Below are positions 1 through 64,000 of a stretch of DNA of 64,000 bases, one piece after another. The translations under genes and the position numbers were made by a program. The notes under the pieces were generated by a model, which searched no databases, was not told the DNA's origin, and saw nothing but the letters and a program-made list of their open reading frames with translations. Numbering within the stretch: the first letter of the stretch is position 1; each line of letters starts with the position of its first letter. The DNA comes from Bradymonadia bacterium (lineage in GTDB: Bacteria > Myxococcota_A > Bradymonadia > UBA7976 > UBA1532): positions 64,001-128,000 of the forward strand of contig JBKAGE010000082.1 of NCBI GenBank assembly GCA_046290225.1, in the 5' to 3' direction.

Positions 1-380
1 TGTATCGACAAGATGTATTGCCCATCGGCATACACGCTCTGGGTACACATGCGCTGACGCCCGGGGGCGCCCTCGAGTTCGATCTGCAGGTGGTGAACAT
101 GGACCGCCCGGCAAATCTGGGGGTGGAGCTGCCCGAGCACGTCGCCAACCGCGCGCTGAACGCCATCAAATTGTCGAGTGACGAGGGGAGCCTGCTGTGG
201 AGCCCGGTGCACCAGGCCGGCGAGGCCACCACGTTCAAGACATATGCAGGCGGATATCACGCGACGCTCTATAGTCACCACGCCGCAGACGCAGAGGGCA
301 CCATCGGCCTCGAGGGGCTGTGGATCCCCAACAGCTTCGAGGCCAGGGTACCCTTGGGCACCATCTGCCTCGGGGAGTAA
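1..380 (+). CDS. hypothetical protein, C-terminal part (runs off window start)
   Basis: Frame is open from base 3 to TAA at 378-380 with GC-rich third positions; no recognisable motif. Confidence 0.6.
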   Translation, partial: YRQDVLPIGIHALGTHALTPGGALEFDLQVVNMDRPANLGVELPEHVANRALNAIKLSSDEGSLLWSPVHQAGEATTFKTYAGGYHATLYSHHAADAEGTIGLEGLWIPNSFEARVPLGTICLGE

Positions 381-382
381 TC

Positions 383-874
383 TCAGCCGGCGAAGTCGGA
401 GACGTCGAGCTCGATCTCCTTCGCCTGCGAGTGGTCGGTCTGAACGATCAGCTTTTCGCCGTCGACCTTCATCTCCAACACGTTGCCCTTCCCAGAGAAG
501 AACATCACCTTCTTCTCGCCGTAGACCCCGCTCACCTCAGTCATCTGCCCTTGTGACATCACCCCTTCGATCTTGGGGGTGAGCACCAGGGTGACGTTGC
601 CGTTCTTGATGCGGTGCTCTTTCTCGAGCTCGAGGGTGAAGCGACCATCGGCGCCGATGTTGAAGGCGGTGACGCTGTCGGGGATCAACCCTCCGAGGGG
701 CAACCCGAACTGCTCCAGAGCCGCCCGAGCCTGCTGAGCCGGGCTCTTGAGCGTGCGCAGATACTCTGTCTGAGCGTTGCGTTGATCGAGGTCCTGAGTG
801 CCGGTGTGCCCAGCAGACTCCGCGCCTGTCTGTCGCTCACCCTCGGTGCTGCTGTGTTGGATGTGCTTTGCCAT
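383..874 (-). CDS. DUF538-like domain protein with polar N-terminal leader
   Basis: Start taken at ATG 874 (MAKHIQ). ALEQFGLPLGGLIPDSV..DGRFTLEL..KIEG..GQMTEVSGV..K..FF..EMKVDGEKL resembles the DUF538 pattern (LxxxGLPxGLLPxxV...ItG.l..G.i..lsGV..K.lf). Confidence 0.6.
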   Translation of the reverse strand: MAKHIQHSSTEGERQTGAESAGHTGTQDLDQRNAQTEYLRTLKSPAQQARAALEQFGLPLGGLIPDSVTAFNIGADGRFTLELEKEHRIKNGNVTLVLTPKIEGVMSQGQMTEVSGVYGEKKVMFFSGKGNVLEMKVDGEKLIVQTDHSQAKEIELDVSDFAG

Positions 875-941
875 ACACGCACTGTATGCGTTTGAAGCGT
901 CTCTGCCAATCGGCGAAGTGATTCGTGTGTTGGCGACGCGC

Positions 942-3452
942 TCACAGCCGCACGACCAGCAGTGGCACTGAAGGTTCGAGTCGGTAGACCCCCTCATGTT
1001 TCCCCACGACCCCTTTGAGCCCCATCTTTCTCAATGTGCTCAACGCCACGTGCATGCGATTGGTCCCCGCCTCTGGGAGCATCTTCTCCCCAGGCCAGCC
1101 GGCGTCGAGGATCTCCTCTCGGGTCAGGCCGCTCGCAGCGCGACGGCGAGCTCGGGCCAGCCCCCAGAGCACCCGCGCCACCACAGGCCTGGGGCTCAAG
1201 TCCTGCCATGATCCCCCAGGGCCCTTGAGACGTACGCCCCCAGCACCCACCACCACCGCCTGCTCACGGCGCCGGACCTCTTCGAGCACACCGGACATCA
1301 CCCTGCACGCGAGGCGTACCTCGTCGGATTGAGCGCGCCAGATCTCGGCTGCCCGCAGGGCATCCTCCAAAACACCCTCGGCCTGCAGCAGGGCTTCTTC
1401 TGCCCCCTCGGCCCACGCAGACAACCCCTGAGCCAACGCTTCACCGTGGGCATAGATGCGCACCGCTTCGGCAAAGGCCGGCCCATGCACGACCGGCGGA
1501 CCCTCGACGAATGCTCTACGGCCCATGAGCACCGCAGCGGCGACCCCTGCCTCAGCACACAAGCCCTGATGCGGGCGATCTCCAGCGCGACCGAGGACCT
1601 GCACCGCCTCGGCATACCGCACGTCAGCATCGGCCCAGGCACCAGACTCGAAGGCCAGCCCCGCGAGATCGCCCAAAGTGATGCCCTCGTACCGACGGCG
1701 GCCCAGCTCGCGGTGAATCTGCAGCCCGACCTCGAGATCACAGCGGGCCCCATCGAGATCGCCCGCCGCCTGCAGCACCAGGGCTCTGTTGGTGCGCATC
1801 TCCCCTTCTGCTGCTTTGTCCCGCGCTGCCTGAACCAGAGGCAGCGCTTCGTCGAAGGCTCGGCGGGCCTCTTCGATGCGCCCGCCCTCGAACATCAGGC
1901 CCGCGAAGTGCGCCAGCACCTGGCCACGCAGCGCCCCCGTGGCGCCGTCGAGCGCCTCGCGGTATCCCGCTTCAGCCTCATCGATGCGGCCATCCATCCG
2001 GGCCACGCTCGCTCTCAGCCAGCCCCAGTGCGCCCTCGCCAGAGCCTCGGTGGTGGTGGGGATCTTCCGATCACTCTCTAAGCCTTCGAGGCGGCCCGCG
2101 AGCATGCCGATCATCTCTTCAGCGTGTTCGGTCATGCCGAGGATGATGCGTTGTCGCGTGCACAGGCACAGCAACTCGAACTGGTCGATGGCCGAGCCCA
2201 CTTCTGATTCGAGGAGCGTTGGCAGCAGCTCGAAGATCTGCTCCACCTGATCGAGAGGCCCCCGGGTGACATAGAGTCGCGCCAGGAAGCGCGCCGCTAT
2301 GAGCCGGCTCACTGGGGGCGAGGATGCATCGAGCAACACCACGACGAGGTTGGCCGACTCACCGGCGATCCGGGCCACGGCACCTGGGTGCTCGGGGCTC
2401 AGCTCGCCGAGGACCACCGCCCCATCTGCATACAGCGCTCGGTGGGCCGCTTCTGCCTGGGCGCGAGCCCCCCGCTCATCGAGCATCGACGCCGCAAAGG
2501 CGCGGATGCTGTCATAGAACGACAGTCGCTCCCCGGTAGGGGTGGACATGCTGCGGAGCAACGAGACCGACTTGAGCGCCCGGATCGCCCGAATCGTCTG
2601 CACCATCCCCATGCCCCGCGTCGCCATGAGCGCTTCCACCGCAGAGAGCGTGAAGCCCCCGTGAAACACCGCACACCACGCCATGATCTCAGCGGTGTCT
2701 TCATCAAGCAGGCGGACCGAGCCCTCGATGGCGGCCCTCAAGGTGCGATGGCGGGCTACGGCATCCCTCGGACCAGCGTCGAGCAGTTGCAGCCTCTGAT
2801 CCAGGCGGCTGAGGATCTGCCTCGGGGTGAGCACGTCGACGAGGGCTGCGGCCAGCTCGATGGCCAGCGGGATCCCGTCGAGGGCACGGACCAGGGCCTC
2901 CACATCATCGAGCTCGGCTTCGAAGTCATGGCGGTGGCGCCGGGCCCGAGCCATGAAGAGTTCCACTGCGGGCCCACCCTCCGGCACCCCGGCGCTCTCC
3001 AGAGGCTCCAGCGTGTAGACCTGCTCTGTGGCCAGGGACAGCGGGCTTCGAGAGGTCACGAGGCAGGTGAGGCTCGGCGCCGCCTTCAACCAGGGGGCCA
3101 CGGTCTCGACGCCAAAGGCCACGAGGGTGTCGAAGTTGTCGAGGACCAGCAACAGCTCGCCCCGCTCGGCGAGGGCCTCGCCGATGGCCACTCCTTGCGA
3201 GGGGACCGATACCCCCTGTGCCGTGAGCGCCACGGCAACCGCCGTGTAGATGTCGTTGAGCCCCTCGCAGGTGTCGAGGTGCACGACCAGAGCGGCGCCG
3301 GGCCACGTGTCTTCGGCGAAGGCACGGGTCAGTCGGGTCTTCCCCATGCCCCCAGGGCCCACCACCGTCACCAGCCTGCCCGCCGACACGAGCGACGTCA
3401 GGGCCGCCAGATCAGCAGATCGGCCGAAGAGCGGACCCGGTGTCGATGCCAT
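942..3452 (-). CDS. STAND/NB-ARC-type ATPase with TPR repeats and C-terminal winged-helix domain
   Basis: Walker A GPGGMGKT, Walker B LLVLDNFD, VTSR, LDGIPLAIELAAA; TPR-like helices; C-terminal REEILDAGWPGE..NRMHVALSTLRK wHTH. Confidence 0.9.
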   Translation of the reverse strand: MASTPGPLFGRSADLAALTSLVSAGRLVTVVGPGGMGKTRLTRAFAEDTWPGAALVVHLDTCEGLNDIYTAVAVALTAQGVSVPSQGVAIGEALAERGELLLVLDNFDTLVAFGVETVAPWLKAAPSLTCLVTSRSPLSLATEQVYTLEPLESAGVPEGGPAVELFMARARRHRHDFEAELDDVEALVRALDGIPLAIELAAALVDVLTPRQILSRLDQRLQLLDAGPRDAVARHRTLRAAIEGSVRLLDEDTAEIMAWCAVFHGGFTLSAVEALMATRGMGMVQTIRAIRALKSVSLLRSMSTPTGERLSFYDSIRAFAASMLDERGARAQAEAAHRALYADGAVVLGELSPEHPGAVARIAGESANLVVVLLDASSPPVSRLIAARFLARLYVTRGPLDQVEQIFELLPTLLESEVGSAIDQFELLCLCTRQRIILGMTEHAEEMIGMLAGRLEGLESDRKIPTTTEALARAHWGWLRASVARMDGRIDEAEAGYREALDGATGALRGQVLAHFAGLMFEGGRIEEARRAFDEALPLVQAARDKAAEGEMRTNRALVLQAAGDLDGARCDLEVGLQIHRELGRRRYEGITLGDLAGLAFESGAWADADVRYAEAVQVLGRAGDRPHQGLCAEAGVAAAVLMGRRAFVEGPPVVHGPAFAEAVRIYAHGEALAQGLSAWAEGAEEALLQAEGVLEDALRAAEIWRAQSDEVRLACRVMSGVLEEVRRREQAVVVGAGGVRLKGPGGSWQDLSPRPVVARVLWGLARARRRAASGLTREEILDAGWPGEKMLPEAGTNRMHVALSTLRKMGLKGVVGKHEGVYRLEPSVPLLVVRL

Positions 3453-3601
3453 GGCAGACTCCAGCGCAGTGGCGGCCCACTCTTACCAGAAGGGGGGCAA
3501 CTTCGTCCTGCATCTCGACATCAGATGAGAGCCATTCTTCCCCTCGGTGTCCGGTGAGACTGAATGGATCCCTCTGCCCGAGGCGTGATACCCCCGGAGG
3601 C

Positions 3602-4117
3602 ATGACTTCGCACGATCTCAGAGCAGCAGCCCGGGCCTTCGCCATCGAGGCCCACGGCGATCAACGCTACGGTGACGACCCATATGCGACCCATCTCGAT
3701 GCCGTGGTGAGTATTCTCGACACACATGGCTTCGAACACATGGCCATCGCGGGTTATCTACACGACACCCTGGAAGACACCGACGTCACCTTCGATGACA
3801 TCTGCACCCGCTTTGGTGAGCAGGTGGCGCGTGCAGTGGCCTTCTGCAGTGATGCGCCAGGACCAAACCGCAAATTACGCAAGGCGGCCACCTATGCCCG
3901 AATGAGGCGCGACATCGAAATCGGCGGCGACTACATCGAGATGGCGGTGGTGACAAAAGTCGCCGATCGACTGGCCAATGTCACAGCCAGCTCGATCAAG
4001 GGAGACAGGCGATTGGAGATGTATCGTGAGGAGCAGCAAATGTTTCGTGCGTCACTGTTCATCCCAGAACAGTGTGACCCACTATGGTTCAGCATCGAAG
4101 ATCACCTCACCAGATGA
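3602..4117 (+). CDS. stand-alone RelA/SpoT-type HD hydrolase (small alarmone hydrolase, Mesh1-like)
   Basis: GGAGG RBS before ATG 3602; AHGDQRY..PYATHL, LHDTLEDT and KVADRLAN motifs. Confidence 0.85.
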   Translation: MTSHDLRAAARAFAIEAHGDQRYGDDPYATHLDAVVSILDTHGFEHMAIAGYLHDTLEDTDVTFDDICTRFGEQVARAVAFCSDAPGPNRKLRKAATYARMRRDIEIGGDYIEMAVVTKVADRLANVTASSIKGDRRLEMYREEQQMFRASLFIPEQCDPLWFSIEDHLTR

Positions 4118-4739
4118 GGGAGCCCTCGGTCTCGTCGAATTCACCATCCAGCGTGGTGGCCAGAGGCCGAATCGAGCGCTCGACACAGTGCAGTCGGGGA
4201 CCCCACCAGGCCGGCCGGTGCCATTGATAAACGGCAACGCTCATGCCTCCAGTGAAGCGGTAGCTGCCGCCATGCTCTCGCTGCCAGGCCTCAAACATGA
4301 AGTAGGCGATCTGAAGGGCCTCCCACATGCTCTCCGACTCGACCCCGAGGGAGATTACCTGACTGGCCGGCACAGAAAAAGTGTTCAATCCCCAGTCGTT
4401 ACGACCGAGCGGCAAGGGCGAATCCTGAATATCGTGCAACGCCAGACTGGCCTGAGCACCCGGCTGTGGCATGGCCCCATGAAACCGCACGATCAAGGGT
4501 GAATCCGGGCGTCGTCCATACTCGGCGAAGGCGTCGAGCAACCCTCCCCAGTCTTCCTCACCCAAGGCACCGTACACAGACTGCTGATCGGTACACATGA
4601 CCCGACCTGCCGGACGCCAGCGGGTTTTGAGCGCGCCTGGGGTCGTGGCCGACCACGTCGCCTCGGACCAGCTGCGATCGTCGCTGGGCCCCGAGCATAA
4701 TGTGTGGGTGGAAATATTTACCCCAGTCAAAGTTTTCAT
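4107..4739 (-). CDS. hypothetical protein
   Basis: 210-aa ORF with a G-run RBS that fills the gap downstream of pal; Trp-rich, no known motif, less GC-biased codons. Confidence 0.55.
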   Translation of the reverse strand: MKTLTGVNISTHTLCSGPSDDRSWSEATWSATTPGALKTRWRPAGRVMCTDQQSVYGALGEEDWGGLLDAFAEYGRRPDSPLIVRFHGAMPQPGAQASLALHDIQDSPLPLGRNDWGLNTFSVPASQVISLGVESESMWEALQIAYFMFEAWQREHGGSYRFTGGMSVAVYQWHRPAWWGPRLHCVERSIRPLATTLDGEFDETEGSLIW

Positions 4740-4940
4740 ACCCCCCCTGATGGAGCGTGTCGAAATATTACGCTCCAGTGGCGATGCATACGTCGTGCCA
4801 CACGTAATACATGCACATCATCGCATGCACATCGCTCACCCGAGCGATTTCGACTCCAAACCATTTTGATACAGATCGGGCATCATCGAGCAGACAGCGC
4901 GCGAGGTGGGTTCATCGTGCGGGTCACACGACTGGAGGGG

Positions 4941-5672
4941 TCACTGCTTCCGGAATTCCACTCGACGATTCCGGGCATGGGCCGACTCAGTCTCTCCATA
5001 ATCGATGAGGCTCTCCTCACCATAGCTGAGCATGATCATGCGCTCATTGGGCACACCCAGTGATCTCAGGTACTTCATCACCACCTTCGACCGCCGCTCG
5101 CCGAGGGCGAGGTTGTACTCCGAGCTGCCTCGCTTGTCGCAGTGGCCTTCCACCACCACCCTCGACTCTGCCTGCTTGTTCATCCAGGCGGCGTTTTCTG
5201 CCAGAGTGCGCCGCGCCTCCGGGGTCAGATCGAAGGCGTTGTAGTCGAAGAAGATGGTCTGCAGCTCACCTGCGTTGTCGGAGATCTCCACCGTGTTGGT
5301 GCCGGCGTTGGGATCGATGACCTCGTCCACACTGGCCGTGGGCTGGTTGGCCTCGTTGAGCTCGCGCTCACACTCTTCTTTGCGCGCGAGGGCTTTTTGC
5401 TGGGCCTTCTCGGCGAGCTTGCGCGCGGCGCGGGCGCTCTGCTCTGCCTTGTCGTAATCCTCCTCGGCGAGCTGCTCGTTGGCCTTGTCCATCATGCGCT
5501 GGGCCGCGGCATATTCTTCGGGGGCGCACTTCTCTGCAAGCCGGGCATCGGCGAGGGCGCCTTCTGCTTCGGCGAGGGTCTTGGTCGGTGGACCCCCACA
5601 GCCGGCGCCGACGAAGAGCAGGGTGGCGAGGGACAACGTGGTGAAGGGCAGGGCACGGTGGGAGCGGATCAT
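4941..5672 (-). CDS. pal: peptidoglycan-associated lipoprotein Pal with DUF4398-like helical N-terminal extension
   Basis: Lipobox GAGC; OmpA-like domain IFFDYN, VEGHCDKRGSSEYNLALGERR, SYGEE, NRRVEF; last gene of tol operon. Confidence 0.92.
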   Translation of the reverse strand: MIRSHRALPFTTLSLATLLFVGAGCGGPPTKTLAEAEGALADARLAEKCAPEEYAAAQRMMDKANEQLAEEDYDKAEQSARAARKLAEKAQQKALARKEECERELNEANQPTASVDEVIDPNAGTNTVEISDNAGELQTIFFDYNAFDLTPEARRTLAENAAWMNKQAESRVVVEGHCDKRGSSEYNLALGERRSKVVMKYLRSLGVPNERMIMLSYGEESLIDYGETESAHARNRRVEFRKQ

Positions 5673-5750
5673 GATGCCTCCAGAGTCCGAATCAGAACTG
5701 TCGAAGGAAACCCCCTGACAGGGCAACCTTCTGAAGAGAGTCTGTGAAGC

Positions 5751-7085
5751 TCAGCGGCCCCAGCTCGGGGTGAGGTACGACCCCTTGCCCATGCTCACCA
5801 TGTTCTGAATCCGCCCGTCGGCGGTCATCACGTAGAGCTTGGGCTCGCCGGTGCGGGTGCTGGTGAAGGCGACATAGCGCCCGTTGGGGGACCACGTGGG
5901 CTCTTCGTTGTTGCCCTGCCCCTGAGTCAGGCGGGCGATCTGCCCGGTGCCCACGTTCACGGTGAAGATGTCGAACTTGTTCCGCTCGTCACGGGCCGTG
6001 AAGGCGATGAGATCACCCCGGGGGTTCCAGTCAGGGGTCTGGTTGTAATCCCCCTGGAACGTGACGCGGCGGGCGTTGCTGCCGTCCCACTTCATCACCC
6101 AGATCTGCGGGCTGCCGTGGCGATCGCTCACAAAGGCGATTTGCTGACCGTCCGGGGACCAGCTGGGGCTGGTGTCGATGCCGTACGAGTTGGTCAGCCG
6201 CTTGATGACGTCGCCGGTCTTGGGGTTGAGCAGGTAGATCTCGGCGTTGCCGTCTTTGCTGAGCACGGCGGCGACGTACTTGCCGTCGGGGCTCATCACG
6301 GCGCCGGTGTTCAGGCCCCGGTACTGGGTGTAGGGCCGGGACTTGCCGCCCTCGAGCACAAAGAGGCTGGGGTTCCGGTTCCGGAAGCTGGTGTAGAAGA
6401 TGCGCCCCTTCGTGTAGTTGGGGATCATGTTGATGGTCTTGTCGTTGGTCAGCTTGGTCTCGTCGCTGCCATCGGGGGCCACGCGGTAGAGCTCTTTGTT
6501 TTTGCCCACCCGCTTCACGTACACGATGTAGTTTTGGAAGAAGCCCTCGGTGCCGGTGAAGTGCTTGATGACCTGGTTCACGAAACCGTGGGCGTGGTAC
6601 CGCAACTTCGAGGGCTCAAGGGGCAGCTTCTGGGGCTTGTCGTAGGGCGGGGGCAGGCTGACGCGCTGATCTTTGTCCACGGCGTAGAGGCGCATGTCCA
6701 CGGCGACGCTGTTGCCGATGATGGTGTAGCCCACCTTCACGAGACCCTGGGCGCCGATGTTGAACCAGTTGTTCATCTTCGGGCTCATGCCCTCGGCCTT
6801 GGGATCACCGAGGAACCCCTTGGGGTCGAGCAAGTCGAAGTAGCCGGCGATCTTGAGGTCGCGGTTGACGGTGCCGGTGAGGGCCTCGGTGACGCCCCGG
6901 GTGTCGGGCACGTCGCCGAGGTTGAGAGCCTCGGGCACAGCCACGGTGTAGAGGGTCATCTGGCCCTCGGGGTTGATGGTGATGGCGCCGTTGTCGTCGC
7001 CGTCCTGAGCGGCGGCGGTAGAGGCGCCGAGGGCCATCACGGCGCCCAACACGAGAAGCGCCTTGAGCGCTGACATCAACTGCAT
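5751..7085 (-). CDS. tolB: Tol-Pal beta-propeller protein TolB
   Basis: Signal peptide, TolB N-domain (DLKIAGYFDLL), PD40 repeats (SPSWSPDGQQIAFVSDR, PTWSPNGRYVAFTS); operon context. Confidence 0.93.
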   Translation of the reverse strand: MQLMSALKALLVLGAVMALGASTAAAQDGDDNGAITINPEGQMTLYTVAVPEALNLGDVPDTRGVTEALTGTVNRDLKIAGYFDLLDPKGFLGDPKAEGMSPKMNNWFNIGAQGLVKVGYTIIGNSVAVDMRLYAVDKDQRVSLPPPYDKPQKLPLEPSKLRYHAHGFVNQVIKHFTGTEGFFQNYIVYVKRVGKNKELYRVAPDGSDETKLTNDKTINMIPNYTKGRIFYTSFRNRNPSLFVLEGGKSRPYTQYRGLNTGAVMSPDGKYVAAVLSKDGNAEIYLLNPKTGDVIKRLTNSYGIDTSPSWSPDGQQIAFVSDRHGSPQIWVMKWDGSNARRVTFQGDYNQTPDWNPRGDLIAFTARDERNKFDIFTVNVGTGQIARLTQGQGNNEEPTWSPNGRYVAFTSTRTGEPKLYVMTADGRIQNMVSMGKGSYLTPSWGR

Positions 7086-7099
7086 GGTGTATTTCTTTC

Positions 7100-7981
7100 T
7101 CAACTGCCACCCCCGCCGCACTTTTGCTGCAAGACCATGCCTCGACGAAGCACGTCTTTCTTGAGCCACTCTTCTGTGGGCAGCACGATCGAGTTGGGCG
7201 CGTCCTCACCAAAACGCCTCACAGCAGCCACGAAGGCGCTGTCGCACGATTTGTTACCGCTGGACTTGATCACCCGAGGGTTCGAGGTTTTGCCATCCGC
7301 ATCGATGGCGAACTTCACGCGGACCACCTTCTTGCGGTCTTCACGGGGAATCGGGGGGATCTTGAGCTGCCGGCCGACGATGCGGTTCACCCGGGCGATG
7401 TAGCGCTGCTTCTCGGTGACCTGCCCCGTGTTGCTGTTACCGCCGACGAGACCGTCCTTACGACCTTGTTTGGGGCTGTCCTCGACGCCCCGGTCGTCTT
7501 TATCGAGGGAGTCCCAGATGTTGTCGGTCTTCTTCTTCAGATCTTCTTTGCGCTGGCGATCACGCTTCCGCTTCTCGGCGCGCTCTCGCTGCTTTTGCTT
7601 TTCGCGCTCTTTCTCGCGCTCGCGGGCCTCAGCGGCGGCGATCTCCTCCAGGCGCTTCTTCTCTTCTTCAGCCTTCTTGCGCTTCTCTTCTTCGCGCTCA
7701 CCCGTCTTGATGACGTTGTCGACGGGCGGTGGAGGCGCTGGCGCTTTCTTGATGATGTCGGGGAGCGCGGTCTTGGGCTTCACCTCAGGCTCAGGCGCGT
7801 ACTTGGGCACCATCTCCACCCACGTGACGTCCATGGTGGGCTCAGGGGGGTTCGCCTCATCGGACATGCCCGCGTAGGCCATGCCCGCGAAGAGTCCCAC
7901 GTTCACCAGCGCGCTCGCGAGGATGCCTGCGAGGTTGAGGCCTGTATCCGGGGGATTACGCTGGTATCGATCAGGACTCAC
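7100..7981 (-). CDS. tolA: TolA/TonB family energy transducer
   Basis: N-terminal TM helix, Pro-rich then E/K/R-rich helical linker, TonB-C domain (IDADG..VIKSSGNKSCD); lies between tolR and tolB. Confidence 0.8.
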   Translation of the reverse strand: MSPDRYQRNPPDTGLNLAGILASALVNVGLFAGMAYAGMSDEANPPEPTMDVTWVEMVPKYAPEPEVKPKTALPDIIKKAPAPPPPVDNVIKTGEREEEKRKKAEEEKKRLEEIAAAEAREREKEREKQKQRERAEKRKRDRQRKEDLKKKTDNIWDSLDKDDRGVEDSPKQGRKDGLVGGNSNTGQVTEKQRYIARVNRIVGRQLKIPPIPREDRKKVVRVKFAIDADGKTSNPRVIKSSGNKSCDSAFVAAVRRFGEDAPNSIVLPTEEWLKKDVLRRGMVLQQKCGGGGS

Positions 7982-8523
7982 TGCTCACCTCCCTCAGTGG
8001 CACCGCCGCCGGGCGCATCGGCCCCGGGGCCGCCCGCTGCAGCCCCTGGAGGCAGAGTCACCATGCCCAGGCGGGTGATGCCCGCCGTCTTGATCCGATT
8101 CATCACGTCGGCCACGAAGCCGTAGGGCAGATCGCGGTCGGCCTGAATCAGTACGTGCTGGGCCTCGGTCAGGTTCTTGTTGAGGCTCAACTTTTCGGAC
8201 AACGGCTTGAGGCAGTCCTGGTAATCCGGGCCATCAATACACGGCGCCAGAATCAGGCTCTTCTCTTGAGACTCGCTGAACTTGATGCTGATGGCCCGGC
8301 TGCGCTCCACGATCAAGATGGCCACGCCATCATCATCAGCATTGAGAGGCTCCGCCGCCACATTGGGCACGTTCACCTCGACCTTGCGCTGCTTCATCTC
8401 GTCGACGATGACCGGGGTGGTCACCATGAACACCACCAACAACACCAACATGACGTCGACGAGGGGGGTGACGTTGATCTCGCTTAGACCGCGGCGGGGG
8501 CCCCCGCCAGTGGACATGCCCAT
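7978..8523 (-). CDS. tolR: TolR/ExbD family protein
   Basis: SEINVTPLVDVMLVLLVVFMVTTP and IQADRDLPYGFVADVM motifs. Confidence 0.92.
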   Translation of the reverse strand: MGMSTGGGPRRGLSEINVTPLVDVMLVLLVVFMVTTPVIVDEMKQRKVEVNVPNVAAEPLNADDDGVAILIVERSRAISIKFSESQEKSLILAPCIDGPDYQDCLKPLSEKLSLNKNLTEAQHVLIQADRDLPYGFVADVMNRIKTAGITRLGMVTLPPGAAAGGPGADAPGGGATEGGEQ

Positions 8524-8537
8524 GACCGCCTCCTAGC

Positions 8538-9263
8538 TCACTTGAAGAAGTGGCGCTTCACGATGTTGAGGAAGTCGTTCGAGAAGTTGTCCATGTCGGC
8601 GGTGAGCACGCGGATGCGGTTCACAAAGTAGTTGTACGCCGCCACGGCGGGGATCGCCGCCACGAGGCCGATGGCCGTGGCGATGAGGGCCTCGGCGATG
8701 GGCGGGGCCACCGTGTCGAGGGTGGGGTTGCCGTCAGTGGCCTCGGCGATGCGCAAGAAGGCGTACATGATGCCCCACACCGTGCCGAAGAGGCCGATGA
8801 AGGGGGCCGCCGAGGCGGTGGTGGCCAGGAACGGTGTCAGGCGCTCGAGGCTGATCTCCTCGGCGTTCTGGGCTCGGCGCAGGGCGCGCTCCACGCTCTC
8901 CATGTCGCCGAGCTGGTGGCCCATGGTGTCGGTGCCGTCCTTGCTCTTGAGCTTGCTCAGCTCCACGTAGCCTGCTTTGAAGACCTGGCTCGTGGGGCTG
9001 TGCTTGAGCTGCTGGCTCGCCTGGTAGATCTCGTCGAGGCGCTTCGACTGCCAGAAGATGTCGAGGAACTGGTTCGACTCGTTCTTGGCCCGGCGCAGAT
9101 AGATGTATTTGTAGGCGATGATGTACCAGCTCACGAATGACATGAGCACCAGCAACACCAGCACCCCCTTCACCACCGGGGTGGCTTCGGCGAGCAGGTT
9201 CATCAGGCTGAACTCTTTGCCGTCGGGGGCGGCGGTGATCAGCTGAACGAAGATGGGATCCAT
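8538..9263 (-). CDS. tolQ: TolQ (MotA/TolQ/ExbB family)
   Basis: [21 protein letters not shown] and [23 protein letters not shown]; start taken at ATG 9263. Confidence 0.95.
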
Positions 9264-9353
9264 GTGGGCTACCTGTACGCGTTCAGGGGTGGTTTCAAGG
9301 GCGTCGTTTCGCCTCACACCGATGGTTTCGGGCGGGGCGCGGGCGCCGGGGCG

Positions 9354-9382
9354 CAGGTAGCACGGGGCCTGTCCACCGTCAA
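9354..9382 (-). promoter_or_regulatory. putative sigma70 promoter of tol-pal operon
   Basis: Minus strand reads TTGACG-17 nt-TACCTG with a TG extended -10 element, ~90 nt upstream of tolQ. Confidence 0.45.
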
Positions 9383-9965
9383 GGCTGGCCCCAGCCAGGT
9401 CACAGCTGAGCCACAGCTGCGCCACGACCCTCAACTGCTCTGAAACCACACCAGCGGCTCGGTGATTCCCCAAGTGATCTAACCGACGTGATCGGCCTCC
9501 CCTCTTTTTGAGGCGCTGTTGATTTTTGTGAGACAGCACCTCCGCCCCACGGGTCGAAGATGCGCCTTCGGGGCGCAATCCACAGCCACTCAGAAAAGAC
9601 AACCAAAAAAGAATCCGTCCATGTAACGCGTGGCGCAGAGGGGGCGTAAACCCCACCGCAAAGGGACATCGGGTTTCAAAAATTAAGCGACGGTCAACGC
9701 CTTGCGTGCTCTGTGACACCCGTGACGAGGGGATTCGACATAGGAAAATGCCTACAGGTACGCCCGATACGTACTTTTTCGGACAGAAAGTTGCGTCGCA
9801 GGTTGACCCGGCCCCAGATGCTTGACGTATTGTCCGGCCCAAAATGAGCCCCTCGAAGGCAATTGCCAGAGGCAAACATCAACCGTTTCAACGATTTGAC
9901 TGTGTGAGCTGTCTGGTCACCGGGTCCTCCGGTCGATCCAGACGTGTGTCCAGAAGGAGCGAAAC

Positions 9966-10664
9966 ATGAAGCGTGCTCTCCTCGCCGGCGCCTGCGCCTT
10001 GACCCTGGCCGGTGGCGCCTTTGCCGCCGACCACATCGATTCGCCCGCGGCGGTCAACGACCCCGCTGCCGACATCACTGATCTCTTCGCGTGGATGACC
10101 CCCGAGGCTGACAAGGTCAACCTCATCATGAACGTCACCCCCTTCGCCGGCGCTGACGCTGCGTTCTCCACCGCCACTCAGTACGTGTTCCACGTGAACA
10201 GCGCTGCGGGCTACGGCGAGACCCAGACCGAGACCAACGTCATCTGTCAGTTCTACGCCGAGAACGCCATCGAGTGCTGGGCCAACGGTGAGTACGTCAT
10301 CGGTGATCCTTCCGATCCCGCGGGCATCACCAGCGAGAGCGGCGGCCTGAAGGTCTTCGCCGGTCTGCGCAACGATCCTTTCTTCATGGAGTTCGCCGGC
10401 TTCACCCAGACGGTGGAGACCGTCATCGGCGCCGCCGGTGATCTGGCCTTCGACGCCGCGGGCTGCCCCGCTGTCGACGAGGCCACCTCCGCTGCCCTCG
10501 TAGGCCTGCTGCAGGGTGTGGGCACCGAGGCCGGGATGGCCACGGACACCTTCGCCGGCGCAAACGTCCTTTCTCTTGTGGTCCAGGTCGACAAGACCCT
10601 GGTGAACGGTGGCGGCCCCATCCTCGGGATCTGGGGCAGCACTCACAGCGCGCCCGCCCCCTGA
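9966..10664 (+). CDS. DUF4331 family protein (N-terminal half), secreted
   Basis: AAGGAG RBS, signal peptide, ADHIDSP..DITDLFAW, GLRNDPFF, DTFAGANVLSLVVQV. Confidence 0.85.
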   Translation: MKRALLAGACALTLAGGAFAADHIDSPAAVNDPAADITDLFAWMTPEADKVNLIMNVTPFAGADAAFSTATQYVFHVNSAAGYGETQTETNVICQFYAENAIECWANGEYVIGDPSDPAGITSESGGLKVFAGLRNDPFFMEFAGFTQTVETVIGAAGDLAFDAAGCPAVDEATSAALVGLLQGVGTEAGMATDTFAGANVLSLVVQVDKTLVNGGGPILGIWGSTHSAPAP

Positions 10665-10731
10665 AGGCGAGCGGTACAACCAGACTTTTTCGACTCTCAA
10701 ATCGACCGTGAGATTTCAGGAGATGCATAAA

Positions 10732-11772
10732 ATGAAGCGCTTGATGATGATGCTGGTGATCCCCAGCCTGTTCGCTCTGACTGCGTGTGATGATGACGAC
10801 GAGGGCGGCAGCGCCGCTGGTGGTGCCGGCGGCGAGGCCGGCATGGGCGGCGACGTCGGCGGTGCCGGCGGTGAGGCTGGCATGGGCGGCGACGTCGGTG
10901 GTGCCGGCGGTGAGGCCGGCATGGGCGGCGACGTCGGCGGTGCCGGCGGCGACGTCGGTGGTGCCGGTGGTATGGGCGGTATGATGGTCAGCGATGCCTG
11001 CATCGAGGCCTGCACCGTGCTCGCCGACTGCTCGGCGAACTCCGACGCCTGCCCGGGCATCACCCCCGAGACCCGGGACGGGTTCTACGACGCCTGCCTG
11101 CCCACCTGCGAGGCCAACCCTGCTCTGCGGGCCCTCGTGAACGGCGACGACTGCGACGGCACCGTCAACACCCTGCGCGGCCTCAACGAGGACTTCGACG
11201 CTGGCTGCCTGCCCGGTGCCGAGCCCCGCGGCGCCGACAACCCCCCCGAGCTGGGCACCCAGATCGACCGCAGCGGTCGTGCGGCCATCAGCACCGCCAC
11301 GATTTCGCCCTTCAACCCCGACGAGGCAGCCAAGGGCATGGCGAAGGACGCCTACAACGCCTCTGGTGATCCCAGCGCATGGGCCGAGGCCTTCGGCCCC
11401 GACATCGCCGGCAACCTCGCCATCCTCGACGCCCTCGACGGCACCTGCGGCAACCAGCTGATCGCCGGTGAGGAGCTGAACGCCGATCGTTACGCTGGCC
11501 TCACCGGTGTGCTCGCCGACGACCAGCTCTACGTGAACGCCGACAGCGGTGTCTGCGGTGTCTACCTCGGCCTCGAGGCCGAGGTGGTGGGCGCCATCCC
11601 CTCCGGCGACGGCGGCTGTGGTGGTCGTACCCCCAACGACGACGTCATCGACCGTAGCTACTCGGTCCTCGCCGCGGGCATCCTCACCGGTGTCGACGAC
11701 ACCATCACCGAGAACGACGTGCCCAACCCCGAAGGCTTCCCCTACCTCGCCGGGCCCACCGTCGCCGAGTAA
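10732..11772 (+). CDS. lipoprotein with Gly-rich linker, small Cys domain and DUF4331 C-terminal half
   Basis: Lipobox LTAC; QIDRSGRAAISTA, GGRTPNDDVID, FPYL motifs. Confidence 0.8.
   Translation: MKRLMMMLVIPSLFALTACDDDDEGGSAAGGAGGEAGMGGDVGGAGGEAGMGGDVGGAGGEAGMGGDVGGAGGDVGGAGGMGGMMVSDACIEACTVLADCSANSDACPGITPETRDGFYDACLPTCEANPALRALVNGDDCDGTVNTLRGLNEDFDAGCLPGAEPRGADNPPELGTQIDRSGRAAISTATISPFNPDEAAKGMAKDAYNASGDPSAWAEAFGPDIAGNLAILDALDGTCGNQLIAGEELNADRYAGLTGVLADDQLYVNADSGVCGVYLGLEAEVVGAIPSGDGGCGGRTPNDDVIDRSYSVLAAGILTGVDDTITENDVPNPEGFPYLAGPTVAE
10822..10960 (+). repeat. 39-nt coding tandem repeat (GGAGGEAGMGGDV x3 plus partial)
   Basis: Repeated ggtgccggcggYgaggcYggcatgggcggcgacgtcgg units visible in the DNA. 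Confidence 0.9.
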
Positions 11773-11785
11773 GAAGCCCCTTCGC

Positions 11786-11805
11786 CGAGCCTGATCTCGG
11801 GCTCG
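11786..11805 (+). terminator. stem-loop after DUF4331 pair
   Basis: cgagcctga-tc-tcgggctcg hairpin just after the stop codon; no U-tract. Confidence 0.35.
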
Positions 11806-11896
11806 ACGGCCTCTCCTCTCGAACGATGCGCTGTTTCTGGCGCATTGTTCTGTCACTCCATCTATGCTCGTCCACCCTGATCCCAGGAGTCGATCC

Positions 11897-13204
11897 ATGT
11901 CTGTTCGATTGGCCATCTCTGCATCTGTACGTCGCTCTCGACTCTGGTCCGCGTCGCTGATGTCGCTGTGTCTGTTGGGGTGTGGCGAGCGTGGCAGCGC
12001 CTCTGAGGGGGGAGCCGTCACAGGCTCCCCGGACAGCGCAACGCCTGGATCCTCCGACACACGGGCCCCCGACACACGGGCCCCCGACGCATCGAGCGCC
12101 CTCGGTGATCAGTCATTGCCTCTGGGCTTCGACGGGATCACGACGCCAGGGCAAACGGCAGCGAAGAACCTTGGCGCACAAATCGACGGGGTCGAAGGTC
12201 AGCTGACCCGCCAGCCCACGAGCCTGGCGCTCATGACACAGGTCATCGATCTGCGCCTGACCCGTACGCAGTTCCTGGGTACGTACAGCGACTTTGCCCG
12301 AGCCAAGGCCATCGCAGCAGAGGCGGTGAGGGTCCACGGTGAGCAAGGTCGGATCTTGATGGCTCGCGTCGACACGGCCCTGCACGCATTCGAGCAGGCT
12401 ACGGCAGCGCTGCAGGCCGCCGGGGCCATGCGACCGGAGCAGGCGGGCACTCTGGCCCTGGCCACGGGGGCTGATCTGGCCCCCCACCTCGCCGCCGCCC
12501 GTGCAGCGGTGCAGCAATCCCCCACGTACGGCAATTACACCCACCTCGCGGCGCTCCTCGCCGGCGCAGGGCGCTTCGACGAAGCCGACGCTGCATACCT
12601 CGACGCCTTGAAGGCCTATCGCGACGTGTCACCCTTCCCCGTGGCCTGGGTGGCCTTCCAGCGAGGGGTGATGTGGGGTGAGGCAGCTGATCGATCTGAT
12701 CGAGCCCTGGTGCTCTACCGGGAGGCAGTACGCCGCTTGCCGGGCTATGTAGTGGCCAACGTGCACCTCGCCGAGTTGGAGTCCGAGGTGGGCCTCACTG
12801 GCCTGGCCATCAAACGACTGCGCAACGTACTCGACACCGAGGATCCCGAGCCCGCGGGCCTGCTCGCGGAGCTGCTCCCTGAAGACGATGCCGAGCGTCG
12901 ACCCCTCATCGAGAAGGCCCGCTCGATGTACGAGGCCCTCTTCGAAGCCTACCCATTGGCCTTCGTCGATCACGGCGCCGAGTTCTTCATGGGGCCCGGC
13001 GCTGATCCCCAGCGGGCGCTGAGTCTCGCCAAGACCAACCTCGAGATCAGACAGAACGATCGCGCATGGCTGGTGGGCATCGAGGCGGCCCTCGCCGCGG
13101 GGGACACGACTCAAGCGTGCACCTGGGCCAAAGCAGCGGGAGATGGTCGGCCGAGTGTGCCGCTCAACGCCCTACGCACCAAGGTGCTCACCGACTGTCC
13201 CTGA
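11897..13204 (+). CDS. TPR-repeat lipoprotein
   Basis: AGGAG RBS, lipobox LLGC, TPR-like helices (LAGAGRFDEADAAY, ALVLYREAVRRLPGY); TPR genes commonly follow DUF4331 genes. Confidence 0.75.
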   Translation: MSVRLAISASVRRSRLWSASLMSLCLLGCGERGSASEGGAVTGSPDSATPGSSDTRAPDTRAPDASSALGDQSLPLGFDGITTPGQTAAKNLGAQIDGVEGQLTRQPTSLALMTQVIDLRLTRTQFLGTYSDFARAKAIAAEAVRVHGEQGRILMARVDTALHAFEQATAALQAAGAMRPEQAGTLALATGADLAPHLAAARAAVQQSPTYGNYTHLAALLAGAGRFDEADAAYLDALKAYRDVSPFPVAWVAFQRGVMWGEAADRSDRALVLYREAVRRLPGYVVANVHLAELESEVGLTGLAIKRLRNVLDTEDPEPAGLLAELLPEDDAERRPLIEKARSMYEALFEAYPLAFVDHGAEFFMGPGADPQRALSLAKTNLEIRQNDRAWLVGIEAALAAGDTTQACTWAKAAGDGRPSVPLNALRTKVLTDCP

Positions 13205-13236
13205 GCAATACTCAGCGCAGTACATGAACAGCCTGC

Positions 13237-13617
13237 TCAGTCTTCTGTGATGATCGGCCCCGTGGGTGGAGCCAGGATGGTGAGGGTGAGCGGCGCGCTC
13301 ACCCACTGACCACTGCGCATCACCAGATCACGCTGGCCAAAGCCGGCCGCCTCGGGGACCTCGATGAGCAGCTCGTCGTCGCTCCACGAGAGCACTGTCA
13401 CGGGCGCTCCACCGAGCCACAACCCGTCATCTGTGCCCTGAAGCCCGAACCGCAGCCCCAAAATGGTGATCTGGCCCCCGGGCAGGGCCATTTCGGGGCG
13501 GGCCTCTCGCAACACCGGGCGCGCGCCAGCCTCCGGGTCTACCCAGTCGTCACCGCAGCCCAGGGTGGCGAAGATCATCGCCGCGCTGATGGAAAGTGTC
13601 CGCCACATGAGCGCCAT
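13237..13617 (-). CDS. IPT/TIG domain lipoprotein
   Basis: Lipobox TLGC; PEMALPGGQITILGLRFG..VLSWSDDELLIEVP is an IPT/TIG pattern. Confidence 0.75.
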   Translation of the reverse strand: MALMWRTLSISAAMIFATLGCGDDWVDPEAGARPVLREARPEMALPGGQITILGLRFGLQGTDDGLWLGGAPVTVLSWSDDELLIEVPEAAGFGQRDLVMRSGQWVSAPLTLTILAPPTGPIITED

Positions 13618-13712
13618 ACTGCAGCAATCACCTGCTCTGGATCGAGCCCTTCGACGTGCGATATGTGGCACCTGAGCTGATCAACACGCCTCAGAGGTGC
13701 TAGCCTGCCTCC

Positions 13713-14408
13713 ATGCCGATGACCCTCACTGCGTTGTTGCTCGCCACAGCGTCTCTGATCGCTGGAGGCCGCTATGAAGGGGTGTGTGCCCAGGGACGCG
13801 TCTCGCTGCACCTCGGCACGGACGGCACAGCCCGTTACGGCGACGCAGAGTTCACATGGCAGCTCACTGACGATCAGCTCATGCTGAGATCGGCCGTCGG
13901 TGACACGCTCACTCTTCAAATCGGTGAAGGCCCTGCGGGCACCATCACGCTCTCGGGGCCGCCCTTTGAGCAGGTGTGGCTGACACCAGTTGCGCTGCCT
14001 GCAGAGCGGAGTATGGCAGGGCAGGCAGCGGAGGCCGTCGATGAGAAGCATCGGCCAACTGCCCTCATCAGTCACTGGCTTCACCGCGCCAGCGGGGGAT
14101 CAGTGACGCTGGAGTTGAACCCCTCTGGACGCTTCCGCATGATCCAGAGGTTCCACTCGCCCGTGAAGGGCGCCGAGGGCCCACCGCGGACCACCACCGG
14201 TGACTGGTGGAGCGACGCGGCGGGCACAGAGCTGACGTTGGGCCCTGACGGCGGCCCGACTTTGAGATATCAGGTCAGCCGTCGAGCAAAGGTGCTCTCG
14301 ATCCGGGGTGGAGATCTCCCCACTCGAGTGACCTTCGAGCATATGGGCGACAAAGCGCCTGTGGGCAAGGGGCCGAAGATCGGGCCTGCTGAGGAGAATG
14401 CGAGATGA
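13713..14408 (+). CDS. secreted hypothetical protein (two beta-rich repeats)
   Basis: Hydrophobic N-terminus; LHLGTDGTARY and LELNPSGRFRM repeats; ATGA overlap with next gene. Confidence 0.65.
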   Translation: MPMTLTALLLATASLIAGGRYEGVCAQGRVSLHLGTDGTARYGDAEFTWQLTDDQLMLRSAVGDTLTLQIGEGPAGTITLSGPPFEQVWLTPVALPAERSMAGQAAEAVDEKHRPTALISHWLHRASGGSVTLELNPSGRFRMIQRFHSPVKGAEGPPRTTTGDWWSDAAGTELTLGPDGGPTLRYQVSRRAKVLSIRGGDLPTRVTFEHMGDKAPVGKGPKIGPAEENAR

Positions 14409-17113
14409 TCGCGTCGTGGAAGCTGTGGTGTGGGCTGTCGCTGTGGGCCATCACCGGCTGCGCAGGCAGCGTCGAAGAGAGCGATGGTGGCGCCGGTGAA
14501 GGCGGCGCTGGAGCCATGATGGGCGGCGCCGGCGGCGTCGGTGCCATGGGGGGAGGCGTGGGCGGTACCGGTGCCGGGACCGGCGGCGGTGCCCCTGGCG
14601 GGCAAGGCGGCGGTGGCATCGGCCCCTCGGACAATGGCCGGCCCAAGCTCAAGCGGATCGGCGATCGCGATGCCCCAGTGGGCGTCGAGTTGATGATTCA
14701 GCTCGACGCCACTGATCCGGACAATGACGCGCTCTTCTTCAACGTGCGCTCCTCTCTCCCTGACGGCGCCAAGTTCATCAAGGAGATCGGACAGTTCACC
14801 TGGACCCCCCCGGATGACGCCGAAGGGTCCCGGGCCCTGGTCACCTTCGAGGTGAGCGACGGCGAGCTGAAAGACCAGGAAACGATCCAAATCAGGGTGC
14901 TCGCCGCCGGTGAAGACGTGAACCGACCACCAGAGTTCGAGGTGATCGGCGATCAGGTGCTCGAGGGGGGTCGTCCCTTCGAATTGCAACTCGAAGCCAC
15001 AGACCGCAACGGCGACACTCTGACCTACAGCATCTCGGGCATGGGCCCCGAAGGCTCCACCCTCGACGCGGCCTCGGGTCTGTTCCAGTGGACCCCACCC
15101 GTGGAGCTCGTCGGCCAGCAGGTACCCATCACCTTCGAAGCGAGCGACGGAGAAGCAAGCGCTCAGCTCGCCGTGAACCTGGTCGTCACCGACGGCTCTG
15201 GCGGCAATCAGAACCTGCCCCCCCGCATCACCCCCATCGACGACGTCGAGGTGGGTGTGGGTGACACGGTCCGCGTGCAGGTCACTGCTGAAGACAACAA
15301 CCCGGCCTCGTTGCGTTACAGCATGCGCCTGGGGCCCGACGGGGCGAGCTTCGACGAGAACGAGGCGGTCTTCACCTGGACCCCGGGCCCCGACGACATC
15401 GATCAATCCCACCGCGCGGTGTTCCAGGTGAGCGATGGCGAGTTCACGGTGATCGAGTCGATGTCGATCAACGTCGTCGCAGGTGGCCCTGCTCCCATGT
15501 GCCAGCCCGATGGCGTCGCTCCGGACGCCTTGACCCCCCTGGTGCCTGATCAGCTCGTGGATGATCGCAGCATCTGCCCTGCAGGCAATGTGGACGAGTT
15601 CAACTTCAATCTGAACGAGGGCGACGCCTTCACCCTCACCCTCGACTTCGATCACGATCGAGGCGATCTAGACCTCTATGTCACGGGGCCTGACGGGTTC
15701 ACGCTCAACTCCCTCGAAGCAGAGGCCCCCGAGCGGGTGGTGGGTGTCGCGCCAGCGGCAGGCATGTACGTGGCCTCGGTGACCCCCTACCCCGCCATGA
15801 CCGGGAGCAACCCGGACTACAGCCTCGCCCTCGTCGTCGGCGAGCAGGCCATGTGCAACGACGACATGTTCGAGGCGGGCAACGGCAACGACGAACCAGA
15901 CGATGCCACACCTCTGGCCGATGCCATCGGGGAGCAGCTGCACATCTGCGTGGGCGACCGCGACCACTATCAGACGCAGCTCACCCTCGGTCAGTCGGCC
16001 ACCTTCAGGGCCTTCTTCACCGACGAAGACGGCGACATCGACATGGCGGTCCGCAGCCCCAGCGGTCAGCTCTATCGAGGCAACTCGTCCACCGACGACG
16101 AAGAGGTGGTGATTCCTCTGGTCCCCGAGACCGGCCGATATGTGCTTGAGGTCTATGGATTCGGCAACGCTGAGAACAGCTACCGCCTGGACCTGGAGAC
16201 TGTAGATCCGCCCCCCTGTGATGCCGATCGCCTCGAGCCCAACGACAATTTCAATGCTGCCGAGACGCTCCGGCCCGAGGTCTACAACCGCCTGACGTGG
16301 TGTGCCGACGACGACTGGTACCGCACCCAGGTCAACGCCGGCTCCATCCTGTCGGTCTGGATCAGCTACACAGGAGATCAGGCACCCCGGATGGTCTCCT
16401 ACCGAGCCGAGAACATGGTCATGGGCCAGTCGTACGAGGTGGCCAACGGCCCCGAGTGCGGCAACCTCGATCGCGACGGCTGCCGCCGCCTGCGGGTGAC
16501 GGTGCAAGAGGACACGTTGGTGCACTACCGCGTCACCGACGGCGCTGTGGGCATGGATTACGATCTCCGCGTGCGCGTGGAAGACGCCGGCCAGGCCAGC
16601 TGCGCGATGCCACAGGACTGCCCTGATCCCAACACGGTGTGCGACTTCGACGCCCGCCAGTGCGTACCCGCGGTGTGCAACGCCAACGGCGACGGCTGCC
16701 CCGACGGCTACATGTGCCACCAGCGCTGGTGCGTGGAGGGTTGCGCCGCAGGCAACCTGCGTCGGTGTGATCGGGCGGACTTCGAGTGCAAAGAGCTCAA
16801 CGGTGAGGCTCTCTGTGGCTATGTGCAGGTCGACGCCGCCGTGGGCGCGTCGTGCAATGACTTCACCGACTGTGGTGACGATCTCGACTGCCTCGCCGAC
16901 TTCGACGTGCCTGGCGGCTACTGCTCCCGTCAGTGCACCGCCCGAGCAGAGTGCGGCGACGGGGCGTGCGCGGCCTTCGACGACGGTGACTGGTGCGGCA
17001 AGACCTGTCAGAACCAGGGCGACTGCCGCAACAACTACACCTGTGAGCAGCGGGCCACCCCTGAAGGCGGTCAGGTGCGCATCTGCGTGCCCCAGGTCTT
17101 CGACACCAAGTGA
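14405..17113 (+). CDS. surface lipoprotein with 3 Ig/cadherin-like repeats, PPC-like domains and Cys-rich C-terminus
   Basis: Lipobox ITGC; three ATDxD..LP.GA.F..FTWTP..VSDG repeats; DLDLYVTGPDG and DIDMAVRSPSG PPC-like motifs; EPND; Cys-rich tail. Confidence 0.85.
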   Translation: MIASWKLWCGLSLWAITGCAGSVEESDGGAGEGGAGAMMGGAGGVGAMGGGVGGTGAGTGGGAPGGQGGGGIGPSDNGRPKLKRIGDRDAPVGVELMIQLDATDPDNDALFFNVRSSLPDGAKFIKEIGQFTWTPPDDAEGSRALVTFEVSDGELKDQETIQIRVLAAGEDVNRPPEFEVIGDQVLEGGRPFELQLEATDRNGDTLTYSISGMGPEGSTLDAASGLFQWTPPVELVGQQVPITFEASDGEASAQLAVNLVVTDGSGGNQNLPPRITPIDDVEVGVGDTVRVQVTAEDNNPASLRYSMRLGPDGASFDENEAVFTWTPGPDDIDQSHRAVFQVSDGEFTVIESMSINVVAGGPAPMCQPDGVAPDALTPLVPDQLVDDRSICPAGNVDEFNFNLNEGDAFTLTLDFDHDRGDLDLYVTGPDGFTLNSLEAEAPERVVGVAPAAGMYVASVTPYPAMTGSNPDYSLALVVGEQAMCNDDMFEAGNGNDEPDDATPLADAIGEQLHICVGDRDHYQTQLTLGQSATFRAFFTDEDGDIDMAVRSPSGQLYRGNSSTDDEEVVIPLVPETGRYVLEVYGFGNAENSYRLDLETVDPPPCDADRLEPNDNFNAAETLRPEVYNRLTWCADDDWYRTQVNAGSILSVWISYTGDQAPRMVSYRAENMVMGQSYEVANGPECGNLDRDGCRRLRVTVQEDTLVHYRVTDGAVGMDYDLRVRVEDAGQASCAMPQDCPDPNTVCDFDARQCVPAVCNANGDGCPDGYMCHQRWCVEGCAAGNLRRCDRADFECKELNGEALCGYVQVDAAVGASCNDFTDCGDDLDCLADFDVPGGYCSRQCTARAECGDGACAAFDDGDWCGKTCQNQGDCRNNYTCEQRATPEGGQVRICVPQVFDTK

Positions 17114-18159
17114 CCACCTCTCTTTATGTGATCGTCGCGCCCGGCCTGGAGGCGGTGGTCGCCTCGGAGCTCGAAGCCCTGGGCTTCAGCGACATCGAGC
17201 CGGGCCGCGGTGGAGTGTCGTGCTCAGGTGACGCTGCGCGGGCCAACCTGCACTTGAGAGCCGCCACTCGAGTCATCGAGCGGGTGGCTCAGTTCAAAGC
17301 CACTCGCTTTGCAGATCTCACCCGAAAGGTGGCCAGGGTGGACTGGTCGCCCTATGGCGGGCTCACCCCACAAGCCACCTGTCGAAAGTCTCGTCTGTAC
17401 CACACCGGCGCCGTCGAAGAGGCTGTGGCCAAGGCCGTACCTCCAGGAGATGGCACCCTCATGGTGCGCATCGAGCGAGATGTGTGCACGTTGAGCGTCG
17501 ACACCTCTGGAGAGCGGCTGCATCGACGCGGCTGGCGCCTGGAGACAGGCCACGCTCCGCTGAGAGAGACCCTCGCCGCAGGCCTGCTCAGCCTTGCAGA
17601 CTGGTCTCCGAGCATACCGCTCTACGATCCGATGTGCGGCTCGGGCACTTTCTTGATCGAGGCCGCCACCTGGGCTGCCGGCCTGCCCGCAGGGCGTCTG
17701 CGCAGCTTCGCGAACAGCGCTGCAGCCGTAGGTGGTGAAGCACCTCCGTGTCCTGAAGAGCGACATGGATGGATCGCCGGCAGCGATCGCAGCGGACCGG
17801 CAATTCAAGCCGCTCGACGCAACGCCGAGCGAGCGGGCGTCGAAGGCTGGCTGACGATGGGCAACGGTGAGGTGGGCCGCATCACGCCTCCAGAGGGTGT
17901 GCCTCCAGGGTTGCTGATCTGCAACCCGCCCTATGGTCGACGCGTCGACGCGGCCCGACACACCATGGGGCGCCTGAAGCTGGCCCTGGAAGGCCCATTC
18001 GCCCCATGGCGGGCGGCGATCTTCGCCCCCCAGAAGCTGATGGCCGACGGGCAGGCCAAAGCCATGTGGGGTCGTAGCATCAGCGCTCGACACTCCATCG
18101 ACAACGGAGGACTGAAGACCGTGTTGCTGGTGTTGAATCAGCGCACTGACCCAGCTTGA
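17110..18159 (+). CDS. THUMP-domain RNA m2G methyltransferase (RlmL/UPF0020-like)
   Basis: APGLE, SVDTSGERLHRRGWR, APLRETLAA, DPMCGSGTFLIEAA, NPPYG. Confidence 0.9.
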   Translation: MTTSLYVIVAPGLEAVVASELEALGFSDIEPGRGGVSCSGDAARANLHLRAATRVIERVAQFKATRFADLTRKVARVDWSPYGGLTPQATCRKSRLYHTGAVEEAVAKAVPPGDGTLMVRIERDVCTLSVDTSGERLHRRGWRLETGHAPLRETLAAGLLSLADWSPSIPLYDPMCGSGTFLIEAATWAAGLPAGRLRSFANSAAAVGGEAPPCPEERHGWIAGSDRSGPAIQAARRNAERAGVEGWLTMGNGEVGRITPPEGVPPGLLICNPPYGRRVDAARHTMGRLKLALEGPFAPWRAAIFAPQKLMADGQAKAMWGRSISARHSIDNGGLKTVLLVLNQRTDPA

Positions 18160-18247
18160 ACCACCTGGGTGACCTCTACCCCACCTCTTTCTTTTTTTTC
18201 TTTTATTCCGTTTAAGGCTATCAGCATCCACAGCCCATGGATCAGCC

Positions 18248-21091
18248 ATGCCCAAATTCAGAGGACACACACGCCGAAACGCTGCACTCGTCGCCGGCGG
18301 TCTCGGCGCGGCCTTATTCTGGGTGTCTTCCACCCCCTATCTGAACTCAGAGTCTTCGTCTGAAGAAGGAGCCCGTAACACCTCACAGCCCCAATCGTCT
18401 GCCAACACATCCGCACACACGCTCGCCCGCTCGAACCATGTCACCTCGCTCCGACGACACAGCCCATTTCCTTCACTGAATCTCACTCGGGCGCCGGCCC
18501 ATGCTCAGCAGACGGTCTGGCTCGAATCTGGACGTCACCCCTTGGAGGTGGCCGCGGACGAGGTGCTGGTGACGCTGCAGCCCGACGTCTCCGCTGCTGA
18601 TTTGGAGCGCATCGCCGATCTGCTCGATTTGAAGCTGGATCGTGTTCACCCGCGCTCGGGGCTGGTGCGTCTCAAGCTCGATCACCCCGGCGCTCGTAAC
18701 CTGCGCGGTGCTGTAGATGCCCTGAAAACGCACACCGACATCGTTGCCTGGGCAGGTCTCAACCCCATCGCCCGTGGCACATCTGATCCTCAAGGCGGTG
18801 CTGAGGCCCCTGGTGATCAGCCTCAAGGTGACGTCGGCGGTGAAAGTTTGGAGGCCGTGGATCAGGGCGCTGTCGATCAAGCAGTCAATCCAGAGGCTCA
18901 GACAGAGTCTCGCGCTGAACGAAAAGCCCGCAGCGTCACCCGATTCCGTAGCCTCGACCGCCGACTGCTCGACTCTTTGCCCCAGAGGCCTGTCAGTGTG
19001 GAGCAAGATCAGTCCCAAGGCGATTTGGAGGGTTTGCAGTGGCAGATGTCGGGATTGACGCAGTTCCAGCACGACAGCTGGCCTCAAGCATGGGCTCAGG
19101 TGCCCTACGCAGACGACGTGGTGGTGGCGGTCCTCGACAGCGGGGTGGCCTACGCCGACGGTGAAGAGAACGGCGTGCAATACGCCAAGGCCCCTTCTCT
19201 CGCGTGCACCGACTTCGTCCACCCCTTCGATGCCGTCAACGACGACCTCTTCCCCTTCGACGATCATCAGCACGGCACCCACCTCACCAGCCTCCTCGCT
19301 GCTGATCCCGCCTGTGGGGCCCGTATCCGGGGCTACGCTCGCGGCGTCACCGTCATGCCCGTCAAGGTCCTCGACCATGAGCTCGCAGGCACAGAGGACG
19401 ATCTCATCGAGGGCTTGCTGCACGCCACGGAGCACGGCGCCGACATCGTCAACATGAGCCTGTCGTTCAGCCGTGGGTTCCGGCCCAGCCCTGCCCTGCG
19501 TCGGGCCCTCAAGCACGCTGAGATCTCGGGCGTGGTGCTGGTCTCTTCAGCGGGCAACGAAGGGAAGGACTACATCGCCTGGCCTGCGGCCTCGCCCCAC
19601 GTCATGTCAGTGGGCTCTTACAGCCTCAAGAAGATGTGGCACCCCAAAAAGAGGGTCCGCCGCAGCCGCTACAGCAACCACGGCTCGGGCCTCTCGGTCC
19701 TCGCCCCAGGTGGCCTGCTCGATGAAGACCATGACGAGAACGGCCTGCCTGACGGCATCCTCGCCGAGAGCTTCAACCCCGAAGATCCCACGCGCTTCGG
19801 CTACTGGATGGCTGCGGGGACCTCGCAAGCCGCCGTCGCCGTCACCGGCATCGCGGCGCTGCTCAAGGCCAAGGGCACCCCACCCACGCTGATCCGTCGG
19901 GTCATCGAGCTCACGGCGTATCGCAAGAAGAAGAACCGCAGCCGCGACAACGGCATGATCCGACCTGCCATGGCCCTCAACGCCATGGACTCGGTCGACT
20001 TCCCCCTCGAAGAGCTCGACACCAAGGTGCTGGTAGAGCCTCAGCTCATGCTCACCGGCAAGGCTTCGAGCAAGAAGAGCAGAGCCGTCGCCCGCATCAC
20101 GGTGCGCATGGAGAAAGATGGCGAGCTGGTCCGCCCCCAAGAGGTGCTTGAGCGCGGCACCCTGTTCATCCTCGGCCGTTGGACCGGCGATCTCGAAGGG
20201 ACGGTCAGCTGCAAGATCCAGATCCACAAAGGCCAAGACAGCTGCCTGCTGAGGAGTCAACGCAAGATCGAGCAGTGGGGCGGCCCGGCCATGGCGGGCA
20301 TTCAAATCGAGCGGGTCTCTCTGACGCCCCGTACCCGACGTCGTCAGATGAGGTACTGGTTCGCGAACACGGGTGGTTACTACTCCCTCGACGAGGAGAC
20401 CGTCGCTCAGCTGGTGGATGCAGGTAGTCAGACAGATGGCGCCATCTTCAGGCTTGATCCCGAGAGCGCAGATGAAGGGGTGAGCTTCCGGGCCGTGTTC
20501 GGCAGGCGACTGCAACAGACCGTCTACATGGTCAGGAACCTCGATCTGAACTCTGACCAGGCGCCCACGGTCATCGCCTTCAACCAGGCCTGGCTCGACG
20601 AGCACCCCGAGCTCATCGGCCAGCTCGATGCAGCGCAGCCCCTTGACGATGCGCCTGATGAGGCACGAGATGATGTCGACGCCGCCCCGGTGGGCTTCGA
20701 TGCCGTCGCGACCCCGGACGCCAGTGAGGCACCCCAAGGCGCAGGGGGCACGGGCCTTGGCTCCAGCTCGCGCGTGTTCAGCTTCAAGCCCCAGCGCTTC
20801 TACAGGGCCCGCACGGTTCGGGGTCATCGTCGGATCGTGCAGGGCAATGGTCTCGGCTCCAGCACCCGCATCTTCCGGTGGTCCAACGCCTTGCGCTTCA
20901 CCAACGCCACCTCGGCGCGGTGGCGCAGCCTGGGCAACGGCCTCGGCTCCAGCACCCGCATTTTCGACAACGGCCTCTTCAGGCGAATGAGCAGCCCCTA
21001 TGCCCGGATCTCGATGAGCGGTCTACGGATGATGGGCATGAGCCAGCATGATGAAGATCATGGCACCGGCATGGTCGCCCTCGACGAGTGA
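18248..21091 (+). CDS. S8 subtilisin-like serine protease with prodomain and long C-terminal extension
   Basis: Catalytic motifs VAVLDSG, HGTHL, SAGNEG, GTSQAA; N-terminal hydrophobic segment. Confidence 0.9.
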   Translation: MPKFRGHTRRNAALVAGGLGAALFWVSSTPYLNSESSSEEGARNTSQPQSSANTSAHTLARSNHVTSLRRHSPFPSLNLTRAPAHAQQTVWLESGRHPLEVAADEVLVTLQPDVSAADLERIADLLDLKLDRVHPRSGLVRLKLDHPGARNLRGAVDALKTHTDIVAWAGLNPIARGTSDPQGGAEAPGDQPQGDVGGESLEAVDQGAVDQAVNPEAQTESRAERKARSVTRFRSLDRRLLDSLPQRPVSVEQDQSQGDLEGLQWQMSGLTQFQHDSWPQAWAQVPYADDVVVAVLDSGVAYADGEENGVQYAKAPSLACTDFVHPFDAVNDDLFPFDDHQHGTHLTSLLAADPACGARIRGYARGVTVMPVKVLDHELAGTEDDLIEGLLHATEHGADIVNMSLSFSRGFRPSPALRRALKHAEISGVVLVSSAGNEGKDYIAWPAASPHVMSVGSYSLKKMWHPKKRVRRSRYSNHGSGLSVLAPGGLLDEDHDENGLPDGILAESFNPEDPTRFGYWMAAGTSQAAVAVTGIAALLKAKGTPPTLIRRVIELTAYRKKKNRSRDNGMIRPAMALNAMDSVDFPLEELDTKVLVEPQLMLTGKASSKKSRAVARITVRMEKDGELVRPQEVLERGTLFILGRWTGDLEGTVSCKIQIHKGQDSCLLRSQRKIEQWGGPAMAGIQIERVSLTPRTRRRQMRYWFANTGGYYSLDEETVAQLVDAGSQTDGAIFRLDPESADEGVSFRAVFGRRLQQTVYMVRNLDLNSDQAPTVIAFNQAWLDEHPELIGQLDAAQPLDDAPDEARDDVDAAPVGFDAVATPDASEAPQGAGGTGLGSSSRVFSFKPQRFYRARTVRGHRRIVQGNGLGSSTRIFRWSNALRFTNATSARWRSLGNGLGSSTRIFDNGLFRRMSSPYARISMSGLRMMGMSQHDEDHGTGMVALDE

Positions 21092-23161
21092 TCACTCCGG
21101 ATCGCACGGCCCCTCGCACACCCCCTCGATCACCCCTGCCTCGAAGAACCGCCTGACCTGCAACTGACTGCTGGGCAACTGCCGCACATCACCGTGCACT
21201 GGCCCGCCCTCTGTGGGGGGGATGGCGGTGTATCCCGGGAAGGGTGGCTCGAGCTTGAAGTCGAAGAGCATGAAGCCTGAGCCTTCGTGGGGCGGCATCA
21301 CCCCCTCGAGGCCGTAGGTCACGCGGGTGCTGGGCATGATCTGAGGCACGCCGAGGGTCCGGGCGTGCTGCTCGGTGGCCAGCGGCGTGACGTGGGTATC
21401 CCAGAGACCCGCGTGCAACAACACGCGACGCTCTGCAGGGGCCCAGCTCGGCGGGGTGTCGAGCACCAGGGGGGCATAGGTCATGGGATCGATGAGATCG
21501 AAGATCCACTGGCTCTGGGCCGCGAAGATCTGCTGGTCGAGCGGATCAGGGAACCCGCCCTCGATCAGCTGCAAGAAAGCGATGAAGGGCCAGGCCCGGA
21601 ACATCATGAAGGTGAAGGGGCCACCGCCGACGCTCAAGGCCACCCGCTCGTAATCAGGGGCCAGGGCCGCCAGGGTGCCGCCGAGGATGTGCCCCTGGCT
21701 GATGCCATAGAAGTAGATGTGCTCGGGGTCGAGGATGGGCCGTTGGGCGTCGCCCACAGTCACCGTGAAGGCATCCTCTTCGCTGAGGGCGATGCGGGCC
21801 TTCGACAGGGCGATCTGGTTCACCATGCCCTGATGTACCCGCTCCACGAAGTCAAAGGCGCCGGTGGGATCTCGGGCGAGGCCCGCGAGGACCCGGGCGC
21901 CATCTGGCAGCGACATGCCCCACCAGTCCACGGCGATGGCCACCATCTCGGCGTCGGCGACGAACTCGTGCACGAAGTTGCGGGCGATCTCGTCTCTGCC
22001 GCCGAAGAACCCGTGGCCGAACTGCATGAGGGGCACCGGCTCGCCGCCGCCTTCGATGCGCTCGACGACGCTGAAGGGCACCAGCGCGGTGAACGGCACC
22101 TGCACCACCCCTTCAACGACGACCTCACCGTCAGCCCCCCGACGCAAGAGAGATCCAGGGCCGCCGTTGCCTTCCAGGATCAACGGCGCGGTGATCATGC
22201 CTTCAATCTGGAAGGCGATGGTCTCGCTGTGGCGGTCGTCGGGCTCTGGTGTGGTCACCTCGGTGATCATGACCTCTGGCGGATCGACGGCGATGGCCCC
22301 GAGGGCCAGCTCCACCCCAGTGAGCATGTCGTGGCGCACGCGATCCATGTCCCGCACGGTGAAGTCCCAGGCGAGCTGCAACGCCTCGACCTCCACCCCT
22401 GCGCTCTGCAGAGGCGCGATGATCTCCTCGGCGAACCGCTGAGGCTCAGCGCCCAGCGCCGGCACGTTCGCCTCTGGATCAGCGAGCCGCTTGAACCCCT
22501 CACCCACAGGCATCAACTCACCTTCGACGTCGGTGAGACCTCTGATGGCCACGATGTAGCGGGTCTGGGACTTCAGCGGCACCATCGGGCGCATCAGCAG
22601 CGCTTGGGATTCGGGGCCTAAGCCCTCTGCCGTGGCCCGCGGATCGAGCTCGGCGAAGTGCGGTACGGGGGCGCCGGTGTCGGCTTCGAAGATCAAAGTG
22701 GGGCTATCGCCTCCGAGCGTGCGGCCAATGTCGTCGTCGTGAAAGACAATCGCCTCTGGGTCCACGGCCCGAGGCCACACGGTGATGATGGGGCCATTGG
22801 GCGAGAAGCCGTCGATCGCGCGCCGACGGTCGAAGTCGCCGAGGGTACCGTCGTCGGTGACGAGGGTGGCCTCGTCGGAGATGCGGATCTCTCCACCTGT
22901 CTCTGTGACCTGCCGCCAGTGATCTGAGGGCCACGGCAACAGGCAATGATGCTCGGGGGCCAGCGGGTTGCATCCTTCGGGTGGAGCCCAATCGTCCGGG
23001 GGGCTGGCGTCGGACTCTCCAGGTGCAGCCGCGTCCGTCGTGGGGCGTGCGACATCACCCTCTGAGTCCCCATCACAGCCCCACAAGGCGCCGAGGGCGA
23101 TCGCAAAAGACCCCCATGTCATGGCGCGCCCAATCACGCGGTGCATTTCGGTTGTCAGCAT
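21092..23161 (-). CDS. alpha/beta-hydrolase-fold lipoprotein (lipase/esterase-like)
   Basis: GGAGG RBS, lipobox LWGC, PWPSD and DGFSP N-domain, GHGFFG, nucleophile elbow GISQG, C-terminal His (PVHG). Confidence 0.75.
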   Translation of the reverse strand: MLTTEMHRVIGRAMTWGSFAIALGALWGCDGDSEGDVARPTTDAAAPGESDASPPDDWAPPEGCNPLAPEHHCLLPWPSDHWRQVTETGGEIRISDEATLVTDDGTLGDFDRRRAIDGFSPNGPIITVWPRAVDPEAIVFHDDDIGRTLGGDSPTLIFEADTGAPVPHFAELDPRATAEGLGPESQALLMRPMVPLKSQTRYIVAIRGLTDVEGELMPVGEGFKRLADPEANVPALGAEPQRFAEEIIAPLQSAGVEVEALQLAWDFTVRDMDRVRHDMLTGVELALGAIAVDPPEVMITEVTTPEPDDRHSETIAFQIEGMITAPLILEGNGGPGSLLRRGADGEVVVEGVVQVPFTALVPFSVVERIEGGGEPVPLMQFGHGFFGGRDEIARNFVHEFVADAEMVAIAVDWWGMSLPDGARVLAGLARDPTGAFDFVERVHQGMVNQIALSKARIALSEEDAFTVTVGDAQRPILDPEHIYFYGISQGHILGGTLAALAPDYERVALSVGGGPFTFMMFRAWPFIAFLQLIEGGFPDPLDQQIFAAQSQWIFDLIDPMTYAPLVLDTPPSWAPAERRVLLHAGLWDTHVTPLATEQHARTLGVPQIMPSTRVTYGLEGVMPPHEGSGFMLFDFKLEPPFPGYTAIPPTEGGPVHGDVRQLPSSQLQVRRFFEAGVIEGVCEGPCDPE

Positions 23162-23240
23162 TTGTCCTCCACAGGCGAACACCTACACGTGGCCTGCTCG
23201 CCACACATCGCCCTTTTGCGGATGCATCTGGAGTCGTGCC

Positions 23241-24614
23241 ATGTCTACACGCCGCCCACCCTCACTCACTCTCGCAGTGTCAGTGGCTTCGTTCTGCTTC
23301 TTACTTACACCACTGAGCTCGATAATTTCGCCTGCTCACGCACACGAGCCCTGGCTTCACAACACCACCAACAACAACGCCTGCCCAGCAGGGGCCCGCT
23401 GGGCCACAGATCCTGTCGTGCGCCTCGACCCCCACTCACTCGACGCCCTCGGCGTCACGTTGCATAACCGCGTCATCTTCGAGCGATCTCTCAACTTCGC
23501 CATGGACGCCATCAACGACACGGTAGGCAGCGCACTTCACCTGAGACGAGGCGCAGACACCACGACGCGCATCAGAGGTGGCTCGAGCAGCAACACGTGG
23601 ACCCGCCGCAGCTATGAGGGGCTCTCGAACACCATCGTCGTTCAATTCGAGTCGGGAGATCTCCTCTCAGAAGGATCTGGAGGACAAGCGCTCCTGAAGA
23701 TCGCCGATTGCGAGATTCGCCGTGTACTGGTGCGGCTGAACGCGGACACCCTTTCGGCGAGCTCGGCCCCCATCGATGAAGATCGGATGCGGCATCTGCT
23801 GTTGCACGAGATGACCCACGCCACAGGTCTTCGACACCCCCACGAGTACTCCATCCTCAACTACTCTTCTCAGATCGACGCACGCTTCGAAATGCGCGAT
23901 GGCGAGTGGGTGCCTGTGCTCCTCCCGGACGACCGCGGGGGCTTACGGTACCTCTACCCCGCCGCAGGAGAAGAGACAGATGTGGCGATTCATGTGACGA
24001 CTGTTGGTGAAGAGCGTCATGGGGATGGCCGATATGATGCCTACTTCACTCAGGATACATGCCATCCGAGCATCGATGCTGGCTACTCAGTGCCAGAGCT
24101 GTCGATTCTGGCGCCGTTGTGTGGTGACCCAACGTGGACCCACGACGATCTCATGGGCGGGCCCAGCGCACTGGCGAGAGGAGACTTTAAGGTGTGCCCT
24201 GGTGACGAGGTCGACATGGGGCTCATGTTGGCCAACCATGGCACGGGCCGAACGCGGGTGAAACTCTCCACGTGGTTCTCGCAGTCTCTCGAGATGAACC
24301 TCGAGGCTCTCCTCGAAGGCCACACCTTCACCTCAGCGAACGTGTCCCCCTCGATCCTACAGCTCTCTGCAGACGACGACAGCCGCGGACGCGAAGGCAG
24401 CGTGGCGCTGATGTTCCGTGTCACAGTGCCCAACCTGGCCCCAGGCAGCTATCACATCTTCGCCACCGCGAGCACGCACCTCGACGACGGCCCCCCTGAG
24501 CATGAGCTCGACAACAACCACCGCCGAGTGACCGGGCGTTACCCGCTCATCGTTGGTGATGTCCGCACATGTGGTCCAGGTTGGGTACCGGGCACGATCG
24601 GCGGGGGGCTCTGA
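23241..24614 (+). CDS. secreted metzincin-like Zn metalloprotease with C-terminal Ig/CARDB-like domain
   Basis: Signal peptide (AHA); HEMTHATGLRH zinc motif; DDRGGLRYLYP; EHELDNN. Confidence 0.75.
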   Translation: MSTRRPPSLTLAVSVASFCFLLTPLSSIISPAHAHEPWLHNTTNNNACPAGARWATDPVVRLDPHSLDALGVTLHNRVIFERSLNFAMDAINDTVGSALHLRRGADTTTRIRGGSSSNTWTRRSYEGLSNTIVVQFESGDLLSEGSGGQALLKIADCEIRRVLVRLNADTLSASSAPIDEDRMRHLLLHEMTHATGLRHPHEYSILNYSSQIDARFEMRDGEWVPVLLPDDRGGLRYLYPAAGEETDVAIHVTTVGEERHGDGRYDAYFTQDTCHPSIDAGYSVPELSILAPLCGDPTWTHDDLMGGPSALARGDFKVCPGDEVDMGLMLANHGTGRTRVKLSTWFSQSLEMNLEALLEGHTFTSANVSPSILQLSADDDSRGREGSVALMFRVTVPNLAPGSYHIFATASTHLDDGPPEHELDNNHRRVTGRYPLIVGDVRTCGPGWVPGTIGGGL

Positions 24615-24726
24615 AGCATTCGTCGCCAGCCTGCCCTCGAAGCCAAGTTCCACAAAGTCACCACTGAAAACTCCAACCTGATCTGCTACAACCTCAGGCC
24701 CTCAAATTTCGAGGCCAGCGAGCGAC

Positions 24727-27009
24727 ATGTCAGATCTCAACCCCGAAGAGCAGACCATCATCAACGAAGAGGTGGAGATTCTGGGCCGTGTACGGACCCA
24801 GATGATCGACCACGTGATGGCCAATGTGCCCCGCGTCAACTACGACGAGGAGCTGGTGCGTCTGCGTGACCAGATCGGCGAGGAGCGTGCGGAAGATCAC
24901 GCCATGCTCGTAGAGCACATGACCCGTCTGGCCTCGCTGCGCTCGATCCGCGGCAAGGGCACCAGCCTGCCGCCTGATCCGCAGAACCCGTACTTCGCCC
25001 ACCTGCGTTTGCGGGAAGGTGAGCAGGTCCGCGACGTGCTCATCGGCCGCCGGTCCTTCATCGACACCGGCAACGCGATCCACGTGGTGGACTGGCGCAA
25101 CTCGCCCATCAGCCGCATCTACTACCGCTACGAAGAGGGCGACGAGTACGAAGAGAGCTTCGCCGGCCGCCTGAAGAACGGCGTGGTGGAGCTGCGGCGC
25201 ACGGTGACCATCGCCGAGGGCGAGCTGGTCCGGGTCCGGGCCGGAGAAGAAGTCCTCGTGTTCCGCGGGGGCGAGTGGCAGCGCATGAGCGCCGATCAGC
25301 GCCAGCTCTCCGGCGGCGCTGGGGCAGCCATCCGGGCCCCCTCGGAGCGCCTCGGTCGCTCGGAGAAGGATCAGCGCCTGCCGGAGATCACCGCCCTCAT
25401 CGATCCGCAGCAGTTCGACGCCATCGCCGGCGAGCGCTCTGGTGTGGTCATCATCCGCGGCGGCGCCGGGACCGGTAAGACCACCATCGCCCTGCACCGT
25501 GCGGCGTTCCTGCACTTCCGAGATCCACAGCGCTTCGCGCCGAAGCGCATGCTGGTCATCACCCCCGGCGACGCCCTGGCCCGCTACGTGGCTCGGGTGC
25601 TGCCGGCCCTCGACGTGGGCGGGGTGCCGATCCGCACGTTCCCCCGGTGGGCCCACGAGACCCTCAAGCGGGTGATCCCCGAGTACCGCAAGCGCAAGCT
25701 CACCGAAGACACCCCCCTCGGAGCCCGGCGCCTGAAGCGCCACCCGCTCATGCTCAAGCTGCTCGCCGAAGAGGTGCAGCTCGAGGGCCGGGTCTTCGAC
25801 GCTCTCTTTGAAGAGGCTGGCGGCGAGATCGCCCTCAAGGCCTGGGTCTCTCGGCGAAATGTGCCCACTGAGCGCCGCATCAAGGGTGTGAGCCGCTGGC
25901 TCGACGGCCCCGGCCGCAAGCTGCTCGACGTGGAGACTCGCAAGCGCGTACGCAAGGTCCTCGACGAGGCCCGCGAGGAGCTGCTCGACCCGGCGGAGAC
26001 CTGGGCCAACCTGCTCACTGATCGCCACCGCATCACCAAGGCTCTCACCGACGCCGGTGAGTCGTTCCTGAGCTGGGAGGTCGATCAACTGGTAGACACA
26101 GTGAGCCGTCAGGCCGACGAGCCCATCGATCGCAGCGATCTCGATCCGCACCTGCGCTCGGGGGTCGACGGCCGCTCCATCGACGAAGGCGAGATCCAGA
26201 GCCGCCTCGATGTGGACGATCTGACGATCCTGTTGCGTCTGGTTCAGCTCAAACGCGGCCGCCTGCAGCCCCCACAGGGCGGCGCGGTGACCTACGAGCA
26301 CCTCGTGGTGGACGAAGCCCAGGATCTGACCCCGCTGGCCCTGAAGGTGCTGCTCGACGCCGCCAACAGCCCCGACTCGCCGGTGACCCTCGCCGGCGAC
26401 ACCGCCCAGAAGATCAGGTTCGACAACGGCTTCGACGAGTGGGAGCAGCTCATCGACGATCTACGCCTGCGGGCCACGATCCTGCCGCCGCTGGCGGTGA
26501 GCTACCGCTCCACGAGCCAGGTCATGGCCCTCGCCCGCCACGTGCTGGGCGATCTGGCCCCCCACGAGCCTGCCCGGGACGCCCGCAACGGCGCCCCCGT
26601 GGAGATGTTCCGGTTCCACGAGACCGGTGAAGCGGTGGCGTTCCTCGCCGACTCGCTCAAGAGCCTCATGGCCCGGGAGCGTACGGCGAGCGTGGCCCTG
26701 GTGTCGCGCACGTCAGAGGTGGCCGACCTCTACTTCAACGGCCTGCAGCGGGCCGAGGTGCCCTACTTGCGGCGCATCCACAAGCAGAACTTCGACTTCT
26801 CCGCGGGCATCGACGTCACCGACGTGTTCCAGATCAAGGGTCTCGAGTACGACTACATCGTGCTGCTCGAGGTCACCGAGGAGCAGTACCCCAACACCAC
26901 CGAGTCCAGGCATCTGCTGCATGTGGCGGCCACCCGCGCCGCCCACCAGCTCTGGCTGCTCGCCTCGGGGGTGCCCAGCAGTCTGCTCCCCGACGAGATG
27001 CGGACCTGA
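24727..27009 (+). CDS. helD: HelD-like SF1 (UvrD-family) ATPase
   Basis: PYFAHL, VVDWRNSPISRIYY, GGAGTGKTTIALHRAAFL, VVDEAQD, SYRST, KGLEYD, ATRA. Confidence 0.8.
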   Translation: MSDLNPEEQTIINEEVEILGRVRTQMIDHVMANVPRVNYDEELVRLRDQIGEERAEDHAMLVEHMTRLASLRSIRGKGTSLPPDPQNPYFAHLRLREGEQVRDVLIGRRSFIDTGNAIHVVDWRNSPISRIYYRYEEGDEYEESFAGRLKNGVVELRRTVTIAEGELVRVRAGEEVLVFRGGEWQRMSADQRQLSGGAGAAIRAPSERLGRSEKDQRLPEITALIDPQQFDAIAGERSGVVIIRGGAGTGKTTIALHRAAFLHFRDPQRFAPKRMLVITPGDALARYVARVLPALDVGGVPIRTFPRWAHETLKRVIPEYRKRKLTEDTPLGARRLKRHPLMLKLLAEEVQLEGRVFDALFEEAGGEIALKAWVSRRNVPTERRIKGVSRWLDGPGRKLLDVETRKRVRKVLDEAREELLDPAETWANLLTDRHRITKALTDAGESFLSWEVDQLVDTVSRQADEPIDRSDLDPHLRSGVDGRSIDEGEIQSRLDVDDLTILLRLVQLKRGRLQPPQGGAVTYEHLVVDEAQDLTPLALKVLLDAANSPDSPVTLAGDTAQKIRFDNGFDEWEQLIDDLRLRATILPPLAVSYRSTSQVMALARHVLGDLAPHEPARDARNGAPVEMFRFHETGEAVAFLADSLKSLMARERTASVALVSRTSEVADLYFNGLQRAEVPYLRRIHKQNFDFSAGIDVTDVFQIKGLEYDYIVLLEVTEEQYPNTTESRHLLHVAATRAAHQLWLLASGVPSSLLPDEMRT

Positions 27010-27040
27010 ACTGCATTCCTGACGCATTTTGAGTCAATTC

Positions 27041-27072
27041 GGCCTTGGGATTCAGGCCCAATCCCCAAGGTC
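27041..27072 (+). terminator. putative intrinsic terminator after helD-like gene
   Basis: ggccttgggatt...aatccccaaggtc hairpin followed by a pyrimidine-rich run. Confidence 0.45.
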
Positions 27073-27110
27073 GTTCCTCTCGACACCAGAGTTGATATGC
27101 TGTTCTGGCC

Positions 27111-28943
27111 ATGCATGCATCTATTCCGCCCCCGCTGGTCGAGCCCGTTCCGCCCTTCACAGTCATGATCGTCGACGACGATCCGGTCGATGCGGCTCAG
27201 ATCGCCCGCCTGCTCAATCGGTGCGAGCCGCCGCCGAGCACGCTCATCGAGCATCACGATCCGCAGCACGCCCTCAAACGCCTGGTGCCCGAAGCCCCTG
27301 ATGTGGTCTTCGTCGACCAAATGCTCGGTGGAGAGCGGGGCCTCGACGTCATTCAGGCCATGCGCACGACCTGGCCCCGGGCAGAGTACGTACTGCTCAC
27401 GGGGATGGGGGACGAGGCCATCGCCGCAGCCTCTCTGCGCATGGGGGTCAGCGACTACCTGAGCAAGAACGGCCTGACCACACACATCCTCGAGCGCAGC
27501 CTGCGTTACCTGCGCACGCGGCGCATCGTACGCCTCGCTAAAGAGGCCTCGGCCCAACAGCTGCACACGATCTTCAACGCGAGCGCCGATCTGCTCGCGG
27601 TCCTCGATCCGCTCACGGGCACGGTCATCGAGGTGAACGAGGCGGGCAGACGCCTGCTCGGTCACGCCATCGAAGATCTCAAAGGCAAGCCCCTGGCCCC
27701 TCTGTTGCCAGAGGCCCACTGGCGGCGATTGAGCGCTCAGGTCACCTCTGCTCAGAGAGAGCCTTCACCCATTCTCAGGGTGCAGATCAGGCGCGCCGAC
27801 AATACCCTGTGTCCCATGGACGCCTCGGTGACCCAGATCCCCTGGCAGCCGCCCCACGGCACGGCAAGCCTGCTCACGCTCCGAGACGCCTCCCCGCACC
27901 TCGAGGTCGCCACGGTAAGCGGGCAGCTCGGGGCCCTCGTCGAGCACGCGCCCATGGCGGTGATCTCCTCTACACCTGATGGTCAGATCACCGCCTGGAA
28001 CTCTGCAGCAAAGGCCCTCTATGGCCACAGCGCCGAGCAGATTCTGGGATCATCCATCTTGTCCTTGGGCACGCCAGACCACCTGGAGACGTTGCGGGCG
28101 CTGTATGACCGGGCCGCCGCAGGCGCGGTGATCTCGAAGACCTTGTCCGTGCATCGACACAGCACAGGTGATCCCATCCCGGTTCAGCTGACGATCACGG
28201 CGGTCAGAGAGGGCCGTACAGTCCACGGCTTGTCCACGGTGGTCGAAGATCTACGCCCTCTGCGCACGGCAGAGGCCCGCATAGAAGCCCTCACCGCCGA
28301 TCTCGATCGCCTCAACACGGCGATGAAGGCCATGCAGGGCCCCGCTCAGCAAGTCATCGACACCTTCTCCGACTCTCTGGAGACCGAGCTGGTGAGCAAG
28401 CGGGTACTGGAGCACCAGCTCAAGACGGCCCGTGGCGAGGCGGAGGCCAGCCGGGAGACGCTCAGCGCGGTGACGATCGAGCTCGAGCAGGCCCGACGCC
28501 GCAACGCAGAGCTGGTGCGCCGCCTGGAGCGTCTGATCGACGATCAAGGGCAACCCCAGGCCGTGAGCGCGGTGCTGCCCCACGCAGCGATCCTCATCGA
28601 GCCCCCGGGCAACCCCCGTGTGCAGCGCACGCTCGCCCTCACCCGCCTGGGCGTTCAGACCAGCGCGGTGAACACGCCGAAGCAGGCCCTGAGCCACACA
28701 CAACACGAAGAGCCAGGGGTGATCCTGGTGGTGGCCAACGGGGTGCCAGATCACGGCGTGGTCTCGTGGGTAGGTCGCCTGAAGCGCGACATGCGCACGG
28801 CAGAGATCCCCATGGTGGTGTTGCTCGACGGTGAGAACGAGACGCTCAGGGAGCAGGTGCTCGAGGCGGGCACGGAGGCGACGCTGGCCCTCGACGCACC
28901 GATCGAGTCGCTGGCTTCATTGCTGGGTACGCTCGTGACCTGA
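27111..28943 (+). CDS. receiver-PAS-PAS-coiled coil-degenerate receiver signalling protein
   Basis: IVDDD..DVVFVD..LTG..DYLSK receiver; two PAS motifs (VNEAGRRLLGH, WNSAAKALYGHSAEQILG); no kinase or GGDEF motif seen. Confidence 0.8.
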   Translation: MHASIPPPLVEPVPPFTVMIVDDDPVDAAQIARLLNRCEPPPSTLIEHHDPQHALKRLVPEAPDVVFVDQMLGGERGLDVIQAMRTTWPRAEYVLLTGMGDEAIAAASLRMGVSDYLSKNGLTTHILERSLRYLRTRRIVRLAKEASAQQLHTIFNASADLLAVLDPLTGTVIEVNEAGRRLLGHAIEDLKGKPLAPLLPEAHWRRLSAQVTSAQREPSPILRVQIRRADNTLCPMDASVTQIPWQPPHGTASLLTLRDASPHLEVATVSGQLGALVEHAPMAVISSTPDGQITAWNSAAKALYGHSAEQILGSSILSLGTPDHLETLRALYDRAAAGAVISKTLSVHRHSTGDPIPVQLTITAVREGRTVHGLSTVVEDLRPLRTAEARIEALTADLDRLNTAMKAMQGPAQQVIDTFSDSLETELVSKRVLEHQLKTARGEAEASRETLSAVTIELEQARRRNAELVRRLERLIDDQGQPQAVSAVLPHAAILIEPPGNPRVQRTLALTRLGVQTSAVNTPKQALSHTQHEEPGVILVVANGVPDHGVVSWVGRLKRDMRTAEIPMVVLLDGENETLREQVLEAGTEATLALDAPIESLASLLGTLVT

Positions 28944-28946
28944 GAA

Positions 28947-29321
28947 TCAGGTCAAATACTCGTCGGGCACCGGCAGCCCCTGACTGCGGAAGAAGGTCAG
29001 CTGGTCGAAGTAGCCACGCTGAAACACGATCAGGCCCTCGCGCACCTGGAAGAACCCGCACCCACGCAGCCCCTGAGGATCCCGCCACTCCATGATGGCC
29101 CACTCGCCGTCTTCGAAGAGATTCTCCACGATGCAGGTCATCTCGGCTCGCCCCATCTCGATCTCGAAGAGCCGCTGAATCGCCTCGCGGCCCACGAGGG
29201 GCTCGGTGACCACCTGATGGTTGATCGCCTCTTCGGCATACAAGGCTGACAGCCCATCTACATCGCCGGCGTTGAACCGAGCCACCCACGTTTGCACCAC
29301 CTGCTTCGGACTCATCGTCAT
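28947..29321 (-). CDS. SnoaL/NTF2-like protein
   Basis: WVARFNAGDVDGLSALYAEEA..GREAI..GLIVFQRGYFD; ATGA overlap with upstream gene. Confidence 0.85.
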   Translation of the reverse strand: MTMSPKQVVQTWVARFNAGDVDGLSALYAEEAINHQVVTEPLVGREAIQRLFEIEMGRAEMTCIVENLFEDGEWAIMEWRDPQGLRGCGFFQVREGLIVFQRGYFDQLTFFRSQGLPVPDEYLT

Positions 29322-30250
29322 GACACATCTCCCACGGACCACGCCCACCCCTCGGCGAGCATATCGAGTCGTTGATACTGCCGGCGTCGCTTCAACGACT
29401 TGAGCACGCGATAGAACAGGTTGCGCTTCTTGCGCACCGAGACCTTCAAATCAGGCTGTACCGCCAGCGCAGGGTCGAGACCATCATCTCGAAGGCCCAA
29501 CAGATCCACCGCGTGAAACTCCAGCGTCAGGTGCTCGGGCCCACCCACATCAGCGGCGGCCACCACGGCATCGCTCATGCGCCCCATCGCCGTAAACGCC
29601 GTACCGATGAGGGGCACCCCGCCAAAAACGCTGATGGGGCATTGCACCAACCCACCCACCCCACGCCGGTGGGGCTCTTCGGGGTGCATCACATAGGGCA
29701 CCCGAGGCGACAGCAGCACCTTGGGATCACCCAACACGCTCCGGCTCCGGCGACCCCTCAGCGCCATCAGACCCATCACCGCGGCCTTGGCAGAGTAATA
29801 AGGCACACAGGGAAACACGCTCGAATCATAGCGGTGCCCCGTAGCACGCACGTCGAGGGCCAGCTCGGGCGTCGTGTTGTACCCCGGCGAGCGAAAACCC
29901 GTCACCAGCACCCCGGCAGCCTCTTCGAGACGCCTGCGCCCTTCAGCGACCTCAGCCTTGCGGGTCTCGGCATCAAGGCGGGTCAGATCATACGGATGAC
30001 GCCAGGAGTGGTTCCCAATCTCATGACCTGCGGCCACCATGGCCTGCAGCCACTGCCGGTTCTCCTCGAGGTCGAGATCTTCCGCGACGCAGTAAAACGT
30101 CGCAGGCACCCCCAACTCGGCGAAGAGCTCCAGGAATCGGGGCACACCGACGGTCCAAGCGGCGTTGGAGGCCGAGGCGTCATCGAGACCATGGATGCGG
30201 TAATAGTGGTGCAGGCTGTCGACGTCGACGCCGACGCTTACGGTTTTCAT
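29318..30250 (-). CDS. polysaccharide deacetylase (NodB-like)
   Basis: VDVD, ATFY, GHEIGNHSWRH, GFRSPGY, YDSSVFP; AGGAG RBS before ATG 30250. Confidence 0.88.
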   Translation of the reverse strand: MKTVSVGVDVDSLHHYYRIHGLDDASASNAAWTVGVPRFLELFAELGVPATFYCVAEDLDLEENRQWLQAMVAAGHEIGNHSWRHPYDLTRLDAETRKAEVAEGRRRLEEAAGVLVTGFRSPGYNTTPELALDVRATGHRYDSSVFPCVPYYSAKAAVMGLMALRGRRSRSVLGDPKVLLSPRVPYVMHPEEPHRRGVGGLVQCPISVFGGVPLIGTAFTAMGRMSDAVVAAADVGGPEHLTLEFHAVDLLGLRDDGLDPALAVQPDLKVSVRKKRNLFYRVLKSLKRRRQYQRLDMLAEGWAWSVGDVS

Positions 30251-30274
30251 GGGGTGAAACTCTCCTGATTGGAA

Positions 30275-30586
30275 AGAGAGTTTTCGGGCACGGGCACGGG
30301 CACGGGCACGGGCACGAGTTGATTCGCATGTTGACCCGTGGCCCTGCATGACTCCGCTCGTGGGTCTTTGACGATGGATGCTCTACTCGGCCCCAGCAAC
30401 TTTCCAGACGGCTTGGGCCTCCATACGTCCCAAGACCTGAGAGTTCAGGTCACTCTGGAACGCATTCAGCCTCAGTCGCAGCCTTCGTCCTGAGTCATGT
30501 ATGGCCACGGGTCAACATGCGAATCAACTCGTGCCCGTGCCCGTGCTCGTGCCCGTGCCCGAAGACTCTCTCGCGAGCGAAGCGAG
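30275..30586. mobile_element. non-coding inverted-repeat element, copy 1 (MITE/REPIN-like or structured RNA)
   Basis: Arms 30275-30343 and 30503-30571 are reverse complements (2 mismatches), each with five GGGCAC/GTGCCC units; followed by GCGAGCGAAGCGAG; homologous to 54190-54519. Confidence 0.75.
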
Positions 30587-30608
30587 GCCCGGGCCTCCCC
30601 CTTCAAGC

Positions 30609-31403
30609 TCACTTCAAATCGCGACCGAGGCGAATGATCATGGTCAACCGCACCATGTTCCGCAGCACATTGGGCACCCGACGGAACAGGTGCACCGAGG
30701 GGGGCCGCTTCTCCATGAGCCGCACCGGGATCTCCACCCAGCGACGCTCTGCCCGATGGGTACGCACCACGAACTCGCTGGCGAACATGTCTTTGTCGAC
30801 GACACAGGCATCGACGATGTCGAGCAGGTCTTCCCGACGGAACGCCTTGAGGCCGTGAGTGTCGGTGCCCTTGAAGCCCACCGAGACCCGGAGCATGCCG
30901 TTGAGCACCTGGGTGGCCGCTCGGCGGTACATCGGACGCTGATCAGAAGAGCCCTTCACCCGCTTGCTGCCCACCACCAGCTGGAAGCCCTCGTCTTTGA
31001 TCTTCCCCAGGGCCCGCTCGTAGAAGTCGACGTCACACAGGTCGATCTCGTCACAGATGACGATCTCACCCCGGGCCTGTTGGATGCCCTCCTTGAGGGC
31101 CTTGCCGTAGTTGGGCTCGCCGATGGAGAGCACCCGCACCTGCGGGTGGCGCTCAGCGTAGTCTTCGGCGATGGGCACCGTCTGATCGACGCTGCCGTTC
31201 TCCGCCACGATGATCTCGAAGGTGAAGTCCACCCCGGAGAGCTTGTCGAGCAGATCGGAGAGCGAGGCCGAGATGATGCCCTCTTCGTTGTAGACCGGGA
31301 TCACGATGGAGACGTCGGGGCGCAGCCGATCGGGATCAATCTCGAGGATGTTGTCGGGATCGTGGGTGCCGGTCATGGAGGCGTTGCCTTTGTGCGAAGA
31401 CAT
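30609..31403 (-). CDS. glycosyltransferase family 2 (DPM-synthase-like)
   Basis: VSIVIPVYNEE, ENGSVDQT, NYGKALKEG, VVGSKR, DTHGLKAFRR. Confidence 0.9.
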   Translation of the reverse strand: MSSHKGNASMTGTHDPDNILEIDPDRLRPDVSIVIPVYNEEGIISASLSDLLDKLSGVDFTFEIIVAENGSVDQTVPIAEDYAERHPQVRVLSIGEPNYGKALKEGIQQARGEIVICDEIDLCDVDFYERALGKIKDEGFQLVVGSKRVKGSSDQRPMYRRAATQVLNGMLRVSVGFKGTDTHGLKAFRREDLLDIVDACVVDKDMFASEFVVRTHRAERRWVEIPVRLMEKRPPSVHLFRRVPNVLRNMVRLTMIIRLGRDLK

Positions 31404-31443
31404 GTGCAGGTCTCGTGTCTGAATGGATCGATTCCGGATTGAT

Positions 31444-32793
31444 CTAGATGCTCGAAGCGCCGTTCTGGTCGGCCAGCAGCTGCTCTGCAGCGGCGCGGCC
31501 GTCGATCATGGCGTCTTCCATGGAGCAGTACTTCCACTCGCCATAGCGCCCGATGCTCAACGTGCCCGTCTCGTGCAGCCAGCTGTGAATCGTCTCTCGG
31601 GCGCCGTGATAGGCGTGATCGTAGACCACATAGGCGCAGCCGATGTGCCGGGGCCACATAAACTCGATCTGATCCACGCTGTCGATGAGCTGCATGGCCA
31701 CGAGGCCCTCAGCCACGCGATCGGCGAGCTGCTCCAGGGGGGTTTCTCGATCGGCCATCTCCACATACAGAGAGTGGCAGCCCTCAGGGGCCATCTCGGG
31801 GATGGCGTTGGTGAACACCCCCACCCGATACATGGGCCACTCGTGCTCGGGCACGTAGATCCAGTGATCAGGCTGCTTCACCGGGCCCTTGATGCCCACG
31901 TTGAAGTAGGGCGTCGCCGTCCAGCGCAGCTGATGTCGGGCATCGACGACGGCCTGGGGAGCCACAGGCGTGAGCTGGTCGATCAGATAGGGCAGCGGCA
32001 TGCTGCTCACCAACCGCTCGAATTTGATCTGCCGCCCGTCGGTGAAGGTGGCGATCTTCTCTGTGAGATCGACGTGCTTCACCGTGGTGTTCAGGGAAAT
32101 GTGCTCGTGGCCCACGGCGTCGGCGAGGGCGTCGGAGAGCGAGTGGATGCCGCCGGCCTTCGGGTAGATGAAGGAGGCGTTGTAGCCCATGCCCTCGCGG
32201 TTCATGCCCACAGCGCCGGCGACGATGTCGCTCAGTCGCGGCCGAGGCACGAAGCGCTGGCACCACCGGCTGGTGATCTCCGTGGCGGGCACACCCCAGA
32301 GCTTGGCGTTGTAGGGCACCATGAAGTGCTTGGCGATGCCCTCGCCGAAGTAGAACTTGATCCAGTCGGCGAAGTTCTCGGGCTCGTCGGCCTCTTCGAT
32401 GTGATCGGGCAGGCTGCGATCAGCCTCGATGGCCCCCATCAAGCACTCGTGCACCACATCGGGGGGCAGGCCGTGAATGTTGGCCTGGTATGGATAGAGC
32501 GTATACACCCCGTGAGACCAGATGCGGCTGATGCGCTGCACACGGGTGAAGTGATCTTCTCCGAGCAGCCGATACACCAACTGCTGGATGCCCGCGTCTC
32601 TCAAGTGCAGCCAGTGACCGGTGATGTCGAAGGCATACCCGTCACGATGCTCGGTGAGGGCTTTGCCGCCCACCACGTCGCCGGACTCGACGATGTGAAA
32701 GTCACGGCGACCTTCGAGATGCAACGCAGTGGAAAGCCCCGCGAGGCCCGCGCCGATGATGAGGATCTCGGTGGATTGTGGGGTCTGCACCAC
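31444..32793 (-). CDS. FAD-dependent oxidoreductase (HemY/UDP-galactopyranose-mutase-like)
   Basis: IIGAGLAGLS, VGGKA, FDITGHW, PYNAKLWG, AYVVYD, IGRYGEWKY; start uncertain (GTG 32793/32790). Confidence 0.85.
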   Translation of the reverse strand: MVQTPQSTEILIIGAGLAGLSTALHLEGRRDFHIVESGDVVGGKALTEHRDGYAFDITGHWLHLRDAGIQQLVYRLLGEDHFTRVQRISRIWSHGVYTLYPYQANIHGLPPDVVHECLMGAIEADRSLPDHIEEADEPENFADWIKFYFGEGIAKHFMVPYNAKLWGVPATEITSRWCQRFVPRPRLSDIVAGAVGMNREGMGYNASFIYPKAGGIHSLSDALADAVGHEHISLNTTVKHVDLTEKIATFTDGRQIKFERLVSSMPLPYLIDQLTPVAPQAVVDARHQLRWTATPYFNVGIKGPVKQPDHWIYVPEHEWPMYRVGVFTNAIPEMAPEGCHSLYVEMADRETPLEQLADRVAEGLVAMQLIDSVDQIEFMWPRHIGCAYVVYDHAYHGARETIHSWLHETGTLSIGRYGEWKYCSMEDAMIDGRAAAEQLLADQNGASSI

Positions 32794-32881
32794 AGGGACT
32801 CCCGGGAAGCCAGATGGCAAAAAGGAATCGGATGCTAATCAAATCACCGAGCTGAAACAACAGAGGGCTATACTCTCGACC

Positions 32882-34750
32882 ATGTCGAACACCCCCCCAT
32901 CCGGAGCGCGAGGCGCAGACCTCCCCTCTGGCGATGCCTCAGAGGGCCCCACGCCCTTCGGGCCATATATGTTGATGGAGCGCATCGGCCTTGGGGGCAT
33001 GGCCGAGATCTGGCGCGCCCGGAAGTACGGCGCGGCGGGGTTCGAGCGTCCGCTGGTGGTGAAGAAGCTGCTCAAGCGGCTCGCCCACACGCCCAGCTTC
33101 ATCCGCATGTTCATCGACGAGGCCAAGCTCGCAGTGAGCTTGCAGCACCCCAATGTGGTGCACGTGTACGATCTCGGCGAGGTGGATCACACATACTTCA
33201 TCGCCATGGAGTACGTGAGCGGCCGCGACCTGCTCAATCTGCTCGTACGCAGCACCCGACAGCGCACTCGGATCCCCGTTCATCTGGCGGTGCACATCGC
33301 CGCCGAGGTGCTCAAGGCCCTCGACGCCGCCCACAACGCCGTCGATCGTCGGGGCAACCCCCTGCGCATCATCCATCGCGACGTGAGCCCTTCGAATGTA
33401 CTGCTGGGCTACACAGGTGTGGTGAAGCTGAGCGACTTCGGGGTGGCCCGGGCCCTCGAAGCCCACCCTTCCATGGCCCCTGCCCCCGATCAGCGCGTTC
33501 GGGGCAAGCTGGGGTACATGAGCCCCGAGCAGGCCGCCCGCAAGACCCTCGATCCACGTTCTGATCTCTTCTGCGTCGCGATTTTGCTCTACGAGATGCT
33601 CGCCATGAACCGCCTCTTCAGGGGTGCAGATGACGAGGTCGTGCGCCAGAATATCGAGATCTGCGACATCGAGCCGGCCATCAGAGCGCTGCCCAGTGAC
33701 GTACCCGATGCCCTCAAAGTGATTTTGAGGCAGGCCCTGCAGCGGGATCCCGACGATCGCTACCCCACGGCCATCGCCTTTCTCGACGCCCTGCTCGATC
33801 ACCAGTTCCGCAGCGGTCACCGTGTGGGCTCGGGTGACGTCGCGGCGCTGATGGATCTGCTCTTCGGCGACGAGCTCGCCGCGGAGCGGGCTCGGCAAGA
33901 CACCCTCGACGATCTGCTGCTCGAGCGTTTTGGTGGGCCGCCGTCTCACAAACCCACCACCAGCCAGGAGATGCCTGCGCTGCAGCCGAACGCCACCCCC
34001 ACCCACTCGCTCCCTGGGGAGCCGCCCGTGTTCTCGGGGAGCTTCGACCGCGTCGACGTGCCCCGCATGCTCTACCGGTACAGCGTCGCCGGGCTCACCG
34101 GGCGCCTGCGCCTGCTCTCTCGGGGCGGCTATCAAGATGTGTACTGGCACCGTGGTCGCCCGGAGCATGTCGCCGGCGGCGGCCCGGAGAGTCGGCTTGG
34201 GGCGCTGTTGCAGCAAAACCGCGTCGTCGACTCGAAGACGCTCCAGGCGGCCACGGCTATGGCCCGTCGAGAGGGCCTGCGTCTCGGCGACGCCCTGCTC
34301 CGCCTCGGGCGGATCCCACCAGAGAGCCTCTACCCTGCGCTGCAATCACAGGCGCGGTGGCGGCTGCTCAACCTCTTCACATGGTCCAAGGGCCGTTATG
34401 CCTTCTTTCGGGATGATCGCCCCGAGGGGCCCATCGTGCCCCTCGACATGGACCCCTGGGCGTTGATCGCCGACGGAATTCGCCATCGCATTGACCTGGG
34501 CGTCGTCAAGGGTTACCTCGAAAAACACAACGGCTCCATGCTGGTTCGGTGTCAGCATCATGCCCTGAGCATCGACGATGTGCCCCTGAGCGACGCTCAG
34601 CGACGCATCTGGTCGGCGATTCGCCCAGAAGGGCCGCTGACACTTCAGCTCCAGTGGGCGGTGCAGGCAGCCGAGGGAGATGAGAGAGAAGCGTTGCGCA
34701 CTGTGTTTCTCATGGAGCGCCTCGACTTCGCATTACTCCTCTCTTCTTGA
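32882..34750 (+). CDS. cytoplasmic Ser/Thr protein kinase with DUF4388-like C-terminal domain
   Basis: IGLGGMAEIW, VVKK, IHRDVSPSN, SDFG, GYMSPEQ; no TM segment seen. Confidence 0.92.
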   Translation: MSNTPPSGARGADLPSGDASEGPTPFGPYMLMERIGLGGMAEIWRARKYGAAGFERPLVVKKLLKRLAHTPSFIRMFIDEAKLAVSLQHPNVVHVYDLGEVDHTYFIAMEYVSGRDLLNLLVRSTRQRTRIPVHLAVHIAAEVLKALDAAHNAVDRRGNPLRIIHRDVSPSNVLLGYTGVVKLSDFGVARALEAHPSMAPAPDQRVRGKLGYMSPEQAARKTLDPRSDLFCVAILLYEMLAMNRLFRGADDEVVRQNIEICDIEPAIRALPSDVPDALKVILRQALQRDPDDRYPTAIAFLDALLDHQFRSGHRVGSGDVAALMDLLFGDELAAERARQDTLDDLLLERFGGPPSHKPTTSQEMPALQPNATPTHSLPGEPPVFSGSFDRVDVPRMLYRYSVAGLTGRLRLLSRGGYQDVYWHRGRPEHVAGGGPESRLGALLQQNRVVDSKTLQAATAMARREGLRLGDALLRLGRIPPESLYPALQSQARWRLLNLFTWSKGRYAFFRDDRPEGPIVPLDMDPWALIADGIRHRIDLGVVKGYLEKHNGSMLVRCQHHALSIDDVPLSDAQRRIWSAIRPEGPLTLQLQWAVQAAEGDEREALRTVFLMERLDFALLLSS

Positions 34751-34826
34751 CAGATCGCTCCATTATGCGGTCGTTGGGTGGTGCAGACACGGACAGCAAC
34801 CCTCTGGAACCCAGGAGCGACCCCAA

Positions 34827-35333
34827 ATGGGCCATACCATCGACTTCTTCGCGTTGCCGCCAGGCCAGATCGCCAAGGTCCGTCATGCGGAAGGTCTCGA
34901 AGGGTTGCAGCGCCGCCTCAAAGAGCATGGCCAGATGCTCACCAGCCTCAGCCTCGAGTGTGAGCCGGTGAAGGCGTTCAAAGCCCTGGAGAAGCTGCTC
35001 GAGACCCCCCTCGTCTGCCTGCTCGGCGCCGAGGTGGGCCCCCTCGATGGTCGAAAGACTGATCCAAAAGCAGGTTTGATGGGTGCTGATGACGTCTCCG
35101 ACACAGTGGACTGTTTCGAGGGGCTCTCCGAGGCGCTGCACATCGATCTCGAAGAAGCAGACGAAGACGACGACTCTGAACTCTTCGACCTGCGCAGTCT
35201 CGCAGAAGAGACCGCGGATGGCATCGACATGGCATTCGACGACTTCGAAACCTTCGTCGATGAGCTCTTCGAGACCCTGAAGGTGGCCCTCGACAAAGAA
35301 AGGGCCGTGGTGACCCTGGTATCGAGCGCCTGA
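34827..35333 (+). CDS. acidic hypothetical protein
   Basis: AGGAG RBS; good codon bias; D/E-rich. Confidence 0.65.
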   Translation: MGHTIDFFALPPGQIAKVRHAEGLEGLQRRLKEHGQMLTSLSLECEPVKAFKALEKLLETPLVCLLGAEVGPLDGRKTDPKAGLMGADDVSDTVDCFEGLSEALHIDLEEADEDDDSELFDLRSLAEETADGIDMAFDDFETFVDELFETLKVALDKERAVVTLVSSA

Positions 35334-35538
35334 GCACGACACACAGAGCGCTCGCACAGCCAGGGCCTGCCCGAGAAGACGACCAGCGAGACTACAGCCC
35401 GCCTCTCGAATCTCCGACCCTTGAACCTCCGGCCCTTGAATCTCACAGACGCTTCGGGCGTCATGGGCCCGTCTGCCCACACATGTGGGCGCTCACTCTG
35501 CATTGACTACGGGCCGGGGAGGCCCTGTGGAGGTGGTC

Positions 35539-37761
35539 ATGACCAAGGCTTCTTCTCGCTCTGGCGCCTTACGATTCGCGATGGCGCTGGGCCTCGCCGG
35601 AGGGCTGCTCACTCAGAGCGCGTGCAAGAACATCACTGAGGGTCAGGCAGCGCCAGGCGCTGTCGGTGCCGCCTGCGCCGAAGCCGGCGACTGCGATCAG
35701 GTCGACGGCACGCCCACCTGTCTCAAGATGCCCGACGGGTACTGCTCCACCGACTGCTCCGGGGGTGGCCTCTTCGACTGCGACACCGAGTCGATCTGTG
35801 ATCAGCTCGGCGATCAGGCGTTCTTCTGCCTCGACGGCTGCCTCACCGACAACGGCAGCGGCGACTGCCGCGACGACTACCGCTGCAGCGCGCGCCCTGA
35901 GGTGAGCAACTTCGACGGCCGCGAGGTGGGCGTGTGCGTGCCTACGTGTCAGAGCAACGGCGACTGCGAGGCCGGCCGCCGATGTGACACCAACACCGGC
36001 AACTGTGTGCAGCGCGGCCAGGTGGCCACCGGCGGAGCTTGCAGCAACAACAACAGCTGCAACGGCGGCCTGTGCATCACCGCCGACACCTTCCGCGACG
36101 GCTACTGCTCTGCCCGTTGTGGCAGCCAGTTCGAGGGCTGCGAGCCCGGCAGCCAGTGCGCCGAGCTCTTCGGTGAGTCGGTCTGCCTCAACAGCTGCGG
36201 CAACGACAGTGACTGCCGACAGGGCGAAGGCTACAAGTGCCGCCAGATCGGCACCCGCAAGAACCAGGATGGCGATGACGTCGCCGTGCGGGTCTGCGTG
36301 CCCCGCTGCCAGAGCAACGACGAGTGTGAAGATGGCAGCCACTGCGACATCGACTCGGGTGACTGCCTCGAAGGCGTCGCTGATCCGAACCCCCTCGGGG
36401 CCTTCTGCGACGGCGACGGCGACTGCGAGAGCGGTGCGTGCATCACCGACGCCGCCTGGCCTCGGGGCTACTGCACCTCTGACTGTGGCGACTGCGACGG
36501 CGTCTGTGGCAGCGCCCCTGGTGGCGACGCCTGCCTCGTGGCCTGTGACGGCGATCTCGACTGTCGCCCGGGCTACGTCTGCTCAGGTGGTGGCTGCACC
36601 GCCCCCTGCGCCGGCGACGCAGACTGCGGCGACGGCCTGCGGTGCAACCGGTCTTCCGGCCAGTGCGTGGTGCCCTCCGAGGCAGGCTCGGAGCAGCAGA
36701 TCGTAGACATCGCCTCGGGCGTATCGGTGAGCGGCCAGCTGAGCAACACCCTCACCGTCTCGGTGCCCGAAGGCACCCAGGGCTTCTCCATCCTCGCCGA
36801 CGGCCACGGCAGCGATCTGATGATCATCGGCGAGATGAAGGACCCGAGCGGGCGCACCATTTACGACTTCCAAGACCCCTTCAACAGCGAGGTCCGCTTC
36901 TTCCCCAGCGACGACATCATCACCCAGACCGTGCCCACGAGCCCCCGCTCGGCGCCGGTGGCCGGTGACTACACCTTCCGCCTGATCAAGGACGGCGGCA
37001 GCGCCAACATCGACGTGCGGGCCCTCATCAAGACCGCCGACGGCGATCTCGACGCCGCCACCGTAGATGTGAACTTCGTCTTCGCCCGCCTCAGCGGCGG
37101 CCTGAACGCCGACACCGCCGAGTCCGATACCGCCTTCCAGTCGGCGGTGACCGACATGAAGTCCCTGCTCGGTGCCCGGGGCATCACCGTGGGCGACGTG
37201 TCGTACTGCAACCTGAGCGGCAGCGATCTCGACACCTTCTCTGTTGTGGACTCGGTGGACGGCCCGAGCTCGGAGCTGGGGCGCATGTTCGCCAAGTCCG
37301 GCGACGTCGACGCCCTGGGCTGCAAGGCCGGCGGCCTGAACTTCTTCCTCGTGCAGGAGATCGTCGGCGGCCGCGCGGGCTACATCATCCTCGGCATCGC
37401 CGGGGGCATCCCCGGGCCGCCCCCGGGGATCGACGGCACCAGCCACAGCGGCGTGGCGGTCACCATGGCGGGCTACAGCCGGAACACCCGGCAGATCGCT
37501 CAGACCATGGCCCACGAGGGGGGCCACTTCCTCGGCTTGTTCCACACCACCGAGGCCGAGGGCACCGCCTTCGACCCCCTCAACGACACCCCAGAGTGTC
37601 CCAACAACAACGATCGCAACGGCGACGGCATCGTGGGCTACGACGAGTGCCTCGACGGTGGCGGCGCCCGGAACCTGATGTTCTGGGCCGCCGGCGCCGA
37701 GGCGGAAGACGTGAGCAACGATCAGGGCTTTGTGCTGATCCGCAACCCGGGCCTGAAGTGA
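35539..37761 (+). CDS. Cys-rich lipoprotein with C-terminal M43/pappalysin-like Zn metalloprotease
   Basis: GGAGG RBS, lipobox QSAC, Cys-rich repeats (GYCS/GYCT), AHEGGHFLGLFHT, DTPEC, NLM Met-turn. Confidence 0.85.
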   Translation: MTKASSRSGALRFAMALGLAGGLLTQSACKNITEGQAAPGAVGAACAEAGDCDQVDGTPTCLKMPDGYCSTDCSGGGLFDCDTESICDQLGDQAFFCLDGCLTDNGSGDCRDDYRCSARPEVSNFDGREVGVCVPTCQSNGDCEAGRRCDTNTGNCVQRGQVATGGACSNNNSCNGGLCITADTFRDGYCSARCGSQFEGCEPGSQCAELFGESVCLNSCGNDSDCRQGEGYKCRQIGTRKNQDGDDVAVRVCVPRCQSNDECEDGSHCDIDSGDCLEGVADPNPLGAFCDGDGDCESGACITDAAWPRGYCTSDCGDCDGVCGSAPGGDACLVACDGDLDCRPGYVCSGGGCTAPCAGDADCGDGLRCNRSSGQCVVPSEAGSEQQIVDIASGVSVSGQLSNTLTVSVPEGTQGFSILADGHGSDLMIIGEMKDPSGRTIYDFQDPFNSEVRFFPSDDIITQTVPTSPRSAPVAGDYTFRLIKDGGSANIDVRALIKTADGDLDAATVDVNFVFARLSGGLNADTAESDTAFQSAVTDMKSLLGARGITVGDVSYCNLSGSDLDTFSVVDSVDGPSSELGRMFAKSGDVDALGCKAGGLNFFLVQEIVGGRAGYIILGIAGGIPGPPPGIDGTSHSGVAVTMAGYSRNTRQIAQTMAHEGGHFLGLFHTTEAEGTAFDPLNDTPECPNNNDRNGDGIVGYDECLDGGGARNLMFWAAGAEAEDVSNDQGFVLIRNPGLK

Positions 37762-37772
37762 GGAGGCTGGTG

Positions 37773-38420
37773 ATGAAGAACTTCCTGTCGATGACTGTGT
37801 GCGCTGGCGCGCTGCTGTTCGCTGGCCAGGCCTTCGCTCAAGGTGTCAGCGGCACCCCCGCTGTGGGTGAGCCCGTGAGCACGGGCCCCGTGAGCGGTAT
37901 GCCTCACGCCCACGCCCCCCGTGGCGCGCTGCCCGCTGCGACCCCCCGTGGCCCTGAGGTCGCCCAGAAGGCCCTCGAGAGCTGGTTCAGGGGCTTCGAG
38001 TTCGTGCCCACCGCCGCCCACTTTGCCCAGTTGGGGCCCGATCTCGAGCCCGCGCTGCTCACCATCGCCCGGAACCACGACGACATGCGGGTCCGGGCCC
38101 GGGCCATCTCCTCGATGGTCTACGCCCCCACCCCGACGGTGAAGCGGTTCCTCGTCGAGTTGTCCACCGACGCCAGCGCAGTGTCGCTCGAGCGCCGTAA
38201 GGCGGTGCTCGTGCTCGCCGATCTGTATGGCGCCGAGGTCCTCGACACGATGGTGAAGGTGTACGATTCGGCTCCCACCGACGCCCCGCTCCGGGAGGCC
38301 TGCGCCCGAGGATTCCGCGCCGCTGGTGAGGCGGGCATGCCCATCCGCCAGCAGATGCTGGGCCGCGAGACCGTGGCCTCGGTGAAGGCCCTGCTCAACG
38401 TCGACAAGCAGCTCCAGTAA
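37773..38420 (+). CDS. secreted HEAT-repeat-like protein
   Basis: Signal peptide ending AFA; VRARAISSM, ERRKAVLVL, LREACARG helical repeats. Confidence 0.7.
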   Translation: MKNFLSMTVCAGALLFAGQAFAQGVSGTPAVGEPVSTGPVSGMPHAHAPRGALPAATPRGPEVAQKALESWFRGFEFVPTAAHFAQLGPDLEPALLTIARNHDDMRVRARAISSMVYAPTPTVKRFLVELSTDASAVSLERRKAVLVLADLYGAEVLDTMVKVYDSAPTDAPLREACARGFRAAGEAGMPIRQQMLGRETVASVKALLNVDKQLQ

Positions 38421-38456
38421 GGCCGGAACAGTAAAGCCAGAACAGTGAGACAAGGC

Positions 38457-38954
38457 ATGATGCGCACATTCGGGTATGCAGTGGTGGCGGTGTTGATCAC
38501 CGCTGGCGTCAGTCAAGCGGTGCCCACGACCCCCAAGATCCCCGAGGCCAGTCCGAAGATCACCAAAGCCACCCATGGCTGGCGCATCGTCGAGCTGCAC
38601 CAGTCGGCCTGCATGATCAAAGAGGCTGAGCACGAGCCATTGACCTACAACACACAGTCACCTGCCGACTGCACGCGCATCAACCGCGCCTCTGCGGAGC
38701 TGCGGGCCGAGAGCATGCGCCTGCTGCGACTACCAGCGGGTAACTATGTGTTCCGGGTGTTCAACGATGCAGTGCCCTACCCTGTGGGCTTCCAGCTCAA
38801 GGGGGCACAGGATCAAGGCTTGCCCACGGTGAAGGGCGGCGACATCAAGCGAGGCATGTCTCGCGATTTTCGGGTCAAGCTCGAGCCCGGTCGCTATGTA
38901 TATGGGTGTCCGCTCAACCCGACGCCAGACTACCAGCTGATCGTCGAAGAATAG
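38457..38954 (+). CDS. secreted cupredoxin-fold protein
   Basis: Signal peptide; GNYVFRVFN..VKLEPGRYVYGCPLNPTP. Confidence 0.65.
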   Translation: MMRTFGYAVVAVLITAGVSQAVPTTPKIPEASPKITKATHGWRIVELHQSACMIKEAEHEPLTYNTQSPADCTRINRASAELRAESMRLLRLPAGNYVFRVFNDAVPYPVGFQLKGAQDQGLPTVKGGDIKRGMSRDFRVKLEPGRYVYGCPLNPTPDYQLIVEE

Positions 38955-38965
38955 AGGTGAGCACC

Positions 38966-40273
38966 ATGCCGAAGCCCCACGTCGTCATCATCGGAGGGGG
39001 CTTCGCAGGCCTCGAAGCAGCCAAAACCCTCAAGAAGGCGCCGGTGAAGGTCACTCTCATCGATCGCCGCAACCACCACCTCTTCCAGCCTCTGCTCTAT
39101 CAGGTGGCCACCGCGGGCCTCAGCGCCCCGGACATCGCCGCCCCCATCCGCCAGATTCTGCGCAAGCAGAAGAACACCACGGTGCTCCTCGGCGACGTCG
39201 ATCACATCGACGTAGAGGGCAAACGCGTGTGCATGGGCGACGAGGCCCTCAGCTATGACCACTTGATCCTCGCCGCCGGCGCGGGGAACAACTACTTCGG
39301 CAACGACGACTGGGCTCGACACGCACCGGGGCTCAAATCCGTCGAGGAGGCCCTCTACATTCGCCACAAGGTGCTGCAGGCCTACGAGGCCGCGGAGCGC
39401 ATCGGCGAGCTGAACAGCGCCGCCATCGAGCCCTATCTGACCTTCGTGGTGGTGGGCGGCGGCCCCACGGGCGTCGAGCTCGCCGGTGCCCTCTCGGAGA
39501 TCGCCCACCACACCCTCGCCCGCGACTTTCGCAACTTCGATCCCAAGGCCGCTCGCATCGTGCTCATCGACGGCGGCGCCCGGGTGCTCTCGGGCATGGA
39601 TCCCGAGTCGAGCCAGTGGGCCCTCGAGGCCCTCGCCGACAAGGGGGTGGAGGTGGTGCTCCAAAGCCGGGTGACGGCCATCGACGGCGATGGCGTAACC
39701 TATGGCGACGGGGTGCGGGTGCCGGCGAAGACCATCATCTGGGCTGCAGGGGTGAAGCCCTCGAGCCTCACTGACTGCATTCCCGGGGAGAAGGTGCGTG
39801 GGCATGTGGTGGTGCAACCCGACCTCACGGTGCCCGATCACCCCGAGATCTCGGTGGTGGGCGACGTCATGGCCTTCAAAGAGGGCGACAGCTGGCTGCC
39901 GGGGGTGGCTCAGGTGGCACTGCAGAGCGGTCGACAGGCGGCGAAGAACATCGTGCGCCGTATCCAGGGCGAGACCCCGGAGACGTTCAGCTACTTCGAC
40001 AAGGGCATGATGGCCACCATCGGCCGATCCGCAGCGGTGGTGGAGACCGGTGGCCGCAAGGTCCAGGGGTTCTTCGCCTGGGTCTTGTGGTGGATGGTCC
40101 ACATCATGTTCCTGGTGGGCTTCAGGAACCGCCTCGCGGTGATGTTCGAATGGGTCTACGCGTATTTTACGTGGAGCCGAGGGGCCCGCGTGATCGTGCG
40201 GCCACCTCCGAAAGAGATCTGGCAGGGCGCCGAGACTTCGGAAGAGCCTTCGGCGAGGGAGCAGGCTGGCTGA
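38966..40273 (+). CDS. ndh: type II NADH dehydrogenase
   Basis: VIIGGGFAGL, NHHLFQPLLYQVAT, VVGGGPTGVELAG, WAAGV, DKGMMATIGR. Confidence 0.92.
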   Translation: MPKPHVVIIGGGFAGLEAAKTLKKAPVKVTLIDRRNHHLFQPLLYQVATAGLSAPDIAAPIRQILRKQKNTTVLLGDVDHIDVEGKRVCMGDEALSYDHLILAAGAGNNYFGNDDWARHAPGLKSVEEALYIRHKVLQAYEAAERIGELNSAAIEPYLTFVVVGGGPTGVELAGALSEIAHHTLARDFRNFDPKAARIVLIDGGARVLSGMDPESSQWALEALADKGVEVVLQSRVTAIDGDGVTYGDGVRVPAKTIIWAAGVKPSSLTDCIPGEKVRGHVVVQPDLTVPDHPEISVVGDVMAFKEGDSWLPGVAQVALQSGRQAAKNIVRRIQGETPETFSYFDKGMMATIGRSAAVVETGGRKVQGFFAWVLWWMVHIMFLVGFRNRLAVMFEWVYAYFTWSRGARVIVRPPPKEIWQGAETSEEPSAREQAG

Positions 40274-40891
40274 TCACCAGGGGCGCTTCTGCTCGAACTT
40301 GATCTGCTTGCACTTGGCGCCGCCCCACTTGGTGCCCTCGCTCTTCACCATGTAGACCACGTTCTTGTTGGGGTTGAAGGTGAAGCTCTGCTTGCACTTC
40401 TTCGAGCTGTTGCCGGTGCCTATCTTCTTCGCCGCGCCCTTCCCCTTCTTGATGATGTTCTTGCCGCGCTTCTTACCCGTCTTGCCCGTGGCGATGGTGT
40501 ACTCGACCTCCATCTTGTAGGTCTCGCCGTTGTCGCCGAAGCCTGGGGCGTTGACCATGAAGACGTGGCCCCACTCCCGGGTGAGGTTCTGCTGGCGGGT
40601 CTTTTCGAAGATGGCGTGGCCGTCGCTGCCTCGGGTGATCTTGAGCTTCACCTTGTTCACCACGTAGCCGCCCATGTTGCAGTACGACACCACGATGTCG
40701 TCGCCGCTGATGAACCCGTTCTTGAAGTAGCCGCGCACAGCCGAGTGCATGTCCGTGCACTCCCGCTTCTGGTCCTGTTTGAGCCACGACCGCTTCTTGC
40801 TCCAGTCTTTGGCGCTGGCGCTGCTGATGCTGACGAGGCTGCCGGCGGTGAAGAGGCACAGGAACAAGGCGAGCTTATGGGTGAGGCGCAT
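40274..40891 (-). CDS. secreted Lys-rich hypothetical protein
   Basis: GGAG RBS, signal peptide ending ASA, very strong GC3 bias. Confidence 0.75.
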   Translation of the reverse strand: MRLTHKLALFLCLFTAGSLVSISSASAKDWSKKRSWLKQDQKRECTDMHSAVRGYFKNGFISGDDIVVSYCNMGGYVVNKVKLKITRGSDGHAIFEKTRQQNLTREWGHVFMVNAPGFGDNGETYKMEVEYTIATGKTGKKRGKNIIKKGKGAAKKIGTGNSSKKCKQSFTFNPNKNVVYMVKSEGTKWGGAKCKQIKFEQKRPW

Positions 40892-41016
40892 GAAAACTCC
40901 AACATGGTGTGGTGTGCGGCGGCGGTCGACGATTCAGACCGCCAGCGCATTCATCCAAACGATCGAGATTTTTCGGTGAGGCAAGTTAGAGCATCGGTTT
41001 CTTCCGCAACAATGCT

Positions 41017-42216
41017 CTACGGCCGAAAAACACCGTGAAAGACACTGCCAGGGTTGGCCCCTGCAGGGAGCGGGGTGTACCCCTCTGGCTGATCGATCAC
41101 GAGGTTGTCCTGGAACGCCTCAGCGCCGCCACGGATGATCAAGAACGCCCCGCTGAGGTTGGTCTCTCGCGTGCCCACCTCGAGAAATCCGTCGAGCACG
41201 GTGCTGTCGAAGAAGCGCAGGCAGTGATCGTTCTCCGGGCAGGTGGCGTAGTCACCACCGAGGGCCCTCACTCGGGCGCCGATGACCGGCGCGCCCTGGG
41301 CATCGACCACGCGACCCACAAAGGCGCCGCTGGCTTCGAGGGTGCCCCCAGGCAGACCCAGTGCCGTATCCCACTGTGCCTGGAGCGTCTGGGTGTGGGC
41401 ATAAGCGATGGCAGGCAGCGTCTGACCCGCCACTGGCGCCGCGGGGGCCACCCCGGTCACCGAGCGGGTCCAGTCGTCAGCTCCGCCTTCGGGGTTGTCG
41501 TCGGCCACCACCACCAGCTGCTGAGCCGGCCGGGCGGTGATGATCTCGAAGACGCCGCCAGGGCCGATGCCGGTGACGCCCAGGGTGGCATCTTCTGTGG
41601 TGCCTCCGGCGACGATCACCAGCGGATCAATGAGGCTCAGCCCCACCGTGACCCCTGCAGGGAGCGCGCAGCCGGTCTCGAAGTCGAGGGCCAGGCCCGC
41701 CACACAATACTCGTTGCCCACGAGCGCGCGACTGCAGCCCTGGGGGAACGCCCCTGGATCCTGCAGCGGGGGCGGGCACGCCGGCACCTCGGCGTCGGGC
41801 AGGGCCATGTCGGGCTCGGCGTCGGGCATCTCCATGTCGGGCATGGCATCGGCGTTGGGATCAGCATCGGTGAGATCGAGATCGGGCAGATCGAGGTCAG
41901 GCACTGGGGGGCCCATATCCATGGCTGAGGGCAGGCACACCCCATCGACCTCTTCGGTGCCCGGCCCGCAGGCCAGGCCACCGAGGGCCGCGTCGGGCAC
42001 CACGCCGGCGTCGATCTCTTCGGCGACACAGCGGCCCAGCTCATAGCGGGTGCCGGGGCCACAGGCGATGGGGGTGCTGGTGAGGCACTCGTTGCCCTGA
42101 CGGAACGTACCCGGACCACACTCCACCGACTCACAGCCGGAGCCCGCCATCAACAGGGCCACGGGGATCATCAGCGTCGAGAGGCTCACAAGACCCTCGC
42201 GGCTCATTCTGCGCAT
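41017..42216 (-). CDS. lipoprotein with CGPGT Cys repeats and beta-sandwich domains
   Basis: Lipobox GSGC, three CGPGT repeats, PD-rich linker, GRVVDAQGAPVIGARV; TGATG coupling to upstream gene. Confidence 0.75.
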   Translation of the reverse strand: MRRMSREGLVSLSTLMIPVALLMAGSGCESVECGPGTFRQGNECLTSTPIACGPGTRYELGRCVAEEIDAGVVPDAALGGLACGPGTEEVDGVCLPSAMDMGPPVPDLDLPDLDLTDADPNADAMPDMEMPDAEPDMALPDAEVPACPPPLQDPGAFPQGCSRALVGNEYCVAGLALDFETGCALPAGVTVGLSLIDPLVIVAGGTTEDATLGVTGIGPGGVFEIITARPAQQLVVVADDNPEGGADDWTRSVTGVAPAAPVAGQTLPAIAYAHTQTLQAQWDTALGLPGGTLEASGAFVGRVVDAQGAPVIGARVRALGGDYATCPENDHCLRFFDSTVLDGFLEVGTRETNLSGAFLIIRGGAEAFQDNLVIDQPEGYTPLPAGANPGSVFHGVFRP

Positions 42217-42929
42217 CAAAACGTCGCTCCATCTTTCGCTGGCACCACGGCGATCTCTCCCCAGATGGGGCCACCCCCGAGGGGGACGAAGGATCCCAGG
42301 CGCACGCCTCGGCGAGTGCGCAGCGGGGTCAACGCCTCTTCGCTGCAGCCATCAGGTCCCAGGGCTTCGGGGTTCTCTTCACACAGGGCAGCAGTGGCTT
42401 CGAGCCGGCGGTCCTTTTCGGGATCTCGCCCGTCACCGAGCTCGGCGGCGACAGCATACCGGTCTGAGGGGCGATCATCAGAGTCGTCGTCTACTTCGAC
42501 GCTGATGAAGACCGCCGTGGCGTGGGACACATCGGCGGCCGTGTCGACGCGTACCCCACCCACCAGCGATGCAGAGGCGAGATCGATCAAGTCGAGCTGC
42601 CCCACCCGCTGGCCCTCACTGCAGATCGTCTCCTGGTCGAAACCCAGCCGATAGTTCTGCACCACCCTCAGCCCCACAGGCACCAGCGCCTGGGGGGTGT
42701 CGCACTCACTCACCGGGTCGAGCACCTTGAAACGTGGCCCGGGCACCACGGCGCCGTTGACCTCGAAGAACAGCTGATAGTGCTCTCCTGGAGCGTTGTC
42801 AGGGATCAAGGTGCCGAAGTTCATCTGGATCACCGCCCCGTGAAAGGGTTCGACGCACCCTCCGAGCAGCGCAGTAGATGCGATCAACGCGGCGGGCAGC
42901 AATGCTCTGGTCAGACTCGACATGTGCAT
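42216..42929 (-). CDS. hypothetical lipoprotein
   Basis: Lipobox LGGC; TGATG overlap with TonB receptor stop. Confidence 0.7.
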   Translation of the reverse strand: MHMSSLTRALLPAALIASTALLGGCVEPFHGAVIQMNFGTLIPDNAPGEHYQLFFEVNGAVVPGPRFKVLDPVSECDTPQALVPVGLRVVQNYRLGFDQETICSEGQRVGQLDLIDLASASLVGGVRVDTAADVSHATAVFISVEVDDDSDDRPSDRYAVAAELGDGRDPEKDRRLEATAALCEENPEALGPDGCSEEALTPLRTRRGVRLGSFVPLGGGPIWGEIAVVPAKDGATF

Positions 42930-45376
42930 CAGAACCTCACCACCGCCTGGCCAAAGCCGCTCCACCGAGGCCGCGGCTGTGGGCGCGACTGCACGCGATC
43001 GTCGAAGAAGAAGTCGGGATCTTGCACTGTGGCGTTCAGGGCGTTGTAGACGAAGGCCGACAGCTCGAGGCGATCGCCCCACAACCCTGTGGAGCGCAAC
43101 CCGAGACGCAGCAGCAGATATGGATCGATGCGATCGACCTCGACGTCGACGGCGTCGCTCACCCGCAAGTCCGCGGCACCCACGATGCTCTCCTCGGTGT
43201 CGAAGGCCCGGTTGATGTCTTCTTGAGGGCCCACCCAGGTGGCCAGGGCGCTCAGCTGGAGCGCCTCACCGAGCAGATGGGCCTGAGCGCCCCCCATGAA
43301 GACCCAGTTGGCGTGGTTGCGCACCGGGCCGGTCTTCGAATCCATCGAGCGCAAGAAGTGGCCGCCGAGCCAGGCCCCGTGGCCGCCCTTCAGATCTGCC
43401 CGGGCGAGCCACTCCACCGAGTGGATGCCCCGCTGCCCCGAGTTCACGAAGCGCCCACCGTCATTGCGCACCAGATCGCTCATCACCGTGTAGGCATAGT
43501 CAGCCCGCAGATAGAGCCGCTGTATCCGGCCAGCCCCTTCGAAGAGGACCGCGTTGAGCTCGGCCTCGCCGGCCCGTGAGCGCTCCACCTTGAGATCGGG
43601 GTTTTCCTGAAAGGCGATGTTGCTCACCGAAGGGGCCACGTTGGTGGACTGAATCTCCGGCGGACGGAAGCCCTCGGCATAGTTCAGCTTCAAGAAGACC
43701 TGATCGACGAGGTTCCACACCACCGCCATGCTGCCCAGGGCCACAGTGTCGAAGGTGTCGGAGAACTGCACGCGAAGCCCTGGCTGGAGCGCCAGGCGGC
43801 GATCTGCCTTCCACTCGTTGCTCGCGTAAATCGCCCCCACGGTGCGGGTGGTGTCGTCGAGCAGAGCGCTGGTGAAGCGGCAGTCCTCACCGAAGGTCAC
43901 CGGTGAGACTTCGTTGCCAGCGAGGGCGAGGTAGCTGCCTGGATCGGGGCACCGGGTGGGGCCGAAGATGCCATCTCGGGCGAGTGGGTCTGCGCTGTTG
44001 GCGTCGGCGAGCTCAGGGATCACCGCGTTCTGCCGCAATGTGTCGCTGCGCGTCGTGTCCTGCACGCGATCTTGGAACAGCTCCACCCCGAAGATCAGAT
44101 GGTTGTCGGCGGGCAGGAGCAAATCGGCGTCGAGGTTGAGGCCCGTACGCAGCACGAGACCATCTTGCAGGTTCAGGAACACCCCGTCTTCCAGAGGGGG
44201 CAGCGCCGATGACGGCGGAAACGCCCAGAACGGATCTTCGTCGAGACGCCACCGCACCCCGTACACGCGGGCGCTCAGACCCAGATCGCCTTCGAGCAGC
44301 CGGTCTCGCCAGCCGAGGCCCACCATCTGCACCGCGTCGTGCCCGCGGGTCTCCACGCTCACGGGGCTCACCTCGCCCGCCTCGTTGGCTCGGGTGCCTT
44401 CGAGCAGCGCGCCGCCGGTGGCGAGCTGTCGGTAGTCGCGCTCCCACGTGATCAGGGCGTCGAGAGTGAACTGCTCGAAGAGCCTCAGGTTGAGGGTGCC
44501 GCTCACGAAGACGTCGCGGCTGTTGAAGTCGGTGACCCCGGGCTGGGGGTTGTAAAGCGTCGGTCCATCGGGGGCCGGCGCCGGCAACACCCCGAGCACC
44601 TTCTGGGCGTCGATCTCGAGCTCCGCCCCCTGGTCGCTGTACACGCTCAGAGAGCCAAAGACCTCGACATCGCCATCGGCGTGGCTGCCGCCGTATGCGG
44701 CGCCGATCTTCACCGCGCCCTGGGCACCGGGTCCATGGCCACCACCGACGATGACCTCCAGGCCGTTCAAGTCGGCGGCGTCTTTCAAGATGATGTTCAC
44801 CACCCCGAGCAGGGCGTTGCTGCCCCAAAGCACCCCACCGGGGCCCGACGTGATCTCGATGCGCTTGATGGCGTCGATGGGGATTTTGCGGTCGAGGGTG
44901 ACCCCGTTGCGGATCGGCTCGGTGATGTTCACCCCGTTCACCAGGACCAACAGGGTCCGTGGCTGGCCACGGGCGAAGCCTTCTTCGAACCACCCGTTGG
45001 AGTCGAGCCGGTTGCCCTCGAAGCCCGGGATGGTCCGGAGCACGTCACCGACGGTACGGTGACCCCACGCTCTGATCTCTTCAGCGGTGACGACGGTGAT
45101 GATGCCCGGCGCCTCCTGGATGGTGGTTCGGGCGCGGGCGGCTGAGAGCACCACATCGCGGGCGTCGATCTCGAACTCTTCGAGGATCACCCCGCCAGGC
45201 TCGCCCTCCCCCCCTTCACCTGATGGCCCCGCCCCGCCAGTGTCTTCCTCGACGAGGGGCTCCATCTCTTCCATCTGGGCCCAGGCATTGCCTGTGAACG
45301 CCAAGGAAGAACAGAAGCAAAACAAGCACCATAAGCGTGCACGAATGCTGAAGAAATGAGTGGGTGGATACGCCAT
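42929..45376 (-). CDS. TonB-dependent receptor
   Basis: Plug motifs VLSAAR..IQEAPGIITVVT, IKRIEITSGPGGVLWGSNALLGVVNII; AEGFRPP, NPDLKVE; terminal Phe. Confidence 0.92.
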   Translation of the reverse strand: MAYPPTHFFSIRARLWCLFCFCSSLAFTGNAWAQMEEMEPLVEEDTGGAGPSGEGGEGEPGGVILEEFEIDARDVVLSAARARTTIQEAPGIITVVTAEEIRAWGHRTVGDVLRTIPGFEGNRLDSNGWFEEGFARGQPRTLLVLVNGVNITEPIRNGVTLDRKIPIDAIKRIEITSGPGGVLWGSNALLGVVNIILKDAADLNGLEVIVGGGHGPGAQGAVKIGAAYGGSHADGDVEVFGSLSVYSDQGAELEIDAQKVLGVLPAPAPDGPTLYNPQPGVTDFNSRDVFVSGTLNLRLFEQFTLDALITWERDYRQLATGGALLEGTRANEAGEVSPVSVETRGHDAVQMVGLGWRDRLLEGDLGLSARVYGVRWRLDEDPFWAFPPSSALPPLEDGVFLNLQDGLVLRTGLNLDADLLLPADNHLIFGVELFQDRVQDTTRSDTLRQNAVIPELADANSADPLARDGIFGPTRCPDPGSYLALAGNEVSPVTFGEDCRFTSALLDDTTRTVGAIYASNEWKADRRLALQPGLRVQFSDTFDTVALGSMAVVWNLVDQVFLKLNYAEGFRPPEIQSTNVAPSVSNIAFQENPDLKVERSRAGEAELNAVLFEGAGRIQRLYLRADYAYTVMSDLVRNDGGRFVNSGQRGIHSVEWLARADLKGGHGAWLGGHFLRSMDSKTGPVRNHANWVFMGGAQAHLLGEALQLSALATWVGPQEDINRAFDTEESIVGAADLRVSDAVDVEVDRIDPYLLLRLGLRSTGLWGDRLELSAFVYNALNATVQDPDFFFDDRVQSRPQPRPRWSGFGQAVVRF

Positions 45377-45457
45377 CACGGGGACGCTAACGGATGGCGA
45401 TGTGGGGATACAAGAGCCCTATCTCTTCACCGCGCGGTCGCACGGCGAGGGGGCGCT

Positions 45458-45865
45458 TTACTTCTTGGCAGGGGCCTTGGCCTTGAGCTTCTCCAGCATG
45501 GCCTTTGCCTGCTCGACATGAGGCGCAAGAGTGGCCTGGGCGGCCTTGAGCGCCTTGGCGTATGCCTCTTTGGACTTCGCTGCCTTCAGGCTGGCGTGGG
45601 CCTTCTTCAGGGCCTCGACGCGGGCGTCGGTCTTACCGGCCCGCTCGCCCACCTTCTGCAGCTCGGCGATGGCCGCCTCGATGGCCGCAGGCGCCGTACC
45701 CTGATCAGGACCAACATTGGCGTAGATGTCCTTACGGATATCGACATCGCACTTCATGATCGAGTTGTAGGTGGCCTGATGAATGCCGTCCTGCTCCAGA
45801 GCGGAGGCGGTGCCGACGGACGTCAGGCAGGTGAGTGAGAACGCGAGGATGATGAGCTTCTTCAT
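45458..45865 (-). CDS. small secreted Ala/Lys-rich helical protein
   Basis: MKKLIILAF signal peptide; strong codon bias. Confidence 0.75.
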
Positions 45866-45964
45866 ATGAGGTGGTCCCTCTCGTGATCAAATGACACTGC
45901 CGCCCGAAGACGACGCGCGGGGCTCATCATTCACGTTCGACTCAGGGGTTCAAGATGTTGAGGC

Positions 45965-48880
45965 TCAGCGGCGACGACGCAGAGGCGCGGCGAGGAGGAT
46001 CAACGCGAGCCAGCCGAGGCTGCTGCGGCTGCCGGTGGAGGCGTCGCAGTTGCAACCGCCATCTTCAGGCGGCACGCCATCGCCACCGTCAGGGCCACCG
46101 TCCGGAGGCGGAGGCGTACCCCCCGTGCCGCCGGTCCCGCCGGCACCACCAGAGCCGCCCATGCCACCGGCGCCGCCCATACCGCCAGTGCCACCGGTGC
46201 CGCCCATGCCGACGCCACCTTCGCCGCCGGCACCGCCCATGCCACCAGCACCGCCTTCGCCACCACCAATCCATTCGCCGATGCACTGGGCTGCACCATC
46301 TTGGATCTCGCAGACGGCGCCAGGGGGACACACGATGTTGAAGCACGGATCATCCACGCACACCCCACCCTCGCAGCGGAGGCCATCGCCACAATCCACC
46401 TGATCGCAGCGGTTGGGTGCGCACTCGCCTTCTTCGCAGATCTGACCATCGGGGCATTCGACGTCGGCACACGGATGCGCCACGCACACCCCGTCACGAC
46501 ACTGTTCCCCTGAAGGGCACGCCACAAAGGTGCAGGCGCCCACACAGGCGCCGTCACGGCAGAACTCATCGCCCTCGCAAATGACCCCGTCACAGGGATC
46601 CGGCTCACACACCGCCATCACACAGCGCTGACCTGTGGGGCAGCCTGCCTCGTAGCAGTTGTCGGCGACACACTCGCCCTCGGCGCACACCTGACCGCCA
46701 GGGCAGTTCACGTCATCACACGGATCGACACAGTCACCACCGCGGCAAATGAAGCCCTCTTCACAGGGGTTGAGCTCGCAGAGCTGCACACAGACACCGT
46801 CGCTGCAGACAAAGCCTTCACCGGGGCACTCGTTGTTGATGCACGGGTCGGCGCAGCGGCCGGCAACGCAGGCACCTTCGGGGCACTCCGCCCCTTCATC
46901 CGCGGTGCCGTCGCAGTCTTCGTCCACGCCATCACAGGTCTCGGTGGGCACATCACCACAACGACCGCAGGCGTTGCGCAGATCGTTGTCGATGATCCCG
47001 TCGCAGTTGTCGTCGTTGCCGTTGCACATCTCCTCGGCGGGATCTTCCGTGGGATCACAGTTCAGAGCGCCGCCCTCGCAGACGAGCACGCCGCTGGCGC
47101 ACAGACCAGGCTGGCCCGTGGGGCAAGCATCACCGACCCCGGGGACCCCTTCGTCGACGTTGCCGTCACAGTCATTGTCGAGGCCGTCACAGATCTCGTC
47201 GCTCGCGGTGATCTCGGGGTTGCAGAAGATGCCCCCGCCCTCGCAGACGGTGGTGCCCTGACCACAGACGCCGGGCTGCTCGGTGTCGCACGCCTCGCCG
47301 AGGCCGGGGATGCCCTCGTCGGTGGCACCGTCACAGTCGTTGTCGATGCCGTCGCACATCTCGTCGATGGGATCATTGAGCCCCTGACACTCGATCTGGC
47401 CATCGACGCAGGCGGTCACCCCTTGAGAGCAGAAGCCGGGCTGACCGAAGTCACAGGCCTGATCTCCGCCGGGGTTGCCTTCGTCGACGGTGCCATCGCA
47501 GTCGTCGTCCTCGCCGTTACAGCGCTCGTCGCCGCTGGGAATGCAGGCACAGACATCACCTGTGCCATCTTCATCTTCGTCGGCCTGATCGGCGTTGGGA
47601 TGATCGGGGCAGTTGTCGCAGGCATCGCCGACACCATCGCCGTCGCGATCAGCCTGGTCGAGGTTGGGGGTGTTGGGGCAGTTGTCTTCTTCGCACAGGT
47701 CGGGCCCGTTGCGTCGCTCGGCCCCATCGTCGTCGGCGTCGACGCAAGCGCCACCGAGGGAGCGCTGCAGCACGAGGGTGGAGAAGGCCACACAAGAGAT
47801 GCCGCCGTCAGTGCCTGCACCACCCCAGCAGGAGCGGTTGCCACCCGTGGGCCAGTTGCCGTTGCCTTCCTGACGCTCAGTGAGAGACCAGGCGATGTCA
47901 TAGTACCAGCCCGCTTCTTCTTCCGGGAAGCCGTCATTCGCCGGGTTCCGGGTGCCTCCGATGTCGTCCGCCTCGAGGCCGTTGAAGTTCGGATCAGCGT
48001 TCTCGCTCACCTCGAGGCCCTTCGCCACGGCCCACAGGTAATAGTAGTAGCTGTTGTTGCCCCAGTTGGCCTGAGGGGCGTTGATGTGGCCGTCGTAGCG
48101 CCAGTTGGCCCGGAGCCACTGCATGGCGCCCTGTACAGCGTTGTCGGCGAGGCCCCGGTTGCCCAGACGGGCCACCCAGAGGGCCGAGGCGGTCATACTG
48201 CTGCTGCAGCCCGCCCAACCGCTGGTGCGGTAGTTGTAGCAACCCCCACCGGCGGCATGGAACTGGATGGACTGCCCAGCGTCGTTGAGCATGTTCTGGG
48301 GCACCTGCACCACCGCCGAGGCGGAGGAGAGGCCCGCGAGGGCGAACTGGGTGGTGGAGAGATCGTTGTCGGCGCCAGGGCTGTTGTAGTTCCAGCCACC
48401 CTGGTTGTTCTGCTGACGCTGCAGGTTGGCCACCCCGTTGGTGAGGGCCTGCGTCACCGTGCGACGGGCGCCGACGTCGTCAGGGCCCCCTGTGGCGAGG
48501 TACAGGCCCATAGCCATCATGCTGGCCCCTGCCCGATACACCTGCGCCGTGCTGTTGGCGTTGAAATCGGCGCCGTTGCTCACGTCGATGACGTAGCGCA
48601 TAGCACGACGGACCAGCGCCTGATCGTCAGGCGACATGCCGTTGTAGCCCACGGGGGGGGCGTTGGGCAGCGGCGACTCGCGCTTCTCGAGGAAGCACAG
48701 CGCGGCGAGGCCCGTGGCTTCGCCGCCCATGTCGCCGTTGTTCTCTTGACCGCGCATGTACTGCAGCGCGCTCTCGATGGAGTCGTTCACCCGTTGCCGG
48801 AAGGGGCTCACCTGACCCCATGACACGCTGGGCAAAATCGCCATGGACAGAGCCAGGCCCAACAACTGAATACGCCGCAT
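45965..48880 (-). CDS. MYXO-CTERM surface protein A: prenyltransferase/terpene-cyclase-like alpha/alpha barrel, TSP3 repeats, 5 MopE-like repeats, Cys-rich stalk
   Basis: QW-like motifs QQNNQGGW and [17 protein letters not shown]; CxGxDxxCDG x5; [20 protein letters not shown] tail. Confidence 0.88.
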
Positions 48881-48963
48881 AGATCCCTCTCGATGCAACC
48901 AAGCAGAAGGACCATACCGAAAAACTACCTACGAATGCGATTGAGGCGTCTTCTTTGGCTGCC

Positions 48964-51507
48964 TCAGCCTCGACGACGACGCAACGGGAGCGCGATCAGA
49001 ATCATCGCCAGCCATCCCAGGTGGCTGTGACCCGAAGCGTCACAGCTGCAACCTCCCCGAGGAGGGACCGCGCTGTCGCCGCCGTCCACACCGAGATCAG
49101 GGGTGGGCTCGACGACATCAGCGTACCCCGCAGCACCGCCCCCCCCTCCTGTTGCGCCCATGCCACCCGCGGCATCGCCACCAGCACTCCCCATACCACC
49201 AGCGCCCCCTTCTGCAGGCCCACTGATCAGCTGGCCCATACATTGGGCTGTGCCCTCTTTCATTTCACAGACAGCGCCAGGGGGGCACACGATGTTGAAG
49301 CACGGATCATCAACGCACGCCCCATCCTCACAGCGAAAGCCAGCATCGCACTCCACCTGCTCACAGAGCGGGTCGACGCACTCACCCCCCTCGCACACCT
49401 GACCATCGACACACTCGACGCCAGTGCAGGGGTCAGCCACGCACGCTCCATCACGGCACACCTCCTCCGCCGGGCAAGCCACGGCGTTGCATGCGTCGAC
49501 ACACGCTCCGTCACGACAGAATGCGTTCGCTGCACACACGACGTCGGCACATGGATCAGTCTCACAGGTGGAGGCGACGCATCGTTGTCCCTCAGGGCAT
49601 CCCACGGCATAGCAATTGTCGTCGACACACTCGCCTCCGGAGCACACCTGACCGCCATCACACGTGACCTCAGCGCACAGATCGACACAGCCCTCCACCC
49701 GACATACGAAGCCCGCTTCACAGGGCTCCACCTCGCACAACAACCGGCACAGGCCGTCCATGCAAAGGAAGCCTTCACCGGGACACTCGTTGATCATGCA
49801 TGGCTCTGCGCAGCGACCGTCGACGCACACACCACTCGGACACTCAGCCCCCTCGTCGACGACACCATCACAGTCTTCGTCGGCGCCATCACAGGCCTCT
49901 GCGGGCGGCTCGCCACACTGGCCACAGGCGTTGCGCAGATCATTGTCGATGATCCCGTCGCAGTCATCGTCCAGACCGTTGCATGTTTCTTCCGTGGGGG
50001 CATCGTCCGGCCCACACACGAGCTCACCATCTTCGCAGGTGAGTATGCCCATGGCGCACAAACCTGGTTGTCCTGTAGCGCACATATCACCGAGGCCAGC
50101 GGCTTCTTCGTCAATGACACCATCACAGTCATCGTCCAGGCCGTTGCACAGCTCTTCCGATGGCGTGCAGGTGCAGGCATCACCGACACCATCAGCGTTT
50201 TCGTCGGCCTGATCGACGTTGGGATGATCGGGGCAGTTGTCGCAGGCGTCGCCGACGCCATCGCCGTCGCGATCAGCCTGGTCGAGGTTGGGTATATCGG
50301 GGCAATTGTCGCCTTCGCACAGGTTCGTCCCACTGCGGAACTCGGCGCCGTCGTTGTCGACATCGACGCAGGCACCGCCGAGGGAGCGCTGCAGCACGAG
50401 AGTGGAGAAAGCCACACAGGACATGCCCGCGTCTGTGCCCGCGGCACCCCAACAGGACCGGTTGCCGCCCGTGGGCCAGCTGCCGTTGTTGCCCTGACGC
50501 TCGGTGAGAGACCAAGCGATGTCGTAATACCAGCCCGCTTCTTCTGCCGGGAAACCATCGTCCGTGGGGCTCCGTGTACCCCCGATGTCGCCAGACTCCA
50601 CGCCATCGAAGGCTGGATCCGCGCTCTCCCCCACCTCAAGGCCTTTGGCCATGGCCCAGAGGTAGTAGTAGTAGCTGTCGTTGGCCCAGTCTTCGTCCAT
50701 GCTGGGGATGTGGCCGTCGTATCGCCAGTTGGCCTGCAACCACCGCATGATCCCCTGCACATCTGCCTCACCCACGTCGCGACTGCCCATCCGAGCCACC
50801 CAGAGGGCTGAGGCGGTCATGCTGCTGCTGCAGTCGGACCACCACGCCGCGGTGCGGTACCGGTAACAGCCGTTCTCTTCGTGGTGCAGCTCGATGGCCT
50901 GCCCGGCGGACTCGAGCATGGCTCGGGGGACCAGCACGGCCCTCGAGGCTGCCGACAGTCCCAGGAGCGCAAACTGAGTCGTGGAGAGATCGCTGTAGTC
51001 GCTGGGGGTGCTGTAGTTCCAACCATTCAGGGCGTTTTGCTGGCGCCTCAGGTTGGCCACGCCATTGACGAGGGCCTGCGTTACAGTGCGAGTGGCGCCG
51101 ACGTCATCAGGTCCTCCAGTGCCGAGATAGAGGCCCATGGCCATCATGCTCGCCCCAGCCCGGTACACCTGCGCCGTACCGTTCGCGCTGAAGTCGACGC
51201 CGTCGTCTACATCGATGACATACCGTATGGCGCGGCGGACCAGCGCCTGATCATCGGGGGACATGCCCCGATAGCCCACTGGGGGGGCCATCGGCTGTGC
51301 CGACCATCGCTTCTCGAGGAAGCACAGAGCCGCCAGCCCTGTCGCCTGGCCGCCGATGTTCCCACCGCTCTCTTGAACGCGCATGTACTGCAGCGCGCGC
51401 TCGATGGCGTCGTCCACACGCTGCTGAAACGGACTCACCTGACCCCAGGACACGCTGGGCATCACAGCCATGGACAACACGAGACCCAAAACACGCACAC
51501 ATCGCAT
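48964..51507 (-). CDS. MYXO-CTERM surface protein B, tandem paralogue of A (3 MopE-like repeats)
   Basis: Colinear with [22 protein letters not shown] tail. Confidence 0.85.
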
Positions 51508-51605
51508 CACACACCTTAAGCACATGTAAGACGATGTAAGTCTAGCGGCGTATTTTGAGTCCGTCGTTCAGGCGCCCGGAACATCGGGGCCTGCGAGGTA
51601 GGGCG

Positions 51606-51824
51606 CTACCAGTCGCGGTTTCGGTGCTCGAAACGCTGACGCAACCAGCCGAGCAGAGCCAGAAAACCGATGATGAGGCAGCCGAACATGATCCCGATGA
51701 GGAACGCCCCACCCATCATGAGGAGAGAGGGGATCGCAGCTTCGTTCTGGTCCATGATGAAGGGGAAGGCGATCAGGCTGCACGTGACCACCGACATCAT
51801 CAGAATGAACTCGACCCGGCTCAT
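51606..51824 (-). CDS. small two-TM membrane protein
   Basis: 72 aa, two hydrophobic segments, GGAGAAGGG RBS. Confidence 0.6.
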   Translation of the reverse strand: MSRVEFILMMSVVTCSLIAFPFIMDQNEAAIPSLLMMGGAFLIGIMFGCLIIGFLALLGWLRQRFEHRNRDW

Positions 51825-51857
51825 GGGTCCCCTTCTCCAACCCCCCTCGCGGGGTGG

Positions 51858-53444
51858 TTATAGCACGACTCGGAACCGAGTCTCCCCAGGGCGGGTCTCA
51901 CAGCCCACCTGACCACCTCTGCTCTGAGCCACAGCCTGCACGATGGCCAGCCCCAACCCTGTACCCCCATCATCTCTGCTGGTGGTGAAGAACCGCTCGA
52001 AGAGCCGCCGCTGGTTGCCCTCACTGATGCCCGGGCCATGATCGACGACCTCGAGGCACACCTGATCGCCCACGCCCTTCGCGATGATCTCGATGGGGGC
52101 CTCGCCGTGCAGCAAGGCGTTGTCCACGAGGTTGCCCACCACCGACTCGAGGTGTTCGGGGGCGATGACGAGGTGCTCGGGCAGGGCCTCGGGTCCTTCG
52201 ACCACACAGCGTGCGGTGACACCCTCGCCAGGGTCGAACCGCGAGACGAACCCCTCGAGCCAGGCCCTGATGGGGATCTCCTCCACCTGCTCGCCCTGAT
52301 GTTCGATGCGGGCGAGTTGCAGCAACCGGCTCACCTGACGCGTCATGCGAGCGGTGGCGGCGTCGATGTTGGCGAGGAACCGGTCACGCTGAGCGGGGCT
52401 CATGTCGTCCCACGAGCCCCGCAACAGCTCGGTGGCGCCTCTCACCGAAGAGAGCGGCGTCTTCAACTCGTGGCTCACGTTGCCCACGAACTCGGTGATG
52501 TACTCGGCCCGAGCCTTCAGCTGCGCGGTCATCTCGTCGAGGGCCGCGCTGAGTGTGCTGATCTCAGAAGGCACGAGGCCCCTGGGCAGCGGCTCACGGG
52601 GCCGACCGGCGGCGATGGCCTCTGCGGCGGCGGTGATGGCCCGCACGGGGGCGGTGATGACCCGGGCAAAGAAGAAGCTCATGCCCACGATGAGCAACAG
52701 GCTGCCCACGAAGGCCAGCCCGAGCGTGCGCCGCTGTCGATAGAGGGCCTCAAGCGGGTCGATGCTGGTCCGGCTCATCCGCACCACCCCGATGATCTGA
52801 CCGTCGGCGAAGAGCGGGGTGGCGGTGAACACCCTCAAGGTGCCCCGACGACTGATGGCCCCCAGCGGGCTGCGCAGCGATGGCTGAGGGCTGCTGCTGT
52901 GTCGGGGTCGGGCGACGGCGGCATATCGACCACCGAGGGCGGCCCTGACCTCTGGCAAATGCTCGACGCACTGGCCGATCTCGTCGGCGGTGCTGGCCAC
53001 GACGCACCCCTCGGCGTTGATCACCCGAGCCCCGCTCAGATTCACCCGCTTGGCTCGATCGAGCATGGGCTTGATGGCGGCGCCGGCACGCCACTCGGGG
53101 CCGCTGCGATCACTGGCGAATCGCGTGGGCGGTGTGTTGTCTGGGGGCATCACCTCCTGATCGGGATCCGCAAGGTCGAGCACGGGCTCGATGGGGAACA
53201 CGTCAGGCACGATGGCCCAGCTGGGCGAGATGTCGGGGCCTTCACCTGTGGGCACGCCCTGGATCTCGAGCAAGGCGCTGCGCCACGCCTCGCCGATGAG
53301 GGCGGACTCGGCGATGAGCCGCCGCTCGGTCTGCCTGATCAGGTGGGTCTCGTAGACTCGGAACAGCAACAACGCCAGGAGCGGAATGAGCAAGGCCAGC
53401 ACGTTGACCGAGAGGATCAACCTCTGGATGCCGGGCCCTCTCAC
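51858..53444 (-). CDS. membrane sensor histidine kinase (CreC-like; HAMP-HisKA-HATPase)
   Basis: Two TMs, HAMP, NVSHELKTPL, NLVDNAL, DHGPG, FERFF, GTGLGL. Confidence 0.93.
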   Translation of the reverse strand: MRGPGIQRLILSVNVLALLIPLLALLLFRVYETHLIRQTERRLIAESALIGEAWRSALLEIQGVPTGEGPDISPSWAIVPDVFPIEPVLDLADPDQEVMPPDNTPPTRFASDRSGPEWRAGAAIKPMLDRAKRVNLSGARVINAEGCVVASTADEIGQCVEHLPEVRAALGGRYAAVARPRHSSSPQPSLRSPLGAISRRGTLRVFTATPLFADGQIIGVVRMSRTSIDPLEALYRQRRTLGLAFVGSLLLIVGMSFFFARVITAPVRAITAAAEAIAAGRPREPLPRGLVPSEISTLSAALDEMTAQLKARAEYITEFVGNVSHELKTPLSSVRGATELLRGSWDDMSPAQRDRFLANIDAATARMTRQVSRLLQLARIEHQGEQVEEIPIRAWLEGFVSRFDPGEGVTARCVVEGPEALPEHLVIAPEHLESVVGNLVDNALLHGEAPIEIIAKGVGDQVCLEVVDHGPGISEGNQRRLFERFFTTSRDDGGTGLGLAIVQAVAQSRGGQVGCETRPGETRFRVVL

Positions 53445-54157
53445 GGGCTGCCCCCTGCAGTCTTGAGCCGATAGCCCAAGCCATACACCGTCTCAACGGG
53501 ATCGCTCTCGGGCACCAGGGCGTTGAACTTGCCCCGGATCCGCCGAATATGGCTGTCGATGGTGCGATCGGTGATGTGATGTCCGGGACCCCAGACCCGA
53601 TCGACGAGCTCACCTCGGGTGTACACCTTGCCCGGGTGGCCCATGAGGGTGCGCAGCAGGTCGAACTCAGTGACGGTGAGCACGATCTCGTCCTGGCCGA
53701 GCAGGCACCGATGTCGCTGCAGATCGAGGGTGATGGCGCTGTGTCGCAAGATGGCGCCTTGAGGGTCGATTACGCTCCGAGCCTGTGAACGCCTCAGCAT
53801 GACCTTGACCCGCACGGCGAGCTCCCGGGGGCTGAAGGGCTTGGTGACGTAGTCGTCGGCCCCCATCTCGAGACCGAGGATCCGGTCGAACTCTTCGTCT
53901 TTGCTCGACAAGAACAAGATGGGCACTTCGCGCTTAGCTGCGTCGCTGTGGGCCCGAATGCGCCGGCAGACTTCGAGGCCGTCGAGCTCGGGCATCAAGA
54001 TGTCGAGCACGATGGCGTCGATGGGGGTGTCGTCGAAGGCCCTCAGCGCGGCGAGGCCGTCGGCGGCTTCGACGACGCTGTGCCCTGCTTGCTCGAGGGC
54101 GAAGCGTACGACCTCGCGGATGTGCCCGTCGTCGTCGGTGATGAGGATGGTGGCCAT
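53441..54157 (-). CDS. OmpR-family response regulator (CreB-like)
   Basis: ILITDDD, VLDILMP, GADDYVTKPF, RTIDSHIRRIR, VYGLGY. Confidence 0.95.
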   Translation of the reverse strand: MATILITDDDGHIREVVRFALEQAGHSVVEAADGLAALRAFDDTPIDAIVLDILMPELDGLEVCRRIRAHSDAAKREVPILFLSSKDEEFDRILGLEMGADDYVTKPFSPRELAVRVKVMLRRSQARSVIDPQGAILRHSAITLDLQRHRCLLGQDEIVLTVTEFDLLRTLMGHPGKVYTRGELVDRVWGPGHHITDRTIDSHIRRIRGKFNALVPESDPVETVYGLGYRLKTAGGSP

Positions 54158-54189
54158 GGGTGGGGAGTATGCCAGATGCTGGGGCTCAA

Positions 54190-54519
54190 CTCGCTTCGCT
54201 CGCAGATCAGTTTTCGGGCACGGGCACGGGCACGGGCACGGGCACGAGTTGATTCGGCCCTGGATTCATGGCCCTGGATGACTCTGCTCGCAGGCTCGTG
54301 GGGGTGGAGGCTGTACTCGGCCCTGCATGCTTCTCAGTACAGGTTTTGGTCCTCAATACGTTCCAATGACTGAACTCTCAGGGCGTTCTGAAGCGCATCA
54401 ACTCAGCCTCAATGATAACTGTCGCCCTGAGTCATGCCGGGCAACGGGTCAGAGTACGTATCAACTCGTGCCCGTGCCCGTGCCCGTGCCCGTGCCCGAA
54501 AACTGATCTGCGAGCGAAG
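54190..54519. mobile_element. non-coding inverted-repeat element, copy 2
   Basis: Perfect 60-bp inverted repeat 54194-54253 / 54460-54519 with five GGGCAC units per arm; interior aligns with copy 1. Confidence 0.75.
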
Positions 54520-54552
54520 GCGCCAGCCGCAGCGAGAGCCACGTGGATGGCC

Positions 54553-56151
54553 CTACCCCAAGTAAGGCAATCGCTCCCCCAACCGCCCCCACGCCTGCGC
54601 GTACTGTGCTCGGGCGAACTCGCTGGCGAAGACCACTCCGTACCCTTCAGGCACCGCGCCATCGTAATCGCCATTGAGATCCCGGCTGTACTCCGCGTAC
54701 TCCGCCCGGGGTACCCCCATTGAGTCGAGCACCGTCGACAGCCACTGGTTGTAGTACAGGCCTGGGCGGTTGGGCTCGTCGAGGCCGCCGGGGTTCTCGC
54801 CTTCAGCGATGGGCCAGCCGACGCCCTGATTGCGATAGTCGATGTACTGCCCCGTGGGCATCGCGCCGCCAGCGCCGCCGGCCGTGACGATGGGGATGCC
54901 CATCGAGTCGTGGGTGTTCATGCCCGACTCCTGGGTCCAGGCGATGAGCGTGTGATCGAGCACATTGCCACCCGCGGGATCTTCGATGGCTGACAGCTTG
55001 CGGGCCAGATCGAGGAACACGTGTTCGAAGAAGCGCTGCTGGGCTTCTACGAGCAGGGGCTGGCGCTCTTGGGTGAGGCACTGGTGGGCCACGTCTTGAT
55101 GCCAGTCGCCCACGAAGTCGGAGAAGGTGGCGTAGGCCCCCATCACCGCGAGGCGGCTCACCCCACAGGCCAGGGCCGTGGCCACAACATCGTTGTGGTT
55201 TTGCCAGAAGCGCACCTGCCCCGCGGCGTCGCCGTCGGTGATCAGCTCACCGCTGCGACCAGGCTCGACGACCTCGCAGGCCACCTGAGCGGTGATGCGG
55301 CGCTCCAGCTCGAAGAGGCGATCCATGTGCTCGCTCAGGCGGCGGCGATCCGCGGCGCCGAGGCGGCGGTTGCTCTCCATGAGGCTGCGGTAGCTCTCCC
55401 GCACGCGATCCACCACCAACGGTCGGGGCGTGCTCGGATCCTCGTTCGGGCGGAACAGGCGGTTGAACAGCGCGATGTTGTTCTGCTCTGGCGAGAGGGG
55501 CTGCAAGCGGCCGCTGCGATCAGAGGGTCGGGACCAGTTCCACGAGATGCCCCGCTGACCCACCACAATGGTGCGCAGGCGGTTAGTGCTCAGATCGCCA
55601 TAGAACGAGGGGGACCACGCCATGACCTGATCGATGGTGGGTCGAGGGTGATTCCAGAGGAAGGCGCCCTCGCTGCCGTTGCCGTCGTTGGCGGCGAAGT
55701 TCCCCAGGTGGCCGCCGCGATGGTGGGCCAGGTAGTAGGGCACGTCGAGGCCGCGGATCACGTTGAGCTGCCTCACCATGGCCTCGTCGAGGGCCTCGGC
55801 AGAGGCTGAGAGGACCGGTGAGATCACCGACTGACCGCCTTGGGCATTCGCCCGCAACGCTCCGGCGCGGATGGTGTGGCCGGCGTACTCCATCTGCTGA
55901 TCGAGCAGCTGGGCGCCGGGGTACATGTTGACGCCCCAGATGCCCCCGTGGGGGGTGACGAAGGAGACAAAGCGCTTTGCGCCGCGCTCCATGTTCTGGG
56001 CCTGTGCGCTCTTGGGGAGCAGCGACGGCATGAAGGGGGTGGTCAGGGCGAAGCCCCCGAGGCCGCGGAGCAGCTGGCGCCGGTTCATGTGACTGGGGTT
56101 CATGTGGCTGGGGTTCATGTGGCTGGGATCCTTTTGACGCGACATGATCAC
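54553..56151 (-). CDS. DUF1552 domain protein (Tat-exported)
   Basis: NRRQLLRGLGG..PFMPSL Tat-like leader, TIDQVMA, DRRRLSEHMD..ELERR, LACGVSR, NVLDHT; follows DUF1592 gene. Confidence 0.85.
   Translation of the reverse strand: MIMSRQKDPSHMNPSHMNPSHMNRRQLLRGLGGFALTTPFMPSLLPKSAQAQNMERGAKRFVSFVTPHGGIWGVNMYPGAQLLDQQMEYAGHTIRAGALRANAQGGQSVISPVLSASAEALDEAMVRQLNVIRGLDVPYYLAHHRGGHLGNFAANDGNGSEGAFLWNHPRPTIDQVMAWSPSFYGDLSTNRLRTIVVGQRGISWNWSRPSDRSGRLQPLSPEQNNIALFNRLFRPNEDPSTPRPLVVDRVRESYRSLMESNRRLGAADRRRLSEHMDRLFELERRITAQVACEVVEPGRSGELITDGDAAGQVRFWQNHNDVVATALACGVSRLAVMGAYATFSDFVGDWHQDVAHQCLTQERQPLLVEAQQRFFEHVFLDLARKLSAIEDPAGGNVLDHTLIAWTQESGMNTHDSMGIPIVTAGGAGGAMPTGQYIDYRNQGVGWPIAEGENPGGLDEPNRPGLYYNQWLSTVLDSMGVPRAEYAEYSRDLNGDYDGAVPEGYGVVFASEFARAQYAQAWGRLGERLPYLG
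56082..56126 (-). repeat. 15-nt tandem repeat x3 (PSHMN) in the DUF1552 leader
   Basis: ggttcatgtgRctgg three times. Confidence 0.9.
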
Positions 56152-58181
56152 TCCCCCTCGACGCAGGTGCGCAGGTGACGGAACTCGGGCGCCCGGGCGA
56201 GGGCGAGCAGCACCTCGTCCAGGGGGGCGCCCTCGAGCAGCTGACCGCTGAGGCCTTCGATGAGGGCACGATCAGAGCGGTGCTCCGGTCGGCCGAAGGT
56301 GAACCGGAAGTATTGTTGGGCGAAGCAGCGATGGGCCTCGCCGCTGTCGAGGATCAAGGCCGTGGTGTCGATGGCGTCGGCGGCGGGGGTGTCGTCGCCG
56401 ATGATGACCTGGGGCACCGTCCCGGTCTCGATGGGGCGGCGCCCGATCTCGTCCCCCCACTCACCGTAGAGACGCTGCTCGCTGCGCAGGCGGCCGAGGG
56501 CGTCGAAGTTCTCCGTGGTGAAGCCCAACGGGTTGATGAAGCTCACGTGGCAGCCGGCGCAGACCGACTCGGGCTGCTCGGTGAGCTCTTCGACCACCTC
56601 GCGGCTGGTCATCTCCCCCGAGAGCTCGGGCTCTTGCACCATGACGTTGGGCGGCGGCGGGGGCACCTCGCCACAGAGCACCGCCTCCCGCAGGCGCACC
56701 CCCTTCATGATGGGTCGAGTGTTTGCTGATCCCGAGGCCACGAGGGCCGCTCGGGTGATGAGGCCCGCACGCTCTCGCTCCGGCAGCGGCTGGGGCTCAC
56801 CGCCTCGCCACGCCGTGGTGTCATAGATGGCCGCCAGAGCATCGTCTCGGGCGAAGTTGAGGGTGCTGGTGAAGAGGGCGTCGAGGTTGCCCGGGGCGGT
56901 GATGGCGTAGTGCACCCCGAGGGATACCACCTCGTCGATCATGGCCTGGCGCAGATCGTTGTGCACCTCGATGCCCTCGGAGAAAGCGTCGAAGACCGGC
57001 GTACCCCGAAGCCGGGTCACGTCAGGCAGCTCGTCGAGGCGCAACCACTCGGCGAAGAAGGCCTCCATCGAACGATGCGTGCGGGCGTCGCGGTACACGC
57101 GATCGAGCTGGGCCTCGAAGCCCGCCTCGGTGAGCAGGCTGCCGTCCTCTGCGGCGTCGAGCAGGGCCTCGTCGGGCATGGACTGCCAGAAATGATACGA
57201 GAGCCTGCTGGCGAGCTCGTAGGCGTCGACGGCGTAGATGCCCAGCTCGGCGTCGATCACGCCTTCATCCCCGGGCAGGCCGTGCTCCACCTGATAGAGC
57301 AGTCGTGGAGACGAGAGCATGGTGCCAAAGAGCGTGCTCAAGCCCACCCGCTCCGGCCACCACCAGGCGTCGTCGGGGTTCTCGGGCTCGCCGGCCTCGG
57401 ATCGGGCGGCGCTGTAGACGTCGATGTAGAAGTCGAGCTCGGTGTCGCTGAGGGGTCGGCGATGAACCAGACGGCCGACGCGCTGCACCATGGGGGTGAT
57501 GCAGTCGAGGCCTTCGTCGAGTAGGTCGCAATCCTGCAGCACCCGGCTGGCCCACCATGGCTGAGACAGCTCGTTGCCGAGCACGGTGGCGATGCGCAGT
57601 GCCGTCTCGACGTGCTCCTCGTAGACAGCCTGGTCCAGCCGCCGGAAGCCTCCACGGATTTCGTCAGGAGCCCCCACAGGGGTGTCTTCGGGCATGGCCT
57701 CGTTCCACTCGAGCATCACCCACCAGAAGTGCTCGTTCTCGGCGGTTTCGCCCACGATCACCCCGAGCAGATCGTTGATGGTGTTGAGGTACTGCGCCCG
57801 GGTCAGACGGCGCAGCGGCTGACCTGGAGCGTCGCACTGCTCACCGGGCTCGCCGCCCATGCCACCGGCACCAGCCATCCCACCTGCGCCCGCATTGCCT
57901 CCAGCGCCACCTTCACCTGCAACACCTCCAGCACCGCCGGGTACGCCTCCGGCGCCGGCTATGCCGCCAGCGCCTCCGGGGTCGCCGCCCATGCCTCCTG
58001 CCCCGGCCACCCCGCCCGCGCCAGCGGACCCACCTGCTCCACCTTCAAAGGCACCTGCGCCGCCAGCATTGCCGCCCATCGGCCCGGCACCGCTCTCGGC
58101 CCCGTCGTCACACCCCGCGCTCCAGCACGCGAGGGCGAGGGAGATCAGCACGCTGATCGAATTGCAGGGGGGGTGACGCAT
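56148..58181 (-). CDS. DUF1587/1595/1592/1588/1585 multidomain lipoprotein with CxxCH motif
   Basis: LRRLTRAQYLNTI, HRRPLS, YELASRLSYHFWQSMPD, RAGLIT, PIMKG, CAGCH, GFTTENFDALGR. Confidence 0.9.
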   Translation of the reverse strand: MRHPPCNSISVLISLALACWSAGCDDGAESGAGPMGGNAGGAGAFEGGAGGSAGAGGVAGAGGMGGDPGGAGGIAGAGGVPGGAGGVAGEGGAGGNAGAGGMAGAGGMGGEPGEQCDAPGQPLRRLTRAQYLNTINDLLGVIVGETAENEHFWWVMLEWNEAMPEDTPVGAPDEIRGGFRRLDQAVYEEHVETALRIATVLGNELSQPWWASRVLQDCDLLDEGLDCITPMVQRVGRLVHRRPLSDTELDFYIDVYSAARSEAGEPENPDDAWWWPERVGLSTLFGTMLSSPRLLYQVEHGLPGDEGVIDAELGIYAVDAYELASRLSYHFWQSMPDEALLDAAEDGSLLTEAGFEAQLDRVYRDARTHRSMEAFFAEWLRLDELPDVTRLRGTPVFDAFSEGIEVHNDLRQAMIDEVVSLGVHYAITAPGNLDALFTSTLNFARDDALAAIYDTTAWRGGEPQPLPERERAGLITRAALVASGSANTRPIMKGVRLREAVLCGEVPPPPPNVMVQEPELSGEMTSREVVEELTEQPESVCAGCHVSFINPLGFTTENFDALGRLRSEQRLYGEWGDEIGRRPIETGTVPQVIIGDDTPAADAIDTTALILDSGEAHRCFAQQYFRFTFGRPEHRSDRALIEGLSGQLLEGAPLDEVLLALARAPEFRHLRTCVEGE

Positions 58182-58342
58182 CTCTTCCTCCAGAGCAAAC
58201 CGTGTCGATGGAGCCATCACGCAAACCGAATGCCAGAGCGAGCCTCGTGGCTGGACGACGCCATTGCAAGGCGCCCTACCCTTCTGGCCCTGAGACGTAA
58301 GCAGATGTCACATGAGATGTCCCATGGGACACCGTGGGTCGG

Positions 58343-60142
58343 TCACGGCAGCTCTTCGCTCAAGCCACCCTCTCGATCGGGGCCCTCAGTCACCGAAAGC
58401 CCTCCGAGTTGACGCTGGCGATGCCGCCACTGGATGGCGTCGATGGCCAGCTCCGCCCGCTTGCGCAGGGTGCGGTTCACGAACCACCCCTCCGCAGCCT
58501 GCCGCAGCGCCGGGATCGCCTGCTCAGTGCCCACTGACTCAAGGGCCTCTGCGGCCCGGAGCCTCACCTGCAGCGTCGGCGCGTCGAGCAGTCGACAGAG
58601 CGCCCGACTCACACGCTCGGGTGCTTCCGCGAGGATGATCTCTGCAGCAGCCTCGGCCGCATCGGGCACATCGAGGAGATCGACGAACCCCTCTCCGTGT
58701 GTGCTCATGCCCGCGGCGTAGATCGCCTGGGCGCTTCGAAGGCGGGCTTCACCGCTCCTGCCGTGGGCTGCCGCGATGAGACCCTCTCGGGCGACCTCTC
58801 CTGGCAGCGCCGCGACAATGGCGCCCACATGGGCACCAAACTCCGGGTCTGCGCCGAGCTCGAGCAGGCTCTGCAGCAGACGCTCAGCGCTCCGAGCGGT
58901 GCTCGCCTCGAGCAGGCGCGCCGTGGCGCGGCGTACCTCTACAACCTCGTGCTCGAGCAAAGTGTCGAAGGCCTGTGGCAACTCGGCGAGGGCTGGATCC
59001 ACCACGCGCCGCAGCCGCGCCGCAGAGACCGCCCGCTCTGGTCCCCCCTCGCGGATCAGCGTCCTGAGCACCTGCAACGCAGCGTCGAAATCAACCTGCA
59101 CCCAAATCGCCAGGGCCTCGTTTGCCAAAGCCTCGTCAGCGTGCTGCGCAAGGTGAGCGCACACCTCGGCCACGCTGTCGGGCTCGACCGCCAGGAGCTG
59201 CTTCGCGAGGTGCAACACCCGGCGTGGATCTTCCAGGGCAGCGAGGGCCTCGCCGAGGCGGCCCAAGGCCCGCTCGGAGCCATCCGCAGCCAGGGCTTCG
59301 GCCCCCTTGGCGAACCACCACCAGCAGGGCGACTCCAGCGCGCGAAACAGCGCATCTTCGTAGGCGAGAGACGGCAGCGCCTTGAGGGCCTCCAGATGAT
59401 CGTACACAGCGTCGGGAGACAGTGATTCACCGATGGCTGCGAGGGCCGCTCGGGCGAGAGCGAGAGCTTGCCGGGTCTCAGCCCGCTCCTCGGGGCTCAT
59501 CCGCTCGAACAAGATGTACCAGGGGCCGTGATGCCGCACGGGGTGCAACGCCGCCCAAACCTCGTCGGGCAGATGATGCAGGGCCCGGCAGCTGCTGCAT
59601 CGCGTGATGCGGGGCGTGGCGCCGTCGACCCGCTGGCCCACATCACAGGCAGGGCACCTGATCCAGATGGGCTCGGTCACACCTGCGGGGGTGTGCTCGC
59701 CGGTCCCGTCTACGCCGTCGACCCCATAGATCTGCACCGCATCTGGGACCTGGGCCTTGAGCCACTCCGGCGGAGGGCAGGTCTCGCTCTGGGCCCCGCA
59801 CTCGGTGCACACCACTGGCCGGTTCCGACCGATGTCCGCCGCCGAGAGGAGCAAATCGGATCCACATTGCCAGCACAGCGGCCACTGGCGACCGTAGATC
59901 ACCTCCAGACCTTCACGGCCTGCGGCTGCCGCGTGGCGTGTCGCACCTACGGGCAACGCGTCGAGCCCCTGAGCCAAATCGAGGGCGAGGCCTGTATAGA
60001 CCCCTTCGGGGATCGACACCGCGGCCCCGCAGTGCTCACACGTCACCTCGGGGGTGGGCCCCAACAGCCGCACCTGGCCAGAGCACTCAGGGCACTCCAG
60101 CGCCATGCGGATCATGCCCCAGCGGTGGTGCTCAGGTCGCAT
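58343..60142 (-). CDS. triple Zn-ribbon plus HEAT-repeat protein
   Basis: Six CxxC pairs (CPEC/CEHC, CWQC/CTEC, CPAC/CSSC); VRRATARLL, VRLRAAEALESVG HEAT repeats; start uncertain. Confidence 0.8.
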   Translation of the reverse strand: MRPEHHRWGMIRMALECPECSGQVRLLGPTPEVTCEHCGAAVSIPEGVYTGLALDLAQGLDALPVGATRHAAAAGREGLEVIYGRQWPLCWQCGSDLLLSAADIGRNRPVVCTECGAQSETCPPPEWLKAQVPDAVQIYGVDGVDGTGEHTPAGVTEPIWIRCPACDVGQRVDGATPRITRCSSCRALHHLPDEVWAALHPVRHHGPWYILFERMSPEERAETRQALALARAALAAIGESLSPDAVYDHLEALKALPSLAYEDALFRALESPCWWWFAKGAEALAADGSERALGRLGEALAALEDPRRVLHLAKQLLAVEPDSVAEVCAHLAQHADEALANEALAIWVQVDFDAALQVLRTLIREGGPERAVSAARLRRVVDPALAELPQAFDTLLEHEVVEVRRATARLLEASTARSAERLLQSLLELGADPEFGAHVGAIVAALPGEVAREGLIAAAHGRSGEARLRSAQAIYAAGMSTHGEGFVDLLDVPDAAEAAAEIILAEAPERVSRALCRLLDAPTLQVRLRAAEALESVGTEQAIPALRQAAEGWFVNRTLRKRAELAIDAIQWRHRQRQLGGLSVTEGPDREGGLSEELP

Positions 60143-60989
60143 CAGCCTCGACGTCGTCCGGGATCTCTGCCTCAGCGACGCCCTCGTCTGCGTCACCTGC
60201 CACGCCCTCAGGCTCTGCTGTCAGTGCCGGCGTCTCAGCGCCCATCGGCGGGCCTTCGATGGCCCGCATCTCGGCATTGATCTCCGCCAGTACTCTGCGA
60301 GCCTCCAGCTGCTGTCGAGCGCGCTCCACCTCACCAGAGAGCTGCAACGCCTCAGTGCGGGTCCGGGCAGCCTCCAGGCGGGCGGTGATCTCCGTGAGCC
60401 CTTGGGCGTCACGGGCATCCTCGTCGCTGAACTGATCGAGGCCTGACTGGGCGAAGTGCTCCACGGCGATCTCGTCGATGCGAAACCCAAAGAGATCGCC
60501 ATCGACCCGCTCGAGGACGCGGGCGCTCAACCGTTCAGGCCCCTCAGCGAGCTCAGGGAACCCGCTCTCGACACAGGCGGTGATGAGCGCTTGTTGCAAC
60601 ACAGGGCTGAGCAGCTCGGAGACCGCCTCGGGATCGCTCACCCCACGAGGCCCCAGAGCCCTGGCTGCGGCGAGCACCCCTTCTCGGGTCGGGTCGACCC
60701 GCACGGTGCACGTGAGCACGATGTCGACGCGACAGCTGTCGGCGGTGATGAGGGCCGCTCTACGGCGACGGTCGAGGCGCAGATGTCGGGCGGTGAGATC
60801 GATGGTGGAGGTCTGATGCAACCCGGGCCAGACCAGCGCGCGCTCGAAGGCCACCTCGGTGGCGCCCCCGCGGGTGATGATCAGCGCACACCCCGGCGCG
60901 GGATGACGAAACAATCGCAACAATCGCCAGAGCTGAACGCTGACGACCCCTGCGAGCCAACCGAGCAAAATGTAAATCCAGGGGCTCAC
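60132..60989 (-). CDS. SPFH/flotillin (YqiK-like) domain membrane protein, short
   Basis: N-terminal TM; ALIITRGG..ALVWPGLH, LITADSCRVDI..VRVDPTREGVLAAARALG; start uncertain (60989 or 61019). Confidence 0.7.
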   Translation of the reverse strand: MSPWIYILLGWLAGVVSVQLWRLLRLFRHPAPGCALIITRGGATEVAFERALVWPGLHQTSTIDLTARHLRLDRRRRAALITADSCRVDIVLTCTVRVDPTREGVLAAARALGPRGVSDPEAVSELLSPVLQQALITACVESGFPELAEGPERLSARVLERVDGDLFGFRIDEIAVEHFAQSGLDQFSDEDARDAQGLTEITARLEAARTRTEALQLSGEVERARQQLEARRVLAEINAEMRAIEGPPMGAETPALTAEPEGVAGDADEGVAEAEIPDDVEADAT

Positions 60990-61061
60990 GGCGCCCAGTG
61001 TGCTGCCCCCAGCCGCCAAGGTCCAGCGTCTATACTCTCAATGTGGCCTGTGCAGATTGCC

Positions 61062-61844
61062 TCAGCAGGCCGGGGCTTCGGCCCAATCGTTCACAGGGGG
61101 CAGCCCCAACGCTTCGAGGCGGGGCAGGATCACCGTGCGCACGGTGTCGTAGAACAACGCTTGCGCAGCCTCGCCGTCACACAGGCCCAGCATGTGGCCG
61201 TCAGTCAACGATGGTCCGGGCTGCAGGTGAGCCACCTCATAGGCTTCGAGATGTCGCAGTGCCATCGGCAGCCACTCACCGAGGCGAGCGCGGCTCTCAG
61301 CGGACATCCACGGCAGGTGCTCTGCGAGCCAGCGCCAGCCAAAGCGACCGTGGCCCACCTCATCGGAGAGGATGCGGGTGAGCAGCCGACGCAGAGGCCC
61401 CTCGGGCATACCCAGACGCTCCGCCGTGATGAGCGACACCGCCACCGTCTCGCTCAAGCAACACACGCTGATGATGTTCCGAGCCACCGCCTCGAGCGGA
61501 TCGAGACCGGCGTGGGCAGGCATCTCGTCTGCAGTGGGCAGCGGCTGATCACCGAGGGCTGCGCCGCCGAGGGCCTCCACCACCGCCCCGCACAAGACCC
61601 CGTGCTCGCGCTCTTCTTGAGCGAAGCCCTTCAGAATCTCCACATCGCTCGCCCGACCGCCTGCAGCTTCGAGCTGATCGGCGAGGCCCTCGAACACCGC
61701 GCAGGATCCGTACTCGTTCATCATGCGGCCGCGCCAGGTGGCGAGGGCCGCTCGCCGAAGTGCGGGCTGCAGATCTTCGAAGTCGAGGCCACAGTGGCGC
61801 GCAGTGGCTTGAGCAGGTGCGCGCAAGTCGAGGGTGATGTTCAT
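61062..61844 (-). CDS. ferritin-like di-iron protein
   Basis: Four-helix carboxylate ligands: NEYGS, EEREH, SET, DEVGH; ATGA coupling to upstream gene. Confidence 0.85.
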   Translation of the reverse strand: MNITLDLRAPAQATARHCGLDFEDLQPALRRAALATWRGRMMNEYGSCAVFEGLADQLEAAGGRASDVEILKGFAQEEREHGVLCGAVVEALGGAALGDQPLPTADEMPAHAGLDPLEAVARNIISVCCLSETVAVSLITAERLGMPEGPLRRLLTRILSDEVGHGRFGWRWLAEHLPWMSAESRARLGEWLPMALRHLEAYEVAHLQPGPSLTDGHMLGLCDGEAAQALFYDTVRTVILPRLEALGLPPVNDWAEAPAC

Positions 61845-62344
61845 GCGATCGTCTCCCACGTGTCCGAGGGGGGCATCGGGGGGCCCCACACGTCACAGGC
61901 CGGGGAAGGCCACCCCTCGCGCTCACAGCACTCGGTGAAGGCCTCCCAATCTTCGTCGATCAGGGCCCGACACCCCAGATCTGCGTCAGCGAGCTCTGCA
62001 TCCCGCAGCGCCTCACCCATGTCGGACACCTCGGCGTCGGCAGATGGCAAATCTGCGTCGGCCAGGCCCCAATCGGCGTCGTCGACACCGCCATCGTCGA
62101 GCCATTGTCGATCGATGGGCTCACTGTCGACCTCGGCCATCCCCCCCTCACCCGACTCGACCTCGCCCCCAGCACCACCCATCTCACTCTCCGGTGCTGG
62201 GGGCTCAGTCTCGGGATCCTCGATGCATCCACCGAGGCTCAACGCGCCGGCGAGCACGGGCAGGGTGAAGCTGATCTGGGCAGCGGCCTTCAAGGCCAGA
62301 CGATGACGCTCTGCGCGGCTCAAGGGCTCCATGGGGCTCTCCAT
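61841..62344 (-). CDS. acidic lipoprotein with C-terminal Cys/Trp/Pro motif
   Basis: Lipobox LGGC, D/E/A-rich linker, GC..ECCEREGWPSPACDVWGPPMPP. Confidence 0.7.
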   Translation of the reverse strand: MESPMEPLSRAERHRLALKAAAQISFTLPVLAGALSLGGCIEDPETEPPAPESEMGGAGGEVESGEGGMAEVDSEPIDRQWLDDGGVDDADWGLADADLPSADAEVSDMGEALRDAELADADLGCRALIDEDWEAFTECCEREGWPSPACDVWGPPMPPSDTWETIA

Positions 62345-62414
62345 TCATCTGTGTATTGACACCATGACCGCGGTCCCGTCATCTGGTAAATCAGAACGTT
62401 CAAAACAGAATTAC

Positions 62415-62438
62415 TCGACAATCACGAACAATCATTCG
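62415..62438. promoter_or_regulatory. putative LysR binding site
   Basis: TCG-N7-CGA (T-N11-A) at 62415-62427 overlapping CGAA-N6-TTCG in the AT-rich divergent gap. Confidence 0.4.
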
Positions 62439-62446
62439 AGACGCCA

Positions 62447-63337
62447 ATGTGGCCTGATCCAGAGTCGCTTCGCTGCTTCCTCGAAGCCGCCAACCTGTTG
62501 AATTTTCGGGCAGCTTCGGGGCGAGTTCATCTCTCCCCTGCAGCCTTCAGCGAGCGAATCAAGGCCCTCGAAGGGCTGATCGGCGCCCCCCTTTTCACCC
62601 GCACCACCCGCTCCGTGAAGCTGACCGGCGCGGGTCAGCGCTTGATCCCCCTGGCCCGGGAAGCCCTCGCAGCAGGGCAACGCTGCCTCGAAGTGGGCCA
62701 GAGCGACGGCCCTGCCCCGGTGACCCTCACATTGGGCACCCGATACGAGCTGGGTATGAGCTGGCTCACGCCGTCGCTGTCTCAGCTGAGCACGGAAGCC
62801 CCCCACCGGCATCTGCACCTGATCTTTGGCGACACCCCCGCTCTGATGCGGGCGCTCCAACGCGGCGAAGCAGACGCCATCGTCACCAGCCACCGCCTGA
62901 GCCGCGGCGATCTGACGTATGTCTCGCTGCACCTCGAGCGTTACGTCTTCGTCGCCACACCCGAGTTGCTGAGCGCCCGGCCACTCACCTGCCCTGCAGA
63001 AGCTGAAGGCCACACCCTCCTGGACATCAGCCCGGACCTGCCACTGTTTCGATATTTTCTCGATGCCCGGCCGCCGGTAGAAGTCTGGGGCTTCACGGCG
63101 ATGTCGTACATGGGCACCATCGGCGCGGTGCGCGCTCGAATCCTCGAGCACTCGGGGGTCGCGGTGTTGCCACTCTATTTCGTCGAAGCCGACATCGATG
63201 CCGGACGCCTGACTCGTCTCTGCCCGGAGACGATGCTGCAACAAGACTATTTTCGACTGATTTGGCGCCGCGGCCACCGGGAGAGCGAGGCACTCACAGC
63301 CCTGGGCGAGCGCCTGAGCACGATGCCCCTCTGCTGA
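62447..63337 (+). CDS. LysR family transcriptional regulator
   Basis: LRCFLEAANLLNFRAAS..LSPAAFSERIKALE..LFTRTTRSVKLTGAG. Confidence 0.95.
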   Translation: MWPDPESLRCFLEAANLLNFRAASGRVHLSPAAFSERIKALEGLIGAPLFTRTTRSVKLTGAGQRLIPLAREALAAGQRCLEVGQSDGPAPVTLTLGTRYELGMSWLTPSLSQLSTEAPHRHLHLIFGDTPALMRALQRGEADAIVTSHRLSRGDLTYVSLHLERYVFVATPELLSARPLTCPAEAEGHTLLDISPDLPLFRYFLDARPPVEVWGFTAMSYMGTIGAVRARILEHSGVAVLPLYFVEADIDAGRLTRLCPETMLQQDYFRLIWRRGHRESEALTALGERLSTMPLC

Positions 63338-63355
63338 TCAGGCAGCGCAGCCCGC

Positions 63356-64000
63356 TCAGATTTGAGCCACCACCAGCGCGATGTTGTCCTGGCCTCCAGG
63401 ATGATCGCCTACGCCATTGAGCGCCCGCATGGCCAGACGTCGTGTATAGATGCGTGGCTGGGTACCGTTCTGGCGATAGAGATCGACGATGTCGTCGAGG
63501 CTCACTGAGGTCTCGGGCTGGCGGTAGTGGCACTCGTCGATGCCGTCGGTGAACACCATGAGCAGCTCACCGCCGGTACATTCGAACTCGAAGGTCTCTG
63601 CGTTGTGCGCCCCCAACGTGCCGGGCCAGGCAGGGCTGATGAAGGTGTTGAGCTTGCCGTTGAGCCGCCGGCCGCCCTCTGGTCCCACAGCGACGGCGCT
63701 GGAGTCACCGAAGCTCACCCCGAAGCCACGACCTGTGGCGCGATCGAAGATCACCACGAGCAGGGTGGCCTCAGACTCTTCTTGCGGATCATCGTCTTCG
63801 CGATGGGTGGCGGCGACGGCCTGCATGAGCCCCTCGGCCTCCGTCACCCCCTCGAGGGCTGCGGGCAGCCGCTCGATGAGCGCGTGGCTGGCAAAGGGCC
63901 CGAAGTGAGCATCAGAGACCGCCATCACGATGCGCGTGCCGTCGTCGTACCCGAGGAGGGCGTCCTCATTGGGCACGTCGGGATCGCGCTTGAACTGCAC
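63356..64000 (-). CDS. PP2C/SpoIIE-family phosphatase, partial (runs off window end)
   Basis: NEDA, AVSDAH, FGDS, FTDGI, QDNIALVV. Confidence 0.85.
   Translation of the reverse strand: MQFKRDPDVPNEDALLGYDDGTRIVMAVSDAHFGPFASHALIERLPAALEGVTEAEGLMQAVAATHREDDDPQEESEATLLVVIFDRATGRGFGVSFGDSSAVAVGPEGGRRLNGKLNTFISPAWPGTLGAHNAETFEFECTGGELLMVFTDGIDECHYRQPETSVSLDDIVDLYRQNGTQPRIYTRRLAMRALNGVGDHPGGQDNIALVVAQI

Follow-up and report, generated by a model that had tools for sequence, protein, structure and literature searches.

A family of hexamer-armed fold-back repeats in a Bradymonadia genome and its gene-bearing PF05635 relative

The hairpin between the glycosyltransferase and deacetylase genes

The window analysed here is a stretch of 64,000 nucleotides from a Bradymonadia bacterium (contig JBKAGE010000082.1, positions 64,001 to 128,000). 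Two co-oriented genes on its reverse strand, for a GT2 glycosyltransferase (PF00535) and a polysaccharide deacetylase (PF01522), flank the non-coding repeat under study, as the original prediction had placed it. The features of this locus, and the second copy in the window, are listed below.

30275..30586, no strand: copy 1, the gene-less form of a hexamer-armed hairpin (repeat search, folding, empty orthologous site in 12 of 13 relatives)
30275..30285, + strand: left neck, AGAGAG with a T-run and C, without a mini-hairpin cap
30286..30315, + strand: left (GGGCAC)5 tract; in other copies an unassembled insertion sequence (IS) has inserted into this tract
30316..30354, + strand: left inner arm, with an allele private to copy 1 and present on both its arms
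30355..30491, no strand: loop (core), non-coding, of conserved length, about 75% identical between copies, with no covarying structure
30492..30571, + strand: right arm, comprising inner arm, five-unit GTGCCC tract (30531-30560, one unit variant) and neck
30572..30586, + strand: outer cap with the DNA mini-hairpin GCGAAGC (30577-30583) on the outward-reading strand
30609..31403, - strand: GT2 glycosyltransferase gene (PF00535), upstream neighbour, stop codon 23 nt from the cap
29318..30250, - strand: polysaccharide deacetylase gene (PF01522), downstream neighbour, abutting the GT2 stop in relatives
54190..54530, no strand: copy 2, capped at both ends, flanked by a DUF1552 gene and a response regulator gene

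The 69-bp arms with two mismatches, as first read from the sequence, were confirmed. The left arm (30275-30343) pairs with the right arm (30503-30571) at 67 of 69 positions, both mismatches being G-T on the + strand, and the repeat search extended the stem to 80 nt at 95% identity (30275-30354 with 30492-30571). The folding z-scores of copy 1 were -19.6 (+ strand) and -16.8 (- strand), with none of 100 shuffled sequences equally stable, and the DNA folding energies of the two strands were nearly equal (-128.5 and -128.3). Within the extent first proposed, 30275-30586, the last 15 nt (30572-30586) are a separate mini-hairpin cap, and the left end of copy 1 is without one. Its left neck is preceded by a T and a purine run, like 36 of the 45 cap-less ends of the family. 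The loop is non-coding, most copies having stop codons in every one of the six frames, which agrees with the earlier view that it holds no credible ORF; moreover, no promoter- or terminator-like site was found in the core of copy 1. Copy 2, noted earlier, was also confirmed: it has the same orientation as copy 1 and aligns with it throughout, block by block, including the interior.

Two other structures of the window were recorded. A short local inverted repeat (30253-30285) pairs the left neck of copy 1 with a neck-like sequence, which overlaps the ribosome-binding site of the deacetylase gene. Two large paralogous genes stand in tandem at 45965-51525; both contain 165-nt repeats rich in Asp and Cys, and blocks of them are 70-84% identical.

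Genome-wide copies, insertion sites and ends

The host assembly (8.58 Mb, 64% GC, rated 99.4% complete, in fragmented contigs) holds 49 two-armed loci of the element, and not just the pair seen in the window. There are also 14 outer stubs truncated by an IS, and 35 arms occur singly. When the assembly was searched with a profile of the core alone, 53 matches were obtained, of which 45 were near full length, and a hexamer tract lies near all of them. The tracts are mostly of five units, the inner length is 220-225 nt in 31 of 36 simple copies, and the loop is about 150 nt long. A mean loop identity of 75% suggests that little present activity may be left in the family. Of the 135 arms whose neck is intact, 134 are outside predicted genes, the predictions coming from our own gene caller and codon model.

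Several kinds of variants were observed. Some copies carry one to three units of a 100-bp tandem module inserted into an arm, arm alleles are shuffled between copies, and there are chimeras in which one element arm is joined to another repeat family. The 100-bp module itself contains a palindrome, is found at C72:82340-82545 of the host assembly with 35 further matches, and occurs in tandem as 1-4 copies within arms, in a BIME-like manner. A third repeat family with long inverted arms (e.g. C46:54976-55655 and C36:153145-154952) forms chimeras with single element arms. Single arms are also located beside tRNA-like sequences, in the surroundings of C35:240468 and C55:61195.

DNA searches of other genomes gave matches in 12 of 30, in the hexamer tract only, and the nine such loci inspected were coding or unrelated repeats. 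The end pattern of the element was present in 1 of 113 genomes of the class, and it had no match in the JGI metagenomes.

The context of 48 complete copies was examined; 10 are at contig edges and 38 could be scored. The scorable copies occupy 17 convergent, 18 tandem and 3 divergent gaps; whereas all gaps of the assembly (n=5919) comprise 979 convergent (16.5%), 3956 tandem and 984 divergent ones, so that convergent gaps are in excess (p=4e-5). Relative to transcription, 12 copies have the same orientation and 6 the opposite. The T before a purine run at 36 of 45 cap-less ends compares with a background of 38% (p=1e-8). Where cap-less ends face the 3' end of a gene, 12 of 20 are at most 16 nt from the stop, that is, with the stop in or at the neck.

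Empty orthologous sites, which the original prediction recommended looking for, were found. The GT2 and deacetylase orthologs are adjacent in 13 family-level relatives of the host, and the gap between them, 361 nt with copy 1, is only 2-64 nt in 12 of the 13, which indicates that copy 1 is an insertion. In genome G107 (L121) the same junction carries an unrelated repeat-like insert of 274 nt; one site has therefore been used independently. The lack of a target-site duplication noted earlier was borne out over 38 copies, since the mean longest direct repeat was 5.5 nt against 5.3 nt in shuffled sequences (17 of 200 shuffles were as high). Two sequencing runs, X1 and X2, provided low-depth contigs; X1 represents a close relative and contains part of the gene at C72 described below. 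No clean excision joint was found in the X1 and X2 contigs, none of which bridges either site, and the joints listed are short-sided and accounted for by other copies.

It is thus well supported that copy 1 is one of many non-coding fold-back repeats distributed over the genome, inserted between genes. The proposal of an undescribed non-autonomous mobile element agrees with the many copies, the empty orthologous site and the arms shared with a gene-bearing copy described below. The element is absent from Rfam; a literature search, mostly of openly accessible main texts, found no description of the element or of repeat-armed PF05635 cassettes with gene-less copies.

Gene-bearing cassettes and insertion sequences in the arms

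A longer, ORF-carrying version between the same arms, which had been suggested as a check, was found at C72:82283-83345. Here the cap, neck, tract and inner arm of the element surround a 117-aa PF05635/TIGR02436 gene, and the analogy once drawn with repeat-flanked four-helix-bundle cassettes is thereby upheld. The protein is related to XCC0516 of Xanthomonas (PDB 2gsc, E=9e-11). The host assembly holds just two PF05635 genes. The other one, on contig C77, sits in the 200-bp arms of a second repeat family with 40 paired copies, 34 of which have a conserved 141-nt core. A scan of the assembly for long inverted repeats revealed, as clear enclosed genes, only both PF05635 genes and two transposase-containing stretches. 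The second family (C77:107005-107859, L001, and about 40 loci) has mini-hairpin-rich arms, and its AAGAG-TTC-type neck is common to both families. The 5' end of the C77 gene may be frameshifted, as its profile match starts at position 16-21.

The loop of the element gave no match to a four-helix profile of 72 sequences. Its likeness to the leader of the C72 gene is weak (4 of 100 shuffles), and to the trailer there is none. The core of the second family likewise had no gene-remnant likeness to the C77 gene or to the four-helix profile. Since the cores have no detectable descent from the local gene, that gene may have been trapped as a passenger between arms that were already there.

A survey of homologs covered 80 loci; after 20 of the 21 loci of one Chlamydiae MAG were dropped, 60 non-redundant loci remained. 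Inverted repeats flank 48 of these 60 PF05635 loci and 0 of 44 distal controls, and they are often GGGCAN-type hexamers. Mini-hairpins are barely enriched near the homologous genes (1.58 vs 1.23 per kb). At the 21 of 80 loci from the Chlamydiae MAG, the PF05635 gene is behind a DDE transposase fragment. The four-helix gene has been amplified at least 21-fold in this MAG (L029 and 20 further loci), and the inspected copies keep the downstream hexamer arm only. Five homolog genomes, selected for hexamer arrays, were also inspected. An uncultured member of the Myxococcales (G436) has 313 tract matches and the other four have 1-19, which suggests that large expansions are the exception. G436 contains a GGGCAC-armed PF05635 cassette and short paired gene-less GGGCAC copies with an unrelated core of their own; caps are lacking in 7 of its 8 gene-less copies, and four are present in the gene-bearing cassette.

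The element is also a target for insertion sequences. In the host assembly, 24 contig ends stop in one unassembled multi-copy IS, 10 of them in one IS end and 14 in the other. Every one of the 24 junctions falls in the GGGCAC tract of the element and has the same orientation; GG is present at either junction, and the IS lacks a terminal inverted repeat. Run X1 has the same IS junctions. This IS is known from its ends alone, with 58-91 nt assembled per end (e.g. L155, C77:170222-170312, and L156, C47:1-82). Searches with the IS ends gave no match in the JGI metagenomes or in 400 other genomes of the phylum. The IS is possibly IS110/IS1111-like, judging from its junctions; the IS110 transposase PF02371 had no match in the host assembly, from which multi-copy ISs are missing. 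REP-like repeats are known IS targets (PMC1525189). The REP-targeting IS621, ISPpu9/10 and ISPa11 (PMC1525189, PMC11187229) use a fixed repeat position and orientation, as does the tract-targeting IS. Further similarities are the lack of a terminal inverted repeat and the shared GG at both junctions. Unlike the named elements, the tract-targeting IS has an unassembled body and acts as a parasite of the element, and any role as its mover is putative. A separate DDE IS of 1268 bp (PF01609), which has inverted repeats of its own and is accompanied by a 9-bp duplication, lies in the core of a copy on contig C50. It is the sole transposase inside element arms, and no autonomous IS shares the ends of the element.

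Mode of spread and rival explanations

The element probably spread in a REPIN-like manner as folded single-stranded DNA, depending in trans on the four-helix cassette protein and on host repair and replication enzymes; we give this reading a rough probability of 0.55. Copy 1 is then probably a form of the PF05635 cassette that lacks the gene and is spread passively. The arms would fold back on single-stranded DNA during replication, so that one arm could be copied onto the other and the 5' flank would be left exposed to cytosine deamination. Recognition would depend on the arms and on loop length, and not on loop sequence. The four-helix protein would be the arm-binding partner, and cutting and joining would be done by a further enzyme. 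PF05635 itself has no known catalytic role (PMC4990558), and neither a Y1 HUH nor an IS110 transposase was found in the assembly, both of which count against this reading.

Comparison of the two arms is consistent with copying of this kind. Arm variants are alike within a copy far more often than expected, for the neck (21 of 37 vs 7.1 expected), the cap (11 of 23 vs 3.0) and the inner block (15 of 37 vs 2.4), each with p<1e-4. Some of this identity can be put down to the common descent of subfamilies. Two copies, copy 1 among them, have private alleles on both arms, and in some copies the complementarity extends up to 35 nt outward past the neck; from these we infer arm-to-arm copying in place.

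The flanking composition was analysed at fourfold-degenerate sites of the genes beside the arms, with an amino-acid correction. The strand that leads into an arm is depleted in C and enriched in G over the last 100 nt: C drops from 0.50 to 0.15, G climbs from 0.33 to 0.58, and the values recover by about 600 nt. Genes running away from an arm have the mirror-image skew, and control gaps are flat. After correction, the region 40-150 nt 5' of the arm has C, G and T at 0.44, 1.68 and 1.54 of expectation. C-poor flanks were found in 68 of 72 cases, while control C was 0.97 of expectation in tandem gaps and 0.86 in convergent gaps, the latter being a mild form of the skew in repeat-free sequence. 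Single-stranded DNA is open to deamination of cytosine. The skew fits a polymerase that would stall at the folded template and leave the 5' flank single-stranded and deaminated; alternatively, it may reflect a target preference of the element. Both the skew and the homogenisation of the arms may also follow from any long palindrome, and not necessarily from the mode of spread. Copy 1 itself has no such halo of C loss, and its element-free relatives match the composition of its GT2 end. A separate region of the window, the 3' half of the deacetylase gene (29400-30000), has a fourfold C of 0.29 against 0.52 in relatives, and there is no repeat at its 3' end.

The comparison with known systems begins with the REPINs (Bertels and Rainey 2011, PMC3116915). 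Like these, the element forms gene-less inverted doublets and long hairpins, which are intergenic, multi-copy and conserved at the ends; its spacer length is conserved above its sequence, the arms have compensatory changes, one gene-bearing locus exists per repeat family, and there are higher-order tandem modules. Site-specific ISs target both. Unlike REPINs of about 100 bp, the element is 300-500 bp long, and its arms consist of a hexamer array, a neck and a mini-hairpin cap. The enclosed gene is PF05635 and not the Y1 HUH transposase of the REPIN/RAYT system, and the host assembly gave no match to a Y1 HUH gene (PF01797). The likeness to REPINs first suggested therefore stands for the architecture and fails for the Y1 gene. 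The element is a mobile-type repeat of REPIN kind with an unexpected partner gene.

These observations bear directly on the best of the rival explanations, that of an orphan REPIN or MITE. The repeat would then owe its spread to a transposase, Y1 HUH or of another kind, that has since been lost or is missing from the assembly, and the four-helix gene would be mere cargo that came to lie between two arms. The architecture, fixed spacer, compensatory arm changes and intergenic sites all fit the REPIN description (PMC3116915), Y1 genes are present in G436, the core has no detectable derivation from the gene, and REP-like repeats are IS targets (PMC1525189). Moreover, multi-copy ISs are missing from the assembly, as the 24 contig ends in one IS illustrate, which makes the absence of an enzyme a soft result. 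However, PF01797 has no match in a genome rated nearly complete, and RAYTs, which are reportedly single-copy as a rule (PMC5581495), should assemble. The lack of a target-site duplication also argues against this explanation. Finally, inverted repeats enclose both local PF05635 genes and 48 of 60 homolog loci, a regularity that chance capture would not give. This explanation thus seems unlikely.

MITEs are short and non-coding, have terminal inverted repeats and many copies, and insert beside stop codons. The element resembles them in its terminal inverted repeats around a non-coding interior, its shortness, its copy number and its position next to stop codons. It differs in that there is no target-site duplication and no cognate IS with the same ends, and its ends are ragged and appear lengthened by arm-to-arm copying. 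An assignment to the bacterial MITEs (compare PMC3184786), once offered as an analogy, fails on the target-site duplication.

An explanation at the RNA level appears improbable. It would make the element a counterpart, in mRNAs, of the intervening sequences (IVSs) of 23S rRNA, with RNase III cutting the 80-bp stem and spread through an RNA step or recombination. According to PMC4990558, known PF05635 genes lie within stem-loop IVSs that RNase III excises, and short tandem repeats are present near the start. The ORF-bearing 23S rRNA IVSs (S23p, Coxiella) have the same protein family in a terminal stem and short tandem repeats beside the gene, a likeness that applies to the C72 copy only and not to copy 1. 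Unlike the rRNA IVSs, the element copies are between protein genes and dozens are gene-less; since no rRNA motifs were found in the assembly, additional copies within rRNA genes are conceivable. The 80-bp stem can fold on either strand, and two retron-type reverse transcriptase (RT) genes are present in the genome. Avd is a protein that we take to be a structural relative of PF05635. It is a pentamer and works with a reverse transcriptase (PMC6182149).

Several results argue against the RNA level. The copies occur in both orientations relative to transcription, and the flank skew tracks the element and not transcription. No covarying pairs were found in the loop on either strand. Wobble-type mismatches over 37 copies comprise 22 G-T (+ strand) and 16 A-C (- strand), with no strand bias; the G-T pattern of copy 1 is therefore not a family trait. 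The outward-reading strand of 90 of 135 arms ends in GC-GNA-GC or GC-GNNA-GC, against a background of 2%, with the loops GGA (39), GAA (27), GTCA (8), GCCA (8), GCA (7) and GACA (1); the cap is missing from the other 45 arms. Mini-hairpins of the form GC(GNA/GNNA)GC are far more stable in DNA than in RNA, and the same consensus occurs at the phage G4 and ssiA priming sites and in N4 promoters (PMC13037366). The caps are DNA-type triloops. An Rfam search of the window gave no match at the gathering score; the single sub-threshold match, mir-998 (E=0.45, 18.8 vs 52 bits), was taken as chance. Covariation restricted to the arms, no G-U strand bias and DNA-type caps together point to a REPIN-like element and not to the structured RNA family once considered.

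Retron-derived repeats were another analogy. Such repeats of Nannocystis, reportedly described by Lampson and Rice in 1997, are similar in being dispersed hairpins in a genome with retron-type RTs. The present element differs by the lack of any sequence match to the retron region: a search of 7.5 kb (C79:176.5-184 kb) with the element model gave no match (best E=0.95), and neither the analogy nor an RNA-level spread gains from it. Two convergent RT genes at C79:178175-181442 of the host assembly (L108, L109) are retron-like by sequence and context, each ends a similar large operon, and a fragment of the second repeat family lies between them.

It is very improbable that the element is a domesticated host feature, serving as a terminator, an mRNA stabiliser or a nucleoid-protein site, which recombination and gene conversion alone have spread. 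Enrichment behind stops and between convergent genes, shuffled arm alleles and chimeras with other repeat families would suit this explanation, but 1 of 113 class genomes has the end pattern, orthologous sites are empty, and copy 1 has no terminator-like site and splits a normally abutting gene pair.

The preferred reading, spread as folded single-stranded DNA with the help of the four-helix protein, can be extended, although the extension is tentative and rather doubtful at present. The four-helix 'IVS protein' might be the trans factor of a class of mobile DNA without a transposase, in which each gene maintains its own gene-less fold-back family as RAYTs do with REPINs, single-stranded hairpins are moved with host enzymes, and neighbouring genes are rewritten by a strand-specific mutational halo. 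Proteins of the PF05635/TIGR02436 family are common, and no function is known for them. In this genome, each of the two PF05635 genes is enclosed by the arms of its own repeat family, which numbers 40-50 gene-less copies, and this is the one-gene-one-family layout of RAYTs and REPINs. If true, the extension would account for a class of dispersed hexamer-armed palindromes and would mean that repeats can also spread transposase-free. As neighbouring genes lose C in a strand-specific way over several hundred bases, such repeats can locally bias protein-coding evolution. Moreover, the tract-specific IS may be an RNA-guided recombinase, and one whose target is known.

Follow-up and report, generated by a model that had tools for sequence, protein, structure and literature searches.

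The locus described here raises the question of why a small lipoprotein, ending in a compact motif of cysteine, tryptophan and proline, should be coupled to a ferritin-like di-iron enzyme beside a LysR-type regulator. It lies in a 64,000-nucleotide stretch of a Bradymonadia bacterium genome (hereafter, the window). A preliminary description had left two answers side by side: either the enzyme oxidatively modifies the tail of its partner in a RiPP-like manner, or the pair forms an inducible metal/redox module. Our analysis favours the RiPP-like branch over the plain metal/redox module, because the operator in front of this pair also precedes MNIO clusters of RiPP type in other genomes. The best explanation, and one we hold to be rather probable, is a LysR-induced lipoprotein-RiPP resembling the DAG-RiPPs, in which a ferritin-like oxidase serves as the maturase of a Trp-Gly-Pro tail.

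Nearly all of the architecture first proposed for the locus was recovered (Table 1). The 167-aa reading frame has its LGGC lipobox at Cys40, followed by a spacer that is indeed acidic (Asp/Glu at 28 and Lys/Arg at 2 of its 84 residues) and by a tail that reads exactly as claimed, G-C125-x13-C139C140-x9-C150-DVWGPPMPP; its TGA overlaps the ATG of the enzyme gene. The true start of the partner is probably Met5 rather than Met1, since a GGAG precedes Met5 and none precedes Met1, and the Atlas record of the protein likewise begins at Met5. The enzyme possesses the full di-iron ligand set (E44, E78xxH81, E132 and E162xxH165) and, as expected for a protein with no signal peptide, its N-terminus is not hydrophobic. 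Both Pfam domains of the divergent regulator score above cut-off (HTH_1, 61.3 bits; LysR_substrate, 85.3 bits), and the AT-rich gap of about 100 bp measures 102 bp with a GC content of 45% versus 65% for the window. The T-N11-A sequence that had been offered as the LysR site did not survive: such sites occur at chance level (6 observed, 6.6 expected), and the conserved signal is a 46-bp operator. A scan for sigma-70 promoters and terminators found nothing. The source genome contains four related copies of the enzyme. Contigs of four DNA runs match pieces of the locus, which cover neither the partner tail nor the gene overlap.

Table 1. Features of the di-iron enzyme/lipoprotein locus, in window coordinates
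Feature	Position	Strand	Remarks
Di-iron enzyme gene	61062..61844	-	260 aa, ATG at 61844; putative maturase
Partner lipoprotein precursor	61841..62344	-	167 aa; probably 163 aa, starting at Met5 (62332)
Leader helix R13-I24 within signal peptide	62273..62308	-	candidate enzyme-recognition element
Lipobox L-G-G-C40	62225..62236	-	sequence pattern
Acidic spacer of low complexity; both length and sequence vary	61973..62224	-	composition; fusion model
Cys cluster C125, C139, C140, C150 and C-x-x-W-G-P-P-x-P-P	61868..61972	-	candidate core and follower
ATGA stop/start overlap, translational coupling	61841..61844	-	sequence
46-bp operator, predicted LysR site	62387..62432	-	matrix from other genomes
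LysR-type regulator, distinct subfamily	62447..63337	+	Pfam HTH_1 and LysR_substrate

The enzyme, which has 1083 near homologues, matches no Pfam or NCBIfam family above cut-off. Its AF2 model (pLDDT 95.8) shows a di-metal bundle of four helices, extended by further helices at the C-terminus, for which the best fold match is 4mud (Z 17.5, rmsd 2.7, 206 residues aligned). The top matches comprise a PaaA-like protein (Z 17.5), ADO (16.5), PaaA (16.2), MMOH (16.2) and R2lox (15.1), all at 11-18% identity, and the comparison with R2 gives Z 16.2. Folds of the oxygenase class thus align with Z 14-17.5 over 200-230 residues, versus Z ~11-13 over 135-155 residues for Dps and bacterioferritin. Judged by this model, the enzyme is a member of the R2/PaaA/ADO structural class, oxygenase-like rather than storage-like, in line with the earlier remark that ferritin-like di-iron proteins need not be iron stores. 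The six ligands E44, E78, H81, E132, E162 and H165 are invariant in 101/101 clade sequences and in 118/118 sequences of a further set; W37, R40, C85 and W170 are likewise invariant in the 101 clade sequences. Cys85 sits four residues past the first ligand His (H81), at a position that we take to be equivalent to R2 Tyr122 and MMOH Cys151; in class I RNR R2 the radical Tyr presumably occupies this same place. Identity with R2 was rejected on the Cys found there in all 101 sequences, on the lack of any recurring R1-like neighbour and on the lack of a Pfam RNR match. The AurF/CmlI N-oxygenases, which provide the best profile-to-PDB sequence match (E 0.06) and share the ferritin-like di-iron fold, have a third His ligand that our enzyme lacks: seven residues ahead of the last His, its position 158 is Ile (98/101) or Leu. 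DUF455 (PF04305) was also discarded, the window protein scoring 16.5 bits against a cut-off of 34.3 and 21 of 118 members matching weakly (best E 2e-6), as was MNIO identity: PF05114 (DUF692) does not match this enzyme, its matches being limited to enzymes of other operator-led clusters.

The partner has the anatomy of a precursor, with a free spacer between a conserved leader and a conserved tail. A tail-profile search yielded 716 partner clusters at 50% identity, and C-x-x-W-G was carried by 150/150 among the matches listed. Across 72 partner sequences, alignment positions C39, C50, W53, G54, P55 and P58 are invariant; when divergent variants are added, this invariance is reduced to G, P and P-P. 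The motif Gly is followed by 8-47 variable residues. At the other end, 154 of 216 distinct partners carry the leader-helix pattern A-L-R-A-A-A-K/R-V, a candidate recognition element for the enzyme, and the lipobox Cys, called by a pattern that required Gly/Ala/Ser before it, is nearly invariant (alignment A4); here LGGC40 follows a hydrophobic stretch with a short h-region. The long subtype has six invariant cysteines, which point to a domain held by disulfides, and for the tail cysteines pairing in disulfides seems likelier than a role as sites of modification. Two variants without lipobox and CC domain retain the leader and CGCxPCWGPPAPP. A leader-profile search of the source genome revealed no second substrate. 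An Atlas match of the partner to PF28386 (BfoA_C) was set aside at a score of 0.78, below lead level; no paper on PF28386 was found.

The proposal of a functional pair had been staked on conservation of the WGPPxPP tail and on its linkage to this enzyme clade, and both are found. An alignment-based scan of genome contigs, in place of a single-protein scan that gave nothing, located 80 enzyme loci, and a partner accompanies 77 of them, upstream in 69 (fused in 8 of these) and downstream in 8; two of the three loci without a partner are cut by contig ends. A partner is missing at two complete loci: at G235 the enzyme is present and no partner was found in the genome, and G255 also lacks one. In a sample of 251 Myxococcota genomes, the tail is accompanied by the enzyme in 28/28 genomes and 38/40 enzyme copies adjoin a partner, counts that include related and hence non-independent genomes; in four multi-copy genomes all 10 enzyme copies have each their own partner. 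As a unit, the pair is conserved in the Myxococcota, and its carriers include the cultured Chondromyces apiculatus and Sorangium cellulosum. The fusions are scattered over six places on a quick tree, and searches for further ones returned a single match, already known, and none longer than 509 aa, which is weak evidence. The model of a natural fusion (pTM 0.72) has a leader with pLDDT 97/91, a spacer below 50 and a WGPP stretch at 66, and its Cys domain, like the leader, folds confidently; in a fold search with this model some alignments extend weakly into the N-terminal part. More distant enzyme clades often adjoin exported proteins with Cys/Pro motifs of their own, some repeated 2-5 times when read by eye.

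What places the pair in a wider setting is its operator (family consensus ATTGTA-N11-TACAAT-N9-ATCAT.C.GATTGT). With a matrix trained on genomes other than the source genome, the intergenic gap is the best match in the 8.58-Mb genome, at 31.8 bits versus 22.5 for the next, and inspection of the three next-ranked matches revealed no second operator-led gene. The element is conserved and co-located with this LysR subfamily, which occurs in 58/251 genomes, and is predicted to be its binding site; the regulator adjoins 33 of the 80 enzyme loci, in divergent layout in 2 of these 33 only. Elsewhere in the Myxococcota the same operator stands upstream of lipoproteins with N-C-Y-G-P-C or C-Y-x-x-P-C motifs, at 13 of 14 such precursor loci, and an MNIO (DUF692) gene adjoins 13 of the 14. 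In other lipoproteins led by this operator the signal peptide is of the ordinary kind and the leader helix is absent, and for 14 of 16 operator-led lipoproteins neither an MNIO nor a ferritin-like gene was seen downstream; the regulon therefore does not require a maturase. The shared operator defines a LysR regulon not described before, in which the controlled product is almost always a lipoprotein. It also ties the di-iron pair to an MNIO cluster of which no description was found, and its inducer would point to the functions of both.

An alternative is that the two proteins form a stable, non-covalent metal/redox module, or an enzyme-regulator pair, with the tail serving in either case for docking or inhibition and left chemically unchanged. 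Such an arrangement would suit the fusions, which fall at six places on the tree, the translational coupling at about 1:1 and the disulfide-bonded domain suggested by the six invariant cysteines; the fusion model, with its low-confidence WGPP stretch and folded leader and Cys domain, may fit a stable folded partner equally well. We nevertheless consider it rather improbable. None of 117 unfused enzymes has a signal-like N-terminus, and Tat co-export is unlikely given a twin Arg in only 38 of the 154 leaders, so that enzyme and lipoprotein would end up apart, each in its own compartment. Two variants, moreover, dispense with the Cys domain, the motif repeats of other clades resemble a series of substrate sites, and the MNIO parallel points to modification.

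The solved proteins nearest in fold have small molecules or acyl chains as substrates and not peptides, which counts against a maturase and for an oxidase of the ADO, R2lox or PaaA kind, with the lipoprotein as a co-induced carrier, sensor or acceptor. The conserved pocket motifs of the LysR, which imply a small-molecule inducer, would agree with this. The resemblance to those folds stops at the low identity given above, though, and the enzyme is strictly tied to a ten-residue peptide motif, copy by copy; no reductase, transporter, pathway, catabolic, biosynthetic, electron-transfer or encapsulin gene recurs beside the pair in the 80 neighbourhoods. We regard this possibility as unlikely, and an iron-storage, encapsulin-cargo or peroxide-removing protein that is co-regulated with a lipoprotein by chance as very improbable indeed. 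The latter could appeal to the Pfam match to Ferritin/Dps/bacterioferritin (PF00210), weak at E 0.096 and 13 bits against a gathering cut-off of 24.5, with no member of alignment A1 reaching E<=0.001, to a profile match with EncC that is also weak (E 0.076) and to OxyR among the solved structures nearer to the LysR. Against it stand the lower Z of the storage folds, the absence of a recurring encapsulin and the position of the conserved LysR cysteines in the N-terminal part, outside the effector domain; co-regulation alone would also leave the fusions and the conserved motif unexplained.

Maturation of the tail before export is the likely role of the enzyme, because the pair travels together, sometimes fused, behind an operator that in other loci leads to peptide-tailoring enzymes of a known type. 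In the sequence of events that we envisage, the LysR would bind the operator and induce the operon, the inducer perhaps being a metal or stress on the envelope if MNIO products are a guide. The signal-less enzyme would act in the cytoplasm, recognising the leader helix and the P-P-x-P-P-x-M stretch, and its Fe2 centre, with no reductase devoted to it, would oxidise the Trp-Gly-Pro tail by means of O2. Sec, Lgt and LspA would then export the product and lipidate it at Cys40, and the even-numbered cysteines would pair as disulfides, giving an envelope-anchored lipoprotein-RiPP hybrid. The chemistry itself can be sketched only tentatively. Oxidation without scission, by hydroxylation, desaturation or cross-linking at Trp, Gly, Pro or Cys, is a reasonable possibility; a more doubtful one is that the invariant Gly is oxidised and the backbone cut, leaving a C-terminal amide and a discarded Pro-rich follower. 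The fusions place the enzyme behind an export signal and so need either scission or export of the enzyme. Two observations count against scission: the CNPPPP clade has partners of the repeat type, which such cutting would break into pieces, and the aromatic-Gly/Ala-Pro motifs that occur in the other operator-led lipoproteins suggest that the tail is possibly kept.

Known systems offer both precedents and contrasts. According to PMC13056109, MNIOs in the cytosol modify lipoprotein precursors at C-terminal motifs, and the DAG-RiPPs are RiPP-lipoprotein hybrids (DybA/DybH, NedA/NedBC), beside a 'cluster X' with a CxxxxC motif. With the DAG-RiPPs our pair shares an SPII-type precursor with a conserved C-terminal Cys motif, an adjoining signal-less non-heme iron enzyme, a small cluster without protease or reductase, and SPI and SPII variants in one family. 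It differs in its four-helix di-iron carboxylate enzyme instead of a TIM-barrel MNIO (PMC13056109), and in its C-x-x-W-G-P-P-x-P-P motif, sequence-conserved signal peptide, natural fusions and dedicated LysR operator. Co-encoding, the signal-less enzyme and motif conservation are the likenesses seen, at the level of sequence; the words 'ferritin' and 'diiron' have 0 occurrences in the main text of PMC13056109. The MNIO (DUF692, PF05114) systems (bufferins, oxazolins, chryseobasins; PMC12452194) modify exported Cys-motif precursors before export, and our lipoprotein is a candidate for the same treatment; unlike them, the pair has an unrelated enzyme fold, no recurring DUF2063/RRE-type partner gene and cysteines that are mostly even-numbered. 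With the R2-like di-iron oxygenases and oxidases (PaaA/C, aldehyde-deformylating oxygenase, MMOH, RNR R2, R2lox; FDOs as in PMC13108848) the enzyme shares the fold and the 4Glu/2His ligands, and it departs from them in its low identity and in a Cys, not Tyr, four residues past the first His. It also has no R1, reductase or multicomponent partners, and is tied to a peptide motif.

A literature search, largely outside subscription papers, found no description of this pair and no ferritin-like di-iron oxidase described as a maturase of ribosomal peptides. A bolder and quite uncertain extension is that ferritin-like di-iron maturases form a large superfamily in the Myxococcota, each paired with an exported substrate of its own, and that the present pair is one of its branches. 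The enzyme would oxidise the Gly of a C-terminal tag and cut the backbone there, so that a lipid-anchored miniprotein with disulfide bonds ends in an amide, and the fusions would cleave themselves. Bacteria would then have an iron-based system for amidation and self-processing, able to change places with MNIO clusters within a single LysR regulon. The system comprises two genes and has a target of ten residues. If our preferred reading, tail maturation by the di-iron enzyme, is true, it would add a new enzyme class to RiPP and peptide-tailoring chemistry and would provide a function for a large unannotated family, with its 1083 near homologues and 716 partner clusters.

The three genes of the locus, a ferritin-like di-iron protein (hereafter the enzyme), a lipoprotein precursor (its partner) and a LysR regulator, lie where the preliminary description had placed them, and its reading of their main features is borne out. 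The partner has an LGGC at Cys40, an acidic spacer (84 residues, 28 of them acidic) and the tail C125-x13-C139C140-x9-C150-DVWGPPMPP; its stop overlaps the ATG of the enzyme, whose 260 residues include the ligands E44, E78xxH81, E132 and E162xxH165; and the LysR gene diverges across an AT-rich gap of 102 bp (45% GC). The T-N11-A site singled out in that gap did not hold up as a signal: six occurrences were seen against 6.6 expected, so it is no evidence by itself. The enzyme frame can be extended upstream to a GTG, and its start is placed at the ATG, where homologues begin and which has GGGAG upstream. The enzyme, the partner and their relatives all fall below Pfam and NCBIfam cut-offs. The SPFH/Band 7 and zinc-ribbon/HEAT-repeat genes showed no recurrence with the pair among the compared neighbourhoods, and the flanking DUF1592-type, two-component and phosphatase genes are ordinary neighbours.

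Features of the locus in the window and of related loci (G000, the window's own genome; C, contig; L, compared locus)
Feature	Position or locus	Remark
Enzyme	61062..61844 (-)	ATG at 61844
Alternative enzyme start	61845-61889	GTG at 61889, within the partner's tail
Partner	61841-62344 (-)	lipoprotein precursor
Operator	62387-62432	46-bp conserved site, predicted LysR site
LysR	62447..63337 (+)	
SPFH/Band 7 protein	60132-61019	downstream, same strand
Zinc-ribbon/HEAT-repeat protein	58343-60196	downstream, same strand
Flanking genes	51858-58220 and 63356-64000	DUF1592/1588/1595/1585/1587 protein with DUF1552 partner; PP2C/SpoIIE-like phosphatase; response regulator and histidine kinase
Ferritin-like copy	G000:C10:21838-23190	partner with two C-P-E-G-A-x-C-N-P-P-P-P repeats
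Ferritin-like copy	G000:C9:22519-24149	lipoprotein ending C-A-V-P-G-F-V-G plus basic tail
Ferritin-like copy	G000:C6:7095-8345	exported protein fused to enzyme through G-R-P motif
MNIO precursor lipoproteins	L168, L182, L223-L236	motifs N-C-Y-G-P-C and C-Y-x-x-P-C
Non-MNIO operator-led lipoproteins	L171-L173, L175, L176, L180, L183, L185-L187, L190-L193	beta-propeller-like, cytochrome-c-like or pentapeptide-repeat; mutually unrelated

Homologues of the enzyme numbered 1083 among the 8000 candidates scored, the named records being mostly from Myxococcota. Among the best 80 of 236 confirmed enzyme loci (which ten extra loci from a second search partly duplicate), a C-x-x-W-G-P partner lies upstream of the enzyme in 69, eight of them in-frame fusions, and directly downstream in eight; it is absent from three, two cut by contig ends (L051, L074) and one complete (L102). 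An even sample of the phylum (251 genomes; enzyme threshold E<=1e-60) contains the tail in 28 genomes and the enzyme in 35; an enzyme match adjoins 28 of the 29 tail matches, the 29th lying at a contig end, and a variant partner adjoins 10 of the 12 enzyme copies that have no tail match. The suggested co-occurrence of the WGPPxPP tail with this ferritin-like clade is thus found at 77 of the 80 loci and in all 28 tail genomes, figures that are counts of related, non-independent genomes rather than a statistical test. Four genomes have two or three enzyme copies, each with its own partner. In a quick 119-row tree the fusions fall at six places, two as sister pairs. A profile of the tail gathered 716 clusters; all 150 listed contain the motif and, one fusion apart, are short proteins with it near the C-terminus. 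Recurring neighbours other than LysR reflect housekeeping synteny within lineages; BLAST clustering of the neighbouring ORFs, read by eye, brought up no reductase, transporter or protease linked to the pair. The enzymes of two genomes, G235 (L102/L115) and G255 (L117), have intact ligands and no partner found nearby or genome-wide; they may be orphans or act on an unrecognised substrate. At L116 (genome G236) the partner is convergent on the opposite strand, with the tail C-Y-V-A-V-P-G-P-F-V-P-P-S-M, and in both L116 and L117 the enzyme has a thioredoxin-like lipoprotein-thiol gene (CxxC) upstream.

The partner consists of two conserved parts, a leader helix and the tail, around a free spacer. 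The helix, A-L-R-A-A-A-K/R-V, lies inside the signal peptide; 154 of the 216 distinct partners match its pattern, and only 38 of these 154 have a twin Arg. The family tail reads C-T-P-W-G-P-P-x-P-P-x-M and then a variable remainder, with 8-47 residues after the Gly. Between leader and tail lies a small Cys domain with six invariant cysteines in a long subtype and four in that of the window; of 154 partners, 109 have 4, 6 or 8 cysteines in total and 44 have an odd number, and we infer that the cysteines may be paired as disulfides. Two distant variants (L121, L122) lack both the lipobox and the Cys (CC) domain, have a signal of SPI-like type, and retain the leader helix with C-G-C-x-P-C-W-G-P-P-A-P-P; in two others the tail Trp is replaced by Val or Pro, which leaves G, P and P-P as the sole invariant residues of a broad alignment. 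An AF2 model of a natural fusion is confident for the leader helix (97/91) and Cys domain (about 95); its spacer is disordered, and its WGPP stretch is placed with little confidence (66).

The operator matrix, trained on genomes other than the window's, scores above 10 at 53 of 62 partner-first loci and at none of eight enzyme-first loci. The 8.58 Mb of the window's genome hold 13 matches above 14 on both strands, the best being the operator of the pair (31.8 bits; next 22.5). The site is not universal, some WGPP pairs lacking it (e.g. in G102 and G169). A LysR gene is adjacent in 33 of the 80 loci: it lies upstream and co-directional in 23 and downstream in 7, and is convergent in one and divergent in two. 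Its subfamily occurs in 58 of the 251 genomes; Cys10 and Cys80, in its DNA-binding and linker region, are kept in 39 and 37 of 41 members and have a possible redox or metal role. Eighteen of 40 further LysR loci have the operator, followed in 16 by a lipoprotein whose signal peptide is of the ordinary kind: two are precursors followed by an MNIO, a DUF692 peptide-modifying enzyme (PF05114 above cut-off), nine are larger, three look cytochrome-c-like from their motif and two contain pentapeptide repeats. Several of the nine have weak beta-propeller matches; of these propeller-like proteins five carry N-x-x-x-Y-A-P/N-P and one N-C-Y-G-P-C-P. The MNIO precursor family, present in 13 of 151 genomes of one class, has the operator in 13 of 14 loci (the 14th is truncated) and the MNIO in 13 of 14, and is a candidate DAG-RiPP, or RiPP-lipoprotein hybrid, in its own right. 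By eye, its N-C-Y-G-P-C has an aromatic-Gly-Pro in common with the WGPP tail, to which the motif of the five larger lipoproteins was likewise likened.

Weaker relatives of the enzyme, among the loci listed, often adjoin exported proteins with other motifs (repeated C-P-x-G-A-x-C-N-P-P-P-P; repeated x-N-P-x-P; C..G-R-P; C-A-V-P-G-F-V-G; G-K-C-A-W-F), and at several no obvious partner was seen. The window's genome has three such further copies, each with a different exported partner.

The AF2 model of the enzyme is confident (pLDDT 95.8) and matches PaaA-like, ADO, R2, MMOH and R2lox chains with Z of 14-17.5 over 200-230 residues, whereas Dps and bacterioferritin match less well (Z about 11-13); iron storage is accordingly a very improbable role. 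The six predicted ligands, together with W37, R40, C85 and W170, do not vary in any of the 101 clade sequences, and the third His of AurF is absent. Cys85 sits four residues after the first His, a position that we take to hold the radical Tyr in R2 and a Cys in MMOH. The accessible text of PMC5623701 confirms the role of Tyr122 of R2. A small-molecule oxygenase would suit these fold matches; the strict tie to the partner's tail motif speaks against it, and we hold it to be an improbable reading. A stable, unmodified complex with the partner would accommodate the fusions, and we consider it unlikely.

We judge it probable instead that the enzyme is a maturase that would oxidatively modify the partner's tail. 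A signal-like N-terminus is absent from all 117 unfused enzymes. Scission at the tail's Gly, one form that such modification could take, is proposed because this Gly is the most constant residue and the sequence past the Pro-rich stretch is free, and because no protease is encoded and the recurring fusions must leave a folded enzyme behind. The repeat-type partners of relatives speak against it, as would a role of aromatic-Gly-Pro as the product's working surface, and we hold scission to be rather doubtful.

According to the accessible text of PMC13056109, C-terminal motifs of lipoprotein precursors are modified by cytosolic MNIOs before lipidation. Judged from sequence, the partner and enzyme appear to have the same anatomy as such precursor-enzyme pairs, and an MNIO cluster has the same operator as the WGPP pair. 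The simplest account would be a pathway of the DAG-RiPP type whose maturase is of a new kind. The pair is a real, widespread two-gene system with a defined regulon, and no published account of it was found in the literature searched, which includes few subscription papers. It is not an MNIO system and its RiPP membership is that of a candidate; by analogy, it most likely works like a DAG-RiPP.
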